From the IMG/VR virus record IMGVR_UViG_3300036857_000120: DNA of 64,000 nucleotides. One strand, 5' to 3'. The position numbers and the translations under genes are program-made. A model generated the notes under the pieces. That model made no database searches and was not told the DNA's origin. It worked only from the letters and a program-made list of their open reading frames with translations. This document shows, piece by piece, positions 1 to 64,000 of the stretch (position 1 is the first letter of the stretch; the number at the start of each line of letters is the position of its first letter). The stretch comes from an uncultured virus (IMG/VR IMGVR_UViG_3300036857_000120) (Duplodnaviria; Heunggongvirae; Uroviricota; Caudoviricetes).

Positions 1-347
1 AGGGATTCCCGGGCAATCTCTTGTCGCAAATCGCGCAGCTCAACGCGGCGCTCGACAGCGATGACGCGGGCCTCCTGATTCATCCGTTGATCGGATCGAT
101 GCTCGTCATGTGCGAGCGATGGTCCTACGCCGACAGTCGCGACAAGGGCGGATATATTCAATACGACATGCAATTCGTCGAGGCCGGATCGCCCGCGCTC
201 GTCGGCATGTCGGACTCCGGGAGCGCGCTCGACGGGCAAGCCAGCGCGGCGGAGGAGACGGGCGTCTCCTCGATCAATAATGCGACGGAGTTGTCGCAAC
301 CCGGGAACATCGCCGGACTAGACCGCACGCCAGGGACACCGGATTAA
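1..347 (+). CDS. Mu-like DNA circularization protein, N-terminal domain (5' partial)
   Basis: LIHP..G..V.C..WS..DSRDKGGY..YDM.FVEAG pattern; precedes baseplate genes. Confidence 0.75.
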   Translation, partial: GFPGNLLSQIAQLNAALDSDDAGLLIHPLIGSMLVMCERWSYADSRDKGGYIQYDMQFVEAGSPALVGMSDSGSALDGQASAAEETGVSSINNATELSQPGNIAGLDRTPGTPD

Positions 348-1067
348 ATGGCCGTCATCGATCCGCATCTCGCGAAAATCTATCCGGCGAAAACGCCAGC
401 GAAAACGGTCCTCAATGAGATCGAGGGGATCGTGTATCGCTCGACCGCAGAGCTCATGGCGTTCGGGAGCGGGATCGGTCGAGCGGCGTCATCATTGCGA
501 GCGGCTGTCGGCGACGTGCGCGCGCATATCAACAAATACGTCGCCGACGGATCATTCGGTCGACGTCTCGTCCAGTGCTATCGGCTCGCGACCGAGGCGG
601 GGATCTCCGTCAATTGGATGGACAACGTCCTAAAGCAACTCATGAGCGAGAAGCCGAAGACGCTCCCCGCGGTCCTCGTCGTCCAGGCAAGTATTCTATT
701 CGCGCTGGCACAGGACGGCCGGATCATCCGGCGGACGGAATTCGTCTCGCGCACCGACGTCGACAATATGCTTGTCAAAATGAAAAATTGGTTCGACGTC
801 GCCAAGATGCTCGCGAGCGAACAGAGGGACAATCCGATCTATAACCAGATCGTCGCACTCGGCGGCGCGATCACGCGCTATCTCGCCGATACCGCAAGGC
901 CGCTCCCGCGCATGCTGACCTACACGTTCGAGCCATCGCCGGCGCTCAAGGTCGCATGGTCGATCTATTACGAGGACGATCACTCGGAGGATATCATCGC
1001 CGAGAATAAGGTCGTCCATCCCGCATTCTGTCCGATCAATCTCCGCGCATTGAGTCCGCCGACGTAG
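348..1067 (+). CDS. DNA circularization protein, C-terminal-domain-like
   Basis: C-terminal PALKVAWSIYYE...DIIAENKVVHPAFCP motif. Confidence 0.65.
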   Translation: MAVIDPHLAKIYPAKTPAKTVLNEIEGIVYRSTAELMAFGSGIGRAASSLRAAVGDVRAHINKYVADGSFGRRLVQCYRLATEAGISVNWMDNVLKQLMSEKPKTLPAVLVVQASILFALAQDGRIIRRTEFVSRTDVDNMLVKMKNWFDVAKMLASEQRDNPIYNQIVALGGAITRYLADTARPLPRMLTYTFEPSPALKVAWSIYYEDDHSEDIIAENKVVHPAFCPINLRALSPPT

Positions 1068-1071
1068 TGTC

Positions 1072-2265
1072 ATGCCGTTCAAGCAATCCGAGATCGCCGA
1101 GATCACCGTCAACGGGAAAAAATATCGCGACTGGCAATCGGTCCTGGTCCGCGACGAGGAGATGGCGTCGTCGGATTTCTTCAAATTCACTTGCTCCGAG
1201 GGCAAGCCGCTCTCGAAAAATTGGGCCGACATTCGCATCCGCCCGGGCGACCATTGCACCATCACGCTCGCGGGCCAGCTAGTGATTACCGGCTTCGTCG
1301 AGACCCGCCAGGTCGCCTATACCGGGACCGCACACGGCATAGAGATATCCGGACACTCGTTCACGCGCGCGCTCTCCTACGGCGCGGCGCAGACGAAGAC
1401 CGGGGAGATGAAGAATAAAAGCTATACCGAGATCGCGAACGAGATCACCAAACCGTTCGGGATCAAATTCAAACCAATCGGAAATGTCAGCCAGAAGAAA
1501 TTCGAGCGCGTGCATATCCCTCCGGGCCAGACCGCATGGGAGCTCCTCGAGACTCTGGCGCGCCAGCGCAACATCGTTCTCGGATCTGACACCGCGGGCA
1601 ATCTCACCGGCCGGACGATGTGGATGCCGGGAGGCGATGCATTGATCGAGGGCAAAAATATTCTCGAGGGCCGCGAGGTCATGTCGATCAACGGCGGCGG
1701 CGCGAACGGCGGCGACGACAATGACGCGCATCCCAACAATTACGGATCGAGCCAGCAACCCGGGACCGATGATCGATGGGCGCACAAGGCGGCGCAAGCG
1801 CCGGTCACGAAGACGAGCAACAACACGCTCGCCAAGATGGGCGGATCGAAAGGGGTCTATGCGCCGAAGCGTGTTCTCGCCGAGCATCCAAGCGATAAGG
1901 ATGATCTGCAAAAACGGATGCAGATGGAGGGCCAGCGCCAAGGGGCGGAGCAATTGGAGGTCACCATCGTCGTCCAGGGATGGCTAAAGCCGAGCGGCGG
2001 ATTGTGGAAGGCGGGCGACAAGGCGCACGTCAAATCGCCGATGTTGATCGTCGACGAGGAGTTGAAGATCATCAAAGTCGAGTTTACCCAGGACGACAAG
2101 CAGGGGACCCGGACGACCATCGATCTCGTGCGCGATACCGGCGAGGGCGACCAGGACGGCGACGGCAAGCATCCGCAGAATTACGATCCGCAAAGCGGGC
2201 AGTCGACGCCGGATGCGCCGCAAGGTGGTGATCCGAATCTCCCACCGCAAAGCTCACCAGCGTAA
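1072..2265 (+). CDS. Baseplate hub, Mu gpP/gp44-like
   Basis: ITVNGKKYRDWQSV, GQLVITGFVE, VQGW..PSGGLW motifs; synteny. Confidence 0.85.
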   Translation: MPFKQSEIAEITVNGKKYRDWQSVLVRDEEMASSDFFKFTCSEGKPLSKNWADIRIRPGDHCTITLAGQLVITGFVETRQVAYTGTAHGIEISGHSFTRALSYGAAQTKTGEMKNKSYTEIANEITKPFGIKFKPIGNVSQKKFERVHIPPGQTAWELLETLARQRNIVLGSDTAGNLTGRTMWMPGGDALIEGKNILEGREVMSINGGGANGGDDNDAHPNNYGSSQQPGTDDRWAHKAAQAPVTKTSNNTLAKMGGSKGVYAPKRVLAEHPSDKDDLQKRMQMEGQRQGAEQLEVTIVVQGWLKPSGGLWKAGDKAHVKSPMLIVDEELKIIKVEFTQDDKQGTRTTIDLVRDTGEGDQDGDGKHPQNYDPQSGQSTPDAPQGGDPNLPPQSSPA

Positions 2266-2279
2266 AGGGAGGAGGACGA

Positions 2280-3125
2280 ATGCGCTCGACAGTGATGGAC
2301 GCCGCGCGGCGCGTGCAAACGGTCGCCTCGCGGGCGACGCTCCGCAAGGCCGACGACAAGCATCTCTGGCAAGAGGTCGATATCGACGTCATGGCGTCGG
2401 AGACCCATACCGGGGTCGAGCGCGCGCAAGCCTATGGCTTCGGCGGGGTCCCGGCGAACCAGGACGAGGACGAGGACGACAAGCAGCAACAGGGCAAGGG
2501 CGGCAACGGCGGCGGCAAGGACGACAGCGCACAATTCGGCGAGCAACCGAAGGGCGACAGCGCCGAGCCCATCGTCCTCTATCTCAACGGATCGCGCTCG
2601 CATCCGGTCGTCATCTCCATCGATGATCGACGCCACCGGTTGAAGGAGCTCGAGGAGGGCGACGTCGCGCAATTCCGGTTGAAGGACGACCGCCAGCAAT
2701 TCCTCATGCACAAGGACGGGACCTATCTCTCGACGCGCCAGGACAAGGTCATGCGGATCGCGCTCGTGCCGAAGCCGCAGGACGATAGCGGTCAAAAACC
2801 CGGGCCGGTCCAGGCGCAACAGCAACAGAAAAAGAAAAAGGAATACGGGCAAAAGTCCGCGCGCGACGATAACAAAAAATCCGAGGTCGCAATCGAACAG
2901 AACGGGACGAGCACCTATTCGCGCCATGGCGAACATTACGCGACACAAAAGACCGGAAGCGACAGCACGATCCACACCGAACAGGACAAAAAGAAATCGG
3001 CGCAGTCGACCGAGAAGCACACGCATATCCGATTTGATGACCACCGGATTTATAACGACAAGGACGGCAACTGGTGGACGTCGCCCTGTCTCGTGAAAAA
3101 AGATCCGTATTGTAAGGAAGGATGA
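2280..3125 (+). CDS. Baseplate spike, Mu gp45/gpV-like
   Basis: ETHTGVERAQAYGF, GSRSHPVVI..DDRRHRLK.L.EGDVA; GGAGGAGG RBS. Confidence 0.85.
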   Translation: MRSTVMDAARRVQTVASRATLRKADDKHLWQEVDIDVMASETHTGVERAQAYGFGGVPANQDEDEDDKQQQGKGGNGGGKDDSAQFGEQPKGDSAEPIVLYLNGSRSHPVVISIDDRRHRLKELEEGDVAQFRLKDDRQQFLMHKDGTYLSTRQDKVMRIALVPKPQDDSGQKPGPVQAQQQQKKKKEYGQKSARDDNKKSEVAIEQNGTSTYSRHGEHYATQKTGSDSTIHTEQDKKKSAQSTEKHTHIRFDDHRIYNDKDGNWWTSPCLVKKDPYCKEG

Positions 3126-3131
3126 TCGTCC

Positions 3132-6100
3132 GTGCGATGGTGGCTCCACACCGATCCGCCGCATCTATTCTCGGTCGACAATGCGTCGGTCACGGGCATG
3201 GATTATTCCATGCTCGATCCGCTCCTCTACATGGTGCAATGGACCGAGGGAAAGGGAGAGATCGAATATCAGGTCGATCCGGATACGAATGAGAACGGAC
3301 TCCGCGAGGGATTTTACGACGTCACGCCATGGGTCTCATTCTTCGATCAATTCCTCGAACGCATTCCGCGGCTCACGCTCGATCAGGCAAAAAAGGTCAA
3401 GATCGATCTAATCAAACAATTGTTCGAGTCGAAGCGGCAAATGCCGTTCCACTATCCGATTGCAGCTGGGGATTATTGGTGGGACGCAACCGACGGATCA
3501 TTGTTCGCCTCGTCGGCGGGCGGCCTCCAGAATGCGACGATCAAAATTAATGAACTCGCGAACGCATTGAATGCGCTCGTCTCGAATATCAACAGTGTCG
3601 TCGTCGGCGGCGTCAACAGCGGGATCGTGCCCGTCGGCAATACGTTGATCGGCCAGGTCAACTCCATCGTCGTCCAGGAGGTCAATGCGACCGTCGTCAA
3701 CGGAGTCAATTCGGTCTTTTCCAATCTGGCGAGCAACATCAATAGCGGGATCACCTACAACGGAAATATGACCATCGGTCATATTAACACCGTGGTCATT
3801 GGAACGACCGGCGATACCTCAAACACCATTAACGCGAAATTACATTCCGGAACCTTCCCCATCGGAGAGGTTACCTATTTTTCGGCAATGCCAGGATTAT
3901 CAATCGGAGTCGATATGGCGAAGGTCCCATATACCTTCGCGGACGTCCCGGTCTATAGCGTCTCCTATATCAATTCGATTGCGCCGGGAAACTTTAGCAA
4001 TGTGAGCGCAATCTCCTGGACGAATATCGGTGGCGTCGTTCCCGCCAACGCGCAATGGATCCCCATCGGATCGACGGTCCCGGTCAACGTCACGCCCGAC
4101 GAGCAAACCGCAATCCTCAAAGGGATTGCCGAGCGGACAAACGAATTATTCATCGTCAAGAATCAGAAGATCAGCGAGGTCAACGCGCTCACGACAATCG
4201 ACGACGTCATCGCTTACGACGTGCTCGCCGATTGGCCGGATATCCCGATGCCTCCGGGCTTCAAGCTCGAGGGTCCGATCTCTGTTCTCGGCGGCGGATT
4301 GACGCTCGCGGGGACGCCACCGCCCGCGCCGGGAGGCGTGCCGGAGGCTCCGGTCAATGGTCTCTGGTACGCGCGCAAGGATGCCGCTTGGGCGGATATC
4401 GCGACGAATTTCGCGGAGCTCTCCGATCTCACCCCGCTCGCTCCGCTGGCCTCGCCGAACTTCACCGGCAATCCGCGCGCGCCGACGCCGACGGCAGGAG
4501 ATGCGGACACGTCCGTCGCGACGACGGCATTCGTCGCCAATGCGATCTCGACCGCGGGAGGATCATATCAACCGCTCGATCCGGACCTGACCTCGCTCGC
4601 GAATGCGAGCGCGACCAACGCGATCTATTACCGGTCGGGTCCGGATACGTGGTCGCCGGTCACGCTCGAGGCGGCCAGCATGGCGCTATCGAGCGGCACG
4701 TTGAGCGCGCTCGTCGAGGAGGCCGGGACGACCGGGATCGTGTACGGGCGACAGACCGGCGGATGGGCCAATCTCGGATTGATCTTCGCCACGCTCGACT
4801 CGCCGGTCCTGACCGGAGACCCGCGTGCGCCAACTCCGCCGACGACGGATAACGATACGTCGATTGCGACGACCGCCTACGTCAAAGCGAATCTCGCGAA
4901 CTATCAACCGCTCGATCCGGATCTCACGAGCATCGCCGGATATAACGGCGTCGGCGGATGGCTCTATCGCTCCGCGGCGGATACGTGGTCGCCAGTCGCC
5001 ATCGGGAGCGGCTTGACCTTCGTCAACGGAACGCTGGCGGCAATCGAAAGCGCGACGTCGGAATACAAATTCAGCACGTCGACGTCGCCTCCTCCGGCGA
5101 CCGGATATATCCGCACCAACAATGCGAGCGCAACTGCCGCGACGATCCTCTACATTCACAAGACCACGAATGCCGGGACCGATCTCGCGCGCTTCCTGGA
5201 GGACCTCGACGTCGGCTCGCAAATCTATGTCCAGGACAAGGACACGTCCGCATCGTTCGCGAAATTCGACGTCACCGGACCGGCGGTCGATCAGACCAGT
5301 TACTTTCAAGTCCCGGTCTCGAATACCGAGGTCGGCGGCACCGCGCTATCGAACAACACGACGGTCCTCCTCTATCTCACGCGCGGCGGCGCGGGCGGCG
5401 CTGGCGGCGGAGGGATCGCCGACGCGCCGGTCGACGGCGTGCGCTACGTCCGCCAGAATGCCGGATGGGTCAGCGGCGATGCGGCCTATGCATCGCTGGC
5501 CTCGCCGATCTTCACTGGAGATCCTCGAGCTCCTACGCCAGCGACGGCGGACAATGACACGTCCATCGCGACAACCGCATTCGTCAAGGCGCAAGGCTAT
5601 GTCACCGGCGGTCCATATCAGCCGCAGGACAGTGAGCTCACCGCGCTCGCGGGCCTGACCTCCGCGGCGGATCGGCTCCCCTATTTCAACGGGGCCGGGA
5701 CCGCGGCGCTCGCGACCTTCACGACGTTCGGCCGGTCACTGGTCGACGATGCCGACGCGGGCACGGCGCAGACGACGCTCGGGATCTCGACCTTCGTCAA
5801 AACGATCCTGGACGATGCCGACGCCGCGGCGGTCCGCACGACCATCGGCGCACAAGCGGCCGGGAACTATCAACCCCTGGACGGCGATCTCACCGCGCTC
5901 GCGGCGCTCACCGGGACGAATACGATCTACTACCGGTCCGGGACCGACGCATGGTCGAGCGTGACTATCGGGACCGGTCTCACGTTCTCGTCGGGGACGC
6001 TCTCGGCGACGGGCGGCGGCGGCGGAATTCCAGAACCAGGAGCGGATGGATTCTACGGGCGCAACATGGCGTCCGGGACGGGGTCATGGGTCTCGGCGGT

Positions 6101-6797
6101 CAAAAAGGCCGGCGACACGATGACCGGCGCGCTCGCGGTCACCCTCGACAGCGGCGTGACGACGGCAACCGTCACGACGGCGGCGAGTCAAGCGCGCTTC
6201 ATGGCGGGCGGGACGGCGGCCGACGTCGGCGTGTTCATGACGGCCAAGGGCAGTTCGGGAATCTATCTCTACAACGCCAGTTTCGCGCGCTCGGTCGCGC
6301 AATTCCTAAGCGCCGCGGGGAGCGATACCAGTTTTTGCGTTACGGCGTTCACTGGTTATACGCAACTCACCGCGGCACCAGCGGGCAAGCGGATCGATCT
6401 TCAAGGGACGTCCGCCGCGGACAACGCGCCCGCGGGCTTTGTCGGGGAATATCTGGAGACGCGGACAGCTAATGGATCGGCGTTCCCCGCGACGACATGG
6501 GCCAATGCGACGACGCTGGTATTGACCCCGGGTGATTGGGACGTCTGGGGTTTCGTCTCCTTCACCGGTCTCGTCTCGGGCTATTGCTGTTGCTCCATTT
6601 CGCCAACGTCGGGCGCTCCGAACGGCGCGCTTGGAGGGATGGGGCTTTACCATTCCTCGCCCAATGGCGACGGCTATTCGCAAGCGGGGCCGTATCGATT
6701 CTCGGTCGCGGCGAATACGACGGTCTATGTTCTCGCCTACACGCAAGCGGCATGTACGCTCGCGGCCTCGCATATCCGCGCACGACGGATCCGATAA
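3132..6797 (+). CDS. Tail fibre protein with chaperone-like N-terminal region
   Basis: Three SP.(F/L)TG.PRAPTP...D.DTS.ATTA(F/Y)V repeats, YQP.D.DLT repeats, AP.DG..Y.R motifs. Confidence 0.8.
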   Translation: MRWWLHTDPPHLFSVDNASVTGMDYSMLDPLLYMVQWTEGKGEIEYQVDPDTNENGLREGFYDVTPWVSFFDQFLERIPRLTLDQAKKVKIDLIKQLFESKRQMPFHYPIAAGDYWWDATDGSLFASSAGGLQNATIKINELANALNALVSNINSVVVGGVNSGIVPVGNTLIGQVNSIVVQEVNATVVNGVNSVFSNLASNINSGITYNGNMTIGHINTVVIGTTGDTSNTINAKLHSGTFPIGEVTYFSAMPGLSIGVDMAKVPYTFADVPVYSVSYINSIAPGNFSNVSAISWTNIGGVVPANAQWIPIGSTVPVNVTPDEQTAILKGIAERTNELFIVKNQKISEVNALTTIDDVIAYDVLADWPDIPMPPGFKLEGPISVLGGGLTLAGTPPPAPGGVPEAPVNGLWYARKDAAWADIATNFAELSDLTPLAPLASPNFTGNPRAPTPTAGDADTSVATTAFVANAISTAGGSYQPLDPDLTSLANASATNAIYYRSGPDTWSPVTLEAASMALSSGTLSALVEEAGTTGIVYGRQTGGWANLGLIFATLDSPVLTGDPRAPTPPTTDNDTSIATTAYVKANLANYQPLDPDLTSIAGYNGVGGWLYRSAADTWSPVAIGSGLTFVNGTLAAIESATSEYKFSTSTSPPPATGYIRTNNASATAATILYIHKTTNAGTDLARFLEDLDVGSQIYVQDKDTSASFAKFDVTGPAVDQTSYFQVPVSNTEVGGTALSNNTTVLLYLTRGGAGGAGGGGIADAPVDGVRYVRQNAGWVSGDAAYASLASPIFTGDPRAPTPATADNDTSIATTAFVKAQGYVTGGPYQPQDSELTALAGLTSAADRLPYFNGAGTAALATFTTFGRSLVDDADAGTAQTTLGISTFVKTILDDADAAAVRTTIGAQAAGNYQPLDGDLTALAALTGTNTIYYRSGTDAWSSVTIGTGLTFSSGTLSATGGGGGIPEPGADGFYGRNMASGTGSWVSAVKKAGDTMTGALAVTLDSGVTTATVTTAASQARFMAGGTAADVGVFMTAKGSSGIYLYNASFARSVAQFLSAAGSDTSFCVTAFTGYTQLTAAPAGKRIDLQGTSAADNAPAGFVGEYLETRTANGSAFPATTWANATTLVLTPGDWDVWGFVSFTGLVSGYCCCSISPTSGAPNGALGGMGLYHSSPNGDGYSQAGPYRFSVAANTTVYVLAYTQAACTLAASHIRARRIR

Positions 6798-6810
6798 GGG
6801 AGGGACGCCA

Positions 6811-7119
6811 ATGGCTTTGACCTATGACGAGACCAACGCGCTCATGAAAGACACGGTCTTTCGCGGTCGCGTGTCGGTCGCCTGCATCAACTACGCGCGG
6901 TATATCACCGACGAGGCGGCGAACACGCCCGCGCACAACACGCGCTATCGATGGGCGCAATCGACGTTGCAGCAACCGGAGGCCGCGGTGAACCAGGTCA
7001 TCCCGACAGTCGTGACCGATTCCGCGGTCCAGGACGCGGGCCTCGCCGATGGCACGTCGGCAATCACAGATCAGGATTTGCAAGCCGCGGTCGAGACCGC
7101 GGTTAACAAATTGCTCTAG
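6811..7119 (+). CDS. Hypothetical tail-associated protein
   Basis: GGGAGG RBS, 102 aa ORF directly after the fibre. Confidence 0.65.
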   Translation: MALTYDETNALMKDTVFRGRVSVACINYARYITDEAANTPAHNTRYRWAQSTLQQPEAAVNQVIPTVVTDSAVQDAGLADGTSAITDQDLQAAVETAVNKLL

Positions 7120-7135
7120 GCGCGGGGCGCGCATC

Positions 7136-7348
7136 ATGGGACAGGGCACGCGCGCGATCTGCGCCTATTGCGGGCTCGAGGCGCAATACGGATTCGAGCG
7201 CGTGTCCTACAAGGGCACGATTGAACAACGTACCGTCAACGGCGCGCTCGTCTTCGTTCACTTGCGATGCGAGGGCAATTATCGGATCAAGCAGATCGAC
7301 GACGCGATTCCATTGCCGACGCCGTATCAATCGGGGGCGACGCGATGA
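7136..7348 (+). CDS. Small hypothetical protein (CxxC...HxxC)
   Basis: ATGA overlap with next gene. Confidence 0.45.
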   Translation: MGQGTRAICAYCGLEAQYGFERVSYKGTIEQRTVNGALVFVHLRCEGNYRIKQIDDAIPLPTPYQSGATR

Positions 7349-7860
7349 CGGATATCAAACTCCGCAATACGACCTTCTATCTCGAAAATACTTTGATGGA
7401 TTGGGTCCAGATGCCGGATGGGACTCTGTCGGAGGAGGAGGAGCTCGCCACGGCAATCCGTCTCGCGGTCGGGACCGACGCGCTCGCGGGGCCGGATGAT
7501 TTTCTTCCGTGGGCGGTCGACGACGATAACGACCGCCGCGGATGGTGGGGCGATCACGAGGCCGAGGAGATCTGGAACGGCTGGCCGATCGGTTGCAAGC
7601 ATTGGCTCCTTCGGCGCGCGAAGATCACCGGCCCGGGCAATTGGGAAGGCGCGACGGTCGTGCGGGCCGAGAGCTATGTCCGCGCCGCGCTCCAGCCGTT
7701 CATTGATCGGCGCATCTGTTCCTCGATTGACGTCAAGGCGACGCGCATGGGGAAGGAGCGGATCGACGTCGAGGTCCGCGTCTATCGCGGACCGAAGACC
7801 GCCATCGAGCTTCGCTGGCAATATCTCTGGACCGAAATGGCGACGACGAGCGAGGTCTAA
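7345..7860 (+). CDS. Baseplate protein, Mu gp46-like
   Basis: D.RGWWGD and GCKHWLL.RAK motifs. Confidence 0.85.
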   Translation: MTDIKLRNTTFYLENTLMDWVQMPDGTLSEEEELATAIRLAVGTDALAGPDDFLPWAVDDDNDRRGWWGDHEAEEIWNGWPIGCKHWLLRRAKITGPGNWEGATVVRAESYVRAALQPFIDRRICSSIDVKATRMGKERIDVEVRVYRGPKTAIELRWQYLWTEMATTSEV

Positions 7861-7863
7861 GCC

Positions 7864-8955
7864 GTGCCCTGGACAACTCCCACTCTCCGCCAGGTCCGCG
7901 AGATGGTCCGCGATGACGTGACCGCCTCGCTCTATGGCGCGTCGTTCATCGGCAACAATGTCCTTCGCGTCATGTCCGACGCGATGGCGGGCCTCGCGCA
8001 TTTGACGTTGCGTTTTATCGATTGGCTCTCCCTCCAGCTATTGCCGTTGACCGCGGAGACCGAATGGCTGGACCGCCACGGCGATATCTGGCTCGTCAAC
8101 GCGGACGGCACCATCGGCCGCAAGATGGCGACCTATGCGGAGGGCTCCGCGAATTTCGTCGGCACGGTTGCGGGGATCATCATCCCGGCCGGGACGACGC
8201 TCGAGGGCGGCGCGGTCCGCGTCGGATACGAAACGCTGGAGGAGGCGGTCACAGCGGATAGCGAGGCTCCGGTCCCGATCCGCATCCGCGCGCTCGATCC
8301 TGGAGCGGACAGCAATCAGGAGGCGGGGACCGAGCTCACCGTTATCCCGTCACTGGTCAACGTCCAGGGCTTCGCCGAGGTAACGCTCCTCACTGGCGGC
8401 ACCGATACGGAGAATGACGACGATCTCCGCATGCGCGTTCTCCAGCGCATTCGGCAACCGCCGCACGGAGGAGCCGCGCACGATTATGTGCGATGGGCGC
8501 TCGCCGTCCCGGGATGCACGCGCGCATGGTGCGCGCCATTGGAGATGGGGATCGGGACCGTCACCGTGCGCGTCCTTTTCGACGTGTTGCGCGCCGACAA
8601 TGACGGCTGGCCGCGGGCCGAGGATCTCGAGGCCGTGACGGAATACATCGATACGCAACGGCCGGTCGCCATTAAGGACTTTTGGGTCCTCGCGCCGGTC
8701 AAGCAATGGGTCGACGTCAAGATCGCGAACCTCACGCCAAACGACGAGGACACGAAGGCGGCAATCGAGGCGAGCCTAAAACAAATGTTCTATGAACTCG
8801 CCGCGCCAGGTCAAACGATCTTCGCCTCATGGAAGGCGGCCGCGATCATGAACACTCCAGGCGTCGTGTCGTTCGATCTCGTCGGGTGGGGCGATGACGT
8901 GATGGAAAGTCCCGGGCATATGGGAGTCCTGGGGGATATCGTTTATGGCGTCTAA
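7864..8955 (+). CDS. Baseplate J-like protein (Mu gp47)
   Basis: GGTD.E.DDDLR.R.L.RIR.PP.GGA..DY..WA motif. Confidence 0.9.
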   Translation: MPWTTPTLRQVREMVRDDVTASLYGASFIGNNVLRVMSDAMAGLAHLTLRFIDWLSLQLLPLTAETEWLDRHGDIWLVNADGTIGRKMATYAEGSANFVGTVAGIIIPAGTTLEGGAVRVGYETLEEAVTADSEAPVPIRIRALDPGADSNQEAGTELTVIPSLVNVQGFAEVTLLTGGTDTENDDDLRMRVLQRIRQPPHGGAAHDYVRWALAVPGCTRAWCAPLEMGIGTVTVRVLFDVLRADNDGWPRAEDLEAVTEYIDTQRPVAIKDFWVLAPVKQWVDVKIANLTPNDEDTKAAIEASLKQMFYELAAPGQTIFASWKAAAIMNTPGVVSFDLVGWGDDVMESPGHMGVLGDIVYGV

Positions 8956-10273
8956 GCTCGCATATCCGGAGCGCGACCGACACGTCCGTCGCGGCGGGCG
9001 CGAGTATCTTGTCTCGTTCCTGAAGCTCCTCCCGCTCGGGATCGCGTGGCCGCGCAAGCGGGATAGCATTCTGGTTAAGACCTCTCGCGGCTTGACGAAC
9101 GTCTGGGGCTTCGTCGACGGGCGCGCCGCCGATCTCCTGGAGCGCGAGAGCGACCCGCGAAAGACCATCGAGCTCCTCCCCGATTGGGAAGCGTCATGGG
9201 GATTGCCCGACGTTTGCTTTCCTCCGGGCGTCCGGATCGACGAGACTTTCGGGCCGACCTATCTGTCGAACGAATGGCGATTTTTTAGCAACGCGACCGT
9301 GACGCCGCGGACGTCGCCGGAATTCTCCTCGCTCCTGGAGGACGACACCGACGGCGGTCATTTCATCCGACAGAACATCGCCGGTCTCCCGGCCGGGGAC
9401 TTGCGGGTCGCGATCACCTGGAGGCCGGTCGGATCCGATCCGCGCGGATTGATCGTGTCGGTCGAGTCGACGAAGACCTCGAGCGGCGCGAATATTTGGG
9501 TCAATCCGGACGGGACGGTCAACGTCGACGAGACGATCTCCTGGGGGACCGGCATATCGTTATCGAAGGCGAGCAATCGCGTCGTCGACGCCAGCGGGCC
9601 GACACCGCTCTATGTGGCGGAGTTTACGATCACCGTCACGATCCCGGGGATATTCGATCTATTCGGTCTCTATTGCGTCGCGGGCGAGGAGTCGAGCTAT
9701 CCCGGACTGGACGACGGGACCGGGATCGAATTCAAGGACCAAAGCCTCCGCGCGGTCTCCTACACGGAGACGCCGATAACGCAAAGCATCGCCGAGCGTC
9801 AAAAGATGCTCGTCCTCTATATGACGTGGCCGGGATATTCCCTGGTCGACGGCGTGCTCGTCGATTGGCGCAATAGCTCACAGTCGCGCGACTATTTCAT
9901 CTGGCTCATGAAGTTTATCGGATACGAGGTCGAGGACGGATACGTCGGGGAGTTTGCGCCGTTCATGGCGGGCGTCTCACAAGTCGGCGAGACGCGACCG
10001 CTCAAAGCCGACGGCACGCTCGACACCGCGAAGCTCTTTCGCTGGTATATCGGACCGCCAGAGCAACGATTCGCGTGGTACATCAATGTCGGATCGCGGG
10101 CCTATCATTGGTTCCGCGCGGGGAGCGGGCAAGCCGGAGTCGATCCGCATCTCCGCATCGGAGTCCCCGAAGACGTGCAATGTCTTTTGAATAGATGGAA
10201 GCCCGCACATACCGCGCTCGTGATGAACTTTAGCGACAGCGGGACCAGCGATCCCATGGCTGGCACGCCATGA
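8945..10273 (+). CDS. Mu gp48/DUF2313-like baseplate protein with large internal insertion
   Basis: LLP.G.AW, DPRKTIELLPDWE..WGLPD.C, C-terminal CLLNRWKPAHT. Confidence 0.8.
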   Translation: MASKLAYPERDRHVRRGGREYLVSFLKLLPLGIAWPRKRDSILVKTSRGLTNVWGFVDGRAADLLERESDPRKTIELLPDWEASWGLPDVCFPPGVRIDETFGPTYLSNEWRFFSNATVTPRTSPEFSSLLEDDTDGGHFIRQNIAGLPAGDLRVAITWRPVGSDPRGLIVSVESTKTSSGANIWVNPDGTVNVDETISWGTGISLSKASNRVVDASGPTPLYVAEFTITVTIPGIFDLFGLYCVAGEESSYPGLDDGTGIEFKDQSLRAVSYTETPITQSIAERQKMLVLYMTWPGYSLVDGVLVDWRNSSQSRDYFIWLMKFIGYEVEDGYVGEFAPFMAGVSQVGETRPLKADGTLDTAKLFRWYIGPPEQRFAWYINVGSRAYHWFRAGSGQAGVDPHLRIGVPEDVQCLLNRWKPAHTALVMNFSDSGTSDPMAGTP

Positions 10274-10292
10274 ACAGAACGGAGGGAGATCG

Positions 10293-12086
10293 ATGAAATA
10301 TGTCCCGCCATATGGCCGCGAGAGCGAGGGCGACAATGCCCATTACGTCAACGGCAATCCGGTGGAAGGACGGCAAGGATCGATCCCGCCCGCGGACGCA
10401 TTCGAGCATCCGATGCGCGAGATCGTGGCGGTCATTCAAAAGTCCCTGCTAACACCCGACGCGACCGACCTTATGCAGATGCTCCGAGGCATTCGCTCGC
10501 AACGGATGAACTACGTCCAGGATACGGGGAGCGTAAACAAGATCTCGGTCGCGACCGATCCGCCGCTTGGATCATACACTCTCGGTCTGCCGTTGCGCGT
10601 GCGCGTCGCCGCGGACAACACGCTCCCGGTCACGATCAACGCCGGTCCGGCGACGGTCGGCGTCAAAACGATGGCCGGAGCGGATCTCGCCGCTGGCGAT
10701 ATTCGCGCGAACGGCATTGCGGAGATGGCTTTCGACGGAACGAATTTCCAGCTGGTCAATTTTTTCGGGCAAGGCGGGACCGGCACCGGTCCGCATACGG
10801 ACAACTATATCAATATCCCGTTTGCAAAGGACCTCTCCACTGTAGCGAACATTATCGAGCCGACTTTCACCGGACTCAATTCGTCGCTCTACAATCTCAA
10901 AGCTGGCGATCCGTTCCTCGTCCAGATCGCCAATACGAATTCGGGAAGCTCGATTGCGCGCTTTCACATCTCGGGGACCGCGCCCGATCTCGGCGACAAG
11001 CCGATTGCCGCCAACGGCGGCGGGACTGCGGCATTGCTCCAGGGCGATCTCCAGAAGGACGACGTCGTCCTTTTCATCTATGACGGGGCGCGCTTCTGGA
11101 TCCAGCCCAACCCCGTCATATCGGCGGACGTGACGCTCAATGTCCCATCGCAATATGCGACGCCGGAGGACGCATGCCTCGCGATCCGTCGAAAGACCAT
11201 CGCACAGAATGCCCATGTCACGATCCTCCTCGCGAAGAATGCGGGACCGATAAATATCGCAACGCCAGCCGCGGGACCGGCCATCGTCGGCGGATATAAT
11301 CCATTCCAGATCAATCACGCCAACGCGGAGCGCATCATCGTCCGCGGCGAGATGAAGGTCCCGGGCGCTATCACCGCTTCGTTATTCCAGCAAAGCGGAT
11401 CGTCGTCGGCACAGCGGACCGCCGACGGCGCGGCGCATATCGCGATGCTCCGCGGTCGTTTCGGAGTCGAGATCGTGGTCCCCGCGACACCCGCGGGCGA
11501 TCCCAAAAGCATCGGAATCCAAAACGTCGGACCAGGCTATCCGTGGATCCAGGACATACTCGTTAGCGGTCCAGGCTATGCGAGCCCCGCGTCGGTCGGG
11601 CGATGGCTCGGGATCGCGGTCGGCAACGGTCGACAAACCGTTTGCAGCAATGTCTCTTGCTGGGGGCTCGATATTGGTTGGTCCGGAGGCGGCGTCATCG
11701 GAATGGACCATTGCTTCGCGTCCTTCTGTCAGAAGAACGGAATTCTATGCACGACGCTCGCGTGCATGTCGTTCACGAATGGCGGCGTCTTTGCCTCGCA
11801 AGGCGGCGTGGTCTGCAATCAAAATTCCTGGTTCGGGACCGATACCGCATGGTTCAATTGCAACGGATCATATGGCGCACTTTGTACCGACAACGGACAA
11901 ATGACGCTCTATTTCACGCAAGCGATCTATAACTGGAACGTCGACGCTCAATGCGGCGGATTGAGTTATCTCGTTTTGCTCCACACCGCTGCCGCGGGCG
12001 GGATCGGATACGTCTCGCCAACGCCGGGAGTCCTTTCCGCCGACGGCGCTTTGGTCGTCAAGGGCGAGGGCGCGCTCGTAGGCTAG
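10293..12086 (+). CDS. Tail fibre/spike protein with probable beta-helical C-terminus
   Basis: YVNGNP..G..GSIPPA.AFEHPMREIV N-terminus, follows gp48; Gly/Cys-rich repeats. Confidence 0.75.
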   Translation: MKYVPPYGRESEGDNAHYVNGNPVEGRQGSIPPADAFEHPMREIVAVIQKSLLTPDATDLMQMLRGIRSQRMNYVQDTGSVNKISVATDPPLGSYTLGLPLRVRVAADNTLPVTINAGPATVGVKTMAGADLAAGDIRANGIAEMAFDGTNFQLVNFFGQGGTGTGPHTDNYINIPFAKDLSTVANIIEPTFTGLNSSLYNLKAGDPFLVQIANTNSGSSIARFHISGTAPDLGDKPIAANGGGTAALLQGDLQKDDVVLFIYDGARFWIQPNPVISADVTLNVPSQYATPEDACLAIRRKTIAQNAHVTILLAKNAGPINIATPAAGPAIVGGYNPFQINHANAERIIVRGEMKVPGAITASLFQQSGSSSAQRTADGAAHIAMLRGRFGVEIVVPATPAGDPKSIGIQNVGPGYPWIQDILVSGPGYASPASVGRWLGIAVGNGRQTVCSNVSCWGLDIGWSGGGVIGMDHCFASFCQKNGILCTTLACMSFTNGGVFASQGGVVCNQNSWFGTDTAWFNCNGSYGALCTDNGQMTLYFTQAIYNWNVDAQCGGLSYLVLLHTAAAGGIGYVSPTPGVLSADGALVVKGEGALVG

Positions 12087-12104
12087 AAAGAGGAGGACAA
12101 AGCC

Positions 12105-12593
12105 ATGCCGCAAGTCTTCGTCAAGCGCGCACAGCTATTGAACGAGACGCCGACCGATCCGGTCGTCGTCCTTGCAAGCTATCGCAATGACACGCCCGTC
12201 GATCCTCTCTGGCACGGCCCGGACGCGACGGTCATGAGCGTCCCCGACGGCTCGCTCGTTAATGATCGCGACCATTACCAAACGATCCTCGCCGCCAATT
12301 GGCGCGACGATTACGTCCCGGTCGTCAACGCGGAGGCGACGCGGCGAATTCAAAAATACTTCCCGCAATATAAGCAGATGAACTACAACGCGAGCTTTAA
12401 CAGCTATCAAAGCCAGTATGGGACCGACACGACGCAATGGCCGACGGGCGCGCCGCAGGACTTTTTGGCGGAATACAATCGCGGCTGGAAATACATCAAT
12501 GACGTCCGCGACGCATCCAACAATATGACGGCAATGCCGCAGGACCCGACCGCGGACGAGCATTGGCCTCCCGCGATCACTCCCATCGCATAG
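12105..12593 (+). CDS. Putative fibre assembly chaperone
   Basis: EA.RRI...P..KQ.N and C-terminal D.TAD.HWP; AGAGGAGG RBS. Confidence 0.55.
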   Translation: MPQVFVKRAQLLNETPTDPVVVLASYRNDTPVDPLWHGPDATVMSVPDGSLVNDRDHYQTILAANWRDDYVPVVNAEATRRIQKYFPQYKQMNYNASFNSYQSQYGTDTTQWPTGAPQDFLAEYNRGWKYINDVRDASNNMTAMPQDPTADEHWPPAITPIA

Positions 12594-12602
12594 GCGCGTC
12601 CC

Positions 12603-13025
12603 ATGCCGACGAACCTCCTCGCCATTCCGCTTTGCCAGATGACGGTCGCGACCGGCACTAACGAGGATTGGGTCGACGCGATCAAATTCATGACCGATGA
12701 CGGATCGGAATCCGAGGACATGCCGCAACTCGATCTCCGCGGGATCGTCTTCGAGCTCGAGGTCCGCCGCACGCCTCCCGATCACGAGGTCGTCCTCAAT
12801 GCGACGACGGAGGATGGATCGATCTTCGTCGGCGATCCGCCGAACTATGGTTATCTCGTCATCAATGTCGATCTCGACGAGATGAAGATCCAGCAACCAG
12901 GCGAGTATGTCGCCGATATCATCGGCAAGGAATATGTCGGGGAGCTCGGCGCTCTCACGCTACAGACGCAACGAGTCGTCGCGACGATAGACCTCACGAT
13001 CATCCAGGGCATAACACGGTTCTAA
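12603..13025 (+). CDS. Tail-associated adaptor-like hypothetical protein
   Basis: LDL.G..F...VR and C-terminal QGITR; synteny. Confidence 0.55.
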   Translation: MPTNLLAIPLCQMTVATGTNEDWVDAIKFMTDDGSESEDMPQLDLRGIVFELEVRRTPPDHEVVLNATTEDGSIFVGDPPNYGYLVINVDLDEMKIQQPGEYVADIIGKEYVGELGALTLQTQRVVATIDLTIIQGITRF

Positions 13026-13028
13026 GCC

Positions 13029-15530
13029 ATGACGATCCAGACCCTCTCCGTCGTCCAGCGCGGGCTTACTCCAGTGATCGATGGGATCACGACGACCGTC
13101 GTCGCGATTGCGGCACCGTATGCGCCGCAATTGCTAATGTATGGGACGAGCGACACGGAGAATTATCTCGGCACCGGGGACAAGACCTATCTCCTCAATG
13201 AGAACAATTCCGGATTCTCCGTCGGCCAGCGCGTGCGCGGATACAGCATCGCCGACGAGACGCAATGGCTCGAGGGGATCGTCACGCATGAGCAATGGGA
13301 CACCGACGGGCACACGATCACGGTCACGTCCGATCTGTCGAGCGGCGCGGGGACCGATCTCGTTCCCTCGTGGCGATTTGTTCTCACTGGCGAGCGTGGT
13401 GCCATCGGACCCAAGGGCGACACCGGAGCGACCGGTCCGCAAGGATTGATCGACGAGCCTCCAAACGACAGCAAGCGATATGTCCGTCGGAACAATCTCG
13501 GCACCGGTTCCTGGATCGACGCGGATGCGGCCTACCAACCGAAGGACGCGGACCTCACATCGCTCGCGGGCGCGACGGCCTTCGGATCGGCGACGCCGTC
13601 GGGCCTCTATTATCGCAAAGCGGCCGACACTTGGGCTCCTCTGAATATCGGGGTCGGGCTCGCACTCAATGCCAGCACGGATACGCTCTCCGCGCCAACG
13701 GGCGGCGGCAATGTCGGGAACGTCGGCACGCCAGCGAACGGCATGATCGCGCAATGGACGGATGCGACGCATATCCAGGGGATCAATATCGCCGCGCTCG
13801 GCCTCCAGCCACAGGATGGCGATCTCACGTCGCTGGCGGCGGCGTCGACCTTCGGCATTTATCAACGGAGCGCGGCCGACACCTGGACGCCGGTCTCCAT
13901 CGATACCGCGAGCCTCGTCCTCTCTGGCGGGACGCTCTCGGCGAAGGTCGCGGAGGCGGGCGTCGGCGGGATTCCTTATTGCCGACAATCGGGCGGATGG
14001 GCGGACGCCTCGCTCATTTTCGCGACGCTCTCCTCGCCGTCCTTCACCGGGGATCCTCGAGCTCCAACTCCGCCAGCGGCGGACAATGATACGAGCATCG
14101 CGACGACGGCATGGGTCAATTCCGCAATCGCGGCCTCGACGGCGTTCCAGCCAATCGATCCGGACTTGACGTCGCTGGCGGGCGCGAGCGCGAGCGGAGG
14201 CGCGGCGGCTCCGTCGACCTCCGGTCTCTACTATCGCAAGGCGGCGAACACCTGGGCTCCATTGAAGCTCGGAAGCGGGATCGCGATTGACGGCGCGACC
14301 GACACGATCTCCGTCACCGCGGGCGGCGGCAACGTGTCGAATGTCGCAACGCCAGCGGATAACCAGATCGCGGTCTGGACCGCGCCGAACAATATCGAGG
14401 GCGATCCGCAATTCCTCTGGAACGGGACGAATTTCAATCTCCGAAGGACCGGCGGCAATCATCTCGTTCTGCAAGGCAATCCAAGCGGGTCATATCCCCT
14501 AATCTTCGTCGATGCCGCCAGCCAGGACGGCTCGGTCGGAATGTCGTTTTCGACCAAGGGGCTCGCGCCTTTCAATTTCTATGGCGGCACCAGCACTGGA
14601 TCGAATTTTAGTTCGATCAGCGTGCAAATTGTTCCGGTCGACGGAGCTAATCGGCAATTGCAATTGGCGGGATCGAAGGACAGCAATCCGACGATCACGG
14701 CGAGCGCGGGCGGGGTCAAAGTCCACGACGCGATATTCTCCACCGGTCGGACAACCCTCCTCTCGCCGATCACGGTCGGCACGAGCTCGTCGCCGTTCAA
14801 TCTTGGGAGTGAGATCGTCGGGTCGACGCCAGCCAATGCGTCCTCGAGCCAGTCGCTATGGTCGGGCGATGCGAACGGCCCGACCCATTATCTCGACAAG
14901 TCCCGCGGCGCGGTCGGCGCGTTTGCCTCCGTCCTGAATAACGACACCATCGGCTCGATCCTCTGGCGCGGAAGCGATTCAAGCGCGATGCGGAATGCGG
15001 GCCAGATCCTCGTCGCCGCAACCGGAGCGGCGGCGGCGGGCGGCGTCCCGTCACGCATGAGCATCCAGGTCGGGACCACGTCGGGATTAGTGTCGGTGAT
15101 CGACGCGCGTCCGACCGGCGTTGCGATCCTGGGGACGACAATAGGCGACGACGCCGCCGCGGGCATTGTCGGGCAATACTACGAGGCCCGCGTCTCTAAC
15201 GTTTCGTCGCTCCCCGCGGGGCAATGGGTCAATGGGCTCGGGATCAATTTGGGTCCGGGCGATTGGGACGTCTGGGGCGGCGCGACGATCACGCTCATGG
15301 CGAGTAATGCTTGGTATGTTGCAATCTCGCCGACCTCCGCGTCTCCCATCGGAACGGCGGACTCGATGGCGATCTATTACACGTCGGCCAATGGCGAAGG
15401 TTATGGCCTCGTCGGGCCGTATCGTGTCACCGTTCCGGCCGGACCCGCGGTGACGTGGTATTGCATGGTCTATTTTATGGCGACCGCAACACTCGCGACA
15501 ACAATGATGCGAGTAAGGAGAGTCAGATGA
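13029..15530 (+). CDS. Second repeat-bearing tail fibre protein
   Basis: Short collagen stretch; same PRAPTP and QP.D.DLTSLA repeats; C-terminal domain paralogous to 3132..6797. Confidence 0.8.
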   Translation: MTIQTLSVVQRGLTPVIDGITTTVVAIAAPYAPQLLMYGTSDTENYLGTGDKTYLLNENNSGFSVGQRVRGYSIADETQWLEGIVTHEQWDTDGHTITVTSDLSSGAGTDLVPSWRFVLTGERGAIGPKGDTGATGPQGLIDEPPNDSKRYVRRNNLGTGSWIDADAAYQPKDADLTSLAGATAFGSATPSGLYYRKAADTWAPLNIGVGLALNASTDTLSAPTGGGNVGNVGTPANGMIAQWTDATHIQGINIAALGLQPQDGDLTSLAAASTFGIYQRSAADTWTPVSIDTASLVLSGGTLSAKVAEAGVGGIPYCRQSGGWADASLIFATLSSPSFTGDPRAPTPPAADNDTSIATTAWVNSAIAASTAFQPIDPDLTSLAGASASGGAAAPSTSGLYYRKAANTWAPLKLGSGIAIDGATDTISVTAGGGNVSNVATPADNQIAVWTAPNNIEGDPQFLWNGTNFNLRRTGGNHLVLQGNPSGSYPLIFVDAASQDGSVGMSFSTKGLAPFNFYGGTSTGSNFSSISVQIVPVDGANRQLQLAGSKDSNPTITASAGGVKVHDAIFSTGRTTLLSPITVGTSSSPFNLGSEIVGSTPANASSSQSLWSGDANGPTHYLDKSRGAVGAFASVLNNDTIGSILWRGSDSSAMRNAGQILVAATGAAAAGGVPSRMSIQVGTTSGLVSVIDARPTGVAILGTTIGDDAAAGIVGQYYEARVSNVSSLPAGQWVNGLGINLGPGDWDVWGGATITLMASNAWYVAISPTSASPIGTADSMAIYYTSANGEGYGLVGPYRVTVPAGPAVTWYCMVYFMATATLATTMMRVRRVR

Positions 15531-15949
15531 GGACCACGGTCAAGATCGCGCTCGAAATGGCGCAAGCCGTCGCACAATTGGATGGCTATCAAAACGGCGG
15601 ACCGTCGCCGACGCCTTACAAATACGACGGCGCAACGCGGATCGCGATTGCAGCTGCGCGGCGCAAACTCCGATTGATTGCGGAGGACTACCAGACCGCG
15701 CGCAACGCTGCGCTCGTCGAGGCGAGCGGCGGATCCGGCGAGCTTCCTCCGATCAGAAACGGCATGGCTCCGGAGGAGCGCCGCAACGTGATCGCGATGC
15801 ATATGGCGTTTGATCGGGCCGACAAGGAATTGCTCGCGGCAGAGATCGAGCTCGACGTCGCGACGCTCCCGGCCGCGAGCTTCAATCTCGACGACAACCC
15901 GATCCCGCCGACGGTGCTCGATCTTCTCGGCCCGTTCATCGAGCTTTGA
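15527..15949 (+). CDS. Hypothetical protein
   Basis: ATGA-coupled to the fibre gene, AAGGAG RBS. Confidence 0.65.
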   Translation: MRTTVKIALEMAQAVAQLDGYQNGGPSPTPYKYDGATRIAIAAARRKLRLIAEDYQTARNAALVEASGGSGELPPIRNGMAPEERRNVIAMHMAFDRADKELLAAEIELDVATLPAASFNLDDNPIPPTVLDLLGPFIEL

Positions 15950-15954
15950 TTCCG

Positions 15955-16110
15955 ATGGCACGGAGACCGCGACAGGAGTCGCTCTGGGCCAGGCGCGAGT
16001 CCTGGATCATCCTCGCTTGCACGATCATCGTTCTCCTCCTCGTGCTCGCGGCCATCGGCTACATGAGCGGACGATGGGGCGAGCTCCCGTCGGGGTACGG
16101 CGTGCAATGA
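15955..16110 (+). CDS. Small single-TM protein (lysis-associated candidate)
   Basis: 51 aa, WIILACTIIVLLLVLAAIGY helix; below ORF-track cutoff. Confidence 0.55.
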   Translation: MARRPRQESLWARRESWIILACTIIVLLLVLAAIGYMSGRWGELPSGYGVQ

Positions 16111-16191
16111 CCTGTCGAGCATGCGAGGAGCGACGCCGCGCCATGCTCGCGCTCTGGCATAGACTGGCGCGGCCGATTCGGAGGACAACCC

Positions 16192-17748
16192 ATGCCAAGC
16201 AAATCCGCCGCGATATCGAGCGATCAAACCGCCCCGCCATGGCTCCTGGTCATGCGGGCGGTCACCGGCCTGTCGGAATGGGAGGACGGATCAAATCCCA
16301 AGATTGAAGCGATGGCGGTTTACATCGGGAAAAAATTTCCCGACCAGGCCGCATACGCATCGCAATTCGACGACGATGATATCGCGTGGTGCGGAGTCGC
16401 AACGGACTTTTGCCTCGCCGCTTCCACTCCGGAAGGGATCTCCGGACCCTTCGGCGTCAAGGATACCGACCGCTGGATGTGGGCGGAGTCGTTCGCCAGC
16501 GATCCGAATTTCGTCCATCTCGCGCGGCCGGTTCTCGGCGCGATAACGATCATGACGCGCGAGGGCGGCAATCACGTCACCATGTACGAGAGCACCAACA
16601 GCGACGGGACGATCAATTGCCGCGGCGGGAACCAGAGCAATTGCGTCAAGGTCAGCACATACGATCCGGACACGGTCATCGCCTTCGTCTGGCCGCGCGC
16701 TTGGCCGTTGCCGGAGGTCCCAGAGATTCCGGTCGAGGATCGCCCCATGCTGGAGCGCGGCGACGACGGTCCCGACGTCATCGATCTCCAGCGCATGATC
16801 CCGAATTTCACCGGGGAGATCGACGGCGATTTCGGTCCGGTCACGGAGGAGAACGTCATCCGATACCAGACCACGCGCGGGCTCGAGGTCGACGGGATCG
16901 TCGGGCAGGAAACATGGACCGCGCTCTATGAGAACAAGGAGCCGATCCCGCCTCCGGAGCCAGCGGAGGGTCTCCCGGACCCGCTCTCGCGCGAGGACCA
17001 GGACGCAATCGCGGCCATCGCCATGAGCTCTGCAATCGCGCGCTACTCGTGGCGGGACCGCGGTCAAGCGCCCGCGGGTTACACGCAAGGCGTCGCGCTC
17101 GCGTTCGCCAACGTCTATCGCAAGCTCCTCCTCGATCACGCGCCGGCGCTGGAGATGGCGCAAGCGCGGACCGGAAGCAGCAAGGACGTTTTTACGGAGT
17201 ATGCGAGCGAATTCAAAAACGCGGGCATGACGACGACCGGCGGGGTCGAGAGCCTCGTCTCGCTCTGGTCCCTCCTCCTGGGGCTCGGCATGCGCGAGTC
17301 ATCCGGGCAACATTGCTGCGGTCGCGACCAGTCGGTCCCGCCTGGATACTACGGTCCCGCCGACACGACGACGGAGGCCGGGGCGTGGCAGACGAGCTAT
17401 GACGCGCACAATTGCGACGACACGCTCGACCAGACTTTCGAGGAGTATTCGATGGGCGCGATGCGGGACAATCCGCAGGGCTTCCTATCGACATTCGAGC
17501 AAGGCGTCTCGTGCTCGTCGGCGGATTGGGAATGCTTCGGTCCGACCGATAGTCCGGGTTATCGCCACCAGAAAATGAGCAAGGAGCGACCGGCCTATGC
17601 GGCGGAGTTTGCCGCGATCACGCTCCGCAATCTCTGCAATCATTTCGGGCCGATCAATCGCCACGAGGCCGAGGTCCGTCGCGATGCGGCGGATATGTTC
17701 CGCGCGGTCCAGGATTACGTTGATCGGCACGTCCCGGTTACATCGTGA
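16192..17748 (+). CDS. Modular endolysin: NlpC/P60-CHAP-like + peptidoglycan-binding + lysozyme-like domain
   Basis: AWCG..NHV..GGNQ; GPDVIDLQ..DGDFGP.T..DGIVG..TW.AL; GMRESSG. Confidence 0.85.
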   Translation: MPSKSAAISSDQTAPPWLLVMRAVTGLSEWEDGSNPKIEAMAVYIGKKFPDQAAYASQFDDDDIAWCGVATDFCLAASTPEGISGPFGVKDTDRWMWAESFASDPNFVHLARPVLGAITIMTREGGNHVTMYESTNSDGTINCRGGNQSNCVKVSTYDPDTVIAFVWPRAWPLPEVPEIPVEDRPMLERGDDGPDVIDLQRMIPNFTGEIDGDFGPVTEENVIRYQTTRGLEVDGIVGQETWTALYENKEPIPPPEPAEGLPDPLSREDQDAIAAIAMSSAIARYSWRDRGQAPAGYTQGVALAFANVYRKLLLDHAPALEMAQARTGSSKDVFTEYASEFKNAGMTTTGGVESLVSLWSLLLGLGMRESSGQHCCGRDQSVPPGYYGPADTTTEAGAWQTSYDAHNCDDTLDQTFEEYSMGAMRDNPQGFLSTFEQGVSCSSADWECFGPTDSPGYRHQKMSKERPAYAAEFAAITLRNLCNHFGPINRHEAEVRRDAADMFRAVQDYVDRHVPVTS

Positions 17749-18203
17749 CCAAAACCGTTGAATTCCGTCTCGGCGGAACGCTCAAAATACTCGAGCCCGA
17801 AGCCCGCGCGGGCGCGCGAGTGACGCTCTCATATGCGGGCTTCAAGGTCACAGCATGGAGTGAGGACATGACCTATACGCTTCCAGATCGTCACCAAGTC
17901 CAGGTCCGGATCGATTACGTCGACGCCGACAACAATCCCGCCACGGTCGACGGCGACGTGACATGGTCCTCGTCGGACAGCAACATCGCGACCGTCACCG
18001 TCGATCCAAGCGACAGTCAACTCGCGACCGTTGCGGCGGCAACTGGCGGCACCATCGGCCAGGTCCAGATCACCGCGACCGCGGACGCCGATCTCGGCGA
18101 AGGGACGCGCGAGATCATCACGACGATGGACGTCGAGATCGTCGCCGGAGAGGCGGTCGCCGGGACGATCACCCCGGTCGGAAGCGCCTCGCCCATTCCG
18201 TGA
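17745..18203 (+). CDS. Ig-like (Big_2-like) domain protein
   Basis: VTWSSSD.NIATV motif; alternative start 17868. Confidence 0.65.
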   Translation: MTKTVEFRLGGTLKILEPEARAGARVTLSYAGFKVTAWSEDMTYTLPDRHQVQVRIDYVDADNNPATVDGDVTWSSSDSNIATVTVDPSDSQLATVAAATGGTIGQVQITATADADLGEGTREIITTMDVEIVAGEAVAGTITPVGSASPIP

Positions 18204-18571
18204 CGGAGCGGATGCGCCAGCGATGGATCGGTGCGCTCGCCGGAGCGATTTGCGTCCTTGTCTCTCTGGCCGCGGTTGTCGTGATCTTCGATCAGGACGA
18301 GCAAAGACAATATTATCGCTTTGCAAGCGCGGAGACTCGGCCGGAGCTCTGCATGGATAGCGAGGCGCGCGAGCGCGTCCGTTCGCTCATGCTCGAAGCT
18401 CTGGACGAGAGTCTCAAAACGAAGATCGAGGAGCTTTTCGCCGTCTGGCTCCGCGACGCCACCGGCCAGCCTGGACGCGCTAAGAAGGGCATGGAGGCCG
18501 CGCTTCTCGCCTACTCGCACGCGCGCAATGCGGCGATGCAATTCAATCCGCCGGAATGTCCATCGGGATAG
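18200..18571 (+). CDS. Membrane-anchored hypothetical protein
   Basis: GTGA overlap; N-terminal TM helix. Confidence 0.55.
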   Translation: MTERMRQRWIGALAGAICVLVSLAAVVVIFDQDEQRQYYRFASAETRPELCMDSEARERVRSLMLEALDESLKTKIEELFAVWLRDATGQPGRAKKGMEAALLAYSHARNAAMQFNPPECPSG

Positions 18572-18577
18572 ACGATC

Positions 18578-18817
18578 ATGAACGCGGGCATAAGCGAGGA
18601 GGTCGGCCAGACGACGCGCGGCTTCATCGATGCGATGAAGGGGCAACCCGCGCTATTGGCAATGATCGCGATGAATGCGCTCATGCTCGCATTGCTGTTC
18701 TATCTCCAGCACGGCAAGGACCAGGCCAGGAGAGAGTTGATCGATTACGTCAAGGACACGAGCCGCTTGCTCGCGCAATGTAGCGTGATCCCGCCGGAGA
18801 ATGTTCCGAAGCAATGA
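18578..18817 (+). CDS. Small TM protein (holin/antiholin candidate)
   Basis: One TM helix, lysis context. Confidence 0.55.
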   Translation: MNAGISEEVGQTTRGFIDAMKGQPALLAMIAMNALMLALLFYLQHGKDQARRELIDYVKDTSRLLAQCSVIPPENVPKQ

Positions 18818-18832
18818 CCGAGGGAGGTCGCC

Positions 18833-19003
18833 ATGCAACTAGGTCTAGCGTTCTGGATCCTCATGCTCCTCTGGCTCGTCCTGGGCCTCGTCTGGCATTT
18901 CGGTCCGGGCTGGCCGTATCTCGGATGGGGGAGCGGCTTGCTCCTGTTCATCCTCCTCCTTCTCCTGGGCTGGCGCGTGTTCGGTCCGCCGTTGCACGGA
19001 TGA
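18833..19003 (+). CDS. Two-TM small protein (holin candidate)
   Basis: GGGAGG RBS; 56 aa almost entirely hydrophobic. Confidence 0.65.
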   Translation: MQLGLAFWILMLLWLVLGLVWHFGPGWPYLGWGSGLLLFILLLLLGWRVFGPPLHG

Positions 19004-19143
19004 TCGCGCGTCCGTAGTCTGTCGGGCAGTCGCCGCGCTCGACCGGTCCCGCAAGTTTCGCGATCCTTTCCTTGCGGGGACCTCGCGCCCGACCAGGACC
19101 CCGGAGCCGCTCCAACGGTCTCCGGGGTCCGCTCATAAGAAAG

Positions 19144-19176
19144 CCCCGCGGCCTCACGGTCGCGGGGTATTTTTTT
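19144..19176 (+). terminator. Rho-independent terminator ending the tail/lysis operon
   Basis: CCCCGCGGCC-TCAC-GGTCGCGGGG then TATTTTTTT. Confidence 0.85.
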
Positions 19177-19300
19177 GCGGACTGTCTTCCCGTAGCGCGG
19201 CGATCTTAGCGTGAAACGAGGCCCGCGACAGGGGTATGGAGCCGCGGGCCTCGCCTCCTCTGGAGCGCGATCTGTCGGGGATCGCGCGCCGTCGGACTCG

Positions 19301-19489
19301 TCAACGGGAACCTCTCCCGTTCCCCGGTTTCGGTCGCGCCCTCCATTGCCGCGCGAGTGCGACCAGGACGCGCTTGAATTCCGCGATCACCGCGCGATCC
19401 GGCGCGCGCTTGCGGCGCTCGTCGCGGAGCATGCGATGCAATTTGACGAGGAGCTCGTCCTCGCGCGCGCGATGGAGGATCATCGCCAT
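19301..19489 (-). CDS. Hypothetical protein
   Basis: Last ORF of overlapping leftward chain. Confidence 0.45.
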   Translation of the reverse strand: MAMILHRAREDELLVKLHRMLRDERRKRAPDRAVIAEFKRVLVALARQWRARPKPGNGRGSR

Positions 19490-19719
19490 CGCTCGTCGAT
19501 ATTGTTTTTCATGTCGACGACCAGGTTATCGAGCCCGACCTTCGCATCGTCGGCGGAATGCGCGATCTCGCACAGTATCGATTCGATCACCGCAGCTGCG
19601 CTCGTGACCATGAGGCGCTCGCGCTCCTTCGGATAGATTGGCTCGAGGTCGACGATCTCCTCCGCGGGATCATAGAGGAGCGAGACCAGCAAGCGGCGCG
19701 CATCATCGAACGCGATCAT
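19480..19719 (-). CDS. Hypothetical protein
   Basis: AGGAGG RBS, ATGA coupling. Confidence 0.55.
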   Translation of the reverse strand: MIAFDDARRLLVSLLYDPAEEIVDLEPIYPKERERLMVTSAAAVIESILCEIAHSADDAKVGLDNLVVDMKNNIDERWR

Positions 19720-20045
19720 TCGGTCCTCCTGGGGAGCGCGGCGCGGGCGCGCGCGATCATCGCGGGCGATGGTCCGCCGTGCGCGTTCTTCGTCGTCAAC
19801 GGAAAGAAATAGAGGATCTCCGGTTTCGGATATCGCTTGGCATGCTTGAAACGATAGAGCCAGCGGCGGTCGCGCTTCGAATACCAGACCGCGCCGCCGA
19901 GAAAATGATCGCCCTCGTCATCGGTCAAATAGACGATGGTCGTCCCCGGCCGACGGCCGACGGGCGCATTGCTGCCGAATTGGACGAGCGCCCAAGGGCA
20001 CAGGAGCGCGGAGCCGAATGTCTGGTCGCTCTGGTCGCGGGTCAT
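19716..20045 (-). CDS. Hypothetical protein
   Basis: ATGA coupling on both sides. Confidence 0.5.
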   Translation of the reverse strand: MTRDQSDQTFGSALLCPWALVQFGSNAPVGRRPGTTIVYLTDDEGDHFLGGAVWYSKRDRRWLYRFKHAKRYPKPEILYFFPLTTKNAHGGPSPAMIARARAALPRRTE

Positions 20046-20146
20046 CGGAGCGGGACCTGACAACCGGGGAGCGTGAGGAGGAGCACGAGCGCCAGGAGCG
20101 CGATCACGATGGCGGCGATGGAGAATTGAAAGGTCGACGGGCTCAT
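20042..20146 (-). CDS. Micro-lipoprotein candidate
   Basis: 34 aa, hydrophobic core then LPGC lipobox-like motif; coupled to both neighbours. Confidence 0.5.
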   Translation of the reverse strand: MSPSTFQFSIAAIVIALLALVLLLTLPGCQVPLR

Positions 20147-20508
20147 GCGTTGGGGTCCTCCCGATCCCGGAATTTATCGAAGCCCGGGGCGGCGCTGTGG
20201 GTCCGGACGAATTGAAGGACGCTCTCCTCCGGGATCGTCCAGCCAGCGCGGCGCGGGAGCGGCGCGATCCATGCCCACTTGAACGGTTGATGAAGGCGGA
20301 CCGCGAGGTCGTCGTCGCCGGTCGCGTCGGCGAGGATCGCGAGCGCCAATTGTCCGGGTCCCGATCCGCCATATCCCCACTCCAGACCGGTCGGGGATTT
20401 GTTCATGAGATCGAGCCTCCAGGGGAGCGGGCGGGAGACCGTCCCGTCCGAGACCCGGACGTCGGTCCCGCCGTCTCCCCGGCGCGTGCCGATATAGGTC
20501 TTCGCCAT
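20143..20508 (-). CDS. DUF6166-like protein
   Basis: SPTG.EWGYGGSGP.QLALAILAD motif; GGAGG RBS. Confidence 0.75.
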   Translation of the reverse strand: MAKTYIGTRRGDGGTDVRVSDGTVSRPLPWRLDLMNKSPTGLEWGYGGSGPGQLALAILADATGDDDLAVRLHQPFKWAWIAPLPRRAGWTIPEESVLQFVRTHSAAPGFDKFRDREDPNA

Positions 20509-20576
20509 TAGAGCCTCCAGGACGGCGCGGCCGGATGCGGCCGGTAGGGACATGAGGGGGTGACCAGGAAAACGGT

Positions 20577-20981
20577 CTAGGCGGCGCGCGGCGGCTCCGG
20601 CGGAGGCTCCCAATAGTAGGCATCGGGATAGCAGAGCATGCGCTCCGCGAGGGCGATGGCGGTCGAGAGCCCGCTCACGTCCTGGGCCATGGAGAAGCGG
20701 TCGCCGTCGGCGGAGTAAACCCCGACAGCCCATATCTCCGCCTCCGGATTCTCGACCTCGTCGCCGAGGGTCTCATTGCCATGGCAGATCCAGACATAGG
20801 CGGTCGCGGCGGTCCGCTCCCATGCGAGGCAACCGCCGCCAGTGTGCGCGATGGTGAAACCGGCGGCGACCAGGACCTTCCCCGCGGGCGAGGTCCGCCC
20901 CGCCTCTTGCATCTTGTCCCACCATTTCCAGAAACGGCGGTCGAGACCCGCGAGCCGCTTCTCCGTCGCGTCGTCGGTCAT
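20577..20981 (-). CDS. Hypothetical protein
   Basis: HTGGGC.AW motif; GGAGGAG RBS. Confidence 0.6.
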   Translation of the reverse strand: MTDDATEKRLAGLDRRFWKWWDKMQEAGRTSPAGKVLVAAGFTIAHTGGGCLAWERTAATAYVWICHGNETLGDEVENPEAEIWAVGVYSADGDRFSMAQDVSGLSTAIALAERMLCYPDAYYWEPPPEPPRAA

Positions 20982-21349
20982 CGAGCTCCTCCCGCGATCA
21001 ACGTCTCGGCGATGCGCTGGAGCGCCTGTTGCTGGCGCGGCGTCATGGACTTGATCGTCATGACGAGCTTGCGGAGCGCGAGCGTATCGATGATGGGAGC
21101 GGGCTCGTCGCCTCTGGCGCTCTGGCCGAATAGCGTCATGACGGTCGTGCCGAGATGATCGGCGATCTCCTGGAGGCGGGACGCGCCGACGCGGTTCATG
21201 CCCTTCTCGTATTTCTGGATTTGCTGGAACGTGATCCCGCACGCCTCGCCCAATTTGCCTTGGCTCCAGCCCTTCACGAGCCGCGCTTGACGGATGCGCG
21301 CGCCGACCTCGACGTCGACGGCTTGCGGTCCTTTGATGCGGCGCTTCAT
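20978..21349 (-). CDS. XRE-family HTH transcriptional regulator
   Basis: VGARIR..R...G.SQ..LG...GITFQQIQKYEKG.NRV.ASRL. Confidence 0.9.
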   Translation of the reverse strand: MKRRIKGPQAVDVEVGARIRQARLVKGWSQGKLGEACGITFQQIQKYEKGMNRVGASRLQEIADHLGTTVMTLFGQSARGDEPAPIIDTLALRKLVMTIKSMTPRQQQALQRIAETLIAGGAR

Positions 21350-21771
21350 CGCTTGATCTCCGATCCGGTAAAGCGCCCGCGCCCGTCATAGAACGAGCGG
21401 GTCCGACCGTAGTCGAGCATCGTCCCGGAGAAGCGCCCGCTCCCGTCATAGAACGAGGTCGAGCGGCCATGCGTCACGGCGGAGCCGATGAAATTCCCGT
21501 TCGCTCCATAGAAAGACCGGTTGCGCGGCTCCGCGGCCTTCGCCGGAGCGGCGAGCGCATGCATGAGCCAAAGCAGGAAGGCGAGGATCAGCATGCCGCG
21601 GATCGAGCGCCAAGCGATCTCGGCTTGCAGCTCACGGCGGCGCGCGCGGATTGCGTCGATCTCCTCTTGCGCGACGGCCAAGCGGGCCTCGAGCTCGACG
21701 CGCGCGACGCGCTCCGCCAGCGTGTCGAGCCGATCATTGTCGACGCGCTTGAATGGGATGACGTTTCTCAT
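21346..21771 (-). CDS. Membrane protein with three SFY..xG.F.G repeats
   Basis: AAGGAG RBS; coiled coil, TM helix, C-terminal repeats. Confidence 0.6.
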   Translation of the reverse strand: MRNVIPFKRVDNDRLDTLAERVARVELEARLAVAQEEIDAIRARRRELQAEIAWRSIRGMLILAFLLWLMHALAAPAKAAEPRNRSFYGANGNFIGSAVTHGRSTSFYDGSGRFSGTMLDYGRTRSFYDGRGRFTGSEIKR

Positions 21772-21844
21772 GGTCGTTCTCCTTTTCTCGCCGCTCCAAC
21801 GGCGTCGGGCTTGTTCGGGAGTGGTCCAGCCCTGCCACCACATT

Positions 21845-22132
21845 TCAAAGGTCTCGATCCGGGTCCAGATGAGCGGCGCGCGTGAAAGCGTCGTCGTCGA
21901 GTCCGCTCATGAGTTTCTCGCGGTCGCTGGCGGAGAGGTCCGGGAGTATCCGGTCGATCATGACCCCGCCCTCGCGCCAGCGGCGATAGCGGCGATATTG
22001 ATCCGCGGTCAATTTGGTCTCGACCTCCGCGGGCTCGGTCGGAGCCCAAACGAAGACCGAGACGGTCCCGTCGGGATGCTCGACCTCGCGGCGCTTCGGA
22101 GCCCATGGCGTCATATCAATCGGTTTCGGCAT
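21845..22132 (-). CDS. Hypothetical protein
   Basis: GAGGAGG RBS; I..ILPDLSA.DRE.LMSG motif. Confidence 0.55.
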   Translation of the reverse strand: MPKPIDMTPWAPKRREVEHPDGTVSVFVWAPTEPAEVETKLTADQYRRYRRWREGGVMIDRILPDLSASDREKLMSGLDDDAFTRAAHLDPDRDL

Positions 22133-22301
22133 AGAGCGCCTCCTCCTCGATAAGCTCGGCGCGGCGACGGAGCGCGCCGGTCTTCGTGCGATGGAACGAG
22201 ATGAACCGGCCGCGCCAGTCGCGCAGATCATAGACCTTGCCGCGCGGCGTGATCGGCCAGCGCGAGAGATGGCGGGCGTCGTCGGCGAGCGCGGTCATCA
22301 A
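22116..22301 (-). CDS. Hypothetical protein
   Basis: Overlapping chain. Confidence 0.45.
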   Translation of the reverse strand: MMTALADDARHLSRWPITPRGKVYDLRDWRGRFISFHRTKTGALRRRAELIEEEALYAETD

Positions 22302-22396
22302 TATCGGTCCATCGGCCAGATCGCGACAAAGAACGCGAGGACGATCAGCACGCTAAGGAGCGCGAGCACGGGCAGATCGGTTGCGGGGTCGATCAT
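22298..22396 (-). CDS. Small TM peptide
   Basis: 32 aa hydrophobic ORF, ATGA coupled. Confidence 0.4.
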   Translation of the reverse strand: MIDPATDLPVLALLSVLIVLAFFVAIWPMDRY

Positions 22397-22602
22397 TGGT
22401 ATCTCGCGGCGACGTAGGAAATATTCGGGGACAAGGTCCGGGCGTTGTAATGCTCCGCCATGATGCGCGCCTTCTCATGCGTGTCGAACATGAGGAGGCC
22501 GGTCGGGGAGGTCCCGTCCTTGCACCATGCGGTCGCCGCGCCGCAGACCGAGGAGCTCGAGCGGCGCGCGAGGATTCCCCATTGCTCCGGAGTGTCGTTC
22601 AT
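22393..22602 (-). CDS. Hypothetical protein
   Basis: AAGGA RBS after promoter. Confidence 0.6.
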   Translation of the reverse strand: MNDTPEQWGILARRSSSSVCGAATAWCKDGTSPTGLLMFDTHEKARIMAEHYNARTLSPNISYVAARYQ

Positions 22603-22640
22603 TGGCGTAATCCTTTCGGGCGCTCCAACGCCCGACGCAA

Positions 22641-22669
22641 TATATACGGTCCGATGGACCTACACGCAA
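22641..22669 (-). promoter_or_regulatory. Sigma70-like promoter
   Basis: TTGCGT-17-TATATA with GGTCCatcGGACC palindrome in the spacer. Confidence 0.6.
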
Positions 22670-22673
22670 GAGC

Positions 22674-23537
22674 TTAAATTAACGGGTCCGGATCCTCGCC
22701 CTCGTGATGGATCAGGGCGGGCCGCATCCAATGCCGTTGAAAGGCGCGCCATGCCGGGGCCGGGGCGTGGCGTTCCTGGGATGGGGTCTCCGGTCGCCAT
22801 AGCATCGCGAACGGGGTGAAGCCGATGGAGACCATCTGGCGCAAGCGATGCTCGGCGAGATCAAACGTGTCCTTCGGATATCCGATCAGGACATAGGCGC
22901 GCATGCGGTGCGAGCGGCGCGTGAAACCGGCCTGGAGGAGGCGGCGGGCGGCGCTCTCCAGGGTCTCGAATGCGTCGCCCGGATCATAGGCAAAGAACAT
23001 ATTCGGCCGGGGCGTGAGGCTCGCGAGGAGGTCGACCTGATAGTCCTCCAGGGACAGAGCTTCGAGTCCGCCACTGAATTCGATGCGGCGCTTCTGGCGG
23101 CGCAGCATGGCAAAGACCGCCTCGACGTGATCGCGCGGACAGGCGAGGAGATTGTCGTCGAGGATGTTCCAGCCGTCATAGATCGGGAGGACGTTCGCGG
23201 TCGGCCATTTCTTCCAGACGCCGCAGAACCAGCAACGGCGCGGGCAACCGCGCGAGGTAATGGTATATCCAGGCTTGACGTAACGGCCGGGGATGAAGGT
23301 CAAGCTATCGTCGCCATAGGCAACCCCGCCGATCTGGACGGGCGCGACGTGTCGCCATTGCTCGGCGAGCTCCTCCGCGGCGGGCTTGTCATAGGTGAAG
23401 GTCACGGAGACGTGGACCTCGTCGGCCTCGTCGAAAAATCCGGGCGGTCCGAAGCGCGCGAGATCGTCGTCCGGGGTCGCCTTCGTTCGCCGCGGGAAGA
23501 CGCGGATCAATCGTCGGCGATCTCGCTCGTCACCCAT
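22674..23537 (-). CDS. Radical SAM protein
   Basis: SRGCPRRCWFC motif, DDN motif; start uncertain. Confidence 0.8.
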   Translation of the reverse strand: MGDERDRRRLIRVFPRRTKATPDDDLARFGPPGFFDEADEVHVSVTFTYDKPAAEELAEQWRHVAPVQIGGVAYGDDSLTFIPGRYVKPGYTITSRGCPRRCWFCGVWKKWPTANVLPIYDGWNILDDNLLACPRDHVEAVFAMLRRQKRRIEFSGGLEALSLEDYQVDLLASLTPRPNMFFAYDPGDAFETLESAARRLLQAGFTRRSHRMRAYVLIGYPKDTFDLAEHRLRQMVSIGFTPFAMLWRPETPSQERHAPAPAWRAFQRHWMRPALIHHEGEDPDPLI

Positions 23538-23719
23538 TGCTCGACGCATCCGTCGCAAAAGGAAATCCCGGAGCCATCCTCGCGCCAGAGCATGAGCGGG
23601 ACCTCCGGGAGCGGGCCGTGACAATAACAGCAAAGGGGCCGCGGCGGGCTATCCGGGCGGCCCCATGCGACCTTGCGCCAATCGAAGCCAGCGCGGAAGG
23701 CGAGACGCGCGCCGCTCAT
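23507..23719 (-). CDS. Small zinc-finger protein
   Basis: CxxC...CxxC. Confidence 0.55.
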   Translation of the reverse strand: MSGARLAFRAGFDWRKVAWGRPDSPPRPLCCYCHGPLPEVPLMLWREDGSGISFCDGCVEQWVTSEIADD

Positions 23720-23973
23720 GCCGCGGCCGGAGCACGCTCGGCGTCCAGGCGGGCGACCAGCGTCTTATGCCGCGCTTTGATCTCGGCGAAATACTGGTCG
23801 AGCGTCTTCTCGCCGGTCATGATCTCCAGATGGATCGCAATGTCCTCCGGGATATCGCGGTCGCCAGCAATCCAGCGGCGGACCTGTCGATCCGGGATCT
23901 CGAATGCGCGGCCAAGCTGGCTTTGATTGACGTCCAGGACGTCAAGCGCCTTGCGGAGTTTGTCCTTGTTCAT
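23716..23973 (-). CDS. HTH DNA-binding protein
   Basis: L..L.VNQSQLGR.FEIPDRQVRRW.AG...IP. Confidence 0.7.
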   Translation of the reverse strand: MNKDKLRKALDVLDVNQSQLGRAFEIPDRQVRRWIAGDRDIPEDIAIHLEIMTGEKTLDQYFAEIKARHKTLVARLDAERAPAAA

Positions 23974-24634
23974 GGGTCGTCGTCTCGTCATGGCTCTCGG
24001 CCTTCGGTTTGCCGTCCGCAACATAGGACCGCGGGTCCCAATCGGCAAGAGGGTTAATGCCGTTGTCCCATTGCTGGCGGGCCGCGCTCACGGCTTCGTG
24101 TTTCTCGGAGCCGGTATGCTCGCGCTCCGCGATGTTGCTTTGCCAGTAATGCCATTGTCCATCCGGGGATAGCGTCGGCGGAAAGACCGTGATCCCGGCG
24201 CTCGATCCGTAGCGGATCAACGTCCCTTTGCCCTCCGCTCCGCGGCGCTCGATATAGGCGAGGAGCGCGGGGTCCCGCCATGCTTGGGGATAGTCGGGAT
24301 CGCACCATATCTGAACGACCTCGACGTCCATCCGCTTGCCGGTTTCGTTATCGCGGGCCGTAACAAAATCCGGGACCAGGTCGATCACGTAATGCGAGCG
24401 ATCCGGACGGCGGAGCTCGGCGGTATCGTCCCCGACAAGCCAGCGGCAATTCCAGACGCGACACGAGAACGGGCGGCGGTCATAGACCGCGCATCCCTTG
24501 CCGGATCTTTGATGCGGGCAATTGTGGTTCGCGGGCTTTTTCAAATTTGGGACGTCGATCCCGGCGATCTTCACGCCGTCGGCGATGGGGAGCAACTTGC
24601 AACAGAGCACGCAACCGGAGCATGAGCGGGTCAT
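23942..24634 (-). CDS. YkgJ-like CxxCxxCC Zn/Fe-chelating protein
   Basis: CSGCVLCC ... C.VY..RP..CR...C. Confidence 0.7.
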   Translation of the reverse strand: MTRSCSGCVLCCKLLPIADGVKIAGIDVPNLKKPANHNCPHQRSGKGCAVYDRRPFSCRVWNCRWLVGDDTAELRRPDRSHYVIDLVPDFVTARDNETGKRMDVEVVQIWCDPDYPQAWRDPALLAYIERRGAEGKGTLIRYGSSAGITVFPPTLSPDGQWHYWQSNIAEREHTGSEKHEAVSAARQQWDNGINPLADWDPRSYVADGKPKAESHDETTTHEQGQTPQGA

Positions 24635-25062
24635 CGGAGTCGTTCCTTCGATCTATCGGGGAGCGTGATGACGGCGGTCGCGGTCGTGGGCATGGTCATG
24701 GTCGAGCATTGTTTGCAGAGCGCGAGCGGGATTCCATGGCGGCATGCGCCGCCGTGCTTCTTCATGACCGCGGCGCGCGCCCTCTGGATTGCGAGGAGCG
24801 AGGGATCGCCAGCGATGCAGACGATCTCCTCGTCGTTCGGATCACGCATTCGCGAGTCCTCGCCGAAGATCGCGAGATGACCGCAGCGAATGCAGATCGA
24901 GAAATCCCCGGGCCGCGGCTTTGCGTCGTCGCGCATCTCGAAACGGCGCTCGCCATTCGGCCAGCGTCCGATCTCGCGCACGACGTCGGCAGCGTCGAGC
25001 ACGGTCCCGCAATGCAGGCAACGGCTTTTTCTCGTTCGCATGTCGACGTTCATTCCCATCAA
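24631..25062 (-). CDS. Cys-rich hypothetical protein
   Basis: Several CxxC pairs; start uncertain. Confidence 0.55.
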   Translation of the reverse strand: MMGMNVDMRTRKSRCLHCGTVLDAADVVREIGRWPNGERRFEMRDDAKPRPGDFSICIRCGHLAIFGEDSRMRDPNDEEIVCIAGDPSLLAIQRARAAVMKKHGGACRHGIPLALCKQCSTMTMPTTATAVITLPDRSKERLR

Positions 25063-25097
25063 AAAAAGACGGCACCCGACCCGGAGGTCGGATGCCG
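25061..25097 (-). terminator. Rho-independent terminator
   Basis: Minus strand CGGCATCCGACC-TCCG-GGTCGGGTGCCG then TCTTTTTTT. Confidence 0.8.
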
Positions 25098-25101
25098 CAG
25101 A

Positions 25102-25130
25102 AGGTTAAGGACCAACGGGTCCTAGGTCAA
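25102..25130 (-). promoter_or_regulatory. Sigma70-like promoter
   Basis: TTGACC-17-TAACCT. Confidence 0.6.
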
Positions 25131-25136
25131 TGAGAC

Positions 25137-26084
25137 CTACTGGCGGACGCTCAACGGCGTATTCTTTTTGACCTCCCATTTCACCGACTGGATCTGGCGT
25201 CCATCGCGGGCCGCGTTCCAAGCGAACACGCAACCCTGATAGTAATTCCGCGCGCCAAACCCGTCTGGCTTTTCGAGCGTGCCCTCTTTGAGATCGAGGA
25301 GCCACTTGCCGAGGACGATCTCCGGCGAGGAGTCGTCCTCCGAATCGGCCGCGCCGCGAGCCTTCTCCCAAAATGTGCGGGCCTCCGTTTCGTTCGCCTG
25401 GAACGTGGCGAATTGCGCGGCGGCGACTTGCTGGATGCGATATTCCCGCGACTTGGAGGGATGCTCGTGGAAGGCGTGGACCCACTTGATATATTCGTGC
25501 AAGCCGGAATCGCCGAACAGCGAATAGGCGGCATTGCCGACGGGGATCCCCTGGATGCGCTCGATCTGGCGTTGATACCAGATATAGCCATCCAGCGCGA
25601 GCTTGGCGTCGGCGCGGGCGATATCGACAAGCTCGTCGTGCGCGCATTGATACACGCCCGAAATGTCGACGTCCTTCCGCGCCGATTTCTGCGGATCGAA
25701 TTGCTGGAACAGAAGCGCGAACTCGTCGCGATTCTTGACCTTGTAATGCTCCAGCGTGAAGCGCAGACCCGTCGGCAATTGATCGCCGAGACCGTCGAGC
25801 ATCAATCCCGAATGCTGGCCGTTGAGACGGATCGTCTCACCGGTCTCCTCGATCTCGGCGGTCGCCCACCGGAACGGGATCAGGACTCCGCCTATCGCCT
25901 TGTCCAGGAGAAACTTGAGTCGTCCCTCCTCCGGGATTCTCTCCATCGGCGACTTGGGGATCGCGAGAAACTTGTCGAGCTCCTCGCGGGTCAGATCCTT
26001 GGACTCGTGTGTCACCGGCACGAACCGCGGCTGTGAGAGCAATATCGTCTGCGCTTGCAGATTGCTCTTTACCTTTTGCAACAT
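25137..26084 (-). CDS. ParB-like (xGQH motif) hypothetical protein
   Basis: IRLNGQHS motif, FD...SAR; AAGGA RBS. Confidence 0.55.
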   Translation of the reverse strand: MLQKVKSNLQAQTILLSQPRFVPVTHESKDLTREELDKFLAIPKSPMERIPEEGRLKFLLDKAIGGVLIPFRWATAEIEETGETIRLNGQHSGLMLDGLGDQLPTGLRFTLEHYKVKNRDEFALLFQQFDPQKSARKDVDISGVYQCAHDELVDIARADAKLALDGYIWYQRQIERIQGIPVGNAAYSLFGDSGLHEYIKWVHAFHEHPSKSREYRIQQVAAAQFATFQANETEARTFWEKARGAADSEDDSSPEIVLGKWLLDLKEGTLEKPDGFGARNYYQGCVFAWNAARDGRQIQSVKWEVKKNTPLSVRQ

Positions 26085-26607
26085 GACTAACGTCCTTCGA
26101 ACGGTGAGACCTAGAACCGCTGGACGCCCGTTCGGGAACGTCCAGCGGTCCCTCCGTCCATCCCGCCAGGACTTTTTCGAGGTCGTTTGCAAGAATCAGG
26201 ATCGCCGGTCCGGAGATCGTCGCCTGTGACTTGCGCCCTTGCTCTTTGAGTCGCTTGACGATGGGCGTGAGCTTGGCAGTCAACTCCGCGGAGTTGACCA
26301 ATCTGGCATTGCGTAAAATCTTGAATTCCTTGACGAGCCCGACCTTGCGCTTCTCGGTCACGGTCCCGCCGCGTCCGTCCTTGACCATGGTGGCGAGCGA
26401 ACGCTCGACCTCGTCCATCGGAGCCTCCAGATAGGCGGCGATCTCCGCGAGCGCGTACCATTTGCCGTCGCCGAATTGCGCGGCGATGCGCTTGGGATAT
26501 CCCTTTGCCGTGTTCGGATGCGGCCGAAAATCGCGCACGAAGTCCAGGCGCACGGTCGGATCGTTTTCCGCGGCGGGATCTGGCGTGCTATTGCGAGGAT
26601 CGGTCAT
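25837..26607 (-). CDS. Hypothetical protein, possible winged helix
   Basis: DGKWYALAEIAAYL; 3' end overlaps next gene. Confidence 0.5.
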   Translation of the reverse strand: MTDPRNSTPDPAAENDPTVRLDFVRDFRPHPNTAKGYPKRIAAQFGDGKWYALAEIAAYLEAPMDEVERSLATMVKDGRGGTVTEKRKVGLVKEFKILRNARLVNSAELTAKLTPIVKRLKEQGRKSQATISGPAILILANDLEKVLAGWTEGPLDVPERASSGSRSHRSKDVSHVAKGKEQSASADDIALTAAVRAGDTRVQGSDPRGARQVSRDPQVADGENPGGGTTQVSPGQGDRRSPDPVPVGDRRDRGDR

Positions 26608-26674
26608 CGGGGTCGAGGCGCATCGGTCCTGGTGGCAAGTCTCGGCCCGGACGTCGCGGTCCGGGTCGAGGCGC

Positions 26675-26703
26675 TATCTAACCCCGATCCCGGCGGCGGT
26701 CAA
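26675..26703 (-). promoter_or_regulatory. Sigma70-like promoter
   Basis: CTAGGACCGG-TTGACC-17-TAGATA. Confidence 0.5.
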
Positions 26704-26775
26704 CCGGTCCTAGGTCCGAAATGTTTTCGCGAGGTTAAGGGTCGACGCGGAACCGGACGCGCATTTTTGCCGCAA

Positions 26776-27387
26776 TCATCGCGAGGACCAGAGGTCCGGT
26801 TGTCTGGCGGCGTTGTCGAGCTTGGGGAGATTGACGCTGTAGCGCGTGACGCTGGTCCCGTCGAAACTATGCGCGCCCGCGGCGGCGCACAGATGGATCC
26901 GGCGCGCGCTATTGACCCGTCCGACATGGAGCCAGCAACCGGCGGCGGCGGCGAGCTCGCCCCATAGCGGGAGCGTGCGCTCCTTCCATTCCGACGTCCC
27001 GCCGATGAACATTCCGAGGTCCGCCCCGACGAGCGGGCGGACGTCCTCCGCGCTCATGCCGTCCTGGATGGGGAGGAGGAGCGGGGCGATCCCGGCGAGG
27101 CGGTCGCGCCAGCGGAGCGAGGTCTCCAGGGAGGCGAGCCCTCCGGCGACGATATCGGGGAGCGCGATCCAGTCCGCCTCCGGGCCGAGGCGCTCGATAG
27201 CGCCCATGAATTTGATCTCGTCGAACGGGCGGCCTTGCGTGTAGGCGGTCCATGCGCCGTTGTCGATTGCGTAGCGGAAGCCTTGCGGCCAGCGGACCTC
27301 CGTCGGCGGGATAATCAGTCGCCATCCCGCGCGACGGAGCTTGTCGAGGTTTTTGAGCGTCCCGGTCCGGGAAGCGTATGCGATCAT
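26776..27387 (-). CDS. TGT-like deazaguanine DNA transglycosylase candidate (DpdA-like)
   Basis: DNGAW, LPD, QDG, IGG, HVGRVN, SFDGT motifs in TGT-barrel order; adjacent to VUT and T-fold genes. Confidence 0.65.
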   Translation of the reverse strand: MIAYASRTGTLKNLDKLRRAGWRLIIPPTEVRWPQGFRYAIDNGAWTAYTQGRPFDEIKFMGAIERLGPEADWIALPDIVAGGLASLETSLRWRDRLAGIAPLLLPIQDGMSAEDVRPLVGADLGMFIGGTSEWKERTLPLWGELAAAAGCWLHVGRVNSARRIHLCAAAGAHSFDGTSVTRYSVNLPKLDNAARQPDLWSSR

Positions 27388-27896
27388 CGCTCGATCTTCC
27401 GGCGAAGGAGATGGATGACGGGCAGAGAAGCGATCACCATCCATACCTTGCCGACGATCTGTCCGACCAGGAAATCCAGGCTACCGAATGCGATCAACAG
27501 GAAGGCGGCGCTATCGATGATCGCGCCGACGATGCTCGACGCCGCGACCGCGAGCATGAAGCGGCGGCGGGCGAGCGGGGTATAGACGCCGAGATCGGCA
27601 AGCTCGGAGATCAGGAAGGCGGTCGCCGATGCGATGGCGATGGCGGGCGGAGCAATCCAGAACGAGAGCGCCGCGCCCGCGATGATGCATGCGACCGAGA
27701 CTTTCCAGCCATGGCGAAGCTGGACCAGGTCACGAAGGACGAGCGCCGCGCCGATCATGAGCACGCCCGACGGAGCCATGAGCCCGGGCAGAACGGGCAC
27801 GAGGCAAGGACCATGCGGGACGCATTCGGTCCCGACATGCGTCACGAGCCAATTCGCGGCGGGGATCGTCGCTATGTAGAGGAGGATGCCGAGCAT
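27384..27896 (-). CDS. VUT/YhhQ-family queuosine-precursor transporter
   Basis: ANW, G..LVLRD.VQ, AS..AF..SE..D..VY..L, DS..F...AFG, GQIVGK motifs. Confidence 0.85.
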   Translation of the reverse strand: MLGILLYIATIPAANWLVTHVGTECVPHGPCLVPVLPGLMAPSGVLMIGAALVLRDLVQLRHGWKVSVACIIAGAALSFWIAPPAIAIASATAFLISELADLGVYTPLARRRFMLAVAASSIVGAIIDSAAFLLIAFGSLDFLVGQIVGKVWMVIASLPVIHLLRRKIER

Positions 27897-28135
27897 GTCG
27901 TTTTGACTCCGGAGTGAATGCCGCGGGTCGTGATGGTGCATCCGGGGAGCTCGGCGGCGAGCGCGGACGTCAATTCCTCCTGGTAGAGCTTCGGTCCCAA
28001 TCGCTCGACGGCGGCGAGGATCTCCTCGACCTTGACGATCTCCTCCGCCGTCGTCTCGACAATGAGCTCATAGTGGTCGAGCCCGTTGTGGACCGGACAG
28101 CGGCGCGTGAAACTTAGCTCGTGAGTTGTCTTCAT
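27872..28135 (-). CDS. Small QueF/FolE-like T-fold protein
   Basis: RCPV..GLD.Y, YQEELT, G.HSGV; GAGGAGG RBS; ORF extends in frame to 28306. Confidence 0.6.
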   Translation of the reverse strand: MKTTHELSFTRRCPVHNGLDHYELIVETTAEEIVKVEEILAAVERLGPKLYQEELTSALAAELPGCTITTRGIHSGVKTTCSASSST

Positions 28136-28302
28136 CTTCGCCTCCTCCTCGTCGTCTTCGGAATATCCGGCGCGCATCCAGAGAAAGTCGGTCAGCGACA
28201 TGGATTCGTCCGGATTACTTTCGGCCTCGCTCGCGATCCAGTCCTTGACCCAGGACCACAAGCGAGCGGGGCCATGTTGCTTCTCCAGGAGCGGCCACGG
28301 TT

Positions 28303-28488
28303 TCATGCGCGGCTCGCTTTCAACTCCTCGATCTCGGCGCGCATCAATCGGATCTCGGTCAATAGCTCCTCCGCGATCTCGCGCGAGAGCACGATGGTCC
28401 CTAGCGGCTTGTTACTCTGCGGCAAGCGATATTCGAGATCGTCCTCGAGCTTTTGCACGGCGCGCGAGAGCTTGGGGGCCTTCGTCAT
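28303..28488 (-). CDS. Hypothetical protein
   Basis: ATGA-coupled chain. Confidence 0.5.
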   Translation of the reverse strand: MTKAPKLSRAVQKLEDDLEYRLPQSNKPLGTIVLSREIAEELLTEIRLMRAEIEELKASRA

Positions 28489-28700
28489 TTCTCCGCCTCC
28501 GGCGGCAATGATTGAGCGACCGCTGTCGGGATGAAATCTCCGAGAAACCAGTCGAGCAAGACTCTCCGCGCCTCGACCTCTGCGACCGCTCCGGTCGTCT
28601 CGCTCGTGACCGCGGCGACGCGGCGGCCGATCTCCTTGGCGAGGCCCTCGACCGTGCGCTGGAGGTTCTCGGCGACGGGCGGCGTCGAGGGAGTTATCAT
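28485..28700 (-). CDS. Hypothetical protein
   Basis: ATGA-coupled chain. Confidence 0.45.
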   Translation of the reverse strand: MITPSTPPVAENLQRTVEGLAKEIGRRVAAVTSETTGAVAEVEARRVLLDWFLGDFIPTAVAQSLPPEAEK

Positions 28701-29362
28701 GCGGGCACCAACGCGAGGCCGCGCTCGATCTGGAGGTTGAGCTCCTCCATCGCCTCCGGCCCGTCCTTCTCCGCCATGGCGCGGAGGATCGGGAGCCCGC
28801 CGTTGATCGAGGTCATGATCTCCTCGCGCGTGGCCTTGCGCCCGTGCGCGTACCATTCGAGCCCGACGTGATCGCCGACGCGGAATAGCACCCCGCCGGT
28901 AGCGCGGACGCGCGTATAGCTTTCCGTGATCCAGATAAGCGAGACCCCGGGATTACGGTCAATGACAATTCCCGCGGGTTGCTCGTGTCCCTCCGGGAGG
29001 TCGTGCTCGTTCCTGGGCCGTCGCGGTTGCGTGAGAAACGGGCACGCCTTGACGGCGAAGCGCGCGCAGTCGAGATGGGACGGCGGCTCGCTGTTGATCC
29101 GGTTCACCGCGCACATGGGGCCAAGGACGAAGGCGAGAAATTTTCCGAGAGGCTCGCCGCAAAGCCAGCATCGTCGGCGCTCGACGGCGACCTTCATCCA
29201 TCGATGATCGACGACGCGGAAATCCGGTTTCCCGTCGACCCATGCGACGAATTTCGGGACGGGATATCCGCGCTCGTCGACGGGCAGGCGCAGAAAGCGC
29301 GCAGGCATATCGAGCCGGTTGATCGCGATATTGTAGGCGGTCATGGCGTGATCGGTAATCAT
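28697..29362 (-). CDS. Phage hypothetical protein
   Basis: RGYPVP.FV, CWLCG, EPP.H..CA.FA..ACPFL. Confidence 0.7.
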   Translation of the reverse strand: MITDHAMTAYNIAINRLDMPARFLRLPVDERGYPVPKFVAWVDGKPDFRVVDHRWMKVAVERRRCWLCGEPLGKFLAFVLGPMCAVNRINSEPPSHLDCARFAVKACPFLTQPRRPRNEHDLPEGHEQPAGIVIDRNPGVSLIWITESYTRVRATGGVLFRVGDHVGLEWYAHGRKATREEIMTSINGGLPILRAMAEKDGPEAMEELNLQIERGLALVPA

Positions 29363-29976
29363 GCGGTGATCCTCGTGGCTAGAGCCGCTTTTTCTACTGG
29401 GCTCAATTCCCATGCCGCGACGACGATCCAGATATCGGCGATCCCGATGCGGCGGAGGAGGAGCGGATCATGCGGGACGATCTTCGTCCATTCCGCTTCC
29501 CATAGGACATGATAATTCGCGAGCCCGCGGCGCGGCCGGAGATGGAGCGGCGGGGTCGGGACGAGCGCCTCCGCGGTGCGCCAGCGTTGCGCGCCCGGGA
29601 ACGATCCCGCCGGGAAGGAAAAGACATTGCGCGATTGATAGACCCCGTCGCGTCCCCACCGCGAGCGCGAGCGCGGATTGGTGTCGCCCGCATGCATGGT
29701 CGCCGCGCCGTCGTCGCGATATTGGATCTTGCATGAGATCGCGTCGGCGCGGCAGAGCGCGAGCTTTGGCCATCCCGCATCCGGCGCGCTCGCCGGTTTG
29801 ACGCCGGCGGCCTTCACGGATTCGAGCGCGCGAATGACCATCTTGCCCTGTGCGATGGCCTGATAGGCGCGGCGGACCTCGTCGTCGATTGGCTTCGAAT
29901 AATGCAGATGCTTTTTATATTCGCGGTAGAGCTCCAGCGCGCGGGCGCGGTCGACCTCGATGCGTTGCGTCTCCAT
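29359..29976 (-). CDS. Phage hypothetical protein
   Basis: VLWEAEW...P.DP.LLRR....W.VVA.W.L...E; GGAGG RBS. Confidence 0.7.
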   Translation of the reverse strand: METQRIEVDRARALELYREYKKHLHYSKPIDDEVRRAYQAIAQGKMVIRALESVKAAGVKPASAPDAGWPKLALCRADAISCKIQYRDDGAATMHAGDTNPRSRSRWGRDGVYQSRNVFSFPAGSFPGAQRWRTAEALVPTPPLHLRPRRGLANYHVLWEAEWTKIVPHDPLLLRRIGIADIWIVVAAWELSPVEKAALATRITA

Positions 29977-29977
29977 G

Positions 29978-30145
29978 TTACGACCTCCCGATCAATCGCT
30001 GTTGCGCGTCGGCGGCGAGCCTGCGGAGATTCTCGCTATGCTCCTGGATCGTCTCCAGGCTTTCGGCGAGCTTGTCCTTTTCCACGTTGATCGCCATGAC
30101 CAGCGCGGCGATCTGTTCGGTCAATCCTGGTTGTCGTGCTGCCAT
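29978..30145 (-). CDS. Small coiled-coil protein
   Basis: AGGAGG RBS, 55 aa. Confidence 0.55.
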   Translation of the reverse strand: MAARQPGLTEQIAALVMAINVEKDKLAESLETIQEHSENLRRLAADAQQRLIGRS

Positions 30146-30290
30146 CGTGTCCTCCTATGGTCGGTGGATCGAGCTTGTCGAGCCGTTGATTGATGCGGAA
30201 ACTTGCGCGCAACAAACACGCCGGGATAATCCGACGGCGAGTCATAGACCGTCCAGAGGACGAGCGGGCGCGTTGCCTCGTTTGCGGTCG

Positions 30291-30512
30291 TCATGGCGGC
30301 GGCGGCTCGTGCTCCAGCGCGGCGATGCGGTCGCGGATGCGGGCAAGCTCGATCTCGGCATATCCGCGGAGTTTGCGGATGGCGTTGAGCTCAACCTCCG
30401 CCGCGCCGATCTGCGCCTCCGCGGCGCGCTCACGGCGAGTCATGGTTGCCAGAATGTCGAGCATGGATGCGGCCTCCTCGCGCGCGGCGCGGAGCGGATC
30501 GAATTGCGTCAT
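30291..30512 (-). CDS. Hypothetical protein
   Basis: GGAGG RBS, ATGA coupling. Confidence 0.5.
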   Translation of the reverse strand: MTQFDPLRAAREEAASMLDILATMTRRERAAEAQIGAAEVELNAIRKLRGYAEIELARIRDRIAALEHEPPPP

Positions 30513-30721
30513 TGCCGCGAGCCTCCGTGCTGGACCTCGATCAGGCAACCGAGGGCGAGTTGAAGGAAATGATCCTCGCTCCGTCCCGACTCGATATGCA
30601 GATGGGCGGCCAGGAGAACGAGATCGATGGCGGCCAATTGTTTCGCGTCGCGAAGGCTCTCCCCGGAATGGTCCCGGAGAAAGCCCTCGATCACCTGTGC
30701 GATTTTGATTTTCGCGCTCAC
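30509..30721 (-). CDS. Hypothetical protein
   Basis: Coupled chain. Confidence 0.5.
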   Translation of the reverse strand: MSAKIKIAQVIEGFLRDHSGESLRDAKQLAAIDLVLLAAHLHIESGRSEDHFLQLALGCLIEVQHGGSRQ

Positions 30722-31179
30722 CCTGTCGCCCGCGTCTTTCGAGCTTCAAGCTCGGATTGTTCTTTCGCAATGTCGTCGTGGAATCGCTTGCGGAGCTCGT
30801 TCACGCCTTGCGCCGCGATCTTGTTGCGGGTCATGGCGCGCTCGACGGCGGCGGCCTGGATCCGCGCGACGTGGCGGATATCTTCGGCGAGATGATAGCA
30901 TTCATCGCGGGCATGCTGGCCGTCCTCCAGGACGGCGTCCCCGACCTCCTCGCAATGGCGCGCCGATGCCTCCGCGTATTTGAGAATCGCCTGTGCGCCG
31001 AGGAGGGCATAGTCGGTCACCTTGCCCTCCGTTGGGGTCTCCGCGCGCACAGCGTCGGCGGTCGCATTGATGGCGTCGACCGCGCCCTGTGCTTCGTTCG
31101 CGACCGCGCGCAATGTTTCGGCTTGTGCGGCGCGATGCTTAGGCGGGACGTAGTCCTGGGGGTTGTCGCTAGTGGTCAT
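30718..31179 (-). CDS. Helical hypothetical protein
   Basis: AAGGAG RBS. Confidence 0.6.
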   Translation of the reverse strand: MTTSDNPQDYVPPKHRAAQAETLRAVANEAQGAVDAINATADAVRAETPTEGKVTDYALLGAQAILKYAEASARHCEEVGDAVLEDGQHARDECYHLAEDIRHVARIQAAAVERAMTRNKIAAQGVNELRKRFHDDIAKEQSELEARKTRATG

Positions 31180-31576
31180 GACGTTCTGGCTCCTTTGCTT
31201 GGTTTCCAGCGATATCCTCGATCACGGCCCGGATCCCGTCGCGCTGGCCGAGGGTCCAGGCAATTTGCATCGCGAGCTTGATGGCGTCGAAGGTCCCGCG
31301 GTCGACCCGATAGGGAAGCCGCGTCGCGAGATGAGCGACGAGGAGGTCGTATGCGGCGCGCGGATCGGCGCGGCAGAGCGATTCGAATTTGTCCGGGAGC
31401 GAGAGCTTGACGTCGGCACGGTCGGCGGCGACGCGGTCGCGGTGCTCTTTGAGATAATCCGACGCGAGCTTTGTGTCCGGAGAAATCTTCTGCCATGGTC
31501 CGCTGCCAAGTCGCATCAAACGCCAACCGTCTGCGACTTCTTGATCGGTCAATGTCGGTTTCGTTTCGTCGGTCAT
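31169..31576 (-). CDS. Hypothetical protein
   Basis: GGAGG RBS, coupling. Confidence 0.55.
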   Translation of the reverse strand: MTDETKPTLTDQEVADGWRLMRLGSGPWQKISPDTKLASDYLKEHRDRVAADRADVKLSLPDKFESLCRADPRAAYDLLVAHLATRLPYRVDRGTFDAIKLAMQIAWTLGQRDGIRAVIEDIAGNQAKEPERHDH

Positions 31577-31902
31577 CGCCGCGGCCTCCGGCGCTCGATC
31601 TCCTCCTCCAGGAAGGAGCGGAATATTTTTAGCTCGTCGTCGAGCTTGTCCATGCGGGAGAGGTCGGCTCCGGTCGCCTCCGGCGTGCCGTCGTCGAGCG
31701 CGGAGACGACGCTATTAAAGACATGCTCCGCGCCGGAGAAGAATCCGATCCGCATGTCGTTCCGTTGCGCGTCTCCGACCGCGGGCGGGACGAATAGTTG
31801 TTCGAAGATTTTCCATCCCGCCTCCACGAGCTTGCCCTGGTCCATGAGTTTGCGCGTCAATTCCTCCGCGGCAATCTGGAGGTCGGGCTTGTTGGTATTC
31901 AT
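31573..31902 (-). CDS. Hypothetical protein
   Basis: Q...MR..FF.GA motif; AAGGA RBS. Confidence 0.6.
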   Translation of the reverse strand: MNTNKPDLQIAAEELTRKLMDQGKLVEAGWKIFEQLFVPPAVGDAQRNDMRIGFFSGAEHVFNSVVSALDDGTPEATGADLSRMDKLDDELKIFRSFLEEEIERRRPRR

Positions 31903-31946
31903 GCGATGATCCTTTCGATGCTCGCGTCGCCGATCATTGCGGACGC

Positions 31947-33035
31947 TCATGCGGGCCGCTCCGGTTTCGGTTGCCCGTCGAGACCGGCGCGCCACGCCAG
32001 CGCCTCCGCGGTGCGATCCGGCGTCCGGTATTCGCCGGGGAGCGCCTTCGGGGTCGAGCCCGCGGCCTTTGCCTTAACGCCGCGGTCATAGGCGATCTGG
32101 ATCGCATCGGGCTCGGCGCTCTCCTCGCCCTCCTCCTTCGCGGACCCAGGACCACGAGCGCCGGTTTTCTCCGGGTCCGCCGTGCCCGCGTCCTGGGCCG
32201 TCGCGTCCGCCGTCTCGGAGGGGGACCCCTGTGACGGCGGCGCAACCTCTGTCGCTGGCGGGAATACCTCGTCGGTCGTGGTCATGCCGTCGGCGACGGA
32301 TTTCATCATCGCGACGATGCGGGCGATATCGGGCGCGAGCCATTCCTTTGCGGCGCGGCCGATGGTGCGCTCGACCCGGGCAAGCTCGACCGGCATTTTC
32401 GCCAGCCCTTCGATGGTGCGCGTCCTCCAGGCGGGGAGATCCTTGCCGATCCGCTGGACGAGGGAATTTTGCGCCTGTTCGAAAGCATAGTCGCAATACA
32501 ACTGGAGCCCGTTTGTTATGACGTTGCGGATCGCCTTCGATTGTCCGATCTGGTAGGCGATATCGAGTTGCCGATCGGCGTCCTTCGTCTTCATCGATGA
32601 TTGCGATTTGCGCTGGCGGTAGGCGCGCTCCATCGAAAAGCCGGTCTCGATATCGGTGAACCGCGCATAGAAAACCCATGCATCGCCGACGTCGAGCTCC
32701 CTGACCTCGACGGCGCAATTGCCGAAGATGCGCGCGACGTCGTTCGCGAGCTTGATCGACGGACCTTCGATAAAGTCCTGTCCGCCTCCGGCCTTGCGAA
32801 CGGGGAAGCGATAGAACCAATCGGATCCGGCAGCTGCGGCGAGCGTCGAAAGTTTCTGGAGGATGCGTTGCTCGTCGCGATAGACCGCGACCGGTTGCGC
32901 CCCGATCACGCGCTCGGCGATCCCGGACGTCGGCCGCACGAGCGCGTGACCCGCGGGCGGGCGCGTTGGTTGATTCTGTTGCCCGCTCGCGTTGGCGAAT
33001 TGTGAGAGGTCTCTGGTATCCATCTCGTCGTTCAT
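31947..33035 (-). CDS. Putative ssDNA-annealing/recombination protein
   Basis: Y.FP......IEGPSIKLA...AR.FGN, SKAIRNVI; downstream of YqaJ. Confidence 0.55.
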   Translation of the reverse strand: MNDEMDTRDLSQFANASGQQNQPTRPPAGHALVRPTSGIAERVIGAQPVAVYRDEQRILQKLSTLAAAAGSDWFYRFPVRKAGGGQDFIEGPSIKLANDVARIFGNCAVEVRELDVGDAWVFYARFTDIETGFSMERAYRQRKSQSSMKTKDADRQLDIAYQIGQSKAIRNVITNGLQLYCDYAFEQAQNSLVQRIGKDLPAWRTRTIEGLAKMPVELARVERTIGRAAKEWLAPDIARIVAMMKSVADGMTTTDEVFPPATEVAPPSQGSPSETADATAQDAGTADPEKTGARGPGSAKEEGEESAEPDAIQIAYDRGVKAKAAGSTPKALPGEYRTPDRTAEALAWRAGLDGQPKPERPA

Positions 33036-33463
33036 TGCTCCGGTCCTCCGTTGGTTTTCGTCGGCTCGTCCTCGAATGCCTGTGCGACGTCGCGAAACTG
33101 ATCGCGCGCTCCGGCGGCGAATGTCTCCTCGTCGGACTTGGCTCCGGCGTAGTCGCGGCCATAGAGCGCCATGCGCGCGGCTTGTCGGATCAATGCGATC
33201 TCGATTCCGAGGAGCATGAGCGCGCCGCTCTCGACGCCGCTGTCCTCGCTCTGGCATTTGAACATGACACGCTGGACGGCGATGCCGATGATCTCGTCGG
33301 CCATGTGCCAGACGGTCTCGATCTCGTCGACGTCCTCCTTCGTGACGCCGTCCTCCGGCGCGCGCGGGCGATAGGCGTTGATCGCGGCGAGGACGTAGTC
33401 GCGCTCGTCGGGCGCGAGCTTTTCGCCGAGGACCAGGCGCTCCTTTAGGTCGATCAGATTCAT
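33032..33463 (-). CDS. Hypothetical protein
   Basis: Coupled chain. Confidence 0.55.
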   Translation of the reverse strand: MNLIDLKERLVLGEKLAPDERDYVLAAINAYRPRAPEDGVTKEDVDEIETVWHMADEIIGIAVQRVMFKCQSEDSGVESGALMLLGIEIALIRQAARMALYGRDYAGAKSDEETFAAGARDQFRDVAQAFEDEPTKTNGGPEQ

Positions 33464-33605
33464 TTCCGATCCTTCGGCTTCGCGAGCGTCACTTTTATTT
33501 TTTTGCTTCGATTGGTGACGATGGCGCGGCGGACGCCTTGCGATCCGGCTCCCGGCCAGCGCGCCGAGATATGTTTCGGCGGGCGCGGTCCCTTCCGATC
33601 TTCGG

Positions 33606-33821
33606 TCATATCAGCTTGCCCTCCTGATAGAGCGAGCGCAGACGGACGAAGCGGTCGCGCGCCTTCGTGATCTTTTTGAGGAGCTCGACGGCGTCCTTCG
33701 GTCTGGCTTTGATCTCGCGCGCGGCCATGCCCTCCATCCCGTCCATCGCCTTCTCATATTCGTCGGCGGCCTCGTGCAATTCGACCGGCCAATCGGGCGC
33801 GCGTTTGAGGAGCGCGGTCAC
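33606..33821 (-). CDS. Hypothetical protein
   Basis: GTGA coupling. Confidence 0.45.
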   Translation of the reverse strand: MTALLKRAPDWPVELHEAADEYEKAMDGMEGMAAREIKARPKDAVELLKKITKARDRFVRLRSLYQEGKLI

Positions 33822-34069
33822 TGGAGCCCTTCGCCCTTGCCGAAAAATTCCTCGACCAGCGGATGCGGGCCGAACATTTTCGTAAGCTCGCGCGCGCTCT
33901 CGCGGTCGAGGATCCAGGGGAAGACCTTCCCGGTCTCCTGGTCCTTGACGTCGATCACCAATTGCGGGCGACCGTCGATCTCCTCGCGGCGGACGTCCAT
34001 GATCTGACCGAGGCGCGCGCCGCGGCGGAGGAGGTCGATCAGGAGTTGGGTCTCGAATTTGTCGGTCAT
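33818..34069 (-). CDS. Hypothetical protein
   Basis: ATGA coupling. Confidence 0.5.
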   Translation of the reverse strand: MTDKFETQLLIDLLRRGARLGQIMDVRREEIDGRPQLVIDVKDQETGKVFPWILDRESARELTKMFGPHPLVEEFFGKGEGLQ

Positions 34070-34290
34070 TTGATGACGCCTTCCATCCGTTGAATGATGG
34101 TCTCGCATTCGGCGACTTGATCGCGGAGCGCCTGGACCTCCTCCGCAAGCTCGTTCGCCTTGTTCGCGAGGCGGCGATAGCATTCGGCGCAGACCGCGCC
34201 CGCGGTGTGGCCGCAGGACCATTCCGAGATGCCGGGGCGTTGATAGTGTTCATGGTGCAAGCGCACGCGACCGGGACCGTCGTCGTTCAT
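34066..34290 (-). CDS. Small Cys/coiled-coil protein
   Basis: GAGGAGG RBS, ATGA coupling. Confidence 0.5.
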   Translation of the reverse strand: MNDDGPGRVRLHHEHYQRPGISEWSCGHTAGAVCAECYRRLANKANELAEEVQALRDQVAECETIIQRMEGVIK

Positions 34291-35261
34291 TCGACCTCCT
34301 CCTCGATCTCCGGCGCGGTCTTCAACACGCGAAGGACACGAAACTCCGACGCCTTGACCGGATGCGCCTTGCGCCGTTGCAGCTTGTTCGCGAGACACCG
34401 GCCATCGGCGAGGAGGCCGTAAGTATGCGCGGCGAGCTTGCCCTCGATCTCCGTCGTGATCTCGTCCTTGCGATCCTTCATGCGCTTCAACGCGGCGGAG
34501 ACCTCCGCCAGGTCCTCGACCAATTGCATCGCGCGATTGTCCTCGCGCAGATCGATGGTCGTTCCGTCGTCGCGCGGATAGAGCGCGCGAATGAGCTCAC
34601 TGTCGCGCGTTGGTTCGAACGGAGGCATGACCCCGGCGTCGAGATATTCCCGGAAAAATTCCGCGACCAGATGATCGATGCGCGCCTCGAGGACGCCGTC
34701 GCGCTCGACGTCGAACAGGCGAAACGTCCAGTCGAATTCGCCGACGATCAGGATCGGCACGAGACCCCATTCGCAATCATTGAGCCGCATGTCCTGGAGC
34801 GTCTGGATCCGATAGGCGGCGGGGAGCGTGGCCTCGCCGTAGCGGAGATCGTCGTCGGGGTCGTTCAGATATTTATGCCGGAACACGGAGCGCGAGATCA
34901 CTTTGGTCTGGAGCGCGCCGACGCCGGGGACGTCGGGGCGGCGGGCGAAGCCGTCGGGCGTCGAGCCTTGGCGCTTGTCCTCGTCGACGGCATAGACCGA
35001 GGCGCGCACGATCTCCCATTCCGGGAAGGTCTCGTTTAGGGCTTCGAAGACGGCGGCCTCGCCCCATCGGCCGCGGCGGAATATGGCGTTGTCCTCCAGC
35101 GGCGGGCGTAGGCCCATCTTCTCGGCGAACAGGATCGCGGGCGATCCCCATGGTGCGACGCCGCAAACGACCGCGGCCTCGCTCGCATTGATGTTCGCGC
35201 GGCGGGCCTGGAGCCACTCGTCGCGGGTCATCTCATTGCGTGGATAGCGTTTTATCGACAC
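34287..35261 (-). CDS. YqaJ-like viral recombinase/exonuclease
   Basis: EWL..RR..I.ASEAA, G...E, STPDG, P..Y.IQ. Confidence 0.85.
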   Translation of the reverse strand: MSIKRYPRNEMTRDEWLQARRANINASEAAVVCGVAPWGSPAILFAEKMGLRPPLEDNAIFRRGRWGEAAVFEALNETFPEWEIVRASVYAVDEDKRQGSTPDGFARRPDVPGVGALQTKVISRSVFRHKYLNDPDDDLRYGEATLPAAYRIQTLQDMRLNDCEWGLVPILIVGEFDWTFRLFDVERDGVLEARIDHLVAEFFREYLDAGVMPPFEPTRDSELIRALYPRDDGTTIDLREDNRAMQLVEDLAEVSAALKRMKDRKDEITTEIEGKLAAHTYGLLADGRCLANKLQRRKAHPVKASEFRVLRVLKTAPEIEEEVE

Positions 35262-35300
35262 GAGCGGGCCAGCCGGGGAATGTGCGGAATCGGAAGCGCG

Positions 35301-35330
35301 AGACTAGGACGATCCGGCCGATCCGGTCAA
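35301..35330 (-). promoter_or_regulatory. Leftward early promoter
   Basis: CTAGGTCCGG-TTGACC-18-TAGTCT. Confidence 0.55.
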
Positions 35331-35543
35331 CCGGACCTAGACCGATGGACCTACGTCCTGGGGATTGCGGGGACGGTCGCGCATTCCACCGCGATAGAGT
35401 CGGCATTCGGACTTATGGCTTGACCGACGGCGGGCGAGTCGTAGGGTTGTGGCGTCGGCGTAGGTCCGTCCGCCGTCACCTATTCTGGTTTCCACACGAT
35501 GATGTTGCGCCGCCCGCGTCGGGACGGTGCCGAGGAGGACGTC

Positions 35544-35903
35544 ATGGGCGACGGCAATGGCGGACCGCTGGTCGGTCTGCAATCGTATCTCGAAAAAATA
35601 TCCCAGCAGGATGACGAGCTCGACACGCTCCGCGCCGATTACATGAACGACTGCAAAGGACCGCGCGGACGGATCAAAGAGGTCAAACTGAGCGCCAAGG
35701 AATCCGGCGTGAACATGCGGGCCTTTAACGAGCTTCTCTCCAAGCACCGCGCCGATAGGCGGCATCAAAAGCGGGTTGCCGACCTGGAGGCGGATGATGC
35801 GGCGGCGCTGGAGGAGATGATCGAGAGGCTCGGCGACTTCGTCGATACGCCGCTCGGTTCCGCGGCGGTCGCACGCCATCCCGGATCGTCTCTGAATATC
35901 TGA
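35544..35903 (+). CDS. GapR/DUF2312-like nucleoid-associated protein
   Basis: L.SY.EKI, IKEV...AK..G.N..A, DTPLG.AA; GAGGAGG RBS. Confidence 0.65.
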   Translation: MGDGNGGPLVGLQSYLEKISQQDDELDTLRADYMNDCKGPRGRIKEVKLSAKESGVNMRAFNELLSKHRADRRHQKRVADLEADDAAALEEMIERLGDFVDTPLGSAAVARHPGSSLNI

Positions 35904-35925
35904 CCGGCCCGAAAGGATCCGGGCC

Positions 35926-36609
35926 ATGGTCAAGCGGCGTCGACCGCGCGCACGCGCGCGCGAAAAGGATATTGCGCTTGCCATCGCGCGGGAGCGCAAG
36001 CGCAAGCAGCACGAGAAGAAGCGCCGGCGGGCCAAGCGCGAGCGCGATCTCGCGCGCAAGCAGCGGGCATTGCCAGCCAAGCGATACGGCGTGATCGTCG
36101 CGGATCCCAATTGGCGATGGGAGCCGCGCTCGCGCGAGACCGGGATGGATCGCGCGGCCGACAATCACTATCCGACCAGTCCGACGGCGGAGATCGCGGC
36201 GCTCCCGGTCGAGGAGCTCGCGGCCGACGATTGCGTGCTCTGGTTATGGGCGACGATCCCGATGCTGGAGCACGCGCTCGCGGTCATGCGCGCGTGGGGC
36301 TTTGCTTACAAATCGCACTACGTCTGGAGCAAGGACCGGATCGGTCCGGGCTACTGGTCGCGCGCGAAGCATGAACTCCTGTTGATCGGGGTCCGCGGAT
36401 CCATCCCCTGTCCCACTCCGGGCACGCAATGGAATTCGCTTATCGATGCGCCGCGCGGGCGGCATTCGGCGAAGCCGGAGATCTTCCTCCGCATGATCGA
36501 GGAGTATTACCCAAACCTACCCAGGATCGAGCTCTATCGCCGCGGGCCAGCGCGCCCCGGTTGGGATGCATGGGGGAACGAGGTCGAGGAGATGGAGGCG
36601 GCGGAATGA
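35926..36609 (+). CDS. MT-A70 family adenine methyltransferase
   Basis: VI.ADP(N)W, HYPT, WGF.YK, HE.LLIG.RG, HS.KPE. Confidence 0.9.
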   Translation: MVKRRRPRARAREKDIALAIARERKRKQHEKKRRRAKRERDLARKQRALPAKRYGVIVADPNWRWEPRSRETGMDRAADNHYPTSPTAEIAALPVEELAADDCVLWLWATIPMLEHALAVMRAWGFAYKSHYVWSKDRIGPGYWSRAKHELLLIGVRGSIPCPTPGTQWNSLIDAPRGRHSAKPEIFLRMIEEYYPNLPRIELYRRGPARPGWDAWGNEVEEMEAAE

Positions 36610-36797
36610 GCGAGGCGCGCGGACCGTTCGCGACGATGACGTGCGATTGCGGGGCGACGTTCTCCAGATCGTGCGCGCTCGAGGATCTGTTGCGCTTCAC
36701 GGCGGCGGCATGCGCGAAGGGCTGGACGATGGGCGTCTTCGGTTGCCGCTGTCCGAAATGCAGCAAGGGCGGCAAGCGCCGCAAGGGCGAGAAATGA
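36606..36797 (+). CDS. Small zinc-finger protein
   Basis: CDC..GW..CPKC. Confidence 0.5.
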   Translation: MSEARGPFATMTCDCGATFSRSCALEDLLRFTAAACAKGWTMGVFGCRCPKCSKGGKRRKGEK

Positions 36798-36988
36798 CGG
36801 AGCGGATCATCCCGATCACCGAGGGCGCGGCGCGCGAGGCCATCCGTCTCGGCGACGAGATGGCGGAGCGGATGGCGGCGGCCGAACTCCGCTCGCGTCG
36901 GCGCGGGCGCGCAATCGAGCGCGCGATCTCGCTCCTCCGTTCCGGCCGTCCCGACGAAGCGTTGAAGGTCCTGGAGAGCGCGCAATGA
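36794..36988 (+). CDS. Hypothetical protein
   Basis: ATGA coupling. Confidence 0.5.
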   Translation: MTERIIPITEGAAREAIRLGDEMAERMAAAELRSRRRGRAIERAISLLRSGRPDEALKVLESAQ

Positions 36989-37521
36989 CCGATATCCTCG
37001 CGCTCGATATCGCGACCTCGACCGGATGGGCGCGCGGTCGTCCGGAGGATGCGCCGACGTGCGGATCCGTTCGCTTCGCCAGCAAGGGCGCGTCGCATGG
37101 CGCGATCTTCTCCGGGGCGTTCGATTGGTTCCGGGAATTCACGGAGAAGGATCGGCCCGACGTCCTGGTGATCGAGGACCTCCTCCCGTTCCGCGCCAAG
37201 ATGGGCGAGACCACGAAGGACACCGCGCGGCTCCTCGCGGGGTTGCATGGCGTGATCCGTCTGGTCGCGTTCAAGCGCGAGATCTTCAAGGTCCAGGCGG
37301 TCCCGGTCTCCGACGTGCGCCATCATTTCATCGGCGGCAATTTCAAGCGCGAACAGGCGAAGGGATACGTCGAGCAAAAATGCAAATCGCTCGGATGGCT
37401 GGAGCGCGCCGACACCGATGCGGCCGATGCTTGCGCGCTCTGGTCCTATTGGGCCGCGCGCGTCGTTCCGGAGACCGCGCTGCGGGTCTCGCCCTTGTTC
37501 CAGGCGAGGAGACGCGCATGA
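36985..37521 (+). CDS. RuvC-like Holliday junction resolvase
   Basis: ILALD.AT.TGWA, VIE, D.ADA. Confidence 0.8.
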   Translation: MTDILALDIATSTGWARGRPEDAPTCGSVRFASKGASHGAIFSGAFDWFREFTEKDRPDVLVIEDLLPFRAKMGETTKDTARLLAGLHGVIRLVAFKREIFKVQAVPVSDVRHHFIGGNFKREQAKGYVEQKCKSLGWLERADTDAADACALWSYWAARVVPETALRVSPLFQARRRA

Positions 37522-37706
37522 ACGACGTCGATCCGACCGCGCCGGGATATGCCGCGATCTTCGATCCGCCGCTCGACGGCGGCGTGCCGTTCGACAATCA
37601 CGACGCGGCGCTGGCCTATGCGCGGCGCGTGCGCGCGATGCTGTGCTCGCTCCGCCGAATACGGTTCGATTCCATAGACGAGATGCGAAGGATCATCACG
37701 CCATGA
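37518..37706 (+). CDS. Hypothetical protein
   Basis: ATGA coupling. Confidence 0.45.
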   Translation: MNDVDPTAPGYAAIFDPPLDGGVPFDNHDAALAYARRVRAMLCSLRRIRFDSIDEMRRIITP

Positions 37707-38251
37707 AGCTCGGTTATGCCGATCCGCCATACATCGGATGCGCGTTCAAATACGAGGATCATCCCGATTATGCGGGCGAGGTCGATCACGTCGCCCTGGT
37801 TCATCGTCTCCAGAATGAATTCGACGGCTGGATCCTCCATGCGGCGGCGACGCCGGAGTCGATGGCGATCCTCGCGCCGCTGGTCGAGAAGGCGCGCGCG
37901 CGTTGGTGCGCGTGGTTCAAGCCGTTCGCCGCGTTCAAGGCGCACGTCTCCGTCGCCTATGCATGGGAGCCGGTCATCATCAAAGCCGCGCGCAAGCCGG
38001 TCGTCTCCGGCCATATCGTGATGCGCGATTTCATCTCGTGCCCGATTGCATTGAAGCGCGGTCTCGTCGGCGCAAAGCCGGAGAAGGTCATTCAATGGGC
38101 GTTTGATCTCGTCGGCGCGGACCCTGCCGACGAGCTTTGCGATCTCTTTCCCGGGACCGGCGCGGTCGCGCGTGCATGGGACGTCTGGCGCGCGCGCGGG
38201 CCGTCGCCGGAGCAAATCCCGTTGTTTGCGGTCGATCTGGAGGGACTATGA
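37703..38251 (+). CDS. Small amino (N6A/N4C) DNA methyltransferase
   Basis: YADPPY, GAKP, DLFPGTG. Confidence 0.75.
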   Translation: MKLGYADPPYIGCAFKYEDHPDYAGEVDHVALVHRLQNEFDGWILHAAATPESMAILAPLVEKARARWCAWFKPFAAFKAHVSVAYAWEPVIIKAARKPVVSGHIVMRDFISCPIALKRGLVGAKPEKVIQWAFDLVGADPADELCDLFPGTGAVARAWDVWRARGPSPEQIPLFAVDLEGL

Positions 38252-39444
38252 ATGAGCGAGGAGATCGGCAACTCCGGGTCCTCGATCTGTTCTCCGGGAT
38301 CGGAGCCTTCTCGCTTGGCCTCGAGCGCGCCGGAGGATTCCGGACCGTCGCATTCTGTGAATGCGATCCGTTCCGGCGCGCCGTGCTCGCAAAGCATTGG
38401 CCACGAGTGCCCTGCTACGACGACGTCCGATCCCTTAGCGGCGAACGATTGCAAGCAGATGACATTGCCGTGGATCTCATCTGCGGCGGATTCCCCTGCC
38501 AGGACGTCTCGCTTGCGGGGAGCGGTCTCGGACTTGACGGAGAGCGCAGCGGTCTATGGCGCGAGATGCGGAGAATTATTGGCGAGCTACGACCGCGCTT
38601 CGCAATCGTGGAAAACACCGCAGCACTCAATGGCCGGGGGCTTCACCGAATACTCGGAGACTTTGCCGAGATCGGGATGGATGCAGAGTGGCACGCTATT
38701 CCAGCTGCCGCCGTTGGTGCGCCTCACTTACGAGATCGAACATGGATCATCGCCTTTGCTCCCGACGCCGACGGCGGTCGACTACGGGACGAACCAAGGC
38801 GGCGAGATGGGGAGGATCGGGCCGGAGCGTCCATCGCTGGAGCATATGGCGCGGCGCAATCTCTGGCCGACGCCGACGGCGAAGGATTGCGATGCGAGCG
38901 GGAGCCGCAACACGGAGACGTCGAACGCGCACGCCGGGACGAGCTTGACGGATGCGGTCCGACAGGATGGCGGGCGCGGGCGCACATGGTCGACGCCGAC
39001 GAAGCGCGATGCGGAGAGCTTGGCGAAGGTAACGCGCGGAGCCGGATCCAGAGCGCGCGGCCAGGAGCGGATCGAGCCGCTCGCGGTCCAGGTCGCGACG
39101 GAGGAGCGCCGCTCATGGGCCTCGCCCGCGGCGCGCGATTACAGATCGGGCCGCGGACGTTCGCCGAATGGGCACACTCCGCAATTGCCGGAACAGATCG
39201 GCGGCAATCTCAATCCGGATTGGGTCGAGCTCCTCATGGGTCTCCCGCGCGGCTGGACGCGCCTGGATGGGGACCAGGATGGGAGGACGGCGTATCGCGC
39301 ACCGTCACGACGCAAGCGGATCGCGTCAACCGACGCGCCAGGATCGCGGCCATCGGCGACAGCCTCGTCCCCGATATCCCCGAAATTCTCGGACGAGCCG
39401 TCATGAGGATAGCGGGGATCACGAGCGCACAGGAGGAGACATGA
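38248..39444 (+). CDS. C5 cytosine DNA methyltransferase, main frame
   Basis: DLFSGIG, GGFPCQD, VEN, PH.RDR, motif X-like AIGDSLVP. Confidence 0.9.
   Translation: MNERGDRQLRVLDLFSGIGAFSLGLERAGGFRTVAFCECDPFRRAVLAKHWPRVPCYDDVRSLSGERLQADDIAVDLICGGFPCQDVSLAGSGLGLDGERSGLWREMRRIIGELRPRFAIVENTAALNGRGLHRILGDFAEIGMDAEWHAIPAAAVGAPHLRDRTWIIAFAPDADGGRLRDEPRRRDGEDRAGASIAGAYGAAQSLADADGEGLRCEREPQHGDVERARRDELDGCGPTGWRARAHMVDADEARCGELGEGNARSRIQSARPGADRAARGPGRDGGAPLMGLARGARLQIGPRTFAEWAHSAIAGTDRRQSQSGLGRAPHGSPARLDAPGWGPGWEDGVSRTVTTQADRVNRRARIAAIGDSLVPDIPEILGRAVMRIAGITSAQEET
38252..39406 (+). CDS. Alternative-frame polypeptide of the C5 MTase (TRD repeats + motif IX)
   Basis: Four (P/S)TP.A.D-type repeats and LNPDWVELLMGLP.GWT; start uncertain. 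Confidence 0.6.
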   Translation: MSEEIGNSGSSICSPGSEPSRLASSAPEDSGPSHSVNAIRSGAPCSQSIGHECPATTTSDPLAANDCKQMTLPWISSAADSPARTSRLRGAVSDLTESAAVYGARCGELLASYDRASQSWKTPQHSMAGGFTEYSETLPRSGWMQSGTLFQLPPLVRLTYEIEHGSSPLLPTPTAVDYGTNQGGEMGRIGPERPSLEHMARRNLWPTPTAKDCDASGSRNTETSNAHAGTSLTDAVRQDGGRGRTWSTPTKRDAESLAKVTRGAGSRARGQERIEPLAVQVATEERRSWASPAARDYRSGRGRSPNGHTPQLPEQIGGNLNPDWVELLMGLPRGWTRLDGDQDGRTAYRAPSRRKRIASTDAPGSRPSATASSPISPKFSDEPS

Positions 39445-39656
39445 GATCGAAGCTCGTGGATCCGTTGCGTGTTCTCGAGGCGCGGGCGCAAGCGCGCGCG
39501 GTGCTCCTCCGATGCGACGCATGGGAGACCGAGGAGGAGGCGATAGCGCCATTGATGGAGTACGCGCGCGCCGCGGGCCTCGTCGAGAAATACGGAGCCG
39601 ACGTCGTCTGGACCATCATCGATAAGGCATTTCATCCCGCGGCGGAGACGGCATGA
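39441..39656 (+). CDS. Hypothetical protein
   Basis: AGGAGG RBS. Confidence 0.6.
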   Translation: MRSKLVDPLRVLEARAQARAVLLRCDAWETEEEAIAPLMEYARAAGLVEKYGADVVWTIIDKAFHPAAETA

Positions 39657-41173
39657 GCGATCAGGAGCTCGGCGCATTCTCGGAGGGTTGTGCGGGCTGG
39701 CGGCGCATCCTCGCATCCGTGCCGCAGGAGGATCGGCTCCGCGTCTTCTCCAATGCGGCCGAGGAGATCGCGGGCTATGTCGCGCGCGGGCTCGCGCGTC
39801 CGGTCGCGGCCGACGAGCTTTCGGACATGGCGGTCGCCAACGGCTTGACCGACGACGACCAGATCCAGGCAATCATCGGCGGCGCATTCGCGCTCGTGCG
39901 CGACCAGGACGTAATCCCCGACGAGATCGAGGAGCCGAAGGTCAACGGGCACGACAAGCAAGCGCCCGCGCGCACGGTCACCCCGACGCAATACGTCCTC
40001 CCGGATCCATCGAACATTCCCAAGCGCGGCTGGCTCTATGCGCGCCATTACATGCGCGGGATCGTGACCGCGACGGTCGCTCCAGGAGGTTTCGGGAAGA
40101 CGAGCCTCAATCTATTCGAGGCGCTGGAGATGGTGAAAACCGGTCTCCGCGTCTGGTTCATATCGGCAGAGGACGACCGCGACGAGATCGACCGGCGCAT
40201 CGCGGCCTATGTCGCGCGTCACGGCATGACGCCGATGCAGATGGCCGACAATTTTTTCGTCGACGACAAGCTCACCCTACCGATGAAGCTCGCACAGATG
40301 GGGAAGAACGGACCGGACTTTAATAACGAGCTCCTCGCGGCATTCGACGCGGCCATCGCATTCTATCGGCTCGACGTCGTGATCTTCGATCCCTTCATCT
40401 CGTTCCACTATCTCCCGGAGAACGATACCGGATCCATGGATGCTCTGGTCAAGCGTCTCGGCAAGATCGCGAGCGAGCGCCAATGCAATATCGAGATCAG
40501 TCATCACGTCCGCAAACCAGCGATGAACCAGGCCGAGATCACCGTCCATGACGCGCGCGGCGCTGGCGCAATCGTCAATGCGGTCCGCTCGTGCCGCGTC
40601 CTCAATACCATGTCGTCGGCGGAGGTCGCCGCGGTCAATGCGGCGGCAACGCAAGAGCGACATAAGATCGATCCCGACAAGCGGACCTCATATCTGCGGA
40701 TCGACAGCGGCAAACGCAACATGGCTCCGCCGGAGAAAGCGCGCTGGATCCGACTCGTCTCCGTCGAGATCGAGAACGGCGATCACGTCCAGGCGGTCGA
40801 GCCTTACGAATTCCCGGCGACATTCGCCAACGTCTCGACCGAGGATCTCGATTACGTCCGCGGTCTCCTCCGGGCCAAGGACTATCGCGCGGACCCGCGC
40901 TCGCCGGAGTGGATCGGTCATCCAGTCATGAAGAAATTCAGCCGCAAGCCGGTCGAGACCGTGCCGAAAGTCAAATACGGCAAGGGCGACGTCATCTGGC
41001 TCAACAAACTCCTCGCCACTTGGGAAGCAAACGGCGTCCTGGTCCGCGAGGAGCGCGAGGACGAGCATCGCAAGGTCCGCGTCTGGTTCACGTCACCGGA
41101 GCGCAAGCGGGCCGATCCCAAGGTCGAGGACGAGGATCGCGCCAGTGCGACCGAGGATATGTTTAATGGTTAA
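39653..41173 (+). CDS. RepA-like AAA_25 replicative helicase
   Basis: APGGFGKT, SAED, FDP, END, HH.RK, ARGA.A. Confidence 0.85.
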   Translation: MSDQELGAFSEGCAGWRRILASVPQEDRLRVFSNAAEEIAGYVARGLARPVAADELSDMAVANGLTDDDQIQAIIGGAFALVRDQDVIPDEIEEPKVNGHDKQAPARTVTPTQYVLPDPSNIPKRGWLYARHYMRGIVTATVAPGGFGKTSLNLFEALEMVKTGLRVWFISAEDDRDEIDRRIAAYVARHGMTPMQMADNFFVDDKLTLPMKLAQMGKNGPDFNNELLAAFDAAIAFYRLDVVIFDPFISFHYLPENDTGSMDALVKRLGKIASERQCNIEISHHVRKPAMNQAEITVHDARGAGAIVNAVRSCRVLNTMSSAEVAAVNAAATQERHKIDPDKRTSYLRIDSGKRNMAPPEKARWIRLVSVEIENGDHVQAVEPYEFPATFANVSTEDLDYVRGLLRAKDYRADPRSPEWIGHPVMKKFSRKPVETVPKVKYGKGDVIWLNKLLATWEANGVLVREEREDEHRKVRVWFTSPERKRADPKVEDEDRASATEDMFNG

Positions 41174-41192
41174 GAAGCAACCGCCGAGCGAG

Positions 41193-41374
41193 TGCGCCAG
41201 TCATCGCGCACGACTGGCGCAAGGAGTGGCGCAACTGGCGCAATATTTCGGTCTCTGCGCCAGTTTGCGCCAGTCGTTAGGTGTACCCTCTAGGAGGGTT
41301 ACACCTAAACGGACTGGCGCGGGCAACTGGCGCAAGATGACCGATTGCGCCGCCACTGGCGCACGACTGGCGCA
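41193..41374. repeat. Iteron array and central palindrome, probable replication origin
   Basis: About nine ACTGGCGC(A) copies in both orientations around TTAGGTGTACCCTC-TAG-GAGGGTTACACCTAA. Confidence 0.75.
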
Positions 41375-41417
41375 ATACGCCGGAGAGCTTGGAACCAAAT
41401 AAGACCAGGAGGACCGA

Positions 41418-41654
41418 ATGGACGAGCGGCGCATCCGGTTAAGCCGGGAAGGATGGGCGGTCTATCACCGGCCGGGAAAGGACAGGGCTCCATGGCGGAA
41501 CATCGTCGCTCATGGGCCAAGTCGAAAATTCTTTCTATGCTGGAATGGTCAACGCCTCGCGAAAAATTCCGAAGCTGATTTGTTGCGTGGAAGACACCCC
41601 GATATTTCGTCCTGGATCGAGACCAGTCTTCCGCGGATCACGCTTTGGGAGTGA
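41418..41654 (+). CDS. Hypothetical protein
   Basis: AGGAGG RBS. Confidence 0.55.
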   Translation: MDERRIRLSREGWAVYHRPGKDRAPWRNIVAHGPSRKFFLCWNGQRLAKNSEADLLRGRHPDISSWIETSLPRITLWE

Positions 41655-42250
41655 CACCGATGGCGCGCCGCCGCAGACGGGTCGAGATCGAGCTCGAGGC
41701 CGTGCCCGGGTTATCCCCGGACGAGATCACCCGCATCGCCTTCCCGGAGTTGAGCCGTTGCGATCATTGCGGGGAATTCGATGCGAAGCCGATCCGCACG
41801 ACGGGCGGCAATGGGACGGTCTGGCTTCATGATCTCTGTCGGCCGAAATTCCAGCCGACACCGTCGACGCCTGTGCTGTATCAACCCGGACAGGGTTATC
41901 ACACCGATCCGGAACAGAAGGGCCGCATCGTAGGCGCGCTCGTGCGGATCGCGCCTGGACATTTCGAGGCGTATCGATACGCGCAACATCGCAAGGGCGA
42001 GCCGCTCGGAAAAGCCGAGGACGCAATGGGCGCGCTCAAATTATTCGCTGGCAGTCATCATTCCATCCCGCGCGGTCCTCGCGGCAAGATTCGAGACGAT
42101 CTCAACGGTCATTCGGAATCGCTCCCGTCAATCCGATGGTGCGGCGGCGTCCGTAAATGCGCCTGCTATGATGATGGCGAGATCACAGCCCATAAATTCC
42201 GATGGGAGTGGTCGGAGCCAGCCTTGCGATTCGTAAGGAGAGCGCGATGA
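41651..42250 (+). CDS. Hypothetical protein with C..C...VWLH..C motif
   Basis: GTGA coupling. Confidence 0.5.
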   Translation: MTPMARRRRRVEIELEAVPGLSPDEITRIAFPELSRCDHCGEFDAKPIRTTGGNGTVWLHDLCRPKFQPTPSTPVLYQPGQGYHTDPEQKGRIVGALVRIAPGHFEAYRYAQHRKGEPLGKAEDAMGALKLFAGSHHSIPRGPRGKIRDDLNGHSESLPSIRWCGGVRKCACYDDGEITAHKFRWEWSEPALRFVRRAR

Positions 42251-42465
42251 CCCTCAACGTAATCGATCCGGCACTCCAGATCCGTTGCGTCCTGTGCGGC
42301 GCACGATTCCTCGCCATCGATGACGAGCATTCGGTCCAACTCACCGCACACGATGCCCTTCGGCTCCGCATGCGCGCCGGCGATCCCGTTTGCCACTCGT
42401 GCTGGTTCAATGAGATCGCCGTCGACCGTTTCGGCAACCCGACGATCATGACGGGACACGCATGA
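42247..42465 (+). CDS. Small zinc-binding protein
   Basis: AAGGAG RBS, two CxxC. Confidence 0.55.
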   Translation: MTLNVIDPALQIRCVLCGARFLAIDDEHSVQLTAHDALRLRMRAGDPVCHSCWFNEIAVDRFGNPTIMTGHA

Positions 42466-42919
42466 ATTGCCGGGAGTTCAATCGTGCCGTGATGCAGATC
42501 GTCGAGGAGACGTCGCGGCTTCATTGGGACGCGGCGCATGCGAGAGCGGAGCAAGCCATGAAGCGCCCCGGCCAGGAGCGATTGACGATCATCCCGCTCA
42601 CCTGGAAACAGGCTTGCCAATTCGTCGACGCCATGCATCGCAATCACGGCGAGCCGCGCGGATGCAAATTCGCGATTGGCGTCGTCGACCAGGCCGGAGA
42701 GATGCACGGCGTCGCATTGTGCGGACGTCCTGTCGCGCGGGAGCTCGATGACGGTTTGACGGCGCCGGATATGTGCGCGTCCGCGATCTCCCCGCACGAG
42801 GGTCCTGGGCCGCATCATCCATCGCGCTTCGGCACATTCGCGATCCCGTCGGCAACGGAGGGATCGCACGGATCCTCTGGCGCTACGGCGATCAATTGCC
42901 GCTGGAGTTGACGCGATGA
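42462..42919 (+). pseudogene. XF1762-like (Mom/GNAT-related) gene with internal deletion and frameshift near 42763
   Basis: A..FV...HR.H, GRPVAR.LDDG.T, then the C-terminus continues in another frame ending at the ATGA of the next gene. Confidence 0.7.
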
Positions 42920-43182
42920 TCTCTCGTCTCCTTCGATTGAAGCGCGGAGCCAAACTCCCGACACGAGTGAAGCTCCCGAAAAAAATGGTCCTGGAGGATC
43001 TGGAATATCGCGTCGGTCATCTCGAGGTCGGGCCGAAGGACCTCGTCGTCGTCTCGACCGACATGATGCTCACGCGCGAGCAATGCCGCGAATTGCAAAA
43101 ATTGACGAAGCAATGGTTTCCGAAAAATCGCGTCCTCGTCATGACGGCGGGCCTCAAGCTCGGCGTCGTTCGTCGCAAGTGA
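42916..43182 (+). CDS. Hypothetical protein
   Basis: L.V.P.D.VVV motif, coupling. Confidence 0.55.
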   Translation: MISRLLRLKRGAKLPTRVKLPKKMVLEDLEYRVGHLEVGPKDLVVVSTDMMLTREQCRELQKLTKQWFPKNRVLVMTAGLKLGVVRRK

Positions 43183-43209
43183 AGGCTGGAGATCGGATCG
43201 AATGTCGAC

Positions 43210-43719
43210 ATGGCTTTCTGGAGTGTGGTCCAGACGTATGCGATGCGCGAGGCGCTCGTCGCGCGCAATCTTCTCCGCGAGGGCTTTGAAAGTTATCTGC
43301 CGCGCATTCGCGAGATCGGTCGCGATGGTCGAGGCCGTACCGTTCCGCTCTTTCCGGGCTACTTGTTTGTCCAGGTCGAGCGCCTCTGGTATCCGATCCT
43401 GTCGACCGTCGGCGTCATCCGAATATTGCGGATCGGGGATGAACCCGCGCGCCTCGACGACCGCATCGTGACGAAGCTCGTCGGCCAAGAGGTCAAGGGC
43501 CTCGTGCGGCTCCCGAAGCCGCGCGGCCTCCAGATCGGCGACCAGGTCAAGGTCCTCCGCGGTACGTTCAAGGATCACATCGGCATATTCGACGGCATGC
43601 GCGGTCACCAACGCTCGCTCGTCCTTCTCGCCCTTCTCGGCGGTCATGTCCGGGTCGAGATCGCCAGCGAGGACGTCCAGCCCATAGTGCCAGCGTCGTC
43701 GTCCACCGCTATCGCTTGA
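43210..43719 (+). CDS. NusG/RfaH-family antitermination factor
   Basis: W.VVQT, PLFPGYLFV, T.GV..I, KOW-like GD.V.V..G.F. Confidence 0.9.
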   Translation: MAFWSVVQTYAMREALVARNLLREGFESYLPRIREIGRDGRGRTVPLFPGYLFVQVERLWYPILSTVGVIRILRIGDEPARLDDRIVTKLVGQEVKGLVRLPKPRGLQIGDQVKVLRGTFKDHIGIFDGMRGHQRSLVLLALLGGHVRVEIASEDVQPIVPASSSTAIA

Positions 43720-43745
43720 TCTGCCGAATGAGTCGGGTTTATAAC
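43716..43745 (+). promoter_or_regulatory. Probable late promoter
   Basis: TTGATC-18-TATAAC overlapping the NusG-like stop codon. Confidence 0.65.
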
Positions 43746-43748
43746 TCC

Positions 43749-44030
43749 GCGCTCTAAGGGACTGGCGGGCCTGGGCATTCGCACGAAAATCGAGCGAGGT
43801 CCTGTGCGGATGCCATCGGCGGAAAAGCAGAAAAATATCGTCGCCGCAACGGTTTCTCTCCGACGATTGCTTGACAGCGCAAGCGATCTCGTCGGCCCGG
43901 GCGCAAGGCTCGCACGGATCCAGCCTCCTCCGCGGGCCTTGCGTCCCTCCTCCGATCTCGGTCATGTGAAACACCCGCCAGCGCAAGCGCCAGAGCGGGA
44001 CCTTGCGTCCAGTCTGGCAAGAGAGAGCGC
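43749..44030 (+). ncRNA. Candidate structured leader RNA
   Basis: At least six nested helices read by eye; no convincing ORF. Confidence 0.55.
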
Positions 44031-44033
44031 CCT

Positions 44034-44408
44034 ATGTCGGACGAGATCGACCGAGCTCCTCCGCTCCGGCGATGGGCGAAGCAAGGGGCATGGCATGCCC
44101 TCTACAACACGGCCCGATGGAAACGGCTTAGGGTCCTACAACTCCGGGAGCATCCACTCTGCCGCATGTGCCTGGACAGGGGTACGGTAAACGTCGCGAC
44201 AGTAGTCGATCACGTCGTCCCGCATCGTGGGGATCGAAACAGTTTCTTCACTGGCGAGCTTCAATCCCTGTGCGAGCCTTGTCACAACATCGAAAAGAAA
44301 CGCGAGGAGATGCACGGATATCGCCCGGGCGTCGACGAGGTTGGATGGCCGACCGATCCGCGGCACCCTGCCAATGCTTCTCCGCAAGCGAGGCGCTCGC
44401 GCGCGTGA
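44034..44408 (+). CDS. HNH endonuclease (HK97 gp74-like packaging factor)
   Basis: PLCRMC, VVDHVVPH.GD, LQSLC..CH. Confidence 0.9.
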   Translation: MSDEIDRAPPLRRWAKQGAWHALYNTARWKRLRVLQLREHPLCRMCLDRGTVNVATVVDHVVPHRGDRNSFFTGELQSLCEPCHNIEKKREEMHGYRPGVDEVGWPTDPRHPANASPQARRSRA

Positions 44409-44469
44409 GCGCGCGGGATGGGGCCGGGGGGGAGACCCCATGCCGTGCCATCGTTTCGAATTGTTCTGC

Positions 44470-44660
44470 GGGCGGGGGGGACCGGTGATTTTTCGGGGTC
44501 GCCAAACCTGGAGACCGTCGCGCCCATTTTTCGCGTGCTCCCGCGGTGTAAAATGCAGGGGTCCCCTAGTCCTAGGACCCGGGACAGGGGTCCAGGCGGG
44601 CTCCGGGCGGCCCGGGACGGCGGCCCGGGACGGGGATGGGGGATAGGACCCCGGACCCTC
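44470..44660. other. Candidate cos/packaging region
   Basis: Non-coding after HNH; G-run, GACCGTCGCGCCC, repeated GGGAC boxes; inferred from position. Confidence 0.4.
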
Positions 44661-44747
44661 GAAAAAGCCGCGGGCGGGCTCCTAATGGCTTCGGGGCCGG
44701 GATACCGCCGCGGTGCCAGTGTCGGGGTCCCCGGGATGGAGGAGGCG

Positions 44748-45347
44748 ATGGCGATTGCCGATCAGATCGAGCGCCGGAGGGTTGTCGATCTCGTGCCGTA
44801 TGCGCGCAATGCGCGGACGCATTCGGAGGATCAGATCGGGCAGATCGTGCGGTCGATTGAGGAGTTTGGCTGGACAATGCCGGTCCTGGTCGGAGAGGAC
44901 GGGATAATCATCGCCGGTCATGGGAGAGTGCTCGCCGCGGAGCGGTTGGGGATAGGAGAGGTCCCGGTCATCGTCGGACGCGGCTGGACGCCGGAGCAAG
45001 TCGAGGCGTATCGCATCGCCGACAACAAGATCGCGACCAATGCGGGATGGGACGAGGCGCTCATGTCGCTCGCGGTCGCGGACCTGGACGATCTCGGATT
45101 CGATATCACGAAGCTCGGTCTATCGGCGGCGGAGGCGAAGGCGTTCCGGGGCGAGGACGAGGAGAACGGCGAGCGCAAGGTCAACGTGCGCGAGGTCGAG
45201 ATCGCGACCGGTCCGGTCAAGGATGAATTCTGGATCGTCATCAAAGGACCGCTGGCGCAGCAAGCCGACGCGCTCCAGCGTTTCGAGACCGTGATGAAGG
45301 AGCTCGAGGGCGTTCGCGTCGAGATGGGAACGACGGTCCTCGAATGA
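44748..45347 (+). CDS. ParB/Srx N-terminal domain protein
   Basis: PY.RNARTH, SI.EFGW, IIAGHGR..AA, IADN. Confidence 0.85.
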   Translation: MAIADQIERRRVVDLVPYARNARTHSEDQIGQIVRSIEEFGWTMPVLVGEDGIIIAGHGRVLAAERLGIGEVPVIVGRGWTPEQVEAYRIADNKIATNAGWDEALMSLAVADLDDLGFDITKLGLSAAEAKAFRGEDEENGERKVNVREVEIATGPVKDEFWIVIKGPLAQQADALQRFETVMKELEGVRVEMGTTVLE

Positions 45348-45985
45348 TGACGCGGCGCTGGCGCGATGACGCGATCCTGGGCGAGCCCGACCTCGATACT
45401 GTCGAGCGGCCATGGCGGGATCCGCGTCGCCGGAGGAGCGAGAGATCGATGACGGCCATCGCGGACATGGCGCGTCCGGAGTTGCCGCGGCCGACGTGTC
45501 GCGTGAAGCTCGTTTGCGGTCCGCCAGCGGCGGGGAAGACGACCTACGTGCGGGCGCATGCGAGCGCCGACGATATCGTGATCGACTTCGATCTCATTGC
45601 GCGCGATCTCGGATATGGCCTCGAGCGGCACGGCGAGGAGGTCGCCGAGGTCCTGGTCGAGCGCAACGCGCGCATGGCGGCGCTCGCGCACGAGCCCGCG
45701 GAGCGGCTGGCATGGGTCGTCATCAACGCGCCGTCGCATCGCTTGCGGGAATGGTGGCGCGGGATCCTCAACGCCGAGGAGGTCGTCCTCCTGTTGCCGG
45801 AGCGCGCCGAGCTCCTCCGTCGCATCCGGAACGATCCAGATCGGCAATACGATTGGGCGCGCCATTACGAGCTCGTCATGCAATGGCTCGCGCGCGAGCG
45901 ATACAATGATCCGGGGATCATGAAGGGCGATTGCGACGCGCAAGGAATGCCGACGGATCCGTTGCATCCCTGGAACCGGAGTTGA
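45344..45985 (+). CDS. P-loop (AAA_33-like) protein
   Basis: LVCGPPAAGKTTYV, VIDFD; alternative start 45449. Confidence 0.75.
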   Translation: MMTRRWRDDAILGEPDLDTVERPWRDPRRRRSERSMTAIADMARPELPRPTCRVKLVCGPPAAGKTTYVRAHASADDIVIDFDLIARDLGYGLERHGEEVAEVLVERNARMAALAHEPAERLAWVVINAPSHRLREWWRGILNAEEVVLLLPERAELLRRIRNDPDRQYDWARHYELVMQWLARERYNDPGIMKGDCDAQGMPTDPLHPWNRS

Positions 45986-45997
45986 TCGGCGGGCCGC

Positions 45998-46810
45998 ATG
46001 CCATACGCGAACAAGGTCTATAAACAGATCGACAACACGGAGGCGCGCGGGGCCAAGCGCGCGAAGATCGAGATCCGGCGCAACGTGGCGGCGGCGATTG
46101 GCGGCGTTCCGTTGCACGTCTTCGATGCGTTCGCGGGCGCGGGCGTTCTCCATCGCGCGGTCTGGCGCGATCTGGCCGCGAGCTATACCGGTTGCGACAA
46201 GCGATATTTCAAGGACGGGCGGCGCGTCTTCGTCGCCGACAACCGGCGCGTCCTCCGGGCGCTCGATCTCTCGCGCTTCAACGTGTTCGATCTCGACGCC
46301 TACGGATCGCCATGGGAGCAAGCGGTCATCATCGCGGCGAAGCGCAAGCTCGCGCCAGGCGAGCGCGCGGCGATCATCGTCACCGACAATATGATGCAAT
46401 ATCGCAACGCCATGGTCGCGCATGGTCTGCGGGATCTGACCGGCCTTCGTCATCGTGCGACCCCGGGCAAATCCATGTCGCGCAATCACGCCGCGATCCT
46501 CGCGGTGATCTGGAACGAGATCGCGGCGCGCATGAGCTCTCGTCTCGTGCGCGTCTGGCAAGCGGACAATGCGACGGGCGGCGTCGGCGTCGCCTATGTC
46601 GGCGCGGTGTTCGAAGGCGTCCCGGAAGCGGAGCGCGTGGTCGCGCGCGAAAAAATCTCGAGGGCAACTGCGGCCAGGACGGACTCGTTCGCGCCGGAGG
46701 CGGGCCTGGAGTTGCGGTCGCTGGAGGAGCTCGCCGCGGGGACGAAGACGGTCATCCCTTCAATCGAAAAAAAATCCCGGCGCGAACAACGCAACGCGCG
46801 CCGGGGGTAG
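45998..46810 (+). CDS. SAM-methyltransferase-fold protein
   Basis: VFDAFAGAG, FD.DAYGSPW motifs. Confidence 0.65.
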   Translation: MPYANKVYKQIDNTEARGAKRAKIEIRRNVAAAIGGVPLHVFDAFAGAGVLHRAVWRDLAASYTGCDKRYFKDGRRVFVADNRRVLRALDLSRFNVFDLDAYGSPWEQAVIIAAKRKLAPGERAAIIVTDNMMQYRNAMVAHGLRDLTGLRHRATPGKSMSRNHAAILAVIWNEIAARMSSRLVRVWQADNATGGVGVAYVGAVFEGVPEAERVVAREKISRATAARTDSFAPEAGLELRSLEELAAGTKTVIPSIEKKSRREQRNARRG

Positions 46811-46908
46811 TCATCCATGCATCGCCGGAGAGGCCCGATAATTCGGGCGCGAGTGTGACCGCGGCGCTACAGCCAACGCGGCCGAGTCGGAGGTAGCATG
46901 GCGGGGTC

Positions 46909-47601
46909 ATGCGCTCCGCCGTACTTTCGATCATTCTAATCTGCGCCGCCGCGCCGGCGCTCGCCGACAACATTTCTCCGTGGTCGACCTCGTGCGGGAC
47001 CTGGACCGCGGTCAAGCAGGGCAACGGGCAGACCGTCTCCGGGTCGAGCATCGATACGTCGGGCTTCGGGAATTATTCCATCGCGCTCAATCAATCCGGA
47101 TGCGTCGGGACGCAAGGGCCTCCCGGCCCTCCCGGTCCTCCGGGCCAGACCGGGGCGACGGGCGCAACCGGGGCGACGGGCGCGCAAGGTCCTCCGGGGA
47201 CGGCGGGCGCGGCCGGAGCGCAAGGTCCTCCCGGGACGGCGGGAGCCGCGGGGGCCGCGGGGGCCGCGGGCACGGCGGGCGCGAAGGGCGACAAGGGCGA
47301 TCCGGGAGCGCCTGGAGCGCAAGGGGCCGCGGGGCCGCAAGGTCCTCCAGGCGTGATCGACACGTTCCGCATGAGCGAGATCCTCGCGCTCAATGCCGCA
47401 TTGGCGCAACCGGTCTGGCTCGAAACGCGGGAACGGTTTTCGGTCTCCGGCGGTCTCGGTTTCGCGCAAGGCGGCGCGGTCGCGCTTGGGGTCACCGGGG
47501 TCATGCGGATCGGCACCAACGCGGCGGGCTTCGCCGGGATCGCGGTCGCGCCCGACAGCGGTCTATGGTCCGGGCGCGTCGGAGGGCGGATCGGTTGGTG
47601 A
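46909..47601 (+). CDS. Secreted collagen-repeat protein with YadA-like membrane anchor
   Basis: Signal peptide ALA-D, about 27 G-X-Y triplets, C-terminal helix plus beta strands ending in W. Confidence 0.75.
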
Positions 47602-47791
47602 TCCATGCCGCGTCATGTCGGAAAGCTCTATTTCGGTTGCCAAGTCTGCGGCCTCGCGGTCGCGCGCCATCGTGTCGACGGCGTGCGCTTGTGTTGCAGA
47701 TGCTACGTCCGCGCGGGCCACGCTCCGGCCGAATGGCATTCGGATTGCGTGGCGGAATTCCGGGCGCGGCAATCGGCGGGAGTTCGCGCGC

Positions 47792-48628
47792 CTAGTGATG
47801 CTGTTCGATCCGGAGCGGATTCGGATATCCAGGCGGTAGGAAGGGCTGGAGATCGAGCTTGATATAGTGCGCCTTCCCGTATCGCTGGAGGCGGTCGATC
47901 ATCCGGAGCGTGTAATCCTTCCAATCGAGGACCTTCGTGATCGTGGGGACGTCGTTCGCACGTCCGACCTTGAACAGATCGACGAATTCATGGGTCGCGT
48001 CGACGACGGCGAGCGAATGATCGATATCGAGCGTCGGCTCCAGTGAGACCCAAGTGAAGATCCCGCGGTCGTGGAACGCGCGGAGCGTGGCGATCCGGTC
48101 CTCCGGGAGCGCGGCGGCGCGTTCCCATTTGCGCGAGAAACGGTCGTCGAGCGAGGTCAAGGTCGAGGCGAAGGCGTCGAGGTCCGGGCGAAATAGATCG
48201 AGGTCGGCGAGCGCGCGTCTCCCTCCCTTCGTGAGCGGGCAGATCGCGAGGCCGTGCTCCTGGAGGATCTCCAGCGTCGGTCGCGTCACGGAGCGATCAA
48301 AGGGATTGTAAATATCCGTTGTGAACGAGAGCATGATCTGGACGTGTAGATCGTTCTCCTCGCATCGTTCCGCATCGCGGCGGAGGCGGCGAAGGTAGTC
48401 CTTTTTGGGAATTGCGCCCGCGTCGAATTCCTTGCGCGGTTGTTTGGTTATCCGCGGGACGTAGCAATACGAGCAAGCGTGCCCGCATCCGATATAGGGA
48501 TTCGTCGCATACGGCGCATATTCCCCGGCCTGTCCCTTCGGTCTGTAAATGACCTTCTCGGGCAGGCGAGCAATGATCTCGTCGGGGTCTTTCGGTCGAG
48601 GTCCCATAGGACGAGAGAATAGGTCCAT
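47792..48628 (-). CDS. Radical SAM protein (SplB-like)
   Basis: NPY.GC.H.C.YCY, S..TD.Y, LTK, WVSLEP; probable start 48607. Confidence 0.85.
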   Translation of the reverse strand: MDLFSRPMGPRPKDPDEIIARLPEKVIYRPKGQAGEYAPYATNPYIGCGHACSYCYVPRITKQPRKEFDAGAIPKKDYLRRLRRDAERCEENDLHVQIMLSFTTDIYNPFDRSVTRPTLEILQEHGLAICPLTKGGRRALADLDLFRPDLDAFASTLTSLDDRFSRKWERAAALPEDRIATLRAFHDRGIFTWVSLEPTLDIDHSLAVVDATHEFVDLFKVGRANDVPTITKVLDWKDYTLRMIDRLQRYGKAHYIKLDLQPFLPPGYPNPLRIEQHH

Positions 48629-48644
48629 CGGCCCTCCCGATCAA
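48616..48644 (-). promoter_or_regulatory. Sigma70-like promoter
   Basis: TTGATC-17-TATTCT, 8 nt before ATG 48607. Confidence 0.55.
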
Positions 48645-48722
48645 CGGAGATATTTTTGCAAGGTTAAGGGTCGGCGCGGAACTGGTCACGCAAAAAAGCC
48701 ATTTTGTAACGCGCAGTCGCCG

Positions 48723-48992
48723 CTATTCGAGAGCGTCGCGCGCGAGCGGGGCGAGCGCGGCATGATCGAGGAGCATCGCAAAATCCAAGCTCATGAGATG
48801 ATCGACGGCGGCGGGACTGAGCTCATAGCGCAGCATCATTCTAATCTGGCGCTCGACGACGGGCGCGACGTCCTGTTGCCCGCTCGCCCATCGCCGCGAG
48901 GTCCGCTCGTTCACGCGAAAAAATCTGGCAGCTGCGGCTTGCGTGAGATCGAACACGACGAGCGCCGCGCGGTAGTCGTCCTTCGTCATCAT
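48723..48992 (-). CDS. HTH DNA-binding protein
   Basis: YRAAL....LTQ..AARF..V..RTSRRWA.G. Confidence 0.75.
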   Translation of the reverse strand: MMTKDDYRAALVVFDLTQAAAARFFRVNERTSRRWASGQQDVAPVVERQIRMMLRYELSPAAVDHLMSLDFAMLLDHAALAPLARDALE

Positions 48993-49447
48993 GGTCGGTC
49001 CCTCCGCCAGTAACCATAGACGCATCGGGTCCCCGCGCGCGAGCAATCATGCGTGTCATGGATCACGCCGTCGATCACGGCGACCAGGTGCCGCGAGCAT
49101 TTGACGATCAGACGTCCGCGCGGAAGCTCGCCAGCGCGGAGATGCACGTTGCATCCGGATCCGATCTGCATGGTGGGAGTCCAGCGCCAGCCGAGCTCCT
49201 CCAGATAAGGACGCGAGACCTCGCGATAGACGCCGTCGCGCGGCGAGCTTCCGCGCTCCTGGAGCCTCTCGGCAACACGTCCGCGGCGCGTCCGCGCGTA
49301 GTCGCGATTGCGCGCGAGGAGCGCGTCATAGACCTCGCGATAGGGTTTGCCGGTCGCGATGGCGATGGCGCGGGTCACGCAATCATCGGCCTTGCCCTTG
49401 AAGCCCGCGGCCTTGCGACCGCCATCGTCATAGACGAAGCGGGTCAT
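48989..49447 (-). CDS. Phage protein with papain-like C...H...D pattern
   Basis: DCV.RAIAIA.G..Y, H..AVIDGVIHDT.D. Confidence 0.65.
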   Translation of the reverse strand: MTRFVYDDGGRKAAGFKGKADDCVTRAIAIATGKPYREVYDALLARNRDYARTRRGRVAERLQERGSSPRDGVYREVSRPYLEELGWRWTPTMQIGSGCNVHLRAGELPRGRLIVKCSRHLVAVIDGVIHDTHDCSRAGTRCVYGYWRRDRP

Positions 49448-49451
49448 CGGT

Positions 49452-49829
49452 TTAGTCCTCGTTTTCGAGAAACAGCCGCGCGCGCTCATGGCCTTCCTTG
49501 CCGGGAATGCCGGGGACCAGGACCATCCACATCGGAGCAACCATCGGGCCGTCCTCGCGCGTCTCGCAATCGAATGTGACGACGTGCATGTAGTCGCGCT
49601 CTCGGATGCTCATGAGGTCGCATTTGACGTCCGGGCTCGTGAAGCCGCTCGCGGTCACGCGCAAATATCCGACGCCTCCGCGCTTGCATTCGCGCGGTTT
49701 GAATCGCGTGTAATAACTGCCGCTTCCGTGGTCGCACCATTCGCCGCGATACTTGGCGGGGATCTCGGCGGATTGCGCCGACGTCGTCGCCAGCGTCAAG
49801 CCCGCCAGCACGAGAGCCATCCTGGTCAT
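49452..49829 (-). CDS. Secreted hypothetical protein
   Basis: Signal peptide, IP..YRG.WC. Confidence 0.6.
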   Translation of the reverse strand: MTRMALVLAGLTLATTSAQSAEIPAKYRGEWCDHGSGSYYTRFKPRECKRGGVGYLRVTASGFTSPDVKCDLMSIRERDYMHVVTFDCETREDGPMVAPMWMVLVPGIPGKEGHERARLFLENED

Positions 49830-50074
49830 CGCGTGATCTCCTCATGGCGGATCGCGTCGTTCACGAGGTCGACGGCGAATAGACGGAGGCGATGGGTCAA
49901 GCCGTGGAAGCGGCGGGCCTCGCGTTGACGGAGGAGGCCCATATCGTTCTCGCCGATCTCCTCCATCTGGACGACGAGGCGATTGAGCTTCTGGCAGAGC
50001 GCGCGATAGTCGCGGTCGATCTTCGTGCGGCGCGCATGCTCTCGCACCAACCATGCGGGACGTTTGTCGGTCAT
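49826..50074 (-). CDS. Hypothetical protein
   Basis: GGAGG RBS, coupling. Confidence 0.5.
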   Translation of the reverse strand: MTDKRPAWLVREHARRTKIDRDYRALCQKLNRLVVQMEEIGENDMGLLRQREARRFHGLTHRLRLFAVDLVNDAIRHEEITR

Positions 50075-50529
50075 TGCGTCCTCCAGAGGATCGGGACCGT
50101 GGAATAGGGCGGCTCGCAACGGGGATCGTCGGGGAAGCGCCCGACGCGATCCGGAATGAGGACTTGCTGGACGCGATAGTCGCGGCCGAGTCGTCCCGCC
50201 TGGATCGTGTATTTCTCCTGGGCCTTGCGAATGTCCGCATCGATGATCTTCACGCCGAGCGCGCCGCCGATGGAGACGACCTCGTCGTGATGGAAGCCGC
50301 GTCCGTTCCCGATCATGATGGTCGAGAGCGGATTGAGCATGCGCCCGTCTATCGTCCCGATCACGAGGAGCTCGGGCAGATCGACGAGTTGATTCCCGAT
50401 TGTGTAGGCAAAGGGGATATCGTCGCCGACGCAAATCACGGTCCGTCCGGTCCGGTTGATATCGTCGATCATCTTCTGGCGGAAGCGATCAAAGTCGGCG
50501 GCGGTCGGGCGTTTCGGTCTCGTGGTCAT
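50071..50529 (-). CDS. DUF4262-like protein
   Basis: PFAYTIG....LPELLV.G, Q...PD..GRFP.D. Confidence 0.7.
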   Translation of the reverse strand: MTTRPKRPTAADFDRFRQKMIDDINRTGRTVICVGDDIPFAYTIGNQLVDLPELLVIGTIDGRMLNPLSTIMIGNGRGFHHDEVVSIGGALGVKIIDADIRKAQEKYTIQAGRLGRDYRVQQVLIPDRVGRFPDDPRCEPPYSTVPILWRTQ

Positions 50530-50726
50530 GGTCTCCTCCAGGGAGTGAGTTGAGCGCGGCGCGCGGCCATGCGGGCCTCGTCGCCGAGATCGCGGAGAAG
50601 GCGGAGCATCTCGCGCAGACTCGAATCGTCGAGGCGGTCGAGCTCGATGGCGTAGCGGCGCGCGGTCGAGCGCAGGATCATGGCGTGAATTTGCGCCACG
50701 AGTTGCCGCGAGGTCGGGCCGGTCAT
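50526..50726 (-). CDS. Hypothetical protein
   Basis: GGAGGAGG RBS. Confidence 0.5.
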   Translation of the reverse strand: MTGPTSRQLVAQIHAMILRSTARRYAIELDRLDDSSLREMLRLLRDLGDEARMAARRAQLTPWRRP

Positions 50727-50893
50727 CGGATATCCTCCTCCGGGTCGTCGACGCGATAGGTCTTCGGGATATTCGGATCGAGCGGGTCCCATCGCACGAT
50801 GACGTAGTCATGCATGACGGCGATGATCCGGGCCGGATACCAAGCGCCGTCGCTGTAGCGGACTTGGCGCAATTGGCCTGGAGCGAGTTTCAT
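50723..50893 (-). CDS. Small Tudor/SH3-like protein
   Basis: DG.WYPA.I......V.W. Confidence 0.5.
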   Translation of the reverse strand: MKLAPGQLRQVRYSDGAWYPARIIAVMHDYVIVRWDPLDPNIPKTYRVDDPEEDIR

Positions 50894-51117
50894 ACCGGCA
50901 CCCGCTTGATCGCGGCGACGGCGGCGACGTCGATCATCATGGGATCGTCGCTGCCATCGGAGCCCTTGACGTCGAGGCGGACCAGACCGTCCGACGTCGG
51001 ATTGTGAAGCGCGCCGACGAAGGTCATCCCGGAGTTGAGGACGACCAGCGCCAGCCATGCGTCCCCGTCCGGGGCCTCGATCTCCTTCATCGCCAGAGCG
51101 AATTGACGGAGGGTCAT
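50890..51117 (-). CDS. Small Sm/Hfq-fold-like hypothetical protein
   Basis: VVLNSG..F.G pattern; GGGAG RBS. Confidence 0.45.
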   Translation of the reverse strand: MTLRQFALAMKEIEAPDGDAWLALVVLNSGMTFVGALHNPTSDGLVRLDVKGSDGSDDPMMIDVAAVAAIKRVPV

Positions 51118-51127
51118 GGGTGTCTCC

Positions 51128-51418
51128 CTATCCGACCTGGAGGACCTTGGCGCAGTCGCGGCAAGTCCAGTGATGTTTCATCCGTCGCGTGTCGGGGTGA
51201 TAGTCGGCGTCCCCGGAAGGGTTGCCGCACGAGCACCACATCGCGGCCTCGCGGGCGAGTGCCGCGGCGCGGGTCGCGGTCACCTTCCCGATCCCGCCAC
51301 AGGTCACGCAATCGAGTATGACGTGATCGACCTTGCGGGTCGCGCCTTCGATGGTCGTGGTCTCGACCGTGATTGTCTTCGCGCCCTTGCAAGCAGGGCA
51401 GTCGCGCAGCGTCGTCAT
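51128..51418 (-). CDS. Zinc-finger protein (CxxCxG repeats)
   Basis: CPACKG, CVTCGG.G, HHW.C..C. Confidence 0.6.
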   Translation of the reverse strand: MTTLRDCPACKGAKTITVETTTIEGATRKVDHVILDCVTCGGIGKVTATRAAALAREAAMWCSCGNPSGDADYHPDTRRMKHHWTCRDCAKVLQVG

Positions 51419-51900
51419 GGTGCTCTCCGTTTGAAAATGTCGAGGCGCTCGACCTCCGTGAGCGGTTGTCCCTTCAATTCCTCCTCGCGCACGAGGGCGT
51501 CGAGGAGCTCGAGCGATTGCTGGAGCCATTGCGGACGGCGGCGATAGGATCGCTCATGGCTCATTCGGCGGGCGGAGGACAAAGCACCCGCGGGACCGCC
51601 GCGCATGCGGATGACTCCCTCGACGAAGCGGACCGCCGCATCGTGCGCGCGCTTGGAGATCGGTCGCGTCTTCGGCGCGCGGAGTATTTCGCGGCCAGCG
51701 CCCGCGCGGGCATTGTTGCAGACGTGCGCGATAGAGGCGGCGACGATGTTGTCACGACAGGCGCAAATCATGTCGCTCGCGACGATCCGCGATGCGCCGT
51801 CCTTCCATTCGTAGGAGTAGAGAACGACGACGGCGCGAATGCCCGCGGCGCGCAATTCCGGAGGGACGTCCTCCGATATCCCGAAGGGTCCCGCGCTCAT
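51415..51900 (-). CDS. Hypothetical protein (may be two genes)
   Basis: ATGA coupling. Confidence 0.4.
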   Translation of the reverse strand: MSAGPFGISEDVPPELRAAGIRAVVVLYSYEWKDGASRIVASDMICACRDNIVAASIAHVCNNARAGAGREILRAPKTRPISKRAHDAAVRFVEGVIRMRGGPAGALSSARRMSHERSYRRRPQWLQQSLELLDALVREEELKGQPLTEVERLDIFKRRAP

Positions 51901-52199
51901 GACACGAGCCCTCCGCTCTGGAGCGCGAAGGCATAGAGGCGGCGCTCCAGATCGACGAGGTCGTCGGAGATGAATTCGGACCGCTCCAGGATCAGATGCC
52001 AGCGTCCCTCGCGGCGCGCGTCTTCGGGCCACGAGTCCAGGACCTCGTCGATGAAATAGGTCCCGTCGTAAATCCAGCCGCGGGCGATCTGGCCGTCGTC
52101 ATCGGGGAACCCGGGGAAACATTGATCCGGGAGGTCGCGATAGAAATTGTCGCTCCATCGCTTGCTCGCCTGGAATTGTTCGAAGGTCATGACGGTCAT
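51897..52199 (-). CDS. Hypothetical protein
   Basis: MTFEQFQAS, W.L.LE......DL..LE..LY. Confidence 0.6.
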   Translation of the reverse strand: MTVMTFEQFQASKRWSDNFYRDLPDQCFPGFPDDDGQIARGWIYDGTYFIDEVLDSWPEDARREGRWHLILERSEFISDDLVDLERRLYAFALQSGGLVS

Positions 52200-52450
52200 G
52201 GCTTCACCTTTTCGATCTGGTCGCGAGGAAGGTCGGAGGTCCAGCCGGTCTCGTGCCAGCGGATGCGGATAGTCGCGCCGTCGAAAATCGCCTCGACGCG
52301 GCCGGTATGGCGTCCGCCGATCTCGCGAACAACGTCGCCACAATCAAAGCCGATCCAGTCGGCGACGCGCACGCGCGAGGACGAGACGCGGGGAGCGAGG
52401 CCCATCTCCTCGCGGAGGCGCGCTTGCGGGGATTTGACGACGGTCATCAT
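52196..52450 (-). CDS. SH3-like hypothetical protein
   Basis: GD.V......H.GRV. Confidence 0.5.
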   Translation of the reverse strand: MMTVVKSPQARLREEMGLAPRVSSSRVRVADWIGFDCGDVVREIGGRHTGRVEAIFDGATIRIRWHETGWTSDLPRDQIEKVKP

Positions 52451-52800
52451 GACTTGTCCTCCGTGGTGACTTCCCAAGGGCAGCATGCGAAGTTCGCGTC
52501 TTCGGGATTTTCGTCGAGGTCGGTCTCGTCATCGAGACCCATGTCGTGCGCGTTGTCGGCGCAAGTATCGATGACGTCTTTGACCAACGGCCGGAACACA
52601 TCGGGCAACGTGAAGACGGTTGCGCCTTCCGGATTAGTCCCGGCATGGACGGCGTCGACGAAAAGTCCCCATGTCTCCGCGCGCGACGTCGATTCGATAT
52701 CGCCTTGCACCGCGTCGTCGCGATGGTTTGTCCAGAGAGCTTCGGCCATCGATGCGAATGAAAGCGCAGCGGCGCGGCGGGCAAACGTGAGCTTCATCAT
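52447..52800 (-). CDS. Acidic hypothetical protein
   Basis: ATGA coupling. Confidence 0.5.
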   Translation of the reverse strand: MMKLTFARRAAALSFASMAEALWTNHRDDAVQGDIESTSRAETWGLFVDAVHAGTNPEGATVFTLPDVFRPLVKDVIDTCADNAHDMGLDDETDLDENPEDANFACCPWEVTTEDKS

Positions 52801-53324
52801 GAGAGCCACTCCAGGACGCGGACCGCATCCGCCCCGCCATCGGAGAGGACGTCCGCTTGCTTCTCGGTATTGACGCGATCCGCCAGAGCGATGTTCTCGC
52901 TCATGAGACGGGCGAGGAGTTTGCGGTCGACCTTGCGCGCGGGAATGTGCGCGCGGTCGAATTCCTCGCGCGAGATCTCGATGGTGACGAGCCGCGCCGG
53001 ATTGAACAGGCGCACGCGCTTGGAGGAGGACGCCATCACGACGAAGCGGCGGCGACCGCATCCGACGACGGGGTGATCGAGCCATATCTCGATCATCTGG
53101 AAATCGTCGGCGGGGATCATCTCCGGCGCGACGTAAACGGAGTGAACGAGGTCCGCGTCGGACTCGCGATGGACGACCGCGGCGGGGCGCGGGGTCTCGA
53201 CAACGGGCGCGGCCGGAGCGGGGATCGCGGTCGAGGCGGCGAGAGCGGCGGCGGCGGCGCGCGCACGGCGCGTCTCCCATGCCTTGCGGCCCGCCTTCTG
53301 GTAGGTCGTGAGAGTGTCGGTCAT
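52797..53324 (-). CDS. Hypothetical protein with N-terminal KAWETRR motif
   Basis: First gene after promoter and hairpin-RBS. Confidence 0.65.
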   Translation of the reverse strand: MTDTLTTYQKAGRKAWETRRARAAAAALAASTAIPAPAAPVVETPRPAAVVHRESDADLVHSVYVAPEMIPADDFQMIEIWLDHPVVGCGRRRFVVMASSSKRVRLFNPARLVTIEISREEFDRAHIPARKVDRKLLARLMSENIALADRVNTEKQADVLSDGGADAVRVLEWLS

Positions 53325-53383
53325 TTCGGTCTCCCGGGCATTTGCCCTTGGAACGGACGGCGGGGATCGCCGTCCTCGTGGTC

Positions 53384-53412
53384 AAAATAGGACCGTCGGT
53401 CCGATGGGTCAA
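53384..53412 (-). promoter_or_regulatory. Sigma70-like promoter
   Basis: CTAGGACCCC-TTGACC-17-TATTTT. Confidence 0.7.
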
Positions 53413-53418
53413 GGGGTC

Positions 53419-54273
53419 CTAGGCGGACCTCGCGACCTCGTGAGCGGCGGCGCGAGCGGCCTCCTCCCGGGCGCGGCGCGTCGCCCATGCCTTGCGGCCG
53501 GGAGTGAGCGCGGCGACGGAGGGATCGACGGGCGGCGGCGGATTGCGCCACGAGAACGAGCGGCCGAGTCCCTTCACGGTCCGCAGTCCGCGCGCGTGCG
53601 CGCGGTCCTCGATCTCCAGCGCGCGCGCATGGAGCGCCGGTTGCGTTTGAGCCAGCTCCTCGATCTCGCGCAATTTCATCGCGGGGCAGAACCAGCACGA
53701 GGATTTGCGGGGAACGGGGAGACCGGCCTCGCGGATCACGCGCTCGCATCCGGCGCGGTCCAGATTCCATTCGACGAGCGGATAGCGATATTCATATCCG
53801 GGCTCGCCACGTCCCGCGGCATGCTTCACGCGCCGCGCGTCGGCGGGGCCAGCGTCATATCCGATCAGCTTGCGGATCGTCGCGCCATGGTTCCAAGTCT
53901 TCGTCTTCGAATTCCAGCCGAAGACCTCGCGGCATTTTTTATCCTGGGGGACGATCTTCCATTTGATCGAGCAAGAGTGTCCGCCGTAAGCGAGCGAGGG
54001 CAGAACGGATTTGCGGAGGCATTCGTCGCCGAGAGAAGCGTCGCCAGCAATCGGGCTCGCATTCTTCACGGTCTGGATCGCGGGCCAGCCAATCGAGGCG
54101 AGCCACGCTTGCATGATCGGGAGGTAAGCGTAAGTCTCCGGGCGCTCCGATCCAGTGTCGGCAAATAAGATCAGATCGGGAGCGGGCTCGCCGCGGCGAT
54201 GCATCTCGACGAGCATCGCGGTCGAATTCAAGCCAAGTCCGTAAGCAACTACGACGGGGATTCGGTCGGTCAT
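53419..54273 (-). CDS. PAPS reductase-family (PP-loop) protein
   Basis: YGLGLNSTAM, FADTG.E.PETY, CS.KWK, YPL, KSSCWFCP. Confidence 0.8.
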   Translation of the reverse strand: MTDRIPVVVAYGLGLNSTAMLVEMHRRGEPAPDLILFADTGSERPETYAYLPIMQAWLASIGWPAIQTVKNASPIAGDASLGDECLRKSVLPSLAYGGHSCSIKWKIVPQDKKCREVFGWNSKTKTWNHGATIRKLIGYDAGPADARRVKHAAGRGEPGYEYRYPLVEWNLDRAGCERVIREAGLPVPRKSSCWFCPAMKLREIEELAQTQPALHARALEIEDRAHARGLRTVKGLGRSFSWRNPPPPVDPSVAALTPGRKAWATRRAREEAARAAAHEVARSA

Positions 54274-54321
54274 TTTTGTCTCCCGGGCAAATGCCCTTGG
54301 ATCGAGTGGGGCGGAGGCGCT

Positions 54322-54867
54322 TTACAGCGCGGCCTCCGCGACGAGTTGAGTGAGCGGCTTGCGGCTCATATGGAGCGTGTATCCGGTGCGCTTCTCCATC
54401 TCGACGTATTTCGCGAACAGATCCGGACGAGCCTTCGCGCCGAGGGCGAGATCGCGCTTGTCGCCCATGATGCAGAACACGCAAGAGAGGCGGAGATTGC
54501 CCGCCGCATAGGCCGGATGCGGCTCCTGTCCCGCGGCGCGGATCGTCTCGAAAACCTCCGCGGTCGTGAGCGAATGGATCGGAAGCCAGTCGTACCATTC
54601 ACGGCCCGCGACGCTTGCAGCTCGAGCTGCTCTGCGCTTTACGGGCACTCATCCGCAGCGGTGAGCGTGATGCTGCGAGTAATCCAGCATTGGACGCAGA
54701 GCAGCTCGACCCTCTCACCACCTGGTGGGTTTTACGTGCAACCCCTGACCACCAGCCGGTGGCACCACCTCTACAGCAAGGGCCAATGGGTTCGCCGTAG
54801 GAGGCTGCATCAGGACGAAAAGCGCGCCGCGCGCGACGAGGTCGGAGATGGTCGGAAGGTCGGTCAT
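54322..54867 (-). pseudogene. Second PAPS reductase-like gene, core replaced by a structured insert
   Basis: N-terminal MTDLPTISDLVARGALFVL and C-terminal WLPIH..H.AY..G..RLSC.FCI in one frame, separated by 195 nt with two TGA. Confidence 0.75.
54616..54809. other. 194-nt fold-back foreign element (ncRNA or MITE-like candidate)
   Basis: TGCAGC/GCTGCA ends, perfect 15-bp internal inverted repeat, several hairpins. Confidence 0.7.
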
Positions 54868-54908
54868 CGTGTTCTCCCGGGCAAAATCGCCCTTGGCTTT
54901 ATGACGTT

Positions 54909-54937
54909 AATGTAGGGACCCCGGGCCGTTAGGTCCA
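54909..54937 (-). promoter_or_regulatory. Sigma70-like promoter
   Basis: CTAGGACCCC-TGGACC-17-TACATT. Confidence 0.65.
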
Positions 54938-55031
54938 GGGGTCCTAGATCACGAACCCGCGACCGACCAGGCCGCGCTAATCGTTAGGCTTTTCGGTCCT
55001 GGTTCCGGGCGTTAAAAGGTTAATCGGGGAT

Positions 55032-55472
55032 TTAATCCTTTAACGAGCGGGCCAGAGCGTCCGCCATGGCGTCGGCGAGCGGAATCCCGCGGAAGGCGGC
55101 GTCCAGGACGAGCCGGTTGAGCACGTCGGCGGGGAGCCGGAGCGGGGTCTCGCGGCGGCGGTCCCCGTCCAGGAGGACCAGCGCGAGCGCGATTGGACGA
55201 GCAATCCCGTTCCCGACCGGGGCGGGAGGAGGCGGGAGCGCCGCGGCGGTCGTCGGGCGCGGCAGAAGGCGGACGCCATTCTCGACGGGACGGCGGCGGA
55301 GCGAGATGCCGAGGCGCGAGCAAGTGACCTGGAGCGAGCCGACGGTCACGCCGATGATCTCGGCGATCTCCTCGCGCGAGGTCCCGCGCTCGACAAGGTT
55401 GCGGATTTGATCGATCCGCTCCGGGGTGAATTTGACGGCGCGGCCTCGATTGTTGGTTGTGATGGAGATCAC
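55032..55472 (-). CDS. HTH DNA-binding protein
   Basis: KFTPE.I..I..LV..G.SREEIAE.IGVTVGSLQVTCS.LGISL. Confidence 0.75.
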   Translation of the reverse strand: MISITTNNRGRAVKFTPERIDQIRNLVERGTSREEIAEIIGVTVGSLQVTCSRLGISLRRRPVENGVRLLPRPTTAAALPPPPAPVGNGIARPIALALVLLDGDRRRETPLRLPADVLNRLVLDAAFRGIPLADAMADALARSLKD

Positions 55473-55556
55473 AGGGATTCCTCCCGGGCAAATGCCCTTG
55501 GCTAGTGGTCGACAGGGACGGGGATTGCGTTCAAATCGGACGGCGGACTGGCGGTC

Positions 55557-56063
55557 CTATCTGACGAGATATTTCGTCGCCTCCTCGATTGGCATCTCGT
55601 GCAGGAACCGCGCTCCGGGTTCCTGGTCGCGGACGTGGCGGACGATCTGCTCGCGGGTATGTCCGCCTTTACGGAGCGCGACCTGGAGCACCTTGTCGCC
55701 GCGGAGCCAGAGGACTTTCGTCGCGAGAATGCGCTTGACGGTTTTCTCCGTCGCGATCCGGTCGAGCTCCTTGTGGCAGAGCAATTCGAGCGAGCACGGC
55801 ATGGAATGCGTCTCGCCTCCGGCCTCGTAAGTGTCCGCGGGATAGGTCGCGGCGATCTGTTTCTCCAACTCCTCAAAGCGCAAGCGAAAGCGCGGGTCCG
55901 CTTTGAACGGATGATGCATGTCGGGTCCGCCTTGTCCGTGATTGGTCACGGTGCAAAACGGTTTGCCGTCGACCCAAATGTCGGCGGAATAGGCGGGAGT
56001 CTCCTCCGAGAGCGAGCGGCTCTCGCGGACCTTGCGTAGTTCGATCTTCGGTTGCTTAGACAT
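55557..56063 (-). CDS. Hypothetical protein
   Basis: SEET..Y.A...VDG......N.G.GG; AAGGAG RBS. Confidence 0.65.
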   Translation of the reverse strand: MSKQPKIELRKVRESRSLSEETPAYSADIWVDGKPFCTVTNHGQGGPDMHHPFKADPRFRLRFEELEKQIAATYPADTYEAGGETHSMPCSLELLCHKELDRIATEKTVKRILATKVLWLRGDKVLQVALRKGGHTREQIVRHVRDQEPGARFLHEMPIEEATKYLVR

Positions 56064-56337
56064 GGTCGTCCTCTCCTTTGGCGTTGTTGCGGGCGGCGCA
56101 CTCCTCCTCCGCCACGTCGTTCCAGCGGCGGATGAAATCGCGGAGCCATCGGCACTGGATCGTGATCTCGCCGATCTCGGTCGCGTCATCGGTCGAGGCG
56201 AGCGCATATTCGAGATCGCACAGAAGCTCGTCGGCGCTTAACGCTTCGGTCCCATGCGCGAAGCCCTCGACCTTCTCCGCTTGGGTGCGGGTCCAGTCGT
56301 GATATTCGCGAATGAGCGCGGTCATCTGGTCGCTCAT
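56056..56337 (-). CDS. Hypothetical protein
   Basis: GGAGG RBS; SADE...WL..F..RW. Confidence 0.55.
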   Translation of the reverse strand: MSDQMTALIREYHDWTRTQAEKVEGFAHGTEALSADELLCDLEYALASTDDATEIGEITIQCRWLRDFIRRWNDVAEEECAARNNAKGEDDHV

Positions 56338-56498
56338 GGGGTCCTCCAGTCGGAGAGCGTGATGCAAGTCACGGAGGCGAAGGGGCCGAAGCTCGCGGCC
56401 TCGCAGGTCACGCGGGAGTGGGCGATGATGGCGATCCCCATCACGCCGACGATGGCAATGATGGAGAGCGCCTTGGAGGCGTTGCGGAACCATTTCAT
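56334..56498 (-). CDS. Small TM protein
   Basis: 54 aa ORF right after a hairpin-RBS element. Confidence 0.55.
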   Translation of the reverse strand: MKWFRNASKALSIIAIVGVMGIAIIAHSRVTCEAASFGPFASVTCITLSDWRTP

Positions 56499-56649
56499 GA
56501 TCGTCTCCCGGGCATGCTGCCCTTAGAGGGTTGAATGAGGGACCGGAGATTTATCGGGGCTTACAGCCGTGGCGGCCCGCGTCGTCTCCGGTCATGGTGC
56601 CCTTAGTCTCGCGTGATCCGCCGAGGGCGAGGCGGGCGCTCCGTCAACG

Positions 56650-57198
56650 TCACCCGTAGATGATGACGTCGCACATAGTCGTGAGGAGATCGTCCTCGCC
56701 ACCGACGCCGAACTCGTCGCATCCGCGTTGCGCGATCATCGCCTTGATCGTCTCGATAGCGCGGCGCGCGTCCTCCTCCGGAACGTGAGTCGTATGCGCG
56801 AGAGCGGAGAGCGCGGTCTCCAGGGCGATGCGCGTGCGGGTCGCGAGTTGCATGTCGGGGCGGTCGTTCGCCTTCGCGGCGATCTGGAGCGATCCCCACG
56901 GATATCCCTGTCGCGCGAGATCGGCGCGCACGGTCTCCAGGGTCTCGGTCTCCGCATCGTCGTCGGAAAGCTCGATGCAATTCTCGACGCTCGAATGGGC
57001 GAGATTGGCCTCCGCGTCGGAGAGTTGCACATTGAACGGGAACGAGGTCACTTGCCGGATCATCTCGGCGACGGCGGAGAGGTCCTCATAATCCGGGGAG
57101 TCTTTGTTGCCGTCGTCGGCGAGGACCTCCAAGCGGCCCTCGATATCCGTCTCGATCACGGAGGCGATCTCGGCGGAGGGGATCAGTAGCGTTGCCAT
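56650..57198 (-). CDS. Acidic hypothetical protein
   Basis: AAGGA RBS; D/E rich. Confidence 0.55.
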   Translation of the reverse strand: MATLLIPSAEIASVIETDIEGRLEVLADDGNKDSPDYEDLSAVAEMIRQVTSFPFNVQLSDAEANLAHSSVENCIELSDDDAETETLETVRADLARQGYPWGSLQIAAKANDRPDMQLATRTRIALETALSALAHTTHVPEEDARRAIETIKAMIAQRGCDEFGVGGEDDLLTTMCDVIIYG

Positions 57199-57223
57199 TG
57201 TCGTCGTCCTTTCGTCTCGTGCG

Positions 57224-57457
57224 TTAGTCGTGTTCGCGGTCGGCGCGGATGATCGCGCACATGGAATAGTTGCCGAAGGGCTTGATGCTCTCGACGCCAT
57301 CCCAGAGCGAGATGCCGCGGCGGACGGGCTTGCCGTTGTAGTCGGCGATGGTGACGGTCTTCTCGGTCCGCGAGAGAATGGTGACGCGATAGATCGTGTC
57401 GTAATCGCAGATCGAGCGGGTCGAGTAAGTCCGACCGACTTGGAATTTCGTGGTCAT
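57224..57457 (-). CDS. Hypothetical protein
   Basis: KF.VG.TY..RSICD.D......I..RT.KTV; follows hairpin-RBS. Confidence 0.7.
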   Translation of the reverse strand: MTTKFQVGRTYSTRSICDYDTIYRVTILSRTEKTVTIADYNGKPVRRGISLWDGVESIKPFGNYSMCAIIRADREHD

Positions 57458-57596
57458 GATCGTCTCCCGGGCATTTGCCCTTGGTTTCGGTTTCGGCGCT
57501 TTGGTCGCCCCGCCGGATCGGGGTCTTTCGGTAGGGGCCGGTCCGTTTCAAGGGACCTCCGGGAAGGCGACCAAAGCGCCGTCGTTCAATGTCCGT

Positions 57597-57625
57597 AATT
57601 TAGGCCCGTCGGTCCTATAGGTCAA
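57597..57625 (-). promoter_or_regulatory. Sigma70-like promoter
   Basis: CTAGGCCCCA-TTGACC-17-TAAATT. Confidence 0.7.
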
Positions 57626-57695
57626 TGGGGCCTAGTCGCTTTTGCTTCACGAGCCGGTTACCGGCCAGACCGCGCTAAACACAAGGGAATTTGGC

Positions 57696-58181
57696 ATGAA
57701 CCAACCGACTCCATTGGCTTTGAAGGTCCTCCGGGGCAATCCCGGGAAGCGGGCGCTCCGCCCGGAGCCGGTCCCGGACCTCCCGGAGAGCCCGCCGGAT
57801 CCGCCCGCCTTTTTGAACGAGATCGCGCAAGAGGAGTGGCGGCGGATCATCCTCTCCCTGTATCGTCTTCGTCTCGTCACGAGCCTCGATCTCAATGTCC
57901 TCGCGGCATATTGCAACGCCTATGCGCGCTGGAACGAAGCGGAGACGACGCTCGCGGCGATGGCGCAGAAGGATCCAGTCACGAAGGGCGTTCTAATTCG
58001 CGGCGCGCACGGAACGCCTGTCGTCAATCCACTCGTTCGCGTTGCCAGCGTCGCCGCGAAGGACATGGTGCATTTTGCCGGAGAATTTGGACTCTCCCCA
58101 CTCGCCCGCGCAAGAATCGCCGCGGGAGTCTACGAAAATCCGCCGCGCTCTAAATTCGACGGTCTCATTCCCGGAGGTTAA
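57696..58181 (+). CDS. terS: Terminase small subunit, P27 family
   Basis: PT.LK.LRGNPGKR, A..EW.R, L..YC, NP, EFGLSP..RAR. Confidence 0.9.
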   Translation: MNQPTPLALKVLRGNPGKRALRPEPVPDLPESPPDPPAFLNEIAQEEWRRIILSLYRLRLVTSLDLNVLAAYCNAYARWNEAETTLAAMAQKDPVTKGVLIRGAHGTPVVNPLVRVASVAAKDMVHFAGEFGLSPLARARIAAGVYENPPRSKFDGLIPGG

Positions 58182-59760
58182 GAGGAGCTCGGAGGGCAAG
58201 GCGCGCGCGCGGCGCGTCATCGCATTCATTCAGAACCTCACGGTCCCGTCGGGTCATGGCGCGGGGAAGCCGTTCAAGCTCGACACTTGGCAGAAAGATT
58301 TTGTCCGCGATGTTTACGAGCCGCACCGCGCCGGCCGTCGTGTCGTTCGCCGCGCGATCCTTTCGATGGCGCGGAAGAACGGCAAGACCGCGTTGATCGC
58401 GGCCATCGCGCTCGCGCATCTGGTCGGGCCGGAGGCGATCCCCAACGGCGAGATCTATTCCGCGGCGAACGACCGCGACCAGGCGGCTATCGTCTTCAAA
58501 TTTGCCAAACAAATAGTTGAGCTTGATCCGGAACTCCTCGCGTTGATCGATATCGTTCCCTCGACGAAGACGATGATCGCGCGCCCGACCGGATCGATCT
58601 ATCGCGCGGTCTCTGCGGAGGCGGGGACGAAGCATGGTTACATGCCGAGCGTCGTGATCTATGACGAGCTCGCACAGGCAAAAAATCGCGACCTCTATGA
58701 CGTCCTGGATACGTCCTTCGGCGCGCGGCGCGAGCCGCTCTTTATCGTGATCTCGACCCAATCGAACGACCCGGAGCATATTTTGTCGCGTTTGATCGAC
58801 GACGCGCTCTCCGGATCCGACCCGTCCATCATCTGCCACTTGTTCGCGGCCAAGGAGGATTGCGATCTCGACGACGAGGTCGAATGGAAGCGCGCAAATC
58901 CGGCGCTCGATATTTTCCGCGACCGCGAGGACCTCGAGACCGCGATCCGCAAAGCCATCCGCATGCCAGCCGAGGAGCCGAAGGTCCGCAATTTATTCCT
59001 CAACCAGCGGGTCTCGCCGACTGCGACATTGATCGCGCGCGCCGACTGGATGGCTTGCGCTGGCGAGGTCGAATTCGCGCCCGGAGAGGAGGTCTATCTC
59101 GGACTCGATCTGTCGAGCGTCATCGATCTAAGCGCGCTCGTCATGGGATCAGCTGCCGATCCGACGAAGGTCAAGCCGTTCCTGTTCAAGCCCGCCGAGC
59201 TCCTCGTCGAGCATTCAAACCGGGACTTCGGGACGGGGAATTTGCGTTATGTGCATTGGGCCGCGGAGGGTCATCTCCTCACGAGCCCGGGCCGCAGCAT
59301 CAATCCGGAGGTCGTCGCGTTGAAGATCGCCGAACTCCATAACGAATATACGATCCGCGGCCTTGCCTATGATCGCTGGCGGATGAATGATCTCCTCCGC
59401 TATTTCGACGCCATCGGTCTCGCCTCGTACAAGGACGAGGACACCGACAAGATCCGGGGATACATCGCGGGCGCGGGCGTGCGGATCGTGCCATGGGGAC
59501 AGGGCTTCAAGGACATGGCTCCGGCCATTGACGCATTCGAGCTTGCGGTCACGGAGCGCAAACTCGTCCACGGCAATAATCCGGTCCTGACCTGGAACAT
59601 GGCGAACGCGGTCGCGACCATGGATCCGTCGGGCAATCGGAAGCTCGACAAAGACAAAGCCCGTTTCCGAATTGACGGCGCTGTCGCGCTCGCAATGATG
59701 CTTGGCCTCCGGGCGCGCGACCGCGCGGCCGAGGTCGATATCGGATCGATGATCGGGTAG
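58042..59760 (+). CDS. terL: Terminase large subunit (HK97-like)
   Basis: ARKNGKT, YDEL, GLDLSS..DL, YDRW, RIDGAVA; start codon uncertain. Confidence 0.92.
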   Translation: MPASPRRTWCILPENLDSPHSPAQESPRESTKIRRALNSTVSFPEVKRSSEGKARARRVIAFIQNLTVPSGHGAGKPFKLDTWQKDFVRDVYEPHRAGRRVVRRAILSMARKNGKTALIAAIALAHLVGPEAIPNGEIYSAANDRDQAAIVFKFAKQIVELDPELLALIDIVPSTKTMIARPTGSIYRAVSAEAGTKHGYMPSVVIYDELAQAKNRDLYDVLDTSFGARREPLFIVISTQSNDPEHILSRLIDDALSGSDPSIICHLFAAKEDCDLDDEVEWKRANPALDIFRDREDLETAIRKAIRMPAEEPKVRNLFLNQRVSPTATLIARADWMACAGEVEFAPGEEVYLGLDLSSVIDLSALVMGSAADPTKVKPFLFKPAELLVEHSNRDFGTGNLRYVHWAAEGHLLTSPGRSINPEVVALKIAELHNEYTIRGLAYDRWRMNDLLRYFDAIGLASYKDEDTDKIRGYIAGAGVRIVPWGQGFKDMAPAIDAFELAVTERKLVHGNNPVLTWNMANAVATMDPSGNRKLDKDKARFRIDGAVALAMMLGLRARDRAAEVDIGSMIG

Positions 59761-59765
59761 GTCCC

Positions 59766-60956
59766 ATGCCGCTCATTCTGCAAAAGGCCGGTTTCGGCGA
59801 GGCGCTCGAGGAGCTCGATCCTCTCCTCGTATGCGAGGAGACGGAGACGGGCTGGCGCGGCTTGACGAATGTCGGCGAGCTTCTCGACGTCAAGGGCCAG
59901 CACGGCGAGCGCGCGCGCGTCCCGGAGGAGATCATCGTCACGTGCAACGGCGAGCCCTACGGCCGACGCCAGGTCCCGGAGCCGGAGCCGCGGAGCGTCA
60001 CCGAATACATTCGCAACGTCGAGCTTGCGCGCTCCTTCATGCGCGCGAGCGAATTCGAGGCGGCGCTGGCGCGGAGCAATGCCGCGCTCTCCATCGCGCC
60101 GACGGACGTCGCCCGATACAACCGCGCATTTGCATTCCTCCATCTCGGACGATGGTTCGAAGGGATGGACGATCTCGTCCATGTCGAGCGCGAAAGCGCG
60201 CGTTTCATGCGGCCGATGCATCGCGCGGCCATCGCCGCGGGCTTGCGGCCATGGCGCGGCGAGGATCTCGGCGGCAAGCGGATCCTCCTCCTCGACGATC
60301 ACGGTTTCGGCGACACGATCCAGATGCTCCGATACGTCCCGGCATTGGAGGCGGCGGGCGCGGAGGTCTCGATCCTGTGCCGCAATGAGATCACCCATCT
60401 CGCGGGGCAATGCGCGAAGGTCTCGGCGAATTCGATCCGGTTTATCGAGGCGGATTATTTTTGCTCGTTCCTCCATCTCCTCCGGTTTCTGCCGAAGCCG
60501 GTCCCGGCCGCGCCGTATCTCCAGGCGGACACGGACCTCGACGATTGGGGGGATGATCGTGCGCGCATCGGGATCGCGTGGTCGGTCGGGGTCGCGCACC
60601 AGGACGACTATCCGCGCGAGATTCCGCTCGAGCTCCTCGTCGCGGCGATTGGCGGTCCCGACGTCGAGCTTCACAGCGTCCAGACGCAAGGCGGCGAGGA
60701 GGCGACGGCGCATGGCGTCGTCGCGCACGAATTCCGGGACTTCATGCAATGCGCGGATCTCATGATGCAGATGGACGAGATCGTCGCCATCGATACGGCG
60801 GCGCTCCATCTCGCCGGAGCCATCGGTCATCCGAAGGTCACCGCGCTCTTGTCGCACTGGCATTCCTGGAGATGGGACGCGCCATGGTATCCGACCATGA
60901 AGCTCGCAATCCAAAAGTCGCCCGGGGATTGGGCGAGCGCGCTCGCGCAATGTTGA
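59766..60956 (+). CDS. TPR + GT-B (family 9-like) glycosyltransferase
   Basis: TPR helices, W.G..L.GKRILL....GFGD.IQ..RY, D.I..IDTA..HLAGA.G, W.W...WYP. Confidence 0.8.
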   Translation: MPLILQKAGFGEALEELDPLLVCEETETGWRGLTNVGELLDVKGQHGERARVPEEIIVTCNGEPYGRRQVPEPEPRSVTEYIRNVELARSFMRASEFEAALARSNAALSIAPTDVARYNRAFAFLHLGRWFEGMDDLVHVERESARFMRPMHRAAIAAGLRPWRGEDLGGKRILLLDDHGFGDTIQMLRYVPALEAAGAEVSILCRNEITHLAGQCAKVSANSIRFIEADYFCSFLHLLRFLPKPVPAAPYLQADTDLDDWGDDRARIGIAWSVGVAHQDDYPREIPLELLVAAIGGPDVELHSVQTQGGEEATAHGVVAHEFRDFMQCADLMMQMDEIVAIDTAALHLAGAIGHPKVTALLSHWHSWRWDAPWYPTMKLAIQKSPGDWASALAQC

Positions 60957-61540
60957 CCCTCCCGATCACGTCGCGGAACGAATTGCCGCCGATCCAGCCG
61001 GTCAATTGGGCGGGCTTGCCGCGCGAGTATCTCAACGCCGGAGAGTTGGAGATCATCATCGCCCTGGTTCGCTCCATCGATCCGAAGATCATGGTCGAGA
61101 TCGGGCTCGCGGCCGGAAGGACGGCGAAAGCAATCCTCCGCGAGCTTCCGGATCTGGAGCGGTATATCGGCGTCGACACCGATCCCGGATATCGCACGAA
61201 ACTGTCGAGCCAATGGACCGAGCGCGGCGCAAATCCCGGTCATCTCGCGCTCGCCGATTCGCGCTTTGACCGATGGCTTCTGCCGCGCGGATCCCTCGAT
61301 CTCATTGCGGATGATTTCCCGGAGATCGACGCGATGTTTATCGACGGCGATCATTCGAGCGAGGCGGTCCGCCACGATAGCAATCTCGCGCGTTCCGTCG
61401 TGCGGCCGGGAGGGATCATCCTCTGGCACGACTACCACAATCACGGCGTCGAGGTGACGCGCGTCCTCGAGCTCGACCGCGATCTCGGTTGCGATATCCG
61501 CCACGTCGAGGGGACTTGGCTGGCATACGAAAGGCGATGA
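60950..61540 (+). CDS. Class I SAM methyltransferase (Methyltransf_24-like)
   Basis: VEIG...G.T, FIDGDHS..AV..D, PGG.I.WHDY. Confidence 0.85.
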   Translation: MLTLPITSRNELPPIQPVNWAGLPREYLNAGELEIIIALVRSIDPKIMVEIGLAAGRTAKAILRELPDLERYIGVDTDPGYRTKLSSQWTERGANPGHLALADSRFDRWLLPRGSLDLIADDFPEIDAMFIDGDHSSEAVRHDSNLARSVVRPGGIILWHDYHNHGVEVTRVLELDRDLGCDIRHVEGTWLAYERR

Positions 61541-62607
61541 CCATGCAGCAACAGGAAAGCGTCGTTCCGTTCAAGCGCGAGGCCGCGTTGCAGCTGCCGC
61601 CCGCAAATCAATTCGTCCGCGTCCTCGCCGCGCGGATCATCGCGCAATGTGCGCGGACCTCCGCGCTCGACGTCATGCGCGCTCGCTTCCCGAATGATCG
61701 CGTCGCCGCGGAGTGGATCATGCGCGCGGCAGTCGCGCCCGCGATGACCAGCGTCGCGGGATGGGCCGCGGAGCTCGCGCCGACGATGGTCGCGGATGGA
61801 TTGACCGCGATGGGTCCAGCATCGGCCGCGCGCGAAATTCTCTCGCGCGCCTTGCGCCTCTCGTTCGAAGGTCTCGGCCATATCACCGTCCCCGGTCTGG
61901 TCGCGGACTTCGGCAATACCGGATGGGTCGCCGAGGGCCAGCCGATCCCGGTCCGCGGATTGACCCTGTCGCCGAAGACAATCGATCCGCACAAGCTCGC
62001 CGTGATCGTCGTCCTCACGCGCGAGATGATCGAAAGCAGCAACGCCGAGGCGCTCGTCTCCGACGCATTGATGAAGGGCGCGGGCCGCATCGCCGACGAG
62101 ATCCTATTCGACGCCAATCCCGGCGACGCCGCGCGTCCGCCAGGTCTCCGCAACGGCGTGGCCGCGACGACGCCGAGCGGGAACACGGATGCGGAGCAAG
62201 CGGCGCTGGAGGATATCGCCGCGCTCATTAACGCGCTCGCGCCAGTCGCGGGGAATGGTCCCTATCTCCTCGTCGGATCGCCCGGGCGGGCGGCGATGCT
62301 CGCGCTCAAATTCGGCAACACCGACAACGTCACATTCCTGGGGTCGAGCGCGGTCATCAATGACCTCCTCGCCATCGCGCCGGAGGCGCTCGCCATGGCG
62401 GCGTCGCCGGAGCCGATGATCGAGACCTCGACGGCGGGGACGGTCGTGATGGACGACACCGCGCCCGGGGCGGCCGGGGCGGCGGGGCCGGAGCGATCCA
62501 TATTCCAGACCGATTCCATCGCGATCAAAATGCGCTGGCCGCTGAGTTGGCAACTAAGGGATTCCAGAGGTTTTGCATGGATGACCCCGGCGTGGAAAAC
62601 GCCATAG
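61537..62607 (+). CDS. HK97-fold capsid-like paralogue
   Basis: WVAEG.PIPV, P.KLA.I...T.E....S, P.GL.NGV, SIFQ.D.IAIK. Confidence 0.75.
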   Translation: MTMQQQESVVPFKREAALQLPPANQFVRVLAARIIAQCARTSALDVMRARFPNDRVAAEWIMRAAVAPAMTSVAGWAAELAPTMVADGLTAMGPASAAREILSRALRLSFEGLGHITVPGLVADFGNTGWVAEGQPIPVRGLTLSPKTIDPHKLAVIVVLTREMIESSNAEALVSDALMKGAGRIADEILFDANPGDAARPPGLRNGVAATTPSGNTDAEQAALEDIAALINALAPVAGNGPYLLVGSPGRAAMLALKFGNTDNVTFLGSSAVINDLLAIAPEALAMAASPEPMIETSTAGTVVMDDTAPGAAGAAGPERSIFQTDSIAIKMRWPLSWQLRDSRGFAWMTPAWKTP

Positions 62608-62609
62608 GC

Positions 62610-62930
62610 GCGGTACGGTGCGGCGGAGATTGGCGCGGCTGGCGATGCGACGGGCCGGAAGCCGCAGTTTAGATCATTCAAATCGCTTGCGGTAGGACGG
62701 TCCCCGTCGCGGCGGGAAACGGGGGGCGGGCGTCCTCGTGTCCTCCTGGACGTTCGCTCCCCACCGATAAAAAAAGCGCCGCAGTCCGGGGAGGCCAATC
62801 CGACGGACCGCGGCGCAGGGCCGATCCCGTTCCGTGCGGCGGTCGAGGATCGGCGGGCTCTATGGACAGAGCGCGCGGACGCTAGGCCGATTCGCCGGAT
62901 GCCAGCAACCCGGACGCGGGAGGGTTTCCC
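62610..62930. ncRNA. Candidate structured intergenic RNA upstream of the head operon
   Basis: Five consecutive hairpins. Confidence 0.4.
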
Positions 62931-62931
62931 C

Positions 62932-64000
62932 ATGCCGATGAAGCCGCACAAGGGCGAGAGCGAGTCGGAATTCATGAACCGATGCGTCCCGGAGATGCTC
63001 GCGTCGGACAGTAGTCGGAGCAATGAGCAAGCCGTCGCGATCTGTGCCGACATTTGGGACCGCCGCGACAAGTCGGAGATCCGTCAACCTCCTCCGGTCG
63101 ATCCGGGCGAGAGCCATGGCGAATATATCGACCGTTGCGTCGAGCAATTGGTCGACGAGGAGGACCTCGACGAGAGCGAGGCCGAAGATATTTGCGAAAT
63201 GGAATGGGAGAACCGCATGACGACGCCGGTCATCACGAAGACTCACGCCGACGCGAGCGCGGGCGATCCGCTGTCCTTCGTTCTCTCCGATGCAACGCCG
63301 GATCGTTACGGCGACGTCATCGTCGTCGACGGGTGGCAACTCGGAAACTTCAAAAAAAATCCGGTCGCACTGTTTAGCCACGACCCGAAATTCATCGTCG
63401 GCCGATGGAAAAATCTCCGCGTCGAGAGCAATGGTCTCCGCGGCGATCTGGAGCTCGCGCGCGAGGGGACGTCGGATCGGATCGACGAGATCCGTCGTCT
63501 CGTCGAGGCCGGGATCCTCAAAGCGGTCTCCGTCGGTTTCAAGCCGCTCGAGCACGAGCCTATCGACAAGGAAGATCCTTGGGGCGGCGTGCGCTACACC
63601 AAATCCGAGCTAGTCGAGACTTCACTCGTGGCCGTTCCCGCAAATCCAAACGCGCTCGCGGTCGCGAAAAGTTTCGGCGTTTCTCCCGACACCTTGCGGC
63701 TCGTCTTCGCCAAGCATGGCACGGAAGACGAGACGACCAGGCGGCGGGACCTCCGCGCCAAGCATGGCGAATCGCAGCATCGAAACGACAGGAGGGGAGC
63801 GATGACGCTCGCCCAACGCATCCAGAATATCGAGGCGTCGATTGTCGCCAAGCGCGACGCGCTCGACGCGCTACTCGCGAAGATGGACGACACCGACGTC
63901 AAGGACGCCGAGCTTACCGAGATGAACGATCTCAACGCCGATCTGGCTCGCCTGGAGAGGGCGCACGCCGGATTGATCGAATCCGAGAAGCGTCTCGCGA
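62932..64000 (+). CDS. Prohead protease-major capsid fusion (3' partial)
   Basis: DRYGD, NPV.LF.HD, AVSVGF, E.SLV.VPANP; in-frame internal RBS+ATG at 63802 followed by coiled coil. Confidence 0.85.
   Translation, partial: MPMKPHKGESESEFMNRCVPEMLASDSSRSNEQAVAICADIWDRRDKSEIRQPPPVDPGESHGEYIDRCVEQLVDEEDLDESEAEDICEMEWENRMTTPVITKTHADASAGDPLSFVLSDATPDRYGDVIVVDGWQLGNFKKNPVALFSHDPKFIVGRWKNLRVESNGLRGDLELAREGTSDRIDEIRRLVEAGILKAVSVGFKPLEHEPIDKEDPWGGVRYTKSELVETSLVAVPANPNALAVAKSFGVSPDTLRLVFAKHGTEDETTRRRDLRAKHGESQHRNDRRGAMTLAQRIQNIEASIVAKRDALDALLAKMDDTDVKDAELTEMNDLNADLARLERAHAGLIESEKRLA

Follow-up and report, generated by a model that had tools for sequence, protein, structure and literature searches.

What has taken the place of the middle of a PAPS-reductase-like gene in an uncultured tailed phage from soil, and could the replacing DNA have a role of its own? 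The stretch that carries this gene (64,000 nt of the IMG/VR record IMGVR_UViG_3300036857_000120, hereafter the window) covers part of the genome of a tailed phage and encodes Mu-like baseplate proteins, a terminase, a YqaJ exonuclease, an MT-A70 methylase and radical-SAM proteins; from a weak GcrA-like match and a depletion of GAATC, we infer an alphaproteobacterial host. A broken PAPS-reductase-like gene is by itself ordinary. Here, our comparisons indicate a real gene replacement, with an insert that contains a phage RNA motif of putative function which appears to be uncatalogued (Table 1).

The broken gene is, by homology, a member of the phage PAPS-reductase-like proteins (PF01507, phrog_424; distant from DndC), from which it differs in that the PP-loop and the central domain are absent. 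Its minus-strand frame reads MTDLPTISDLVARGALFVL from 54867, meets two TGA stops inside the insert and restarts in frame at SVAGREWYDWLP, as had been described in the original prediction. In a search within the window, residues 1–35 of protein P0030 align to the 5' remnant (E 2e-4). The 3' remnant has 554 longer homologues, with identities of at most 84%, and is still clearly homologous to PF01507, although the SGGKDS PP-loop that serves as the criterion for this family is deleted. The intact PF01507 proteins among these homologues are mostly 250–280 aa long. In 93 of 120 listed homologues of the 3' remnant, 139–153 codons separate the N of NHSGGKDS from the S of SxAGR, the commonest spans among the 120 being 139 codons (52 proteins) and 141 codons (27 proteins). 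Hence the gene has lost about 417–423 bp, including the PP-loop, and has 195 bases instead. The original proposal of an insertion plus a deletion, with loss of the PP-loop and of a central domain longer than 65 codons, agrees well with this estimate of about 139–141 missing codons, with the missing middle itself, which was not found elsewhere in the window (about 139 codons), and with the state of related loci. We compared 103 related loci of viruses and bacteria, and 95 of them have an intact gene; the remaining eight include this record itself, a contig end and decayed copies, and this insert occurs in none of the others. Homologous proteins do not align through the segment, which resembles the gene middle in no frame (HMM scores in the shuffle range); a hypermutated gene middle was discarded on the same scores. 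A self-splicing intron was also rejected, as its removal would leave the gene about 139 codons short, and those codons are nowhere in the window.

The gene had further been credited with its own promoter and hairpin-RBS. Its leader does carry repeats common to the early genes, but a sigma-70 scan upstream of 54867 detected no promoter, so that the notion of an own promoter rests on these common repeats. We noticed that a hairpin-RBS repeat of about 21 nt precedes six minus-strand early genes within 53333–57486, and that a promoter-like repeat recurs at about 53421, 54946 and 57634. A translational operator or a cassette-exchange site are possible roles for these repeats.

Could the junctions be an assembly artefact, as the original prediction had allowed? 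The evidence on them consists of assembled contigs (a unitig and a contig) rather than raw reads, and the window record and runs X1/X2 may be source data, which leaves some room for a chimera. Nevertheless, a single unitig of run X1 (depth 26.2) spans 52500–55380, and thus both junctions, with 0 differences. Run X3, whose codes denote a different sample and study, has a contig of 460 nt that equals 54236–54695 exactly and thereby bridges the left junction in a second sample; the right junction is bridged by none of the X3 pieces listed. The gene break is real, and we reject a chimera as exceedingly improbable. Virus record G001 is identical over 53400–55600 and possibly represents the same data as the window. 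In runs X4 and X5, the word share (0.07) is near the 0.076 given by the insert alone, and the bin 54644–54777 has no cover in the approximately 48% of X4 that was read; we do not count either result as evidence.

Table 1. Features of the interrupted locus (positions in the window).
Feature	Position	Strand	Basis
Second gene of the PAPS-reductase-like family with an open frame of 284 aa, immediately downstream of the broken gene	53419..54273	-	phrog_424, E 1.8e-25
3' remnant of the broken PAPS-reductase-like gene, 97 codons + stop, with LSCVFCI motif	54322..54615	-	Protein homology
Foreign insert, 194–195 nt, in place of about 139–141 codons	54616..54810		Homologue comparison, composition, contigs
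6-bp terminal inverted repeat, left arm (partner 54804–54809)	54616..54621		14/3000 shuffles
Three-way-junction RNA motif, complete copy, 88 nt	54622..54709	+	Homologues with covariation
P1 5' arm, pairs with 54695–54709; sequence variable among members, pairing kept	54622..54636	+	Alignment
P2, near-invariant hairpin CTCATCCGCAGCGGTGAG, bulged U, CNG loop	54648..54665	+	Member comparison
P3 hairpin, GNRA tetraloop	54670..54690	+	Member comparison
P1 3' arm	54695..54709	+	Pairs with 54622..54636
Rest of insert, CCACC/GGTGG hairpins, weak fold signal, no homologue found	54710..54809		Similarity and fold searches
Terminator-like hairpin + T run just past the motif	54714..54733	+	Consensus match only
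5' remnant of the broken gene, 19 codons, stops just short of the lost NHSGGKDS loop	54811..54867	-	Frame reading
Leader of the broken gene: hairpin-RBS repeat (common to six early genes) + promoter-like repeat	54876..54950	-	Repeat comparison

The composition of the insert agrees with the original suggestion of foreign DNA. No other stretch of the window is less phage-like: the insert has the lowest likelihood in Markov models of order 3–5 (trained without the insert, which biases the higher orders), and its dinucleotide ratios are opposite to those of the window (CG 0.70 vs. 1.47; CA/TG 1.49 vs. 0.79). The enrichment that had been noticed in GCWGC (six) and CCACC/GGTGG (five) amounts to 11 sites in 194 nt, as compared with at most 3 in other 194-nt windows. 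The predicted TGCAGC/GCTGCA ends sit on the homology boundaries, and repeats of at least 6 bp appear in 14 of 3000 shuffles with boundary slack; a repeat placed precisely at the two ends, which chance would produce in about 0.5% of cases, suggests a unit with defined limits more than a random fragment. Against dinucleotide shuffles, the folding z-score is −4.58 for the minus strand and −3.41 for the plus strand (0/200 shuffles each), and the insert ranks second among 65 sampled 194-nt windows, after a terminator region near 19001. The signal comes from 54616–54714 (z −4.87 minus, −3.16 plus), whereas 54715–54809 reaches only −1.46, with 17/200 shuffles equally good. The perfect 15-bp stem announced for this insert is present as P1 (the longest perfect inverted repeat in 300 dinucleotide shuffles has 12 bp). 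The picture of all 194 nt as a single fold-back unit had to be abandoned, since only 54622–54709 has homologues, whose flanks differ.

On the strength of its alignment, this 88-nt segment is a conserved structured RNA motif with compensatory base changes; the structured RNA suspected in the insert is thus backed by phage homologues with covariation. The set used comprises 10 sequences from about seven lineages, without correction for relatedness (L308/L317 and L325/L332 are related pairs). Changes on both sides were found at 10/10 pairs in helix 1 (P1) and at 6/9 in P3, and RNAalifold predicts 28 pairs, 17 of them with compensatory (double-sided) changes. Paired cells make up 91.4% in the alignment, 76.2% with shuffled partners and 36.5–47.6% when slid (0/500 shuffles). 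In aligned columns, the identity of member copies to the window copy is 50–63%, the closest reaching 63%. The hairpin with a GTAA loop expected inside the stem exists, with the refinement that this loop belongs to the plus strand (54679–54682); the other nine copies have GTGA. The invariance of P2 is partly by construction, as this hairpin was the search pattern. A profile built without the window copy, and still containing the selected P2 core, recovers the window copy at E 1.6e-10, and its second-best match has E 1. A descriptor of features not covered by the search pattern, drawn up after the members had been seen, is passed by 8/9 member loci, by 0/26 other pattern matches and by 1/3000 flank shuffles. 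Under model R2, the training copies score 67.6–93.7 bits and all else in 85 sources at most 26.6 bits. The P2 palindrome (CCGC-N-GCGG) co-folds at −23.2 kcal/mol, as compared with −5.3 kcal/mol for the single hairpin, and in this calculation it could pair two molecules.

An exact scan with the 18-nt inner hairpin retrieved 12 viral stretches, of which seven (three distinct sequences) hold the same three-way junction with different stems and four (L294, L296, L300 and L304) were dropped as chance matches. A looser pattern retrieved 42 stretches (35 distinct after removal of seven duplicates), and the junction is present at nine distinct loci including the window record, twice at one of them (10 copies). 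The eight other phage loci belong to about six lineages; L336 (26.6 bits) and L347 (25.7 bits) were left out of the count. The motif follows a capsid gene in L308 and L317, and precedes a protease-capsid gene in L325 and L332. In L309, it is located among consecutive small genes on the same strand, upstream of a helicase gene (early operon), and in L344 (1458–1556) it occupies nearly all of the 99 nt that separate two late genes and is antisense to each of them. In L307, it lies 620 nt past a radical-SAM gene whose protein is 78% identical to that of window 22677–23510; this carrier and L344, whose terminase DNA is 72% identical, are relatives of the window phage. In L323, a small ORF and a PAPS-reductase-like gene come after the motif. 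We noticed that the latter is different from the broken gene and that the motif lies 390 nt upstream of it (L323 408–1136), by coincidence or as part of a shared cassette. Between its capsid and portal genes, L308 has two diverged tandem copies (1476–1640) where the syntenic L317 has one, a gain of about one unit. Altogether, the motif is intergenic and sense to its neighbour genes at 7/9 loci and antisense at 2/9 (L344 and the window), and strong copies occur once per record in 5/5 records searched whole, as in the window.

The plus strand folds better in 8/10 copies, the exceptions being L309 and the window copy (−50.2 minus vs. −48.5 plus). The conserved GNRA loop and this fold-energy asymmetry point to the plus strand as the strand of the motif, in which case the minus-strand early transcript would carry its complement. 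The original idea that the structured RNA is now under an early promoter is therefore not supported.

How did the motif come to interrupt this gene? We estimate a probability of roughly 55% that the insert is a motif-bearing fragment from another phage, captured by illegitimate or relaxed-homology recombination. A one-off event in a hypervariable early cassette would have taken in the motif together with about 100 nt of donor flank, and the PAPS-reductase-like gene, with some 420 bp exchanged for foreign bases, would have become a pseudogene. We propose that its loss was tolerated because the gene is accessory and a second gene of the family follows. The region is a cassette hot spot, with a leader repeat before six early genes and a related strain that skips 53376–55294. 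This strain, present in runs X1 and X3 at a depth of about 6, joins across that stretch, so that both PAPS-reductase-like genes are absent there. As to the recombination context, the YqaJ exonuclease is encoded in the window, and phage recombinases are established agents of exchanges of this kind (PMC3945230).

Against capture stand the absence of a donor among our searches, the 63% identity of the closest motif and the lack of a match for the flank of about 100 nt, together with the 6-bp terminal repeat and the slightly better minus-strand fold of the window copy. With the insert as query, blastn against phages, plasmids and genomes of E. coli yielded neither a donor nor a further copy, exact patterns in viral contigs gave chance matches or its own record only, and no donor appeared in metagenome contigs and genome contigs. 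The same holds for BLAST in bacterial sets of 401, 350, 301, 301, 33, 5 and 5 genomes, which may overlap (in the large sets, two candidates were scored per genome and one genome was unscored); two matches in the 350-genome set fall inside coding genes. The BLASTN search proposed at the outset thus found no other copy of the whole insert in these sets, and relatives match 54622–54709 only; the flank (54710–54809) has no homologue in the searches made. Likewise, the single-sequence model R1 detected nothing in 150 genomes and in 30 RT loci, and the motif of a homologue used as query detected nothing in cultured phages. A coding origin was set aside, as no protein relatives turned up for three open frames or for a further one translated with table 6.

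The motif itself may be an RNA module that acts in single-stranded form and is read from the plus strand, with P1 closing the unit and the GNRA loop probably docking on the helix stack. We favour a model in which the invariant bulged P2 hairpin is a recognition surface that a protein most likely binds; our second choice is processing or self-cleavage. Because the motif opposes the early transcript in the window, we propose that it is probably silent there, or expressed only by antisense transcription, which would end at the hairpin and T run past the motif.

Alternatively, the motif or the whole 194 nt could be a non-autonomous mobile element, moved in trans as ssDNA or RNA by an enzyme that may be of the HUH/REP type, of the IS110 type or a reverse transcriptase, and inserted here with an adjacent deletion. 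The variety of settings (at least five gene contexts across the carriers), the two orientations and the tandem gain in L308 would fit such mobility; however, each of the five records searched whole has one copy. The 6-bp terminal repeat at the insert ends also speaks for it, but is not common to other members, and we found neither a target duplication at the junctions nor shared ends beyond P1. Moreover, no transposase or RT was detected in 60 of the 101 called ORFs of the window, itself a partial genome, and a model search of 300 sampled proteobacterial genomes (29 candidates scored in each) gave no strong match and a single weak one (25.7 bits). All in all, we regard a mobile element as rather unlikely, but as the foremost alternative to capture. 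REP/REPIN-type hairpin elements are a natural comparison for the motif, which is also small, structured, found at varied sites, sometimes in tandem and without an enzyme of its own. The same likeness extends to Ssr9 of ISPpu9 (IS110), whose Ssr9-only circles are a precedent for RNA-only mobile modules (PMC12288879). The motif departs from both in that no partner transposase and no conserved terminal boxes were found, that each phage record has one copy and that the insertion here came with a deletion of about 420 bp.

A third possibility is that the motif represents a small self-cleaving ribozyme of a new type, or an RNase-processing signal, that cuts polycistronic phage mRNA and is present here by accident. 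Small ribozymes occur in intergenic, sense-oriented places such as those of the seven loci mentioned above, and the size, the three-way junction, the conserved unpaired nucleotides and the GNRA loop would suit one. The motif resembles hammerhead, twister-sister, pistol and HDV-like ribozymes in size, multi-helix junction, conserved core and phage intergenic site, but Rfam and descriptors reveal no core motif of these classes. The Infernal/Rfam scan originally called for matched no Rfam 15 family on the insert at the gathering cut-off (best 18.6 bits), and three homologous loci gave 0 matches at E ≤ 1. HDV and hammerhead descriptors were negative on the insert, linear and circularized, on both strands. 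With the two antisense loci added, we judge this function decidedly improbable. Other candidates were negative as well: RNase P RNA type A (no RF00010 match; the control matched in 11/14 genomes) and, by Rfam and descriptors, group I, IS605-end, IS91-end and c-di-GMP likenesses. A combined version also appears unlikely, in which phages have an undescribed protein-free family of mobile RNA or ssDNA, built around the 88-nt junction and either copied in trans to new sites in both orientations or self-cleaving; under it, the locus may record a recent replacement of the catalytic core of the gene by the junction.

Finally, the minus strand of the 194 nt could be read as the msr-msd of an orphan retron, or as the cDNA made from it, which the early promoter would express as a decoy. 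Size, terminal complementarity with CAGC and two hairpins followed by a long stem give the whole insert a superficial likeness to the layout in PMC6868368. However, its ends pair over 6 bp only, as compared with about 8–30 nt of terminal complementarity with a priming G in retrons (PMC6868368). In addition, homologues cover just the 88-nt part, which is half as long and on the other strand, no RT occurs among 15 scanned neighbours of homologues, and 30 RT loci contain no match. We consider this reading very improbable and largely refuted.

The motif has no match among Rfam 15 families and, judging from these comparisons, is apparently uncatalogued. Listings and the opening lines of abstracts name no such motif, which does not imply its absence from print. 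Candidate structured RNAs of phages have been described by comparative genomics (PMC10690425), and the motif is, like these orphan RNAs and the Rfam motifs of unknown function, short, intergenic, covarying and carried by IMG/VR phages; it differs from them by occurring in both orientations and, in the window, inside a destroyed gene. Its core words are absent from seven supplementary files of that paper, a comparison in which file 4 is possibly partial and which lies outside files 1 and 2 (maybe alignments). We thus have an alignment-backed RNA motif without an Rfam 15 model, small enough for direct assays of self-cleavage, dimerization and protein binding. Such motifs have yielded new ribozyme and riboswitch classes. 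The present one may define a new family of mobile or regulatory RNAs, although we would not expect it to turn out as a new mobile or catalytic class. If the motif moves, it would be a minimal phage mobile element able to destroy genes; without such movement, the locus would still be a clean record of phage mosaicism within a gene.

Several other observations concern the window as a whole. CGATCG, GGCGCC, AGCGCT, TGATCA and TGCGCA are almost wholly avoided over 1–64000, and CTGA, CCAA and CTGC are depleted. A Vut_1 gene (queuosine-precursor transporter-like) lies beside a gene for a 203-aa unknown protein at 26779–27896, a pairing that we take to be typical of deazaguanine DNA-modification clusters. 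At 59766–61537, a TPR/glycosyltransferase-9-like gene and a methyltransferase gene are located between the terminase and capsid genes.
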